Shown here: positions 1 to 29,592 of the stretch, piece by piece | Position numbering within the stretch: position 1 is the stretch's first letter | Layout: every line of letters begins with the position of its first letter | Source: a virus | Taxonomy: Duplodnaviria; Caudoviricetes | Virus record (IMG/VR): IMGVR_UViG_3300048629_000106 | Coordinates: 1-29,592 of that record | Length of the DNA stretch: 29,592 nt | Reading direction: 5' to 3' (one strand) | Notes under the pieces: generated by a model | What the model was told of the DNA's origin: nothing | What the model saw: the letters and a program-made list of their open reading frames with translations, nothing else | Databases searched by the model: none | Program-made: the position numbers and the translations under genes

Positions 1-2
1 CG

Positions 3-1437
3 TATACGTGGATAAAGTATGCTGATGATGTGAATGGTAGTAATATGAGTAATGACCCGACTGGCAAAGATTATTTGGGTATTGCTTATAATAAAAGCAC
101 AGCAACTGAGAGTAATGACCCTGCGGATTATACTTGGAGCTTGTATAAGGGTAGTGATGGCGTGGATGGTGTAGATGGTACTAGTACTTACACGTGGATA
201 AAATATGCTGATGATGATAGCGGTGGAGGTATGAGCGATGACCCAGATGGTAAGGAGTATATGGGAATTGCTTATAATAAGACTACTATTACTGAGGGGA
301 CTAATCCTGCGGATTATAGTTGGAGTTTGATTAAGGGTTCGGATGGTGCGGACGGGTTGTCTACTTATACTTGGATAAAATATGCTGATGATGTGAATGG
401 TAGTAATATGAGTAATGACCCTGCTGGCAAGGATTATTTGGGAATTGCTTACAATAAAAACACGGCTACTGAGAGTATAGACCCTGCGGATTATACTTGG
501 AGTTTGTATAAGGGTAGTGATGGTGTGGATGGTGTAGATGGTACTAGCACTTATACGTGGATAAAGTATGCTGATGATGATAGCGGTACTGGTATGAGTG
601 ACGACCCCGATGGTAAGGAATATATGGGAATTGCTTATAACAAGACTACTATTACTGAGGGGACTAATCCTGCGGATTATAGTTGGAGTTTGATTAAGGG
701 TTCGGATGGTGCTGACGGTTTATCTACGTATACGTGGATAAAGTATGCTGATGATGTGAATGGTAGCAATATGAGTAATGACCCGACTGGCAAGGATTAT
801 TTGGGTATTGCTTACAATAAAAATACAGCAACTGAGAGTACAGACCCTGCGGATTATACTTGGAGCCTGTATAAGGGTAGTGATGGTGTGGATGGCGTAG
901 ATGGTACTAGCACTTATACCTGGATAAAGTATGCTGATGATGATAGCGGTACTGGTATGAGCGACGACCCCGATGGTAAGGAGTATATGGGGATTGCTTA
1001 TAACAAGACTACTATTACTGAGGGGACTAATCCTGCGGATTATAGTTGGAGTTTGATTAAGGGTTCGGATGGTGTGGACGGGTTGTCTACTTATACTTGG
1101 ATAAAGTATGCTGATGATGATAGCGGTACTGGTTTGAGTAATGACCCTGCTGGCAAGGATTATTTGGGTATTGCTTACAATAAGAATACAGCAACTGAAA
1201 GCACAGACCCTGCGGATTATACTTGGAGTTTGTATAAGGGTAGTGATGGTGTGGATGGTGTGGATGGTACTAGCACTTATACCTGGATAAAGTATGCTGA
1301 TGATGATAGCGGTGGTGGTATGAGCGACGACCCAGATGGTAAGGAATATATGGGAATTGCTTATAATAAGAATACTGTTACTGAGAGTACTAATCCTGCG
1401 GATTATAGCTGGAGTCTGATTAAGGGTTCGGACGGAT
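3..1437 (+). repeat. Intragenic tandem repeat: alternating 186-bp (A) and 177-bp (B) units, 363-bp super-period, 8 units in window
   Basis: The YTW codons start at 3, 189, 366, 552, 729, 915, 1092 and 1278. Same-type units differ mostly at synonymous sites. Confidence 0.97.
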
Positions 1438-2780
1438 TACCTGCTAATAGTCTTTATATAACTTATATTAATTATCCGCCTGAAAATAAACCTGCTGTGC
1501 CTACTGGTGATGGTACAAGTGATGGGTGGCATACTAATATGACTGATGAAGTAGTTTGGCAAAGTCAAAAGATTGCTAGTGGTGCTAGTGCTGGTACTTG
1601 GGGTGATCCTTTTATTATCTTTCCTGCCAGAGAGGGTGATGCTAGTTTGATTACAGCACCCAAACATTATCATGTGTTGACTGCTAGTGCGGCTCCTAGT
1701 AGTAATAGCAGTCAATGGAATACGGGTGGTATTAAGGTTACTGTTAATGGTACTGTGGTTAGAGATGTTATTGGCTTGCCTGATATTTATTGGTTGGGTG
1801 GTAGTTATACTGAGATGTATCATGCTTTTGCTAGGGTTTTAGAATCTTTTTGGAACTATGAAGGTGGTCGGGTCTGGTATAATGAAGATAGTGATGGTAC
1901 TGCTAAGTACCAGTTTGTTTGTCCTTATGTTGATGGTGGTGCTGGTATAGATGTTGGACATCCTGCTGATGCTTATTTTAGGTATCAAACTGATGCTTAT
2001 ATAAAGACTGCTAGCAGTGCGGTAAAGACTAATGAGTGGTTGAGAATACGTACTGCTTGGCATACTAATGCTTTTACATCTCCACCTAGTCGTCCTACTG
2101 GTGATGGCAGTAGTGGTGGTTGGAGTACTAGTAGTAGTACTGGTGCTAAGTGGCGAAGTACTATGCTTGGTAGTGATTATGGTGATGGCAGTCAATGGAG
2201 TGTGCCAGTTCCTGTTGATGCTCCTGTTGATGGACATCAGGTCTGGAAAAAAATTAGATACCAAACTAAGAGTGATGAAAATGCACCTAGTAGTAGTTTG
2301 GGGCTTACGGATGGGGAAGTAAGGTTTGTTATAAATGGTGAGGTTTGCCATATTACTGATGTAGATGTTAGTAGCGGTACTGGTGCTGATCAGGCTCAAA
2401 AAATAGAGGATAAGATTGTTGCTGAGGGGTTTGATATAACTGTTAATTATATAAATAGTAAATATGTTTTTGAGGGTGATGTGCTTATTGATAATGTTTG
2501 GAAATATATTGTTGGAGAAGATGGTAGTTTTTGGGATGGTGGAACTGATTTAAGTCCTGGTTTTCTTAAGATCTCTAATTTTGGTATAAAATCAATTTTG
2601 CATATATATAGGTTTACTATTTGGCATACTAATAGTTGGGATTCTCCGCCAACTGCTCCTACTGGTGATGGCAGTAGTCAGGGGTGGGTAACTACTAAAC
2701 CTAGCTCTCCGCATTGGCAATGTACTAAGGAATCTATTAGTTTAACTGATGGTGATTGGAATGAAATAGAGGCAATTTAG
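3..2780 (+). CDS. Phage tail fibre/minor structural adhesin with tandem YTWIKYADD repeats (5'-truncated by window edge)
   Basis: The frame is open from position 3 (TAT ACG TGG ATA AAG = YTWIK), so GTG at 30 is an internal Val. It has eight ~60-aa YTWIKYA...GIAYNK...PADYxW repeats joined by GxDG collagen-like linkers, typical of phage tail/antireceptor proteins, then three PTGDG..GW modules. Confidence 0.8.
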   Translation, partial: YTWIKYADDVNGSNMSNDPTGKDYLGIAYNKSTATESNDPADYTWSLYKGSDGVDGVDGTSTYTWIKYADDDSGGGMSDDPDGKEYMGIAYNKTTITEGTNPADYSWSLIKGSDGADGLSTYTWIKYADDVNGSNMSNDPAGKDYLGIAYNKNTATESIDPADYTWSLYKGSDGVDGVDGTSTYTWIKYADDDSGTGMSDDPDGKEYMGIAYNKTTITEGTNPADYSWSLIKGSDGADGLSTYTWIKYADDVNGSNMSNDPTGKDYLGIAYNKNTATESTDPADYTWSLYKGSDGVDGVDGTSTYTWIKYADDDSGTGMSDDPDGKEYMGIAYNKTTITEGTNPADYSWSLIKGSDGVDGLSTYTWIKYADDDSGTGLSNDPAGKDYLGIAYNKNTATESTDPADYTWSLYKGSDGVDGVDGTSTYTWIKYADDDSGGGMSDDPDGKEYMGIAYNKNTVTESTNPADYSWSLIKGSDGLPANSLYITYINYPPENKPAVPTGDGTSDGWHTNMTDEVVWQSQKIASGASAGTWGDPFIIFPAREGDASLITAPKHYHVLTASAAPSSNSSQWNTGGIKVTVNGTVVRDVIGLPDIYWLGGSYTEMYHAFARVLESFWNYEGGRVWYNEDSDGTAKYQFVCPYVDGGAGIDVGHPADAYFRYQTDAYIKTASSAVKTNEWLRIRTAWHTNAFTSPPSRPTGDGSSGGWSTSSSTGAKWRSTMLGSDYGDGSQWSVPVPVDAPVDGHQVWKKIRYQTKSDENAPSSSLGLTDGEVRFVINGEVCHITDVDVSSGTGADQAQKIEDKIVAEGFDITVNYINSKYVFEGDVLIDNVWKYIVGEDGSFWDGGTDLSPGFLKISNFGIKSILHIYRFTIWHTNSWDSPPTAPTGDGSSQGWVTTKPSSPHWQCTKESISLTDGDWNEIEAI

Positions 2781-2831
2781 TTTTGTTGGTGTATAGTATA
2801 AGTATAGTTTTTTTAATGTAAGGATAAAAAC

Positions 2832-3668
2832 ATGAGTAAGTATATTGATGAAATAACTAAGCAAGCTTTAAAAAAGCTTGGTACAAAAGCGTATTATGGA
2901 AGTAATCGTAATAGTAATATTGCTCGTGACAGACGCAATGCTTTGAGTGGTGTTGCTACTAGTAGCGTTACTGGTGCTATGCCAAAGCTAACGGATTTTG
3001 CTAGGGTTAGTGGAGGTAATAGGGTTGGTACTAGGTGGACTGGTATGCAAGGGAGTGAAGGGATATATAATGAGTCTACTCTTGATATTGATAATGATGC
3101 TTATGCTGGTGCTATGTTTGATTGGATGAGAAAGAATGATAGGTATAAGGATTGGAGCGATGACGAGATAAGGGGTGTTGCTGGTGGGTCTGCTGGAAAA
3201 TCCCCAGAGGGTGTAAATGCCTATTTGTTTGCCGAGGAACAGGGTAGAAATTTTAGGCAGGCACGTGATGAGGCGAAGGCTGATAGGGATGATATTTTGA
3301 GCGAGATAGCTGCCTTTGACGCACAATATAATGATGCTTGGGTTTCTCAACAGTTGGCTACTGAGGGTGCTATGTGGGATGCTAGAATAAGTGAGAATTT
3401 AAGACGGGTGGAAGAACGTTATGCTGCTATGGGTAAGGTTCCACATCCTGCTGTATTGGCTGATATACATGGCAGGTTAATCAACCAAAAAGAATCTGCT
3501 ATGCAGATTACTCAAATGAATTTAGAACAACAAAAAGCGGACTATAAACGTTCGGTTATTAGTATGAAAGATAGAGTTTATTCTAATACTGATAGGCAAG
3601 TAATGAGTCCTGGACAGGTTTTGCAGGCTATGAAGGCTGTTGGTGATGCAGCAGGTAATAAGGAGTAG
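2832..3668 (+). CDS. Hypothetical protein, putative internal virion/ejection protein (278 aa)
   Basis: AAGGA SD upstream; Gly/Ala-rich N-half and helical C-half; lies between the tail gene and the giant protein. Function is inferred from synteny only. Confidence 0.55.
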   Translation: MSKYIDEITKQALKKLGTKAYYGSNRNSNIARDRRNALSGVATSSVTGAMPKLTDFARVSGGNRVGTRWTGMQGSEGIYNESTLDIDNDAYAGAMFDWMRKNDRYKDWSDDEIRGVAGGSAGKSPEGVNAYLFAEEQGRNFRQARDEAKADRDDILSEIAAFDAQYNDAWVSQQLATEGAMWDARISENLRRVEERYAAMGKVPHPAVLADIHGRLINQKESAMQITQMNLEQQKADYKRSVISMKDRVYSNTDRQVMSPGQVLQAMKAVGDAAGNKE

Positions 3669-3673
3669 TTGAT

Positions 3674-5065
3674 ATGGCTTATGGTTTAAAATATGGTGAT
3701 GGGGTTAGTCCTGAGTTGGCTATGGATTTGTTTAATGGGGCGGAGGATAAATCTAAGATGTCAAAAAATCTTGTATTAGCACAACAGGAGTTGGCTAATA
3801 GGAGTATTAGTATGCAGGAACAAAGCCTTGCGCTAAAAAAGAAGTGGGGTGAAATTGAATTACGGCGTACTGCTCGCAGGGATAGGATAGCAGAAGAAAC
3901 AACTTATTTGCAACATGAGGCAATGAGGCAACAACTAAGAACTAGTGCAGATGCTAATACTCGTGCAAATATTGCCCAAAGTAGTAATATAGCAAGACAA
4001 CGCAGGATGGATGATTATACTATTGGGCGTAATAACCGTGCTGATAAAATTAATATGGCTAACGCTCGGAAAAATTCTGTTATAGCACAAAGAAATGCTG
4101 TATTCAAACAAGGGAACGAACGACGCAAAGCAAAGGATGCTTTGCGTAAAGAAGAAAACGATTTATTACAGAAGGGTGGTAGATTGCTTAAACGTGGTGA
4201 ACCAGTTGAGGGTGCTAGATATACCGATAGTGGTGGTAGGGTGTGGAGTGTGCCTACTGGTGGTACAGGGTATAGTGAAAAAAATAAACGAGCAAGGCAA
4301 GATGCAGGCTCTTCCCTTAGTAATGTAACTAGCAGAATAAAAATATTGGAAAAACGTATTGAGGACGCAAAATATATTGTTGAAGATGATAAAACAAGGG
4401 GTGGACTTGTTAAGCCAGCTGATGCAAGCAAACATATTGCTAACCTTGCAAATTTACAAAAAGAATTTGATGACTTAAATAGTAGAAGTAAAAGGCTTAC
4501 TGCATCTATCAAAGGATTAAGGGGTGGTAATGATAATGCGCTTGATTGGCAAGAGCATAAGAATCAGGTTAATAATCTCTTTGTTGATAGGGTTGTTTGG
4601 GATGGGGAATCAAAATTAATTAAAAATAAATTAGATGGTATTTTGGCTAAGGATAATGGCAATAAAAATGATATTGGAAAAATTGATAAGTTATTGAATA
4701 GATTGGAAGTAGTTGACAATCTTGAGGAAGATATAGAAGATGTTACTAGTAGGGCTTACAATCCTACAACCGAAAGATTGGCTAGTGAAATTAATGGACT
4801 GTTTAAGACTGCAAAAACAGATGATGCTGTTTGGTGGAAAGATGTATTGGAAAATGTTTATGATGATGATATTTTATATAATTATTTCTCTAGTAGAAAG
4901 TTTAAAAATGATGTTGCGAAGCGGACAACGGTTGGTTTGTTGAATGCTCTTAATGGCAAAAATCCTGCGGTATATGCTAAGGCTCAAGAAATCTTACAAA
5001 AAGCTTATATAGCAGATAAACAGAAGTTGTGGGCTAAAAATTTAAAATCTAGTAGAAAGAAATAA
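3674..5065 (+). CDS. Hypothetical coiled-coil protein, putative internal virion/ejection protein (463 aa)
   Basis: AAGGAG SD; Q/R/A-rich helical sequence; stop lies 1 nt before the giant gene start. Confidence 0.55.
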   Translation: MAYGLKYGDGVSPELAMDLFNGAEDKSKMSKNLVLAQQELANRSISMQEQSLALKKKWGEIELRRTARRDRIAEETTYLQHEAMRQQLRTSADANTRANIAQSSNIARQRRMDDYTIGRNNRADKINMANARKNSVIAQRNAVFKQGNERRKAKDALRKEENDLLQKGGRLLKRGEPVEGARYTDSGGRVWSVPTGGTGYSEKNKRARQDAGSSLSNVTSRIKILEKRIEDAKYIVEDDKTRGGLVKPADASKHIANLANLQKEFDDLNSRSKRLTASIKGLRGGNDNALDWQEHKNQVNNLFVDRVVWDGESKLIKNKLDGILAKDNGNKNDIGKIDKLLNRLEVVDNLEEDIEDVTSRAYNPTTERLASEINGLFKTAKTDDAVWWKDVLENVYDDDILYNYFSSRKFKNDVAKRTTVGLLNALNGKNPAVYAKAQEILQKAYIADKQKLWAKNLKSSRKK

Positions 5066-5066
5066 G

Positions 5067-8000
5067 ATGGCTATTAAAGATATTTATAGTGGTGATAGTG
5101 CTGAGGATGTTGTAATAGATGGTGTGGGTGGTGAAAAGACAATTGCTCAAATGGGAATTTGGGGGGCTGGTAGAGAGTGGGGGGCTGAGGATATTCTGCA
5201 GGGGGCTAAAGAAAATCCTGAGTTTTGGGTTGAAAATAAATTACAAACTGATATTGATAATATTGCGTCTTTGCCTGTGGTACGGGGGTTTGATACTATT
5301 CGTGAGGATATTAAAAGATTACCAGAATTTAAAAATCCTAGATTGGAAAATATTTTTAAGCGTTTGGAAGATGCTAGTAATAGTGAAGATTTTGAGATTC
5401 AAAAAAAATCAAAACTAATGATGCAACGACTTAATAATATAGAGGATAAGTACCGCAAGAAACTTGAAAAAACAGCGTCGAAAGTTGGGATTACTGTTGG
5501 TGAGTTAAGTGGGCTTGCTAAGAAGTCTCACAAGGGATGGGGTGAAATTGATATTACTGATGAGAGGGATAAAATATATAAGAAGATGTTTGCTGAGCTT
5601 GATCAGTGGCAGGATAAAGATTTGTTGGAATTATCAAAAGACCAGAACGATAGATTGTTGTTAGAGACTGGTAATATGGTTAGGGATAAAGATGCTACCC
5701 CTGAAGATTTTACTAGGCTAATCAAAGAATGGAAAAATACTAGGGATAGAATGTTGGCTGATTTACCAAAAAATATTGCTATCCCAAAAGATGCCGACGA
5801 AAAACAAACAAAGGTTTTAAAAGAAAAACAAAAAGAGTTAAGGGATAAGAGAAATAATATTATAGAATATACTCAACAGATGAGTAATTTTATGTATGAG
5901 ATGAGAAAAAGAAAAAAGGATCAACCTAAATCTGTTGGGCAGGGTGCAGAAGCTTGGAGAGCTTTAAAGAGAATTTATTATTCTAAATTTCCTCGGGCTG
6001 TTGGTGGTATTGCTGGTGGATTGTCTGGTGGTAACCTTGGCGAGGATTACCGTGTTGGTGGTGGAGCTATGGCTTTGGAGCCTGATTTGATTGAATCAGG
6101 CAAAGCAAGCCAGTTTATGAGTAGTAATTGGTGGACTAAGAATGTTGTTGAAGGTACTGAGTCTATTGCTGAGGGTGTGGTTGGGGCATATTTGGCAACT
6201 TTGATGTTTGGTCCTGGAGGATTGTTGGTGGCTGAGGGTGTAGAGGGTGCTGGTGCAGCTACTGGTATCGCTGGATTGAGTGGTGAAACTGTGGGATTTT
6301 TGGGTTTTGCATTACCGATGGGCTTGGAAGTTGCAGGTAATAAATTTTCTGATACTTACGAAAAATTATTAAAAGAAGGAAAGAGTCAAAAATCTGCTTG
6401 GGCAACTGCGTCTGTTGAAGGTTTGTTGTCTGCTGCTGTAGAGGTAGCGACCGAAAGAATTAGTTGGGGAAATTACGGGAACAAATTAAATAAAGCCTTG
6501 CATGGCGGTTGGGAAAAGAGTTTAGAACGGGGTATTAAACTTTCGTTAAAGGATAAGGTTAGGGCTTATGTTGCAAGTGGTGCGTCGGCGACTTTTGCAG
6601 AATTTATGGAAGAAAATATTAGTAGTGTGGGAAATGATCTTATTGATGCCTTGCATGGTGATAGTCGTATTGTTAAAATGGTTAAGTCTGGAAAGATTAC
6701 TTGGGGCGATGTAGAACGTGCTGGAAAAGAAATAGCTGGTAATTTTGCTGGTGTGTTGAGTAGTTTTGGTTTAGGTGCTGGCGGTGCTGCTCTTGGTATT
6801 CATAATGCAGAAGATGTAATCACTCAATACGATAGTATCAAGTCAGAGATTGGTGAAGCATTACAGGATTCTGTCGATGATGTTGTTGGTACTGTATTGA
6901 CTGATGGCGAGCGTACTGTTACTGTAGTTGATGTTACTGATGACGCTCTTATGGTGGAGGATAACGATACTGGAGATATGGGGCAGATCGTAGATGCTGG
7001 TGATGGTAGCTTGGTTATGGATGGTAGTGATACTCCTTGGCAGGTTGTTACCGATATCAAGCCTGTGGTTGATGGAGAAGTAGAACCAACTCCTGTGCAA
7101 ACACAGTCGGAAGATAATATTCCTCCTGCTACTGTTGAAACAGAACCAACTCCTACTGCTGATATTAAGCCTGTGGTTGATGGGGAAACAGAACCAACTC
7201 CTACTGCTGATGTCAAGCCTGTGGTTGATGGAGAAACAGAACCAACTCCTGTGCAAACACAGTCGGAAGATAATATTCCTCCTGCTACTGTTGAAACTGA
7301 ACCAACTCCTACTACTGATGTCAAACCCGTGGTTGATGGGGAAACAGAACCAACTCCTGTGTCCGATGTTAAGCTACAAAAAAATGAATTTAATCTTGAT
7401 ACTCCTGATGACAAGTATAATGTAGGTGGACACTGGCAGGTGTTTGATGTAAATGATGTATTGGTTAGTTCTGACAAGGGTTATCCGCAAGAATTACAAC
7501 CTAGAAATAGAGCTAGTATACAGTCCAAAGCACAAATATTATCAATCGCAAAAAATGTAAAGTGGCAAAAACTTTTTGAATCTGCTGGTATTACTAGTAG
7601 TGGTGCACCATTGGTGTTAAGGATAAAAGATGGTGAGTTTGGCAATACTAGTGGCGAAGATAAATATGTGGTGGTGGTGGGTAATGGTCGCTGGTCTGGT
7701 ATTCGTATGGGGTATCAGAGTGGTAATGGTGCAGAAAATTACAAAAAAGAGGTGTTAAAACATAGTGCGTCGGCAGGTTTAGAAGTGAATACCGAAAAAC
7801 CAGTATTGGCTAGGGTTATTGATATGGATAAGCTATTAAAACGTGATGCTGATGGTAATCATATTCCTGCTGGTATAGAGGATATGGCTGATTTTGCCGT
7901 ATCGTCAAACAAAGATGAAAAGCTTGATATGAGCAATGTTGAGCAAGCTATTGTAGATGCAAAAATAATTATTGACAATGAAATGTTATCGGGTTTTGAA

Positions 8001-11000
8001 ACGGATGCAAATGGCAATGTGTTGGCTCGTAGCAATGACCCGTTTTTGCGTAGATTTGTTGAATTGGTTGGTGCAAGTGGTGTTTTGGTTTCTCGTCCTA
8101 ATGGTGGGGGTCATGTATGGAGCAAAGAGTTGGGTGGTAGGGTAGAACGCGCTATGTTGGCGGCTTTGTTTGTTGGTACTGATAATGTGCAACAATTGTT
8201 AGATCAGCTTATAGAAGCATCGGAGTTTTATGGTATTAGTAGGGTGGTATCTGCTATTAATAAGATTAGTGGTGAATTATTAAAATTAGCAGAGGAAAGA
8301 CCTGCATATAATATTATACCTGATACGGCTTTAGCATTAAGAGAATTTGTATTATATAAAAAAGATGTTATTGATGGTGTATTTAGTAATATCTATGATT
8401 TTATGGCCCAGGGTGAATTATTTAAGGAAGATGGAATAAGAAGAACGAGAGTGTCTGAAGCTATATTGTTGAGATTGGGAACTGCCACTGGTATTTATGA
8501 TATTGTTGATTTCTTTGTAAGCTATATTGGTTCTGCAAGGAAGTTGGATTTAACCCCAAAAGATATGTTTGGTGTAGAAAATGACACCAAAGAACAAATT
8601 ATCGAAAGGATAATACAAGATGAAAAACAAAAGCAAAAAGAGTTTAAAAGATTATCCCGCTCTGCAGGCAATGAGCAAACAAAGGGAGTGGAACCGCAAA
8701 CACGGGACAGTGATAAGGAACCCAGACGGAACTCCAAAAACAAGAATGCAAATTCTGAAAAGGGGAATAAAAAATCCGAGTCCGAAGATGACCGCGGTGA
8801 TGATGGCAAGATTATCACAGGAAAGGGAAAACTCAATAAAGGATCGTTGGGATATACGGCAGAAAATAGCAAGGTGGGCAGGAAGGGAACAGTTCTTGTC
8901 GGCGATGATGTACCGGGTATTTCTCTCGACCCCAACGGTTCGGGAGGCATATTGGCAAAAGGTGAGACAACGGTTGGAGTCGAAGGGAGTGGATTCCCAA
9001 GTGGCGAGGGGGTATCTCCTAGTGGTGGAAGGATTAGTGGAGCATCGGATAATAACCAAGTACCTACTGAGCCATCAAACCCTAGAGGTGAGGTTAGTGT
9101 TTCCAGAGATGTTGACAAGGATGGAAGCAGTAAAGGTAGCCAACAAGGAACTTCGGCTGTCGAAAATACAGCAGACGAGCCTCCAACAGCTACTACCAGT
9201 AAAACTGAAGGATCTCTTGCCGGTAATGAAGGAGGATTATCTAACACACAAGTGGGGAATAAAGATAACCGAACCTCAAAAACCAAAGATGTAACACCTA
9301 AAAAAGAACCAGCAAAAATAGAAAAACCAGCAGATTTAGAAGTTAAAGAAAAAGATTTAACTTTTGAAGAAAAGTTACAAGCTCAAAAAGATGCTGAAGA
9401 AATTCCTGTAAAGATTGGTGATCGTGGTAATATATCAGAAACATTACCATTTCTTTACAAAGAGCAGCAGGACGATGTCTATAAGGCAGAACAAAGAATG
9501 CTTATAGAAAAGCCAACTCCTGACGACCCTAAAAAAGGTATTCTTTTTGCTAATGGTACTGGCACTGGTAAGACCTTTACGGGTCTAGGTATAATGAAGC
9601 GTTATATCAAGCGTGGCAAGGGTAGAATAGTTGTATTAGTACCAACCCAAGCAAAAGTAAATGATTGGATAAAAGAAGCTAAGTTGTTGGGAATTACTAT
9701 TAATAAGATTGTTGACGGTAAAGATGCTGGTAAGGGAGTTGTAATTACTACTTATGCAAATATGCGAGCAAATCCAATTTTGCAAAGTGTGTTATTTGAT
9801 TTAGTCGTTGCTGATGAATCTCATTATATTAATAGTAATGCAGCTGGAAAAGAAAATTCTAGCTTGAGGGGTTTTTCTAGGTTGGTGGGGAAACGTTTGT
9901 TTTTTGAATCAAAAATAATAAATGGTTTTTATAATGAGATCAAAAAGAATATAGAGGGTGCTGGTAAAAATGTTGAAGATTATTTTGAGGATGAAGATCC
10001 AAGTTTTTTTAGTACTATTGTTGATGAATTTTTAGGTAAAAAAAGTTTAAAGAAATTTGAAAAAATAATGAAAAAGAGGGTGATGTCTGACGTTGTATTG
10101 TTATCGGCAACCCCATTTGCGTATGTTAAAAACATAGAGTATGGGGATGAGTTGTTGTTTCATATGGGGGATAAAGATAGGTTTATGATTAGTAATTTTG
10201 GGTATCGGATTAGGTATGGGAAATTAACAAAGCCTGAAGTTGATGTTGATACTGGACTGCTGGAGAGGGAATTTAGCAATAATTTACAGGCTGGTGGGGT
10301 GATGTCTGTTAGAATGCTATCGGTAGACAAGGATTATTCAAGGCATTTTGTTGATGTTGACACTTCTTTGGGTCGAAAAATTCAAGATGGGTTAGATTTA
10401 ATTAAGTTTGATGAATATCCTGTGTTGGCAATGAATTTACATAGGCTTCATACTTATCATTATAAGATTATTTTATTGGAGGCTCTTAAGACTGAGGGTG
10501 GTATTGATAGGGTTGAAAAACATTTGGCTTTAGGTAGAAAAGTGGTAGTTTTTCATTCTCGTAAAAAGGGTAGACCTTTTCATCCATTTATTTTTGAGCC
10601 GTTGATTCCTTTGCTAAGGGGGCTTGCTAATAGTGGGATAAATGATGATGATTTAAAAAAATTGGCTGGCGAGATTAAAAAATTTAACTCTGAGCATCCT
10701 GAATATCGTAAGCTTGATTTATCCTCTTTACAAAATAGCATTGATAAGTTTCCTAAGCGGTTTGGTCAAAGGGTGGTGATGTTTAATGGTGATGTTCCCG
10801 CAAAGCAACGTAGTAAAAATATAAAACTGTTTAATGATGATAACTCTGGGGTTGATATTATTATAGTACAGGTTGATGCTGGCAAAGAAGGTATAAGCTT
10901 GCATGATATTACTGGTAATGGCAGACAACGGGTATTAATGGCTTTAAACTTGCCTAATAAACCCGTTGATATTTCACAAATGGAGGGGCGAATATATCGC

Positions 11001-14000
11001 CTTGGGGTTAAATCAAACGCCATTATTGAATATCTTAAAACGGGGCTTAGTATGGAAAAGTGGGCATTTGGCACATCTATCAATAGTAAATCTTCTACTG
11101 CTGAGAATTTAGCGTTGGGGGCTGCTGGTCGTGATTTAAAGGCTATAATAAAGGAACAATATATTAATTCTGAATCTGATAGTCCATCTGTTGAGCAGGG
11201 TATTGGTGGTAAAGTTAGAGATAGGAGTGTGGGAATAACTAGCAAGTTTCAAAGGGCTATTACTTACTTTTTTCGACGGGAAAAGAAAAACAAGAAAACT
11301 TCTGGTTATGCAGGAGCTGATTTTTTTGCTACTCCTGAGCCTTTGGGGCTTAAAATGGTAGAATGGTTGCGGTTAGAAGATGGGGATAGTGTTCTTGAAC
11401 CCTCTGCTGGTGATGGTGCTATTGCTCGGTGGATACCAGATAATATGCATACTGTTCTTTTGGAACCTTCAGATGAACTTGCTGGTGATTTAATGGTGTT
11501 GGTGGGGGGTACTGTTCAGCCTATTAAGTTTGAACAGCTAAATAGGTTGAATAAATTTGAGGGGATTGTTATGAATCCCCCGTTTGGAAAGCAAAGCAAA
11601 TTAGCTTTTGAACATGTTGCAAAAGCTTTTGAGCATTTGGAAAATGGTGGGCGTATTGTTGCTTTGGTTCCAGATGGTTCTTCTTTTGATAAACGGTTTA
11701 ATAATTGGATGGCAAACAATGATAATGCCTATCTAAGGGCAAGTCGTGGGTTACCTGCTGGTATATTTAGTAGGGTTGGGACATCAGTTAAAACTAAAAT
11801 TCTTATTATTGATCGTGTTGATGATGATGTACATGTTCCTTTTGCTGTTGGTGGTGAATTGGTAGAGTTCTCTGGTAAGCCAAATATGCAAGAGTTTTTT
11901 AATGCAATAGAGGATATGGAGAGCATTCCTAGAATAGAAGTATTTTCAACAAAAAAAATATTTAAAAAATTTAGCGTAAGGTTTTCTGTCAAAAAACAAA
12001 ATGGTAATATAGTTGTAACGCTAACTGGTAGAGAATTTGTTAAGGCTGTTGGTAGGAGTTTTGTAGATTATGTAGATAATCATTATGCAGGTATAGACGC
12101 AGCCGCGATAAAATCTCCAGATGCAAAAGGTCGTGGAAATGATCAGATACAAATTATTTATACAGTAAATAGTAATAAAAAAGTTCCTTGGGGGTTGGGC
12201 ATAGATGAAGTTTCCCCTTCTCAATTAAAAGAAAAATGGGCAGAGTTTTTGGAGGAATATTCAGGGTTGTATCGCGGTAGAAAATTAAGAGAGTTAGCAG
12301 GAGAAAAAGAAGATACTACTCCTGAACTACCTCTGTATGGTATGGTTGAACCTAAAGGCGAATTGGGTGATAACTCCTTGCTTAAACCATCTAAAAATAT
12401 TCTTCCTAAAAAATCCACTAAACAAAAACCTAAAAAGCTTGTAGGTAAATCTGATATTATTAAATTTATAAACGATAATTTTATGGTAGTCCGCAAGGGC
12501 AGATCATGGAGCTTTAGAAAGAAAAAAGGTGGTGGAAGTGTAAAAGGTTTTTATAATTCTCATGAAGATGAGATTAGGCTTAAAAATGCCGAATCTATCG
12601 AAGTTGTAATGCACGAGCTTGGTCATGCATTACACGGGATACTTATTGGTAAGCGTCGTGGCGAAGATGGCAAACTTAGATTAGTAGGATTAAATAATCT
12701 ATTAAGTGGGGTAGCTCTTGGTGAACTTGAATCATTGGGTAAATCTACGAGTCCAATTGACAAATTGGGAGATAAAGAGTATTTGCAAAAAGAGGGTTTA
12801 GCTGAATATGTCCGCAGATATATATTTGCTCCAGAAACAATATCAATTTATGCACCAGCCTTTAGTAAGTCTTTTGAAGAATTACTAAAAACCGATCCTG
12901 ATGTAGCAAAGGTTGTAGATACATTAAGAGATATGGTGCAATCATACAAAGACTTGTCTGAATATGAGCGTGTGCAAACAAAAATAAAATCGGCGAATCT
13001 CAAAAAGCCAAAAATAAAAGATTTTAGCCGTAAACTCAAAAAACTTATAGCAAGAATAGATGAAGAAATGTATGATGCTTTATCGCCATTGCGACGGGCG
13101 TTGGATAAGGTGGTAAGTGCAAAACCTAACCTATCTGCCGAAATTGAAAATATCTGGCTTGAAGCTTGGATGTTGCGTGGTGAAGCTGGTAGAATTTCCG
13201 CCTTTTTGTCTCATGAAGTATTTGATACTGGCTTGCGTAAAGTTGATGCAAAACCATTTGCACAAATCTTGTCAGAAGCAGTAGAAAATAAGGTTTTAGA
13301 AGAATTTGAGGTTTATCTAGTTGTTCAACGTGGTTTGGAGCTAGCAAAGCAAGATATAAAAACAGGTTTGGAAGATATTTCTTTAAGTGAAATATCTAAA
13401 CAATTATTACAAAAACATCCAATACTAAAATCTTTGGCGAATGATTTAAAAAATTACCAAAACGCCTTGCTTAGGTATTATGCTGAATCTGGTATGATGA
13501 AAAAGGCAGATGCTGAAAAGTTAATCAGTAAAAATATGTCGTACGTACCTTTTTATCGCTGGTTTGATAGCGATTTAAAAGAAGATAATATAAATGAATC
13601 ATTTCTTAAGGTAAGTGGTAGTTATATCAATCTATCACCTGCTATAAAAAGGCAATTTGGTAGCGAAAGAAGTATTATATCACCATTGTCTGGTATTGTT
13701 ATGAATACTGTTAAGATGTTATCCAAGGCAGATGAGAATAGGGTTGGAAAGCTTTTTACAGATTTGGCAAATGATGAAGAAACTGGTTGGCTAGTAAAAA
13801 AACTAGATAAACAGTTTAACATGAAGCCTATTACTGTTACTGTTGGAGAATTACTCGCAGATTTAGAAGGTCAAGGGATTGGGGTAGTAGACTTAAATGA
13901 ATTGGCAAAGGTGAATAAAAAGGGTTCAAAAGCCACTTTGGAATACGATTCCTCACAATTTGCTAATGATGAAGTAACAATTTATAGACCTATAGATATA

Positions 14001-15995
14001 AAACCATTGCCAGACGAAGCCATTGCCACTGTGTGGAGAGATGGTGTTCCTGTGGTATACCAAGTAGATCCGGGGGTGGCAAGTGCAATGAGAGGTATTA
14101 CTGTTGGTAAAGCCAATTGGGTTATAGAACTAATGGCAATACCAACCAAGATGTTGCGTATAGGTGCAACAACAATGCCTAGTTTTGTTGTTAATAACTT
14201 TGCAAAGGATCAAACAGTAGGTTTTATCAATAGTCAATATGGTTACAATCCCTTAGTGGACTTTGTCAAAGGTGTTTATTCTTTTGTTAAAAAAGACAAG
14301 CACTATATAGATTTTCTTAAAGCTGGTGGTGCAAACGCAATGTTTGTTTCTCAGGATATAGATCGTTCAAAACGTGATATAGAAGAACTTGTAGCCTTTG
14401 GTGCTAAGGGCTATCATGGTATGATGAAGCGTGGCAAGTGGATTGCCTCTCACCCTATAACTGCCGCCCGTAAAATTGGCGAAGCTGGCGAAGTAGGAAC
14501 TAGGCTTGGAAACTTTCGTAAAACTTTTCAAGTATTGCAAAAGAGATTAGCCGAAAAAGGAAAAACTGGCAATCCTATATTAGACTGGGTATACAATTTT
14601 ATTGGCATCTTTCCCGGAATAATGAATAATAGCGACGATTGGCAACACTCTCCGTCTGCTATACAGCACAAATTAAAACAATATGATTTAATGGATCAAT
14701 ATATTGATTTATCTGCTATGATTGATAATACCCCAAATATGACTGCTGACGGTGCAGAGGAAATAAAACGAGTTACCGCTGTACATCTTATAGATATGGC
14801 TATGAGAGTAGAGTGGAGAAGCCTTTTATTACAATCTGGTTTAGCCGCTCGTGATGACACTTCCGATTTTGGCAGGTGGGGTAAAACAACTCGTGTAGGT
14901 AGTAAGATGTTTGCTTTTATGAATCCGGGATTCCAAGAACAGTCCAAAATGTGGCGAATGCTCAAAAATCCAAAAACTAGGTGGGGATATATTGCACGTG
15001 CAATAGTATCAATCACTATACCAACTCTGCTTGAAACATTAATGTATCGTGATGACCCCGAATATCAGGATCTTGATAAGCTCTCTAAAGATATTTTTTA
15101 TCATATCAAGGTTGGAGATAGATTTATCCCTATATTTCCAAAGGCCTGGGGAATGAATACTATTTTTGGTAATATTCCCCGTGATATTATGAATGGTATA
15201 CTAGATGCAATGGATCCAGATACTGAACAACATGTAATAGCAGATTTAGTATCAAGTATAAAGCATGGTTTTGGCATGACGCTGGTCCCAACATTGGCAT
15301 ATCCAATAGTAGAAAATTACGCAAACAGAAGTATTTTTACTGGTGGCACTATCGTTCCACCATCTACTGAGGGCATGGAAGCCAAAGACCAATACAAAGA
15401 TACTACTAGTTTAACGGCTAAAGTAATTGGTAATATGGTTCCGGGTGAAGGTGCATCACCCGCAAAATTAGAAAATTATGTATCATCTTGGACTGCTGGT
15501 CTTGGCAATTATATATTAATGGGTAGTGATAAAGTCCTATCCCAATTTGTGAAGGATCCTTCTGGTTCGGATTATCTACCATTTAAATATGATGTGCCTA
15601 TAATAAGGCGGTTTTTACCAAATTATTCAAGATCTAGGTCGGTTACAAAAATGTATGATATTTATAGCGAAGCAAAAAAGCAATTAGCATCATACAAAAA
15701 AGCAAAAAAAACAAACAATCTGCCTAGAATGAAAGAGCTTACCGCTGAAGAAAATTGGAAATTAAATATTCATTACGATTCACGCCGTAAAAAATATATT
15801 TTTAATTATGCTAACGAAATGAAACAAATTGCATCATTACGCCTAGATATTAGATCGCTAAGAAATAATAAAGAATTAACCAATCCCCAAAAGGTTAAAA
15901 TAGCAGAAGAAAAACTAAAAAATATCCGTACTATCTCTCGCAAGGTAGTAAAAGATTATAATCAAAAAAGAATAACCGTATTACATAAGATATAA
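5067..15995 (+). CDS. Large polyvalent DarB-like protein (3642 aa): ParB-like domain, SF2 helicase, amino(N6-adenine-type) DNA methyltransferase, zincin peptidase, probable LPD38-like C-terminus
   Basis: ddrB-like ParB motifs QPRNR (~7497), SSGAP and GNGR (~7680). Helicase motifs GTGTGKT (~9555), DESH (9813), SATP (10104), AGKEGISLHD and QMEGRIYR (10977). MTase motifs FFATP (11322), VLEPSAGDG (11391) and NPPF (11574). HELGH (12612) with a downstream EGLAEY (12792). The C-terminal ~900 aa resembles LPD38-type regions (recognised by eye). Confidence 0.85.
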   Translation: MAIKDIYSGDSAEDVVIDGVGGEKTIAQMGIWGAGREWGAEDILQGAKENPEFWVENKLQTDIDNIASLPVVRGFDTIREDIKRLPEFKNPRLENIFKRLEDASNSEDFEIQKKSKLMMQRLNNIEDKYRKKLEKTASKVGITVGELSGLAKKSHKGWGEIDITDERDKIYKKMFAELDQWQDKDLLELSKDQNDRLLLETGNMVRDKDATPEDFTRLIKEWKNTRDRMLADLPKNIAIPKDADEKQTKVLKEKQKELRDKRNNIIEYTQQMSNFMYEMRKRKKDQPKSVGQGAEAWRALKRIYYSKFPRAVGGIAGGLSGGNLGEDYRVGGGAMALEPDLIESGKASQFMSSNWWTKNVVEGTESIAEGVVGAYLATLMFGPGGLLVAEGVEGAGAATGIAGLSGETVGFLGFALPMGLEVAGNKFSDTYEKLLKEGKSQKSAWATASVEGLLSAAVEVATERISWGNYGNKLNKALHGGWEKSLERGIKLSLKDKVRAYVASGASATFAEFMEENISSVGNDLIDALHGDSRIVKMVKSGKITWGDVERAGKEIAGNFAGVLSSFGLGAGGAALGIHNAEDVITQYDSIKSEIGEALQDSVDDVVGTVLTDGERTVTVVDVTDDALMVEDNDTGDMGQIVDAGDGSLVMDGSDTPWQVVTDIKPVVDGEVEPTPVQTQSEDNIPPATVETEPTPTADIKPVVDGETEPTPTADVKPVVDGETEPTPVQTQSEDNIPPATVETEPTPTTDVKPVVDGETEPTPVSDVKLQKNEFNLDTPDDKYNVGGHWQVFDVNDVLVSSDKGYPQELQPRNRASIQSKAQILSIAKNVKWQKLFESAGITSSGAPLVLRIKDGEFGNTSGEDKYVVVVGNGRWSGIRMGYQSGNGAENYKKEVLKHSASAGLEVNTEKPVLARVIDMDKLLKRDADGNHIPAGIEDMADFAVSSNKDEKLDMSNVEQAIVDAKIIIDNEMLSGFETDANGNVLARSNDPFLRRFVELVGASGVLVSRPNGGGHVWSKELGGRVERAMLAALFVGTDNVQQLLDQLIEASEFYGISRVVSAINKISGELLKLAEERPAYNIIPDTALALREFVLYKKDVIDGVFSNIYDFMAQGELFKEDGIRRTRVSEAILLRLGTATGIYDIVDFFVSYIGSARKLDLTPKDMFGVENDTKEQIIERIIQDEKQKQKEFKRLSRSAGNEQTKGVEPQTRDSDKEPRRNSKNKNANSEKGNKKSESEDDRGDDGKIITGKGKLNKGSLGYTAENSKVGRKGTVLVGDDVPGISLDPNGSGGILAKGETTVGVEGSGFPSGEGVSPSGGRISGASDNNQVPTEPSNPRGEVSVSRDVDKDGSSKGSQQGTSAVENTADEPPTATTSKTEGSLAGNEGGLSNTQVGNKDNRTSKTKDVTPKKEPAKIEKPADLEVKEKDLTFEEKLQAQKDAEEIPVKIGDRGNISETLPFLYKEQQDDVYKAEQRMLIEKPTPDDPKKGILFANGTGTGKTFTGLGIMKRYIKRGKGRIVVLVPTQAKVNDWIKEAKLLGITINKIVDGKDAGKGVVITTYANMRANPILQSVLFDLVVADESHYINSNAAGKENSSLRGFSRLVGKRLFFESKIINGFYNEIKKNIEGAGKNVEDYFEDEDPSFFSTIVDEFLGKKSLKKFEKIMKKRVMSDVVLLSATPFAYVKNIEYGDELLFHMGDKDRFMISNFGYRIRYGKLTKPEVDVDTGLLEREFSNNLQAGGVMSVRMLSVDKDYSRHFVDVDTSLGRKIQDGLDLIKFDEYPVLAMNLHRLHTYHYKIILLEALKTEGGIDRVEKHLALGRKVVVFHSRKKGRPFHPFIFEPLIPLLRGLANSGINDDDLKKLAGEIKKFNSEHPEYRKLDLSSLQNSIDKFPKRFGQRVVMFNGDVPAKQRSKNIKLFNDDNSGVDIIIVQVDAGKEGISLHDITGNGRQRVLMALNLPNKPVDISQMEGRIYRLGVKSNAIIEYLKTGLSMEKWAFGTSINSKSSTAENLALGAAGRDLKAIIKEQYINSESDSPSVEQGIGGKVRDRSVGITSKFQRAITYFFRREKKNKKTSGYAGADFFATPEPLGLKMVEWLRLEDGDSVLEPSAGDGAIARWIPDNMHTVLLEPSDELAGDLMVLVGGTVQPIKFEQLNRLNKFEGIVMNPPFGKQSKLAFEHVAKAFEHLENGGRIVALVPDGSSFDKRFNNWMANNDNAYLRASRGLPAGIFSRVGTSVKTKILIIDRVDDDVHVPFAVGGELVEFSGKPNMQEFFNAIEDMESIPRIEVFSTKKIFKKFSVRFSVKKQNGNIVVTLTGREFVKAVGRSFVDYVDNHYAGIDAAAIKSPDAKGRGNDQIQIIYTVNSNKKVPWGLGIDEVSPSQLKEKWAEFLEEYSGLYRGRKLRELAGEKEDTTPELPLYGMVEPKGELGDNSLLKPSKNILPKKSTKQKPKKLVGKSDIIKFINDNFMVVRKGRSWSFRKKKGGGSVKGFYNSHEDEIRLKNAESIEVVMHELGHALHGILIGKRRGEDGKLRLVGLNNLLSGVALGELESLGKSTSPIDKLGDKEYLQKEGLAEYVRRYIFAPETISIYAPAFSKSFEELLKTDPDVAKVVDTLRDMVQSYKDLSEYERVQTKIKSANLKKPKIKDFSRKLKKLIARIDEEMYDALSPLRRALDKVVSAKPNLSAEIENIWLEAWMLRGEAGRISAFLSHEVFDTGLRKVDAKPFAQILSEAVENKVLEEFEVYLVVQRGLELAKQDIKTGLEDISLSEISKQLLQKHPILKSLANDLKNYQNALLRYYAESGMMKKADAEKLISKNMSYVPFYRWFDSDLKEDNINESFLKVSGSYINLSPAIKRQFGSERSIISPLSGIVMNTVKMLSKADENRVGKLFTDLANDEETGWLVKKLDKQFNMKPITVTVGELLADLEGQGIGVVDLNELAKVNKKGSKATLEYDSSQFANDEVTIYRPIDIKPLPDEAIATVWRDGVPVVYQVDPGVASAMRGITVGKANWVIELMAIPTKMLRIGATTMPSFVVNNFAKDQTVGFINSQYGYNPLVDFVKGVYSFVKKDKHYIDFLKAGGANAMFVSQDIDRSKRDIEELVAFGAKGYHGMMKRGKWIASHPITAARKIGEAGEVGTRLGNFRKTFQVLQKRLAEKGKTGNPILDWVYNFIGIFPGIMNNSDDWQHSPSAIQHKLKQYDLMDQYIDLSAMIDNTPNMTADGAEEIKRVTAVHLIDMAMRVEWRSLLLQSGLAARDDTSDFGRWGKTTRVGSKMFAFMNPGFQEQSKMWRMLKNPKTRWGYIARAIVSITIPTLLETLMYRDDPEYQDLDKLSKDIFYHIKVGDRFIPIFPKAWGMNTIFGNIPRDIMNGILDAMDPDTEQHVIADLVSSIKHGFGMTLVPTLAYPIVENYANRSIFTGGTIVPPSTEGMEAKDQYKDTTSLTAKVIGNMVPGEGASPAKLENYVSSWTAGLGNYILMGSDKVLSQFVKDPSGSDYLPFKYDVPIIRRFLPNYSRSRSVTKMYDIYSEAKKQLASYKKAKKTNNLPRMKELTAEENWKLNIHYDSRRKKYIFNYANEMKQIASLRLDIRSLRNNKELTNPQKVKIAEEKLKNIRTISRKVVKDYNQKRITVLHKI
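7053..7364 (+). repeat. Two tandem 156-bp units encoding a Pro/Thr/acidic linker (D[IV]KPVVDGE.EPTP x4)
   Basis: Units start at 7053 and 7209 and are near-identical; each holds two DxKPVVDGE sub-repeats and one VQTQSEDNIPPATVETEPTP. Confidence 0.95.
8620..9294 (+). CDS. Candidate overprinted gene (+1 frame, 224 aa) nested in the linker of the giant protein
   Basis: AAAGGA at 8605-8610, 9 nt before the ATG; helical, globular-looking translation; the host frame here is low-complexity and loses its T-ending codon bias. Confidence 0.55.
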   Translation: MKNKSKKSLKDYPALQAMSKQREWNRKHGTVIRNPDGTPKTRMQILKRGIKNPSPKMTAVMMARLSQERENSIKDRWDIRQKIARWAGREQFLSAMMYRVFLSTPTVREAYWQKVRQRLESKGVDSQVARGYLLVVEGLVEHRIITKYLLSHQTLEVRLVFPEMLTRMEAVKVANKELRLSKIQQTSLQQLLPVKLKDLLPVMKEDYLTHKWGIKITEPQKPKM

Positions 15996-15998
15996 CTA

Positions 15999-16026
15999 TT
16001 GCAAAATTATTGCAAACCATTATATT
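15999..16026 (+). promoter_or_regulatory. Putative sigma70-type promoter of the integrase, overlapping a TATTGCAAA direct repeat
   Basis: TTGCAA (15999-16004), 16-nt spacer, TATATT (16021-16026). TATTGCAAA occurs at 15997 and 16008. Confidence 0.4.
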
Positions 16027-16062
16027 ACTCTTTTAACCATGACCAACCAAAGGAGTAGTATA

Positions 16063-17226
16063 ATGGTAAATATTTATTTTGAAGAAAAAAGAGGGTATTT
16101 TATAACCTTCAGGCGTAATGGAAAAAATTTCTTTAGAACCTTAAAGGGTTTTAAAGACAAAGAGGCAGATGCCGAAATAGTAAAATCTATAGCAAAGGTT
16201 GTAGATACTGTATTGGTAAACCAACAAAGAACAAATACAGTTCTTAATCTATTGAGGGAAGTTTCTCGGTCTGTAAAAATATCTGATTTCCGATTGCCTA
16301 TAGTAGATGTCTGGGTACAATACTTATCCAGGCCAAACAAAAAACAAAATAGTATTGATACTGAAAAAGCAAGAGGTAATAAATGGCAGGTATTTGTCAG
16401 ATATATTACCAAAGAGTATCCTGAGCTATTGTACCTGCACGAAATAACCCCTGTACATATTCAGTCATATATGGATTATCTTTCTAAACAACTAAAGTCC
16501 GCTACTACTATCAATAATACTATTGGTTCTCTTAGTGTAGTATGGCAACGCCTAATGATAGATTATAGTATTTTTCTTAACCCGTGCAAATGTGTTGAAA
16601 AATTCAAAGCTGTAGTAATCAAAAAGGACAACTTAACGCCTGAAGAAATATCCTCACTATGGTTAGTAGCCCAATCTTGGGCATCTGGCGAAGGAAGCTA
16701 CACCACCCAACAAAAACCATTTTGGGCATTTGCAGTGGCGACTGCATATTATACTGGCTTACGTATTGGAGATATTGCTAATATTAAATATGATAACTTG
16801 GATTTAGATAATATGATATTAACCATCACTCCCCACAAGACCGAAAAAACAAATGCAAAACCATTACAACATGTTATTCATCCTGATATGCTAAAATATA
16901 TCCCATTGGATAGATCTAGTGAATATCTTTACCCTTATTATGCAAATGGTTGCAAAACCAATGCAAGTTGGTTCTGGGCAGAACAAAGAAACCTATTTGC
17001 TGAAGCAAATATTGTTACTACCAAAGAGACTCACCAAGGTAAACGAGTAACAAAGGGTATGCATTCCCTTCGGGTACATTACGCCACCACTCTATTAGAT
17101 TGTGGCGTACCTTTATCTGATGTACAGGGTGGTATGGGTCATAGCTCCCCTGCTATGACTGCATCATACAATCGTACCATAGATGCAGGATTAAAAAATG
17201 CTAAAAAAATAAAGAACATAAGTTGA
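16063..17226 (+). CDS. int: Tyrosine recombinase / phage integrase
   Basis: Catalytic residues in YTGLRIGD (R), PHKTEK (K), HSLR (HxxR) and MGHSSPAMTASY (H, Y), with a core-binding region upstream. The start is placed at ATG 16063 because AAGGAG lies at 16050-16055. Confidence 0.92.
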   Translation: MVNIYFEEKRGYFITFRRNGKNFFRTLKGFKDKEADAEIVKSIAKVVDTVLVNQQRTNTVLNLLREVSRSVKISDFRLPIVDVWVQYLSRPNKKQNSIDTEKARGNKWQVFVRYITKEYPELLYLHEITPVHIQSYMDYLSKQLKSATTINNTIGSLSVVWQRLMIDYSIFLNPCKCVEKFKAVVIKKDNLTPEEISSLWLVAQSWASGEGSYTTQQKPFWAFAVATAYYTGLRIGDIANIKYDNLDLDNMILTITPHKTEKTNAKPLQHVIHPDMLKYIPLDRSSEYLYPYYANGCKTNASWFWAEQRNLFAEANIVTTKETHQGKRVTKGMHSLRVHYATTLLDCGVPLSDVQGGMGHSSPAMTASYNRTIDAGLKNAKKIKNIS

Positions 17227-17323
17227 AAAATAAAAATGCCGTTGTAAGGTATAAATACAACGGCATTGAAGCCTGCTAGAGAATATTAACAATATTTATC
17301 TTTTAGACTAGCAGGCTTTTTTT
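17226..17323. terminator. Bidirectional double-hairpin intrinsic terminator between the convergent arms
   Basis: AATGCCGTTGTA (17235-46)/TACAACGGCATT (17256-67) is preceded by an A-tract (U-tail on -). AAGCCTGCTAG (17269-79)/CTAGCAGGCTT (17308-18) is followed by a T-tract (U-tail on +). Confidence 0.8.
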
Positions 17324-17879
17324 ATGTTATAGTGCTTATATACATTTTTCTTTCTATTTGTACTTGTAGTACAGTAAACCCTCTTGATTTATACATGACC
17401 ACAACATCAGGTTCATCATCCAGTACCGCAACCACATTTCTCGGGGTTAATCCCATTTTTTGAATAATTTCCTCTTTAACTTTCCAGTTGGGGTTGTTAT
17501 CTCCAATATCTCTCATTTTTAAAATCAAGTTTGCACTTGGATAAAAAGGAAAGCACTCAACCAATAACTCTTTTGTTTCATATCTAACCACTTCACTTCT
17601 ACCCGTAATGAAAATAGGCTTAATATCTGTGTTACTTATAATATCATTAACCAGCTTAATAACATTATAGTTTTTCTTGTCATTCCACACTGTGGAATAA
17701 TATTTATCCCAATCAGTATTACAACTATGCATTAATACCTCTCTTTTGAGTTCTGATATAGTAGTGGCATAATATTTATCCCGACCAGTATTACAACTAT
17801 GCATTAATACCTCTCTTTTATGGTCTGGTATAGTAATAGTACCATCAATATCAACTATTATATATAACTCGTTATTCAT
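17322..17879 (-). CDS. HAD-superfamily phosphatase resembling the 3'-phosphatase domain of T4 polynucleotide kinase, with no kinase domain
   Basis: Motifs DIDGT, ITGR, a conserved K and LDDEP..V. GGAG spacing favours ATG 17879 over 17885. Contains an internal 72-bp-period duplication. Confidence 0.8.
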   Translation of the reverse strand: MNNELYIIVDIDGTITIPDHKREVLMHSCNTGRDKYYATTISELKREVLMHSCNTDWDKYYSTVWNDKKNYNVIKLVNDIISNTDIKPIFITGRSEVVRYETKELLVECFPFYPSANLILKMRDIGDNNPNWKVKEEIIQKMGLTPRNVVAVLDDEPDVVVMYKSRGFTVLQVQIERKMYISTIT

Positions 17880-17928
17880 TTGCATTCTCCGTATCTCTAG
17901 TTTGTTGTTATCAATACATTTTTTTATA

Positions 17929-18132
17929 TTAGCTACTCTTAAATAAAGTCCAGATATAAACTCCTGGGACGTTTATTGCTATAGGTGAGGATTGGTTATA
18001 GGCCAAACCCACATAGGTTTTTCCTATAGGGCTATCATCCATGTCCCATCCTCTAGGGTTATTAGCATACTTTATCCAGGTGTAAGTAGGAGTCTTGTCT
18101 ATTATTAATTTTGGGGTTTGTGTCTGGTTCAT
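17929..18132 (-). CDS. 67-aa protein made of one stand-alone copy of the tail-protein YTWIKYA repeat domain
   Basis: TYTWIKYA..G..M...P.GK.Y.G.AYN.........P..Y.W.L.K aligns without gaps to the tail repeats. ATGA overlap with the upstream DUF5131 gene. Confidence 0.8.
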   Translation of the reverse strand: MNQTQTPKLIIDKTPTYTWIKYANNPRGWDMDDSPIGKTYVGLAYNQSSPIAINVPGVYIWTLFKSS

Positions 18133-18893
18133 TTTAAATATTCTTTATCTTTAGGAAATTCCCTATACTTTAAATGCTTGGGAAACTTGTTAATATCTTT
18201 TTCTATTTTTCCGTTGATTTCTAATTGCTTAATAAACAAAGGAATGTTATTCGTTTTTGCAAACTCTGCAATTTTTTCGATCCCTTCTATTTTTGCAGGT
18301 TGTCTTTTTCTTCCTGACATACTACCAACGATTATCCAATTAATCAAGGCAGGATCAATGTTAAGCTCAATATCTTCCAACAGTGGCTCAAAGGATATAT
18401 ATTTTATCCTTGTATGCCATACTCTTTTAAATTCATTTAGTTTGTGTAGCTCTTTTTGTTGGGTTATTGTAACCCCAAACCAAACATTTTCACTCATCAC
18501 CTTATCTAGTGTTGTATAAAGGCGGTGTTGAGGGTTTTTAGTTAAAATTTGAAAGGTGTGCTGAGGAAGTTTGGTAGCTGCTTCAGCCAAAGCTTTAATA
18601 CATGACGAATCCCAAAAAGCAATATCAGACATACTCCCCACAAATATCTTGCAAGGTTTTTTTGGCGGATTAAATTTTAGGATTTGAGACCATATCGGTG
18701 TTGGTTTAAATCTCTTAATTCTATCACTCAAAGCCTTTTCTTCTGCCGTGGTTTTGTTAAAGAGTTTAGCCTCTTTGCTGGCAATGGTTTTAGCAAATCT
18801 CTTTGCTATTCCACGAGCATAGCAATACTCGCAATTATCCAAGCATCCCCAAACAGGATTCCAAGTATAATCAGTCCATTCTATTTTGCTCAT
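18129..18893 (-). CDS. DUF5131 / phage Gp37Gp68 family protein (radical-SAM-like)
   Basis: MSKIEWTDYTWNPVWGC, CxxxCxxC (CLDNCEYC), IFVGSMSD, FQILTK, NVWFGVTI, SFEPLL, WIIVG, PLFIKQ. GGAG precedes ATG 18893. Confidence 0.88.
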   Translation of the reverse strand: MSKIEWTDYTWNPVWGCLDNCEYCYARGIAKRFAKTIASKEAKLFNKTTAEEKALSDRIKRFKPTPIWSQILKFNPPKKPCKIFVGSMSDIAFWDSSCIKALAEAATKLPQHTFQILTKNPQHRLYTTLDKVMSENVWFGVTITQQKELHKLNEFKRVWHTRIKYISFEPLLEDIELNIDPALINWIIVGSMSGRKRQPAKIEGIEKIAEFAKTNNIPLFIKQLEINGKIEKDINKFPKHLKYREFPKDKEYLK

Positions 18894-19165
18894 GATTGAC
18901 TCCATTCTTTCATTTCTGATTCTGATGGGTCTATAAATCTAAAGTCAATTAATTTACAAAATTCGTTAAAATTTATCGTGGAGCTGTCTAAGTGATGCTC
19001 ACCGACATGGAATGTATGGTTGGTAAGTGTGCAGAGAGTTAATACCTGTTGGGTTTTACACAGTATAAAGCCTGCGACTGGTATGCTCTTGTGTAATAGT
19101 GTTTTTAGTCTATCATAATCGGTTGATAGGCTGTATGGTAGTTTTTGGTAGGTTACATTACTCAT
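18890..19165 (-). CDS. Hypothetical phage protein (~91 aa)
   Basis: AAAGGA 9 nt before ATG 19165; ATGA overlaps at both ends. Confidence 0.7.
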   Translation of the reverse strand: MSNVTYQKLPYSLSTDYDRLKTLLHKSIPVAGFILCKTQQVLTLCTLTNHTFHVGEHHLDSSTINFNEFCKLIDFRFIDPSESEMKEWSQS

Positions 19166-19920
19166 GATTTTATATCCTTTACAATTTCCCATAAATCCTG
19201 TGGGGTGGTTAAAGTTCTTTTTTGTTTATTAATGGTTATTGGCATCGGGGATTCTCCAAGTCGGACTTCGTCAATGTAGTATCTTATCCAGCTAATACAC
19301 TTATGTCCGTTTATTATTGTTGTTCTGTTGCCTGTGGCATCTTCAAGCAGGTTGATTATTGCATCTTCTAGCTGTTCGGGCGTGTCTAGCAGGTTGGCTG
19401 TGTGAGCGTTCGGGAATACCGCCGAAAGTGCATCGGCTTTTTTAATGGCTATTTCCCTTTGTCTTTTTATTGCGTTTATGCTGGCAATAAAAAGTTCTTT
19501 ACTGATAGTAGCTTTGCTAGCTTTGGGCTTATTGCTCAATTCAAACCAAAGTTTTCCGCAAAATGGCTTATCTTTGGTAATATCAAAATATTTAGCTATT
19601 CTTCGCATGTAGATACAATGCTTTTTACTTTTTTCGCTACGTGGGTTTTTAGGTAATTTTGCAAGTTTAACATGCAAATTACCAAGATACCAACTTTTAA
19701 AGTCTTCGAGCATTAACCCTCTTTTATAGTGATTAATGATTTTTTGAACTGGCATAAGGTTGGTCATATCGTTAGGATTACCGCTATGATAATGTGATAC
19801 GGGTTTTATGTGATCAACCTCCCAATCGTCCTCTAACGGGGTTCCTGAGTAAGCACACAGTCCCCCAAATTCAAAAAACAATTCCCTTTTAACTTTTTCA
19901 CTTATCTTTTTTCTTTTCAT
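19162..19920 (-). CDS. HNH endonuclease-like domain fused to a second phage domain
   Basis: GLCAYSG...WEVDHIKP...NLMPVQKIINHYK gives an H-N-N pattern with degenerate Cys ligands. GAGGA SD before ATG 19920. Confidence 0.75.
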   Translation of the reverse strand: MKRKKISEKVKRELFFEFGGLCAYSGTPLEDDWEVDHIKPVSHYHSGNPNDMTNLMPVQKIINHYKRGLMLEDFKSWYLGNLHVKLAKLPKNPRSEKSKKHCIYMRRIAKYFDITKDKPFCGKLWFELSNKPKASKATISKELFIASINAIKRQREIAIKKADALSAVFPNAHTANLLDTPEQLEDAIINLLEDATGNRTTIINGHKCISWIRYYIDEVRLGESPMPITINKQKRTLTTPQDLWEIVKDIKS

Positions 19921-20108
19921 AGTTCTATCCTCTTTTGCTCGCACAAATATTCCGCAGCCTCATCTGTTGTTATGGCTTTTTCGGGAAATATTAGATTCCA
20001 TCCAAGTATTGCCTCTACAGGGAGATTTTTGTGAGCTAAAAAATGTTCTTTTGGCATGTCAGTGTACATTTTTCTAACTGTTTTTATTGACTCATCATCT
20101 GTATTCAT
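19917..20108 (-). CDS. Hypothetical 63-aa protein (WN..FPEKAITTDE domain)
   Basis: AAGGA SD; overlaps the next start; paralogous to the C-terminus of 20884..21609. Confidence 0.7.
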   Translation of the reverse strand: MNTDDESIKTVRKMYTDMPKEHFLAHKNLPVEAILGWNLIFPEKAITTDEAAEYLCEQKRIEL

Positions 20109-20122
20109 TTTTATTTTATTCC

Positions 20123-20311
20123 TTAATTTTGTTCGGTATTGCCCGAATGTTGGATGTTTTTTTGGCGTTCGCTGAATATCTTTCGTAGGATAATAATTCC
20201 TGCTTGTTTATATTCGCTTTTTATTTTGGTGTTGATAAAAGCGTCCTTTAACTCCTTAAAAGACATGCTTATTTTTTCAAGTTCTTTTTCTTTTTTTTGG
20301 ATGTTATTCAT
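20123..20311 (-). CDS. Hypothetical 62-aa protein
   Basis: GAGGA SD; fills the operon in sense orientation. Confidence 0.55.
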   Translation of the reverse strand: MNNIQKKEKELEKISMSFKELKDAFINTKIKSEYKQAGIIILRKIFSERQKNIQHSGNTEQN

Positions 20312-20313
20312 GG

Positions 20314-20877
20314 CTATTCCTCATCCCAATAAGCGTTTATATCTCGCCAATCAGGGAATCTTTCATTAAGAAAATTTTTAACATTTTTACATGCTATCAA
20401 AGAATCTTCTTTACATGCTATCAAAGAATCTTCATATTTTATTTTTTCTTTTCTATAAATAGTGTTAGTAAATACTGTTCTGTTGTTATTTGTAGCGTAA
20501 GCAGTATAACTATCGTTTGTACGAGAGGTTACTACACGATAACAAGTTGCAAACGTTATTGCTGATTTCCTATCATAAGACACAGCTTTATAAAAAATAA
20601 CTGCTCTTAACCTCTTTTTGTCATCAAGTAATTCAGTATACAAAGCATGTTCAGTAGGTTTAAAGTACCATCCATCTGGTAGCTCAATATCGTAAAACAA
20701 ATCATCATCTATCGATTTTTTTAATACTTTTATGCCCATTTTTTCCAATTGTGGCTTGCTATCAATTGGCGGGTATACATTATCATACATTGTAGGTAAT
20801 TTAGGACTATTGCTAATTTCTAATTGCCCTTGTTTTTCTTGGTTATTTAATATTGTTGTGCTTATAATAGTGTTCAT
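20314..20877 (-). CDS. Conserved-looking hypothetical phage protein (187 aa)
   Basis: DDLF...LPDGW..RAVIFYKA.SYDR...FPDW.D..AYWD pattern; perfect 24-bp tandem duplication at 20386-20433. Confidence 0.75.
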   Translation of the reverse strand: MNTIISTTILNNQEKQGQLEISNSPKLPTMYDNVYPPIDSKPQLEKMGIKVLKKSIDDDLFYDIELPDGWYFKPTEHALYTELLDDKKRLRAVIFYKAVSYDRKSAITFATCYRVVTSRTNDSYTAYATNNNRTVFTNTIYRKEKIKYEDSLIACKEDSLIACKNVKNFLNERFPDWRDINAYWDEE

Positions 20878-20883
20878 AATTAT

Positions 20884-21609
20884 TTACATTTCTTTTCTTT
20901 TGCAGTTCTCTGCTGTGTTGTTTTTTAAAATCGCCATTATTTCATCTGTTGTTATAGCTTTTTCGGGGAATGCATTATTCCATATATCGAATGCTGGTGA
21001 TTGTATATCATCTTGGGCAAGAAATTGTTCTCTAGTCATGCTTGCAAATTTGTTTATTATTTCTTTTTCCCTTGCGTCCATAATACCACGCAAAAAAGCA
21101 GAACAATGTTCTATACTCCATTCTGGACTATTGCTTTTATTGGCTGTTTTATTTGCGGCAGTTTCTTTTTTTGCTTGTGTTTTTACCTTTCTTGTCTCTT
21201 TGTAACTTTTGTTATATTGATTACGGTCTTTTTTGCTCTGTAACCTTTCGATTTTTTTAATCGTTGTTTTTATTAATGTATCCAACTTTCTTTTTACTTT
21301 AATTTTTAGAATTAGTCTTATAATTCTACAAGTAAATATAGGAACAATAAGCTCTAAAAATGCTACCATTAAATTTATGATAATAAGTGAACACATAATA
21401 TCTTTTGCCATCTGTTCATCATTAGGGATTATACTTACAAATATGGATATGCCTGTCATAACAAATAAAAATTTCATTAAAGATTGCAAAACATAAAGTT
21501 CGTATTCATGGAACATATATTCCCATAGAAACAAATAAAAATATAACATCCCCATTTTAAAAATCATAGCCGAATTATAGCTAAATTGTATAGTATCTAT
21601 ATAATTCAT
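20884..21609 (-). CDS. Putative membrane protein (about 3 hydrophobic segments, basic stalk, C-terminal FPEKAITTDE domain)
   Basis: Hydrophobic N-terminal ~95 aa, Lys-rich middle, C-terminus shared with the 63-aa ORF. Confidence 0.65.
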   Translation of the reverse strand: MNYIDTIQFSYNSAMIFKMGMLYFYLFLWEYMFHEYELYVLQSLMKFLFVMTGISIFVSIIPNDEQMAKDIMCSLIIINLMVAFLELIVPIFTCRIIRLILKIKVKRKLDTLIKTTIKKIERLQSKKDRNQYNKSYKETRKVKTQAKKETAANKTANKSNSPEWSIEHCSAFLRGIMDAREKEIINKFASMTREQFLAQDDIQSPAFDIWNNAFPEKAITTDEIMAILKNNTAENCKRKEM

Positions 21610-21940
21610 AATTTATTTTTCCTTTTTTTTTAAGAATTACTTTTCCTTTGCTGTGGTCTATAACATAATTTGGCAAATTAAACTTACATATGCCTCGTTT
21701 TCCGTTCCGTGGTGTGTAATACTCACAGTTATCGCCCCCACAAACATCAGGCTCTTTGTGGATGGATTCACCGTGTTTACTGCAAAAGAAATACAGTGAA
21801 CCAATCTCACGCTTCATAGGGATAAGCTCATATTCGTCCTCATTGCATATATCCATATATTCCTGCCACTCGGGCAATGATAGCACCATGCTATCAGGTG
21901 TGTCGGCTATGGTATATAATGTTTCTTTTTTTGCACTCAT
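21581..21940 (-). CDS. Cys-rich hypothetical phage protein (119 aa)
   Basis: FFCSKHG...CG..NCEYYTPRNGKRGIC, a possible metal-binding motif; GAGGA SD; ATGA overlap. Confidence 0.7.
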   Translation of the reverse strand: MSAKKETLYTIADTPDSMVLSLPEWQEYMDICNEDEYELIPMKREIGSLYFFCSKHGESIHKEPDVCGGDNCEYYTPRNGKRGICKFNLPNYVIDHSKGKVILKKKGKINYELYRYYTI

Positions 21941-22344
21941 AATATGTTATCCTCTATTAATTTTATTATTTTTGATTTAATAGCTGGGGTTGCGTAATCT
22001 AACCCTTTTTTATATTCTCTGGTCTTTATTATGTCTGCAACCCATTCAGGACGTAACCATCTAAGTCGATTATAAACCGCACTTATTGTACCTTTTTCTT
22101 GAATTGTAAATGTTTCTGTTGAGGAATCAATTTTAATTTCATAGCCCATTTTGTGGGCTAGCTCTATAGCTTCTTGTTGTTGTGTGTTTAATTCATTTGT
22201 CATGGTTTTATTTTCTTTCTTTTTGGTTTGGTAGGTTGCTCCCAATATGCTATTTTGGGGTATCGGTATGTTATTCTGGTATGGGTTGTTTAACATGTCT
22301 TTCATTTCTTTGTATGTTAAATGTTTTTCGGGTAGTGTTGTCAT
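21937..22344 (-). CDS. Hypothetical protein (135 aa; alternative start at 22203)
   Basis: Operon-oriented ORF with an AAAGG SD. Confidence 0.6.
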   Translation of the reverse strand: MTTLPEKHLTYKEMKDMLNNPYQNNIPIPQNSILGATYQTKKKENKTMTNELNTQQQEAIELAHKMGYEIKIDSSTETFTIQEKGTISAVYNRLRWLRPEWVADIIKTREYKKGLDYATPAIKSKIIKLIEDNIL

Positions 22345-22349
22345 TATTT

Positions 22350-22637
22350 TTACCTTTCTAATTTTTCCAATAGTTCTTTGGGTGAGATACCATTATGGCA
22401 CTCATCACAATAATTTTTAACACAACCCTCTTGGTAGTTACCCATTGTATCAACAAAATGCTTATAATGCTTGTTAATTAAAATATCACAAACACGACAA
22501 ATATATACAGTATATATCATACCGTCGTTAATACACGTTTCAGACAATGTGGTCTTTCCAACCTGTATTTCTTCTCCACAACAATGGCATTCGTGGGGTT
22601 TGTTGATTTTTACAGATTTAGTTCTGAGGCATTTCAT
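22350..22637 (-). CDS. Small zinc-finger-like phage protein (95 aa)
   Basis: HECHCCGEEI..G, CRVC and CDEC motifs; AGGA SD. Confidence 0.7.
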   Translation of the reverse strand: MKCLRTKSVKINKPHECHCCGEEIQVGKTTLSETCINDGMIYTVYICRVCDILINKHYKHFVDTMGNYQEGCVKNYCDECHNGISPKELLEKLER

Positions 22638-22641
22638 CGTT

Positions 22642-22989
22642 TTAAATTCCTATGTATAATATAGATTTTTTTATCCACCACGTTAATTTTTCCCCATTGT
22701 CTAATTCTTGGTTTATTCTTTTAATCATCTTTTCTTTTAGATGATTTTTGACATCTGCTTGCTCTAATACAAAGTGGCGGTTGGTATCCAATATAATTAT
22801 AGTTGGTATCATACCTTTTTCTGGGGTGTAGTAATAAAATCTTATTTTACCTTCTATTCTTTTTATAGTGTTTTTATATTTTTTTGGGGTAGGCAAGAGT
22901 TTTTCTGAATAAATGGCTTCACGAGCGATGCCATTTATTTTACATGTTAACCCACTATCTTTTTGATTTAATATATCAATAATTATCAT
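22642..22989 (-). CDS. Hypothetical protein (115 aa)
   Basis: Strong AAGGAGG SD. Confidence 0.7.
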   Translation of the reverse strand: MIIIDILNQKDSGLTCKINGIAREAIYSEKLLPTPKKYKNTIKRIEGKIRFYYYTPEKGMIPTIIILDTNRHFVLEQADVKNHLKEKMIKRINQELDNGEKLTWWIKKSILYIGI

Positions 22990-23153
22990 ACATTCCTCCT
23001 TTCTTGGGTGGGGGAGTTATTAACCCTTAGATCTGTGATATTTATTTTATACATTGGTTGTTTTTGTTGGTTAAAAACAACCATAGTTCTCTTTGCTTTG
23101 CCGTCTAGCATATTAATAATAGGCTGTATTGCTTCTTGAGTTATTCTATTCAT
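22986..23153 (-). CDS. Small hypothetical protein (55 aa, MNRITQEAIQPIINMLDGK...RRNV), below the ORF-track cutoff
   Basis: Translated by hand; its TGA overlaps the ATG of the next gene (ATGA) and it fills an operon gap. SD is weak. Confidence 0.55.
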   Translation of the reverse strand: MNRITQEAIQPIINMLDGKAKRTMVVFNQQKQPMYKINITDLRVNNSPTQERRNV

Positions 23154-23257
23154 TTTTTAAACTTCTTTCGGTTGGTTTTATGTGGTTTTAATCTGTAGCA
23201 GCTGCAGCTGCTATTTAGCCACAAAAAAATATTTCTTTTTAAAATAGCCAAAATATT

Positions 23258-23695
23258 TTATGTGGTTTTAATTTCTTCGGTGATAAAATCAAACTCTTTG
23301 TTTCTATAACCGCAGGAAAATACGTAAATATATGCATCTTCCAGATTGTGCTTCTGATATTCTAAGTATTCTTCCGCACCTTTCCTCGTAAGAAAAAATG
23401 CAACTGGTCTATCAATCCAAAACCTCATTACCTGCTGAGGCTTTTTCATTCCGCAGGAACATTCTTTAATTTCCCGTTCTTCCTCGTCTGCATCATCATA
23501 CCAACCCTCTTGTGGTCTTTTTTCTTTAAAGTTGGTAATGCCTGAAATTTCCTCGCAATTTAGAGCAATCTGTTCTTCTAATTTTAACACTACGTACATT
23601 GGTTTGCAGGTAAAGCGGTTTTCGCCTACTTCTATTTCTTTAAGTCTTTGTTTCCAAACTTCTTTAATATTGTTAATATTTAATTCTTCGCTCAT
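23258..23695 (-). CDS. Hypothetical phage protein (145 aa)
   Basis: AAGGA SD; C-terminal FFLTRKGAEEYL...HNL...YIYV.S..RN.E pattern that looks like a conserved phage family. Confidence 0.75.
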   Translation of the reverse strand: MSEELNINNIKEVWKQRLKEIEVGENRFTCKPMYVVLKLEEQIALNCEEISGITNFKEKRPQEGWYDDADEEEREIKECSCGMKKPQQVMRFWIDRPVAFFLTRKGAEEYLEYQKHNLEDAYIYVFSCGYRNKEFDFITEEIKTT

Positions 23696-23710
23696 GATTT
23701 TAATTCCTTT

Positions 23711-24046
23711 TTATTGAAAATATTTGCTGTATCCGGGCATTGGTCTGCCCCATTGGCTAGCGTCTTTAACAATTGCACCTGTTGTACAATCAACAAACCA
23801 ACCATTGAATAACACAATTGCATGTGCTTCGTCTGGTACATCTGGCAATTGTATTACCACTATCATAGCATTATATCCATGTCGCTGTAAAAAGTCAATA
23901 AACATACTGCATTTTGCGTTGCAATTATGTTGCCGTAACTCAACAATAGCCTCTAGTTCATTTTGAATAAATGGCTCAAATTGAAATTCCCGTTTGGGGA
24001 AATATTTTTTAATTCTATTCCATATTTTTTTAATAAATTTAAGCAT
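23711..24046 (-). CDS. Transglutaminase/papain-like Cys-His-Asp fold protein (111 aa)
   Basis: HNCNAK (Cys), AHAIV (His) and WFVDCT (Asp) in transglutaminase-like order and spacing; AGGAG SD. Confidence 0.6.
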   Translation of the reverse strand: MLKFIKKIWNRIKKYFPKREFQFEPFIQNELEAIVELRQHNCNAKCSMFIDFLQRHGYNAMIVVIQLPDVPDEAHAIVLFNGWFVDCTTGAIVKDASQWGRPMPGYSKYFQ

Positions 24047-24048
24047 TT

Positions 24049-24666
24049 TTACTCCTGTTCTTGTTTTTGTGATAGGAAAAATCCCTCACCCCCGTCGAAA
24101 ATAAATTTAAACATATCACCATTTATAGGTGTATCATACATTTTTAAGTTTGGCAACATGTATAGTAGCCGCATGGCGTTGGGGTGGAATGTACGAGAAA
24201 ATAATTCTCTACAGTTTTCGGACGATTCAACAACCACTTTTCCTTGATCGCACCACTCGCAATCTTGTTGGTTTGGATATTTATCTCCTGAGACTGTTCC
24301 GATTCCTCCGCAGGTGTCGCATGATACTTCATAACAACTGTAAGCCGTGCTAAAATCAAGAAATCCTGCCCCCTCGCACTCGGGGCAGGTAGTGTATTTT
24401 CCTGTACTATTGCATGTTGTGCAATCGGTCATTAGTATATCAACAGGAGTAATCAGTGCTAGCTTTCCTTTGTTAGGCAAGGAAAACCATTTTATAGCTT
24501 GGTCTGATAATGTCCAAGCTAAAGAGATAGCACCTGATTCGGGAATTCTTATCAAGACTCGTCCATCTGTATAATAATCATACCATTGGTGATTCATTGG
24601 CTTGTTTATGAGTTTATTATTTTTGCTTAGAAACTTGTTTAATGTTTCTTGCTCTATAATTTCCAT
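24049..24666 (-). CDS. Phage protein with DnaJ-type CxxCxGxG zinc-finger repeats (no J domain)
   Basis: CTTCNSTG, CPECEGAG, CDTCGGIG and CEWCDQG; AGGAG SD. Confidence 0.75.
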   Translation of the reverse strand: MEIIEQETLNKFLSKNNKLINKPMNHQWYDYYTDGRVLIRIPESGAISLAWTLSDQAIKWFSLPNKGKLALITPVDILMTDCTTCNSTGKYTTCPECEGAGFLDFSTAYSCYEVSCDTCGGIGTVSGDKYPNQQDCEWCDQGKVVVESSENCRELFSRTFHPNAMRLLYMLPNLKMYDTPINGDMFKFIFDGGEGFFLSQKQEQE

Positions 24667-24678
24667 TGTTATTTACTC

Positions 24679-24903
24679 CTAGTCTTGTTTTTTTAGGTTG
24701 GGAGTTGGTTTAGGTGGTGTATTTTTATTGTCTGTATCATTCCAATTTATAATTATTTTTTTAAGGGGTGTACCAGCGCTGATTATCCCCAGAAATGTAT
24801 GTATCATTGCACTTTGTTCTTTCGTAAGCCCAATTAGGATTATCTCATTGTTGAGCTTTTGTATAAGTCCTATTTCATTTTCCTTTAAGTTTTTAATTTC
24901 CAT
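24679..24903 (-). CDS. Hypothetical protein (~74 aa)
   Basis: AAGGAG before ATG 24903; this start avoids a long overlap with the upstream ORF. Confidence 0.6.
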   Translation of the reverse strand: MEIKNLKENEIGLIQKLNNEIILIGLTKEQSAMIHTFLGIISAGTPLKKIIINWNDTDNKNTPPKPTPNLKKQD

Positions 24904-25165
24904 GGTTTTTACTCCTTCTGCGGTTGGAGCATCTCCAGCAATAGTTTGCTGAGTTACGAGATCTTTGTTCTCCACATATTTTGCATGTATGAATTTTTTT
25001 AATCTCTTTTTTTAATTTATAGGTAGAGTTTGACTTAAGAAATTTTTTGATTGCTTGGAAAATTATATAATTCCCTGTTTGGTTGGTTGATTGGGAATAG
25101 TTATTTAGTTCTTCCCATATATCTTCTGGGAGTGATATTAGTTTTTTGTGGTAGGTCTGTGGCAT
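24893..25165 (-). CDS. Ribbon-helix-helix-like DNA-binding protein with C-terminal CxxC..CxxC
   Basis: KKLISLPEDIWEELNNYS......NYIIFQAIKKFL matches the CopG/Arc pattern; CKIC and CWRC; GAGGA SD. Confidence 0.6.
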   Translation of the reverse strand: MPQTYHKKLISLPEDIWEELNNYSQSTNQTGNYIIFQAIKKFLKSNSTYKLKKEIKKIHTCKICGEQRSRNSANYCWRCSNRRRSKNHGN

Positions 25166-25169
25166 GATT

Positions 25170-25427
25170 TTAATCCTCTATTATTTTTGCTAATAGTTCT
25201 TCTTTGTGGACTATTAGAAATTCTTTATCATTGATAAAAATTGGGTTTCCGCTATAAGTACTGATTACTACAACATCTTGTGGGCGTACATCTTGTGTGC
25301 TTCCTTTTATTAGTCGGCAGGTTAGTGCCTTGTTTGTAGGTTTGGGGTTAATAATAATTATCCCCGTGGGGTTCACTGCTGGTATCACTTCTAGTAATAC
25401 TCTATTGTCGGGTAATTTAATAGGCAT
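25170..25427 (-). CDS. GroES/Cpn10-like co-chaperonin
   Basis: IKLPDNRVLL, TGIII mobile-loop motif, DVVVISTYSG and EFLIVHKEELLAKI in an 85-aa protein. Confidence 0.8.
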   Translation of the reverse strand: MPIKLPDNRVLLEVIPAVNPTGIIIINPKPTNKALTCRLIKGSTQDVRPQDVVVISTYSGNPIFINDKEFLIVHKEELLAKIIED

Positions 25428-25620
25428 TTTTGTTGTCCTTTCTGTAATTGGCTATTTCTGTAGCCATGTAAATTAAGCGATTATTAGTCGCTGGTTTAGG
25501 TTGAGGGTGAAAAGGAAATTTTTCACCGTTTAATATTTTTTCCGTTCTCCATTTCCCTAAATGGGCGGGAGAAATTCCAAGTTCTATTGCTGCTTCTCGT
25601 TCGCTTAGCCATTTTTTCAT
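25417..25620 (-). CDS. Excisionase/AlpA-like helix-turn-helix protein
   Basis: WLSEREAAIELGISPAHLGKWR...RLIY...EI; 67 aa, basic. Confidence 0.75.
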   Translation of the reverse strand: MKKWLSEREAAIELGISPAHLGKWRTEKILNGEKFPFHPQPKPATNNRLIYMATEIANYRKDNKNAY

Positions 25621-25622
25621 TT

Positions 25623-27314
25623 TTATTTTATTCCTTGGTTTTGGGTTTTTATCTGTTCATCTGTAATAATAATTTTTTGGGTGTCTCTTATCAGTTTTCC
25701 TAGTTCTACATCGGGCAATTTAATTAGCGACCAATGTTGTAGTAATTCCTTTTGGTGTGGAGGTATATTACTAATACTTATGGCATTTTGAATGTTTATT
25801 CCTCTTTCTGTGCAGGAGTTTCTTAGTTTTCCAATTTTTATCAAGGCTGATGCTAGTGATACTGGCAACTCTGTCCAGTTGATATATTGTTGCCATAAAT
25901 TTGGGGTTTCTTCAATTATTTCTAGTTGTAAAATAATAGCACACAACATGGCAACATGAGTAATCGTTGTATCTATTCTTTGTATTTTGTTTATTGTTTC
26001 TTTTTTGGCTGGTGGTAGCTTCTCGGTTGCTAGCCAATTTTGTGGTATACCTGATATTTTTTCCAACTGTTTTATGTATGCGTATTTTATAGTTTTGTTG
26101 TTACAGGCAGAAATAATAGGGTTGATGATATATTCTAATATCTCACCAGCCCATTCGGTGGTATCTTTTTTTGCTTTTACTACGTTTGTATATATCCATT
26201 CTACTGGGTGGGTTGCAGTAAAACTAATTGTGTACCCGTCCGCCAATAAATCATCTGGGTCTACCTTAGCTAAGTCTTTAAATTTGGGGGGTATAACTAG
26301 ATTTAGGATATAGATATTGTTAATCTCATTAATTAGTTTGCTTATATGTTTTACACAAGCTGTCTTTCCTGCTGTATCATTATCGGGTATAATCCCAATA
26401 GTTTTTCCTTTGGCTAGTGTGGTTAATAATCTTACCTGTTTTTCAGTTAGTGCTGTTCCTCCTGGTGCCACACAGGCATATCCAGCCTCTAAGCAGGCAA
26501 TAGCTTTTATTTGTCCCTCTATAATAATGGGATATGCAGATCCTTTACTGTTCATAATTATTTTTTTTGCGTGGTGGTATCCAAAAATTACCTCTGATTT
26601 TTTAAAAATAGAAGTGGTAGGAGTATTAATATATTTATTTTTTACTTTTTTATCCCTATCCCCAATATATCTTCCCGTAAATCCAATAATTCTACCAGCT
26701 GGCGTGTGTAGTGGTATAACAATTCTGTTTGCCACGGGATCATAAGTACCATTATGTTCTTTGCTTCGCTGCAACAATCCTGCTGATATTAATTTTTCTT
26801 TATCTGTTTCTATCTCTTTAATTTTTTTATTATCAGCAAACCCAATTTGGTACTTGTTAACAATATGTTTATTAAGTCCTCTTTCGAGGCAATATTTCAT
26901 TGCCTCGGGATTTGCTAATAAATTATTATGATAGTGTATAGCTGCTTGAGTGCAGAGGTTGATCAATTCTTGAGTATTTGCCCAAGGGTTTGTTGTGGCA
27001 GTACTGTCATCGCTCTGAGCGTACTGGCATTGTACGCCTGTAATTACTGCCAATTCTTGTATAGCTCCCAAAAAATCTATATTGTTAATTGCCATGATAA
27101 ACCCAACAACTCCGCCTTTTTCATGGCAACCAAAACAATAAAATGTCTGTCGGCTAGTATTAACTTTGAATGACGGGGTTTTTTCTTTATGAAATGGACA
27201 ACATCCACTATATGTATCACCGCCGCAATTTTTAAGTGTAACGTGGGTAGAGATAATGTTAAGTATATCATCACTGCCTTTTTGGATTATTTCATCTATA
27301 TTTGTAATATACAT
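25623..27314 (-). CDS. dnaG: DnaG-type DNA primase
   Basis: CHC2 zinc finger CPFHKEKTPSF...CFGC; RIVIP...GRIIGFTGR; KYINT; TOPRIM motifs IIEG, GGTA, PDND.AG and DPDD. Confidence 0.93.
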   Translation of the reverse strand: MYITNIDEIIQKGSDDILNIISTHVTLKNCGGDTYSGCCPFHKEKTPSFKVNTSRQTFYCFGCHEKGGVVGFIMAINNIDFLGAIQELAVITGVQCQYAQSDDSTATTNPWANTQELINLCTQAAIHYHNNLLANPEAMKYCLERGLNKHIVNKYQIGFADNKKIKEIETDKEKLISAGLLQRSKEHNGTYDPVANRIVIPLHTPAGRIIGFTGRYIGDRDKKVKNKYINTPTTSIFKKSEVIFGYHHAKKIIMNSKGSAYPIIIEGQIKAIACLEAGYACVAPGGTALTEKQVRLLTTLAKGKTIGIIPDNDTAGKTACVKHISKLINEINNIYILNLVIPPKFKDLAKVDPDDLLADGYTISFTATHPVEWIYTNVVKAKKDTTEWAGEILEYIINPIISACNNKTIKYAYIKQLEKISGIPQNWLATEKLPPAKKETINKIQRIDTTITHVAMLCAIILQLEIIEETPNLWQQYINWTELPVSLASALIKIGKLRNSCTERGINIQNAISISNIPPHQKELLQHWSLIKLPDVELGKLIRDTQKIIITDEQIKTQNQGIK

Positions 27315-28750
27315 TATATATTAATATCCTCATCTTTTATAATTTGTCGTTGGTTGTCAGCTGTGGTTTGGGTGTTGGTAATTATTGCCTCTCTGGTTTT
27401 CCATGTTTCTTCGCAATTATGTTGCTCCGAGTCTTTAGTCCAGGCTTTAAATCTTATGCAATAACCCACAAATTCTAGCTTCGTAACAAAAACATCACCA
27501 TTACGATTTTTGGCAACATCTAAAAATGCTTCATTGGGGTATATTTCCACTCCTTCTATAAGCGTTCTTTCTCCGGGTCTCATTAATAACATGATAACAG
27601 ATGCATCCTGTTCTAAGGCTCCAGAGTCTTTAAGTTCGTGTACTCGTGGAAATTTTTCTGCTCCGCTCCTGTTGATTTGTGCGAGTATTAATCCTGCGGT
27701 GTTGGTTCGTTTAAAGATTGATTTCCACATCCAGCTAATCTGACTTAATTCTTCCGCCCTAGTTCCCCCGTTCCATCTAGGTATATGTTGTAATTGGATA
27801 TAGTCTACTACTACCAATCCTCTGCCATACTTCATTGTCCAGGCCACTACTTCTGCGGTGGCTTGGCGTGGGGTAATTCTTGGGTCGTCAATTATTTTTA
27901 ATTTAGTTGTTTTTAAAAAATCAAGGGTGTCTAAAACCCTTTTCTCTGTTGCTATATTTAGTTTGCCTCGGGTAAAATGTGCATAACTTACGTGAGATAT
28001 GGCACAAGCTAACCTAGCCATAATTTTTTCTTCTGACATCTCAAAAGAGAAAAACAATACTGGTATATTATTGTATATACTATGTATACACATGGATATA
28101 GCAAGAGCGGTTTTACCCTGTCCTGGTCTTGCAGCTAAAATATGTATCTCTCCATACTGCAAGCCACTTAATTCATAATCCAGCATTTTTATTCCTACGG
28201 GTATTCCTGTAAATTCTTCTGTTCTGTGTTTGGTGGCAAAATATATATCCTCCACCTTCTGTGCCAACTTTGATGCTTCTGCTCCCATAATCCCGCAATT
28301 TGTGGTTGCATCCATTTGATTTCTGGCAAAATCAATAAAATCTCCTATGTCCTCTATTCCTTCTTTCGCCTTTGCTTGTATCCTATTTGTTGCCCTAATA
28401 ACTGCCCTTTTTTGAGTTATGCCTAGTAACTCCTTTGCCCTTTGTTCGTGGTAAGCAGGATCTTCGGCAAACTTAAATATTTCGTCCAGCACCATAACCA
28501 AATGTTCTTGCCCTCGGGCTATTAATTTATTTTTTATGGTTTTGTAGTTTGGTTGTTGGTGTTGGTCGTGGATTCGCAATGCTAAATTAGCTATTTCCTG
28601 CTTATCCGCGGTTGATCCAAAGGCATCCTGCCACAACTCCCCCAAGACTTGATAGCTTATGTTGATTGTGATTGGGTACTTAATCACAGTACCCAATACT
28701 TGGTTTTCTATTTCAGGATCCCACTGTAGTGGGTATGCTTGTAATTCCAT
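27314..28750 (-). CDS. dnaB: DnaB-like replicative helicase
   Basis: AARPGQGKT, FSFEMS, VVVDYIQL, AQINR, LKDSGALEQDA and KNRNG. Confidence 0.95.
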   Translation of the reverse strand: MELQAYPLQWDPEIENQVLGTVIKYPITINISYQVLGELWQDAFGSTADKQEIANLALRIHDQHQQPNYKTIKNKLIARGQEHLVMVLDEIFKFAEDPAYHEQRAKELLGITQKRAVIRATNRIQAKAKEGIEDIGDFIDFARNQMDATTNCGIMGAEASKLAQKVEDIYFATKHRTEEFTGIPVGIKMLDYELSGLQYGEIHILAARPGQGKTALAISMCIHSIYNNIPVLFFSFEMSEEKIMARLACAISHVSYAHFTRGKLNIATEKRVLDTLDFLKTTKLKIIDDPRITPRQATAEVVAWTMKYGRGLVVVDYIQLQHIPRWNGGTRAEELSQISWMWKSIFKRTNTAGLILAQINRSGAEKFPRVHELKDSGALEQDASVIMLLMRPGERTLIEGVEIYPNEAFLDVAKNRNGDVFVTKLEFVGYCIRFKAWTKDSEQHNCEETWKTREAIITNTQTTADNQRQIIKDEDINI

Positions 28751-28751
28751 T

Positions 28752-29249
28752 TTAGTATCTCATTCTTCTTAGCCATTTGTTTTCTTTTTGGCGTGGTTGG
28801 TTTTTGTCTTCGTTTTTTTTGTTTTGAGTCTTTGGAACTTTTATGCTTCTAAAACAATTCTCTAGGTAAGATATAATTGCCTTGTGTTTTATGTTGGCAA
28901 TTTCTGCTTGTTTAATTCTTAGATTAAACCTATTGATAAATTCATCCAAAGATAAATTACTCTGGATCTTTCTTATTTCTTCGATGCTTGCTGCATCTAG
29001 TTCTGTGTACTTCCCTATATTAATTTTACTCTTTTCCTCTGTTGTTGCAGGAGTAAAGATGTATTGGTTCCCTTTTAGCTTTGTAATTTTCCCAAATTCG
29101 CCCTCTTTGCAACATGCCTTAAAGCGAGTTACCCTTCTGGGGTTGTCATCTATAAAGGTTTTTGGGGTGGTATCGTCCATTTTTGCAAAAAACTTGCAAA
29201 ACTTGGGGTTTTCGCCTAATATTTCTAATTGTTTTCTGCTTATTTTCAT
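28752..29249 (-). CDS. Hypothetical protein upstream of DnaB, possibly a replication initiator/loader
   Basis: AAGGA SD 9 nt before the ATG; first gene of the operon; basic C-terminal tail. Function is inferred from position only. Confidence 0.5.
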   Translation of the reverse strand: MKISRKQLEILGENPKFCKFFAKMDDTTPKTFIDDNPRRVTRFKACCKEGEFGKITKLKGNQYIFTPATTEEKSKINIGKYTELDAASIEEIRKIQSNLSLDEFINRFNLRIKQAEIANIKHKAIISYLENCFRSIKVPKTQNKKNEDKNQPRQKENKWLRRMRY

Positions 29250-29268
29250 ATTTAACTATCCTTATGAT

Positions 29269-29300
29269 TAAACAATATAAACAATATAAACAATACAATA
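29269..29300. repeat. TAAACAATA x3 tandem repeat (plus partial copy) upstream of the replication operon
   Basis: Copies at 29269, 29278 and 29287. Confidence 0.85.
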
Positions 29301-29331
29301 CAAAAAAACAACACCTAAAAACAAAATAAAT

Positions 29332-29384
29332 AAAAAAGGTGTGCTAGCTGTTGGGGATAGGATGGGTAGGACTAGCACACCTGT
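29332..29384 (-). ncRNA. Candidate small RNA 2: 11-bp stem, 24-nt CU-rich loop, U-tail
   Basis: AGGTGTGCTAG (29337-47)/CTAGCACACCT (29372-82); an A-tract on + gives the U-tail on -; lies just downstream of promoter repeat 1. Confidence 0.5.
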
Positions 29385-29389
29385 TATAT

Positions 29390-29427
29390 ATAATACCACC
29401 CAAAAAACTTAGTTACAAGATGTTAGT
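29390..29427 (-). promoter_or_regulatory. Promoter repeat copy 1 (TTGTAA-17-TATTAT, extended -10 TG)
   Basis: The minus strand reads ttgtaa ctaagttttttgggtgg tattat; 33/36 identical to copy 2. Confidence 0.7.
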
Positions 29428-29449
29428 ATGGTATTTTTCTAAAATAAAC

Positions 29450-29527
29450 AAAAAAAAGATGCAACCAAAGGAGAGTATAGTTGCATCTGTGGTTTTATAA
29501 TCGCCTTTCGGCTTTATGCGGTTTACT
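29450..29527 (-). ncRNA. Candidate small RNA 1: GAAA-tetraloop hairpin plus terminator hairpin whose loop is antisense to the integrase RBS
   Basis: The minus strand has GCC-GAAA-GGC, then AGATGCAAC-TATACTCTCCTTTG-GTTGCATCT and a U-run; lies downstream of promoter repeat 2. Confidence 0.6.
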
Positions 29528-29532
29528 TAATT

Positions 29533-29570
29533 AAAATACCACCTCAAAAACTTAGTTACAAGATGTTGGT
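29533..29570 (-). promoter_or_regulatory. Promoter repeat copy 2 (TTGTAA-17-TATTTT, extended -10 TG)
   Basis: 36-bp direct repeat located 143 bp from copy 1. Confidence 0.65.
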
Positions 29571-29592
29571 GTAATAAAAAATAAAAAAAAGG

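Follow-up and report, generated by a model that had tools for sequence, protein, structure and literature searches.

A conserved helical-protein gene nested in the linker of a phage polyvalent-protein gene, with a predicted role as partner of the adjoining helicase-methylase

Is the long +1 reading frame that runs through the linker of a giant phage protein a gene in its own right, and if so, what does its product do? The window, by which we mean the whole stretch of DNA analysed, is a 29.6-kb virus record with a completeness of 52% (CheckV). In a comparison with four DNA runs, a single contig covered the whole stretch, and it may be the source of the record. The window contains tail-like genes, a 3,642-codon gene and an integrase, with replication genes on the opposite strand; a GroES-like co-chaperonin gene (25170–25427, minus strand) adjoins the primase. 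The 3,642-codon gene (5067–15995, plus strand, as are the features below unless stated) is the final gene of the virion module, and the integrase comes next. Its product is a 3,642-residue polyvalent protein that comprises a ddrB-like ParB domain (residues 788–918; 7428–7820; Pfam PF18763, E=2.8e-18), an SF2 helicase-like ATPase with two RecA-like lobes (9501–11006; ResIII at residues 1479–1591, Helicase_C at 1891–1980), an adenine methyltransferase domain 3′ of the helicase (residues about 2075–2260; 11289–11846; PHROG matches annotated DNA methyltransferase) and an LPD38 domain (residues 3330–3499; 15054–15563; Pfam PF18857, E=2.7e-27). The nearest solved relatives of the helicase are distant Snf2/Rad54, XPB and RapA proteins. 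This is a phage-type polyvalent protein in the sense used in the main text of Iyer et al. 2017 (PMC5512222). From its gene position and by analogy with phi24B gp47 and P1 DarB, we infer that it is packaged into the head: in the accessible portions of the respective sources, the LPD38-bearing gp47 is present in phi24B virions (10.64898/2026.04.10.717836), and the first 30 residues of P1 DarB direct that protein to the head (PMC9024508).

Between the ParB-like region and the helicase, the original prediction had placed a probable gene of 224 codons in the +1 frame. Its length and placement are borne out: the frame covers host residues 1185–1409, a linker rich in G, S, D, E, N and K, begins about 270 codons past the ddrB-ParB domain and stops about 85 codons before Walker A. 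The start proposed at 8605 takes in the ribosome-binding site (RBS), and the open reading frame (ORF) itself occupies 8620–9294. The Shine-Dalgarno sequence AAGGA (8606–8610) does lie 9 nt 5′ of the ATG, with the same spacing as in the genes starting at 19165 and 29249. Among the 165 +1-frame ATGs of the giant gene, only the nested start has AAGGA 7–11 nt upstream, and AAGGA also precedes the nested ATG in the closest relative, locus L001. RBS strength is −5.4 kcal/mol at the nested start and weaker, −0.9 kcal/mol, at the giant gene's own start, so that an excess of the small protein would be possible. We found no evidence for an internal promoter (7 sites vs 4.4 expected). A 254-codon antisense ORF (8522–9286, minus strand) covers the same linker; the longest antisense frame over the linker of L001 has 171 codons and one stop, and the antisense ORF is probably a by-product.

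The predicted loss of host codon bias across the ORF is confirmed. Third-position C is found in 41 of 225 host codons inside the ORF vs 253 of 3,417 outside (p=3.5e-7), and third-position T in 66 of 225 vs 1,494 of 3,417 (p=2e-5); the anomaly runs from host codon ~1200 to ~1420, which are the bounds of the nested ORF. A second, milder rise in third-position C (18–20%) occurs at 14217–14900 of the giant gene, where the +1 frame has many stops. The original prediction had also cautioned that hydrophilic linkers naturally have few +1 stops, an explanation that fails on the numbers: with the linker amino acids fixed there are 23 possible +1 stop sites and 7.9 stops expected, and none is present (analytic P=3e-5; P=4.5e-4 with uniform codons). 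None of 20,000 resamplings with the gene's codon usage left the +1 linker stop-free, and none of 2,000 synonymous resamplings of the whole gene reached a +1 frame of 224 codons (maximum 182). The host frame is also held open, with 0 stops vs about 22 expected when the nested codons are left free. Elsewhere in the giant gene, a P/T/E/V-rich tandem repeat (7084–7425) keeps 113 codons of the +1 frame free of stops; the repeat that L001 has there is a different one.

Selection acts on the frame that the nested gene uses. Across 26 non-overlapping pairs of loci, pN was below pS in 25 pairs in the +1 frame and in 3 pairs in the host frame; the alignments followed the +1 protein, which favours the +1 frame where gaps occur, and the closest pairs are gap-free. 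The helicases of 24 such pairs, compared in frame 0, gave 23 with pN below pS and one without differences. Over the nested ORF, the window and L001 share 59% identity in the +1 frame and 36% in the host frame. By implication, the seeming fast evolution of such linkers (pN above pS) is an artefact of the wrong frame, and what looks like a low-complexity linker in a polyvalent protein can be coding sequence under constraint. The word "overprinted" in the original prediction calls for caution, as it would make the small gene the younger frame; within the overlap it is the more constrained one. Relative to the genome, codon usage is nearer in the nested frame at 39 of 63 loci (p=0.005) and farther in the window and L001. 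The linker may itself be a by-product of the nested gene.

Translation signals recur across loci. An RBS precedes 83% of 70 profile-chosen starts vs 25% of 5,759 other +1 ATGs (p=6e-20), and 91% of 123 starts in a second set; the nested ATG often lies a few codons past an in-frame stop. Among loci labelled Bacteroidota, 8 of 9 have no RBS at the nested start, as expected for bacteria that do not use Shine-Dalgarno pairing. A re-start of the helicase at the nested stop was considered and rejected, with an in-frame ATG near the stop in only 7 of 73 loci and at no fixed place. Judged from these sequence signals, the nested gene is likely to be translated from its own RBS.

To define the family, we assembled 86 loci, comprising the window, 78 loci from helicase scans, 5 cultured phages and 2 loci found via the small protein; eleven duplicate fetches and one twice-seen contig were dropped, and some near-identical loci remain. 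A single-sequence search with the 224-residue protein returned 0 matches among 226 candidates; the family was reached only via the DNA around relatives of the helicase. The first five viral loci found by the helicase all had a +1 ORF at the same place, and in all, 75 of the 86 loci have a homologous +1 ORF ahead of the same helicase, including 28 outside the 47 loci that seeded the family HMM. Scored with an HMM built without the window, the window's nested core gives E=1.1e-17, and hhalign assigns it a probability of 98% to alignment A6. Three of the 75 copies are cut or shortened (L033, L049 and L068), and the host frame is broken nearby in L038 and L045; in L068 (4876–4971) the nested gene is down to 32 codons in a truncated host gene, with start and RBS kept. 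The 11 misses are 8 helicases that start their own ORF 65–102 codons before Walker A, 2 loci without upstream DNA and one long giant protein (L025). Record titles name Proteobacteria, Bacteroidota, Negativicutes, Campylobacterota and Verrucomicrobia, and the 8 phage records (6 phages) that carry the helicase are exactly the 8 in which the small protein is matched. One of these phages, Skulduggery, which grows on Pseudomonas fluorescens SBW25, has its nested ORF at host-protein residues 1422–1551. In family-wide samples of genomes, matches numbered 1 of 401, 6 of 301 and 1 of 401, centres included. One member, NZ_CP083940.1:31750-32103 (H25), lies inside an LPD38 protein on a 57.7-kb Comamonas record that is filed as a plasmid and is probably a phage or phage-plasmid.

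A typical member has 120–130 residues, which corresponds in the window to the all-helical core defined by HMM, hhalign and structure models (about residues 79–195; 8854–9204). The window and L001 alone add about 80 basic residues as an N-terminal extension (residues 1–78; 8620–8853). Between these two, identity in the +1 frame vs the host frame is 72% vs 42% over the core, 53% vs 26% over residues 1–45 of the extension and 30% vs 27% over residues 46–78. The window protein has a net charge of +25 and no cysteine; most family members are net negative, and cysteine makes up 0.1% of the family. The window ORF matched no Pfam or PHROG family, and among 60 family members no consistent family emerged, with no Pfam family matched by more than two of them. 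TnpV (PF14198), which we considered as an identity, was not among the 25 families shown for these 60 members.

The expectation that annotation pipelines would miss such a gene proved right, as it is absent from all five annotated phage records examined. Gene callers do report the small protein when the giant gene is cut: of 1,670 candidates, 110 matched, 96 of them on contigs shorter than 5 kb. The proposal of a nested, separately initiated gene is upheld by its conservation, by selection specific to its frame, by the enrichment of RBSs, by the free-standing copies and by a confident fold. We conclude that the nested gene is widespread and unannotated, and nearly certain to be real.

What the product does can be approached through its neighbours. 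Searching from the small protein brought up 146 loci, to which a genome sample added one; 125 of these are distinct. At 113 of the distinct loci, the small gene sits in an open −1 frame that continues as far as the helicase Walker A. Of the others, 3 are truncated at the end of the locus, 2 have an open frame that leads to no helicase and 7 contain −1-frame stops. The domains upstream of the linker vary between loci, and helicase and methylase follow the nested gene wherever the DNA is long and intact. Conversely, the nested gene is absent from all 8 loci in which the helicase-methylase has an ORF start of its own (about 850 residues in 7 of them), and whole-record searches of 4 of the 8 found none, with 5 of 5 positive-control genomes matched. 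The seven standalone helicase-methylases of ~850 residues (L022, L040, L042, L046, L047, L063 and L069) form one tree group, lack the nested gene and have K at helicase position 85, which lies in the interface helix of the complex model described below; the window helicase, too, has K at position 85, as in the 7 standalone helicases scored. Trees were built by FastTree, and in the helicase tree, which has no outgroup, the helicases without a nested gene form one clade. Distances in the nested-gene and helicase trees correlate (Spearman 0.57, 56 pairs), as shared descent alone would give. At two loci, L173 and L176, small genes, one of them with an AntA domain, have been inserted beside the nested ORF and interrupt the giant gene; the nested ORF is left on the N-terminal part in L173 and on the helicase part in L176. 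A helical domain that often flanks the linker was rejected as an obligatory partner, as it lies directly upstream in 58 of 148 hosts and the window does not have it.

Eight free-standing copies, at about seven places, offer a view of the gene outside its host. Their nearest relatives are nested members (in a weakly supported tree), and in four intact copies the stops in the −1 frame are at chance level (observed vs expected: L174, 21 vs 20.6; L148, 7 vs 8.5; L149, 4 vs 4.9; L106, 4 vs 5.6). Linker remnants are still visible in the free copies L110 and L132. By sequence, the free copies look like escapes from the nested state, and the idea of a free-standing ancestor engulfed by read-through fusion gains no support from the copies found, which look derived. 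Their settings differ: the copy at L174:941-1381 sits 3 nt ahead of a gene for the type I restriction subunit HsdR on a contig of 31% GC, that at L132:1749-3347 is fused C-terminally to a coiled-coil and J-domain-like protein, that at L149:549-1109 is fused C-terminally to the helical domain that flanks the linker in many giants, and those at L116:639-1292 and L110:195-677 each have a further C-terminal tail.

The impression in the original prediction of a helical product is reinforced by structure prediction. AlphaFold2 models are all-helical, with a pLDDT of 84.5 for the window protein and an eight-helix domain with a pLDDT of 96 (120-residue core) for the nested protein of L029. A PDB sequence search gave weak matches to designed repeats alone (best E 0.002). 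With a cut-off of E<=0.001, Foldseek searches of PDB and BFVD with the core, and of BFVD with the full window model, gave no match; the ESM Atlas gave no usable match for the nested protein, and the best VIA-align match among 48,161 chains had Z 4.3 and an rmsd of 4.1 over 84 residues. These blanks do not prove a new fold.

We then modelled the helicase-methylase of L029 (858 residues) together with its own nested protein, in three runs and with three controls. The complex scored 0.74 (runs 0.76, 0.00 and 0.74), and the best of the three controls scored 0.00; the score of the model with an unrelated 820-residue protein was 0.00. Of solved pairs, 116 of 157 reach the mark used, and of mismatched pairs 2 of 215, counts that are rough here, where the alignments were our own. 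Agreement between runs is at least 0% of contacts, and the partner pLDDT at least 77. In the model, the small protein bridges both helicase lobes and meets Walker A (52–56), DEAH (139–142) and what we take to be the motif Ia helix (81–92) and motifs III (254–259), V (535–538) and VI (571–573). In the window's helicase, the Walker A loop, identified by sequence, lies at 9552–9575; its counterpart in L029 is the predicted docking site. On the other side of the interface are the near-invariant P88-E89, E95 and D/E103 of the small protein, which are kept in the window; the window protein lacks the N-terminal motif that contacts Walker B in the L029 model. Over 145 paired sequences, the 20 strongest covarying pairs include 2 of the model's 25 best contacts. 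The enrichment fades with depth (3 in the top 20 vs 0.44 expected, 4 in 100 vs 2.2; mean z 0.54 at 25 contacts), and the covariation set and the model's input have sequences in common. Conservation is no higher in the interface columns than elsewhere (entropy 1.66 vs 1.58). Recall of a known complex is unlikely, since the helicase's solved relatives are distant and the partner has none. On this model, the nested protein probably binds its own helicase. The original suggestion of a partner or regulator of the helicase-methyltransferase thereby gains support from the strict linkage to the module and from the L029 model.

The reading that we favour, at a probability of roughly 0.5, is that the nested protein may act as an inhibitor of the virion-delivered helicase-methylase. 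The small gene would be translated from its own RBS within the giant gene's linker, and its helical product would sit in the cleft between the giant protein's two helicase lobes, in the pose predicted for L029, where it could stop the lobes from closing on ATP. The translocase-methylase for injected DNA would be held quiet in the virion-building cell, and the inhibition would presumably lift once the protein is packaged or injected. Being nested, the inhibitor would stay with the enzyme module while the module shuffles among giant proteins. Against inhibition stand the basic window protein in a mostly acidic family, the long giant protein of L025 that has no nested gene, and the standalone helicase-methylases that manage without one. 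The cleft pose in the model does not by itself separate an inhibitor from a chaperone or activator. In its full form, our proposal is of a linker-encoded off-switch: a new helical family that would plug the ATP cleft of a Snf2-like translocase, a two-frame enzyme-inhibitor cassette from which the small gene has broken free repeatedly, in one case to a place next to a type I restriction motor, and a "disordered linker" that would be largely the gene's shadow. We hold this fuller picture tentatively, at slightly worse than even odds.

The same linkage and the same complex model would also suit a folding or packaging chaperone that binds these lobes and keeps the module soluble and open for head loading and later threading. 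This is unlikely. In its favour, the small protein occurs with the giant virion-type form and is absent with the standalone helicase-methylases, and TraH, nested in traI, stabilises its partner complex according to the portion of PMC7314908 available to us. The modelled contact, however, centres on the catalytic P-loop via invariant acidic residues, free copies persist away from virion genes, and P1 DarB, as cited above from PMC9024508, goes to the head through its own N-terminus.

We regard it as improbable that the small protein is delivered together with the giant protein as an activator or subunit through which ATP hydrolysis is coupled to the methylation of incoming DNA. It does bridge both lobes in the model and is inherited together with the helicase, but standalone homologues keep all catalytic motifs without it, and coverage of the P-loop suggests occlusion. 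Similarly doubtful is a target in the host, such as a restriction-enzyme translocase, for which an anti-restriction or regulatory protein would merely be travelling in the linker. DNA-mimic anti-restriction proteins are acidic, as are most members of this family; the L174 copy adjoins HsdR, and free copies are retained after the giant frame decays. Yet the window copy is strongly basic, an HsdR neighbour is seen in only 1 of 8 free copies, the place beside its own helicase is nearly invariant, and the model with the unrelated 820-residue protein scored 0.00.

Ribosomal frameshifting, by which the +1 frame would become the C-terminal domain of a shortened giant protein, could use a TTTAAAA run at 8643, and the database protein P0125 joins the domain to the start of the helicase, probably via an indel; it is very improbable in view of the conserved ATG and RBS, often a few codons after an in-frame stop, and of free-standing copies with their own starts. 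That the open frame is a by-product of linker composition or of selection on the host protein, as the scarcity of +1 stops in hydrophilic linkers, the open repeat at 7084–7425 and the nearness of the host frame to the gene's codon usage in the window and L001 might suggest, is contradicted by frame-specific selection and free-standing copies, and also by resampling, RBS enrichment, the confident fold and the −1-frame linkage to the helicase, which leaves it a next to negligible chance.

Phages that carry huge DNA-acting enzymes have to produce, keep and deliver them with no premature action. A cognate binder hidden in the same gene would be a specific answer to how this is done, present in cultured phages whose records miss the nested gene. 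If an inhibitor it is, a small protein that blocks a Snf2-like ATPase cleft would also be a useful reagent for motor studies.

Among known systems, the closest to the host protein are the DarB dyad and polyvalent proteins described in the main text of PMC5512222, which likewise combine ddrB-ParB, LPD38, SF2 ATPase and adenine methylase; in the window's giant protein the helicase (residues 1479–1980) precedes the methylase (~2075–2260), the reverse of the usual DarB dyad. That main text contains neither "overlap" nor "linker" and one unrelated "reading frame". Our literature search, largely of openly accessible papers, found no report of the nested family or its predicted role, and the portions covered of PMC10386132 and of the Parlo announcement PMC6606913 do not mention it. 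When alternative-frame ORFs of at least 90 codons in P1 darB, BcepIL02 gp70 and PEp14 gp27 were compared with the family HMM, none matched (E>2). BcepIL02 gp70 and PEp14 gp27 do have unannotated +1 ORFs of their own in a linker upstream of the methylase, with 107 codons and an RBS of −12.4 kcal/mol in the former (L254:21296-21616) and 105 codons and −6.9 kcal/mol in the latter (L255:11779-12093), so that nesting in such linkers seems recurrent. The PEp14 ORF has a weak TnpV match (E=4e-4, 20.7 bits, below the cut-off of 27), and hhalign gives it a probability of 0.3% against the nested family. The P1 record (L253:26577-26975) annotates iddB antisense within ddrB, a gene inside a polyvalent-type gene.

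Two nested partner genes provide the nearest parallels. Rz1, embedded in Rz and annotated in BcepIL02 and PEp14, is like the nested gene a fully embedded, shifted-frame phage gene, and its product works together with Rz, the product of its host gene. Rz1 is a lipoprotein, whereas the nested family is soluble, helical and almost free of cysteine; a spanin of the Rz1 type was rejected as an identity, given the lack of a lipoprotein cysteine in the window ORF and the 0.1% cysteine of the family. The second parallel is traH in traI of the IncP plasmid RP4, an accessory gene in another frame inside the gene of its partner enzyme (PMC7314908, in the portion available). No family match links TraH to the nested family. 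As described there, TraH is small and acidic; most nested-family members are net negative, and the window protein is at +25. TraH acts on its partner's complex, an action for which the nested family has model support on L029; its partner is a conjugation relaxase, whereas that of the nested family would be a virion-delivered SF2 ATPase-methylase, and TraH stabilises where the nested protein is predicted to cover the ATP site. Nested partner genes are thus already known from traH/traI and Rz1/Rz, and the nested family, in its predicted role, would be a further case.

Follow-up and report, generated by a model that had tools for sequence, protein, structure and literature searches.

The integrase of this phage is likely held down by two RNA locks, which in our model are a predicted RNA acting in trans and a cis hairpin in the integrase leader. 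With moderate confidence, we propose that a predicted RNA of 79 nt would pair across the integrase SD and repress integrase translation. The modelled cis hairpin is a new element that was absent from an earlier note on this DNA. The window, i.e., the whole stretch of 29,592 bp analysed here, is an entire contig and represents a partial genome of an uncultured temperate tailed phage. Features that enter the argument are given below with their coordinates and strand.

15999..16026, plus strand: integrase promoter-like site, TTGCAA-16-TATATT, detected by promoter scan; it has a TTGC-N7-TTGC repeat, and its -10 overlaps the cis hairpin, within the 5' arm
16016..16067, plus strand: predicted cis hairpin of 19 bp, arms 16016-16034 and 16049-16067, z -6.4
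16044..16062, plus strand: target of the antisense, the integrase leader with the SD, adjoining the ATG; 18 of 19 bases are kept in the relative L001
16063..17226, plus strand: tyrosine integrase, 387 aa (PF00589, E 4.9e-18; phrog_1, E 2e-39)
29328..29384, minus strand: predicted sRNA 2, ~57 nt, with one 12-bp hairpin, a 22-nt C/U-rich open loop and a U-tract
29390..29418, minus strand: promoter-like P2, TTGTAA-17-TATTAT, TG before the -10, found by promoter scan
29449..29527, minus strand: predicted sRNA 1, ~79 nt, with a 5' arm carrying a GAAA-capped hairpin, then the terminator hairpin and a U-tract
29457..29488, minus strand: hairpin T1, then a U run; 9 Watson-Crick pairs plus a U-G and an A-U pair, 10-nt loop at 29468-29477
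29462..29479, minus strand: 18-nt antisense to the integrase start region, with 10 nt in the loop and 8 in the top of the stem
29533..29561, minus strand: promoter-like P1, TTGTAA-17-TATTTT, TG before the -10; 8/12 consensus, below the scan threshold, near-identical to P2
29575..29592, minus strand: U-rich tail at the contig end, read from sequence only

The plus strand carries the virion genes, the last of which encodes a 3642-aa LPD38/helicase protein, and the leftward block includes genes annotated by domain and PHROG as excisionase-like, Arc-like, primase and DnaB. Domain and PHROG searches gave no usable match for the function of ORF165. Among the annotated proteins of the contig there was no recognisable repressor, terminase or capsid protein, and the genes for these presumably lie outside it; a search for tRNA and tmRNA genes returned none. 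The early block also contains a GroES-like (Cpn10) gene (25170-25427, minus strand) and a 67-aa ORF (17929-18132, minus strand) which resembles, in inverted orientation, a repeat unit (912-949, plus strand) of the tail protein (30-2780). Two hydrothermal-vent runs contain the searched stretch and are a possible origin of it; there was no RNA dataset among those listed as containing it. In run X2, positions 22180-24641 were covered at a depth of ~190-255-fold with no other letters while most other compared sequence was near zero, a distribution which suggests that this segment is a module common to another abundant element. Distant relatives of the integrase (23-36% identity) were mostly from Lentisphaerae, Kiritimatiellae and Verrucomicrobia genomes, and this placement in PVC-group genomes hints at the host without fixing it.

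The antisense match agreed in letters and coordinates with its first description: between 29462-29479 and 16044-16062 there are 12 exact nt, a bulged T (16056) and 6 exact nt. The target runs up to the base that precedes the integrase ATG (16063), and the antisense locus is ~13.4 kb away. For the stretch 29455-29530, the longest exact match elsewhere in the contig is the 12 nt in the integrase leader (the runner-up has 10 nt), and the matched site is non-palindromic and present in only two copies in the contig. The assignment of the RNA to the minus strand was also supported, with a U-tract on the minus side only, a promoter-like block upstream, and a fold z of -3.6 for the minus versus -1.1 for the plus strand. 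The earlier note had further placed 14 of the paired bases in the exposed loop, and here it has to be corrected: the loop of the RNA strand has 10 nt because a U-G and an A-U pair shut the 14-nt loop left by Watson-Crick pairs, and each of the remaining 8 of 18 antisense bases has P(unpaired) <=0.04 in the RNA-strand fold.

As a prediction, trans pairing across the integrase SD was supported. When the 18-mer was ranked against 28 start regions, the integrase was first at -25.4 kcal/mol and the next was at -12.8 (a gap of 12.6), these duplex energies taking no account of kissing-loop geometry. It was also the best non-self site on both strands of the contig, where the next site was at -16.5. 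The same ranking bears on the concern, raised together with the original claim, that many RBSs might pair equally well, and this was not observed. By itself, the exposed seed of 10 nt hardly discriminates between starts (-10.8 for the integrase versus -9.3 for gene 3674, a gap of 1.5 kcal/mol), and 12.6 kcal/mol would be needed to open the site in full; we count both against the antisense reading.

The last 340 bases of the contig hold two near-identical minus-strand promoter-like blocks, with a GC-containing hairpin and then a U run downstream of each. The start of sRNA 1 was placed from the position of P1, and the resulting RNA folds at -19.3 kcal/mol (1 of 200 shuffles was as good); sRNA 2 folds at -18.4 (0 of 200). 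No minus-strand ORF of at least 20 aa is found inside unit 1, and a 15-codon AUG frame, which has no SD, passes through its terminator. A contig of a second study (run X3) spans 29136-29578, where it has 2 differing letters and 4 gaps of unplaced position; the cassette is therefore not an assembly artefact. Blastn against INPHARED with the cassette returned 9 short matches, each covering <=12% of the query. Unit 2 repeats the promoter-hairpin-U layout, and its 22-nt open loop lies just past the start, which fits RNAs made as products. No outlier among the 28 start regions was seen for sRNA 2, and neither the window nor six other loci yielded a target. The complement of its loop reads like a gene start (an SD rich in G, followed by AUG and by codons for Gly and Arg), and a gene matching it is absent from the contig and from the six loci. 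Several further elements were observed around the two units. The palindrome AACT-N-AGTT is common to P1 and P2, occurs nowhere else in the contig, and could be an operator or a mere trace of duplication. The U-rich tail at 29575-29592 likely belongs, judging from its letters, to another terminator, which would end there, upstream of P1. Short direct repeats with a AACAATAT-type unit lie just upstream of ORF165 (29270-29300) and are possible operator sites or origin iterons.

On the target side, the 67-nt gap before the integrase is predicted to fold into the cis hairpin, burying the SD and the AUG in read-through RNA. Opening the integrase start in the read-through context would cost 20.1 kcal/mol, and the next of 28 genes is at 8.5. 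The antisense match falls on the most occluded start of the 28, which we count in favour of the antisense reading. The non-Watson-Crick pairs of the cis hairpin are all U-G, as fits an RNA structure rather than a DNA inverted repeat. Since the -10 of the integrase promoter-like site lies inside the 5' arm, a transcript starting at ~16033-16039 would be without that arm and its start would be open; the opening cost of this short transcript is 3.6-3.8 kcal/mol. The TTGC-N7-TTGC repeat (15999-16013, plus strand) is nearly palindromic and is kept at 9937-9951 of L001; the motif has 10 matches in the window, and on sequence grounds the repeat is a possible operator or binding site of a CII-like activator. 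One contig from run X3 matches as far as 16027 and is unrelated beyond, a break which could be an att junction within the integrase leader or the edge of a short chance match. Behind the integrase, between it and the convergent kinase gene, two back-to-back hairpins (17235-17325) have a U-tract on one strand each; their stems are kept at 11151-11245 of L001, as are 16 nt of the second loop. This post-integrase hairpin loop was considered as a third sRNA and rejected, as its best partner reached only -12.4.

According to the model, P1 would fire and T1 would terminate transcription, the 10-nt loop of the RNA would pair first with the SD and the bases past it, and the top of the stem would then open to give a duplex of ~18 bp, blocking ribosome loading on the integrase start. 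The trans RNA would act only on the short transcript that starts at the promoter of the integrase itself, and read-through RNA from the virion operon would already be shut by the cis hairpin; the one start site would then have two locks, one per kind of transcript. Predicted net binding follows this division, at about -9 to -10.1 kcal/mol for the short integrase leader and -3.3 to +2 for read-through RNA. With regard to timing, we lean slightly towards both locks acting in lytic growth; a constitutive RNA that restrains Int in the lysogen would be equally compatible, and the cis lock would suit late lytic read-through. A wider scheme, which we offer tentatively and consider rather doubtful, is that exchangeable promoter-hairpin cassettes, arranged in tandem and differing in their anti-start-site loops, would set lysis-lysogeny genes: one cassette would silence the integrase, the second a gene outside the contig, and a third perhaps lies beyond the contig end, with the integrase also locked in cis on read-through RNA.

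Comparison with relatives gave a partial picture of conservation. Locus L001, whose integrase is 68% identical, was the only close relative found. It differs from this phage in one of the 19 target bases (G16058 to A) and keeps 19 of 19 pairs of the cis hairpin, two of them via a one-sided change and none via a two-sided one (its hairpin folds 21 pairs); with two sequences compared, this is thin evidence for conservation of the hairpin. The TTGC repeat and the -10 of the integrase promoter-like site are kept as well. Both the SD and the cis hairpin are confounders in judging conservation of the target. The G16058 to A change weakens pairing with the RNA of this phage to -19.5, and a matching loop change is predicted in L001. 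The relative's homologues of the primase (P0004) and of ORF165 (P0155) were each on a 5287-bp contig. Its cassette was not found by viral or genome scans, and the metagenome matches listed, from 16 of 64 parts, were distant primases. A hairpin pattern scan (38 of 64 parts) returned at least 119 loci with a longest stem of 7 bp versus 9 here, and none of the 40 of these 119 that were examined resembled a cassette homologue. For the clade of distant integrases, the start was usable at 83 of 103 loci (the other 20 were dropped because it was unaligned or at a contig edge). When the 82 other integrase starts were compared with their own loci (1.4-21 kb each, 10 kb flanks), no trans match scored above 14; the alignment score here is 16, from 29.6 kb searched. 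A few loci of this clade have strongly occluded starts, and as most of them are GC-rich, the occluded starts there support no inference. In G002, a distant prophage that shares the gene layout (29-33% identity), the DnaB operon is not preceded by a cassette; the provirus record of G002 begins at the integrase ATG. As far as seen, the feature is therefore not clade-wide.

Several other explanations of the cassette were weighed. P1 and P2 could be early promoters of the leftward replication operon, with T1 and T2 as attenuators passed by antitermination; the short RNAs would then be terminated leaders, and the integrase match would be secondary or a dual use. This is the main rival, and we consider it unlikely, even though both promoters face the ORF165-DnaB-primase operon and the promoter scan was empty between T2 and ORF165, where a weak promoter-like site can nevertheless be read by eye. 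The motif AAACC(A/G)CA(T/G)A, possibly an antitermination or RNA-binding site, occurs four times, always on the minus strand and in two hairpin-flanking pairs (29524/29495 and 23268/23188); in 100 shuffles its mean count was 0.25 and its maximum 2, for a motif defined after sight. On the other hand, no antiterminator gene was recognised among the 29 proteins of this partial contig, and attenuation alone leaves the 18-nt match to one start site unexplained. Attenuation is compatible with antisense action and both can coexist. With an attenuated leader the expected timing would differ, as accumulation of the RNA would then coincide with a lack of read-through. A plus-strand or DNA-level origin of the signal is very improbable. 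The matched letters could be a shared DNA- or protein-binding site, or the RBS of a 17-codon peptide sequestered in the hairpin in a toxin-antitoxin-like manner; on the plus strand, an SD is followed 7 nt on by TTG and a 17-codon frame, and a plus-strand hairpin would expose this SD in a 14-nt loop. However, the promoter scan showed no plus-strand promoter near the cassette, U-tracts are on the minus strand only, the plus fold was matched by 29 of 200 shuffles, and a binding site is disfavoured by the lack of a palindrome and the mere two occurrences.

It is quite unlikely, in our estimate, that the match is due to chance or is a relic, that is, an ordinary terminator whose pyrimidine-rich loop extends a generic anti-SD match, or a functionless copied piece of the leader. 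Part of the match is indeed generic, as had been pointed out at the outset: the anti-SD core CUCCUUU accounts for 7 of 18 bases, and 4 more are set by the stem (GUUG). Long loops also occur in further hairpins of this phage (17269-17318). Under the loosest null, in which the intergenic region was shuffled over its full 343 nt with both strands allowed, 306 of 9643 shuffles reached the score, much of which we attribute to A-run matches, uninspected; of 127 real AT-rich windows drawn from unrelated loci, 3 reached it too. With the core fixed, however, only 2 of 3590 shuffles were as good, and with both core and GUUG fixed 4 of 420, the latter including the real sequence. Also, dinucleotide shuffles of the two predicted RNAs against 27 start regions reached the alignment score once in 23010, and none of 1254 foreign SD-bearing starts from unrelated loci was as good (best -19.4, none within 6 kcal/mol). 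Besides, the match hits the sole start of 28 that is independently under strong predicted RNA control. The antisense feature is real and probably non-random. That the RNA is instead a broad anti-SD decoy damping many host or phage mRNAs, with the integrase merely its best partner, appears improbable: the exposed loop is mostly anti-SD and by itself puts the integrase just slightly ahead of the next gene, but the full 18 nt separates the integrase widely from the other start regions, a ranking that covered the 28 of the contig.

If the proposed antisense and cis control is true, a single start site would be governed by a compact RNA switch with two layers. The clade to which the integrase of this phage belongs comes mostly from PVC-group genomes. 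To our knowledge, integrase silencing in temperate phages has been worked out in detail for few systems. The textbook case of integrase shut-off is lambda sib. A search of the full-text literature, in which most subscription papers are outside coverage, gave no case of sRNA or antisense control of integrase translation by title or start of abstract. Similarly, in a 2025 review of phage sRNAs, the integrase is a target in 0 of 24 table rows and the word is absent from the main text (PMC12197685).

For comparison with known systems, we used five sources (PMC12197685, PMC5320573, PMC5415839, PMC5300877 and PMC2629481). The predicted cassette RNA has one feature of the trans-encoded sRNA class, a short imperfect complementarity to a distant start that is better than at other sites. 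A hairpin and U-tract are present, and of the two promoter-like sites P1 (8/12) was unlisted by the scan while its twin P2 was listed. In lambda, the integrase is made from its own promoter (pI/CII) and is held down on the long transcript by the RNA-level element sib (PMC5300877), and CII sites are given as TTGC-N6-TTGC (PMC2629481). The two-transcript logic here is like that of pI versus sib and the mechanism is different: sib acts downstream of int, whereas here a predicted 5' hairpin would shut the long transcript and the trans RNA the short one. The repeat here has a spacing of 7 instead of 6, and none of the genes of the partial contig was recognised as CII-like.

The sar RNA is encoded opposite its target and has full complementarity to it, whereas the RNA predicted here lies 13.4 kb from its target and is imperfectly complementary. 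The 2025 review describes sar of P22 as an RNA of 68-69 nt which prevents the initiation of translation by base pairing to a phage mRNA (PMC12197685). Its target is ant and the predicted target here is the integrase; of the features of sar, neither an Rfam family match nor an ant mRNA target was found. Rfam C4 had no match in the window at E<=5, and the region 29200-29592 gave at E<=10 five weak matches, all far below the gathering score and none of them C4. In comparison, c4 of P1/P7 is a trans-acting RNA of ~77 nt whose loops pair with the target mRNA, which partly occludes the RBS and bears on lysogeny (PMC5320573, PMC12197685), and it has three stem-loops with two target loops, a' and b' (PMC5320573). 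RNase P processing and an antirepressor target are features of c4. The RNA predicted here differs in having two hairpins with a single target loop, located in the terminator hairpin, as well as a predicted promoter of its own and an integrase target; its best partner is the integrase start, and an antirepressor could sit in the missing part of the genome. The cassette RNA is thus predicted to work like c4 and sar but to target the integrase, which places it outside the features that define membership of either.
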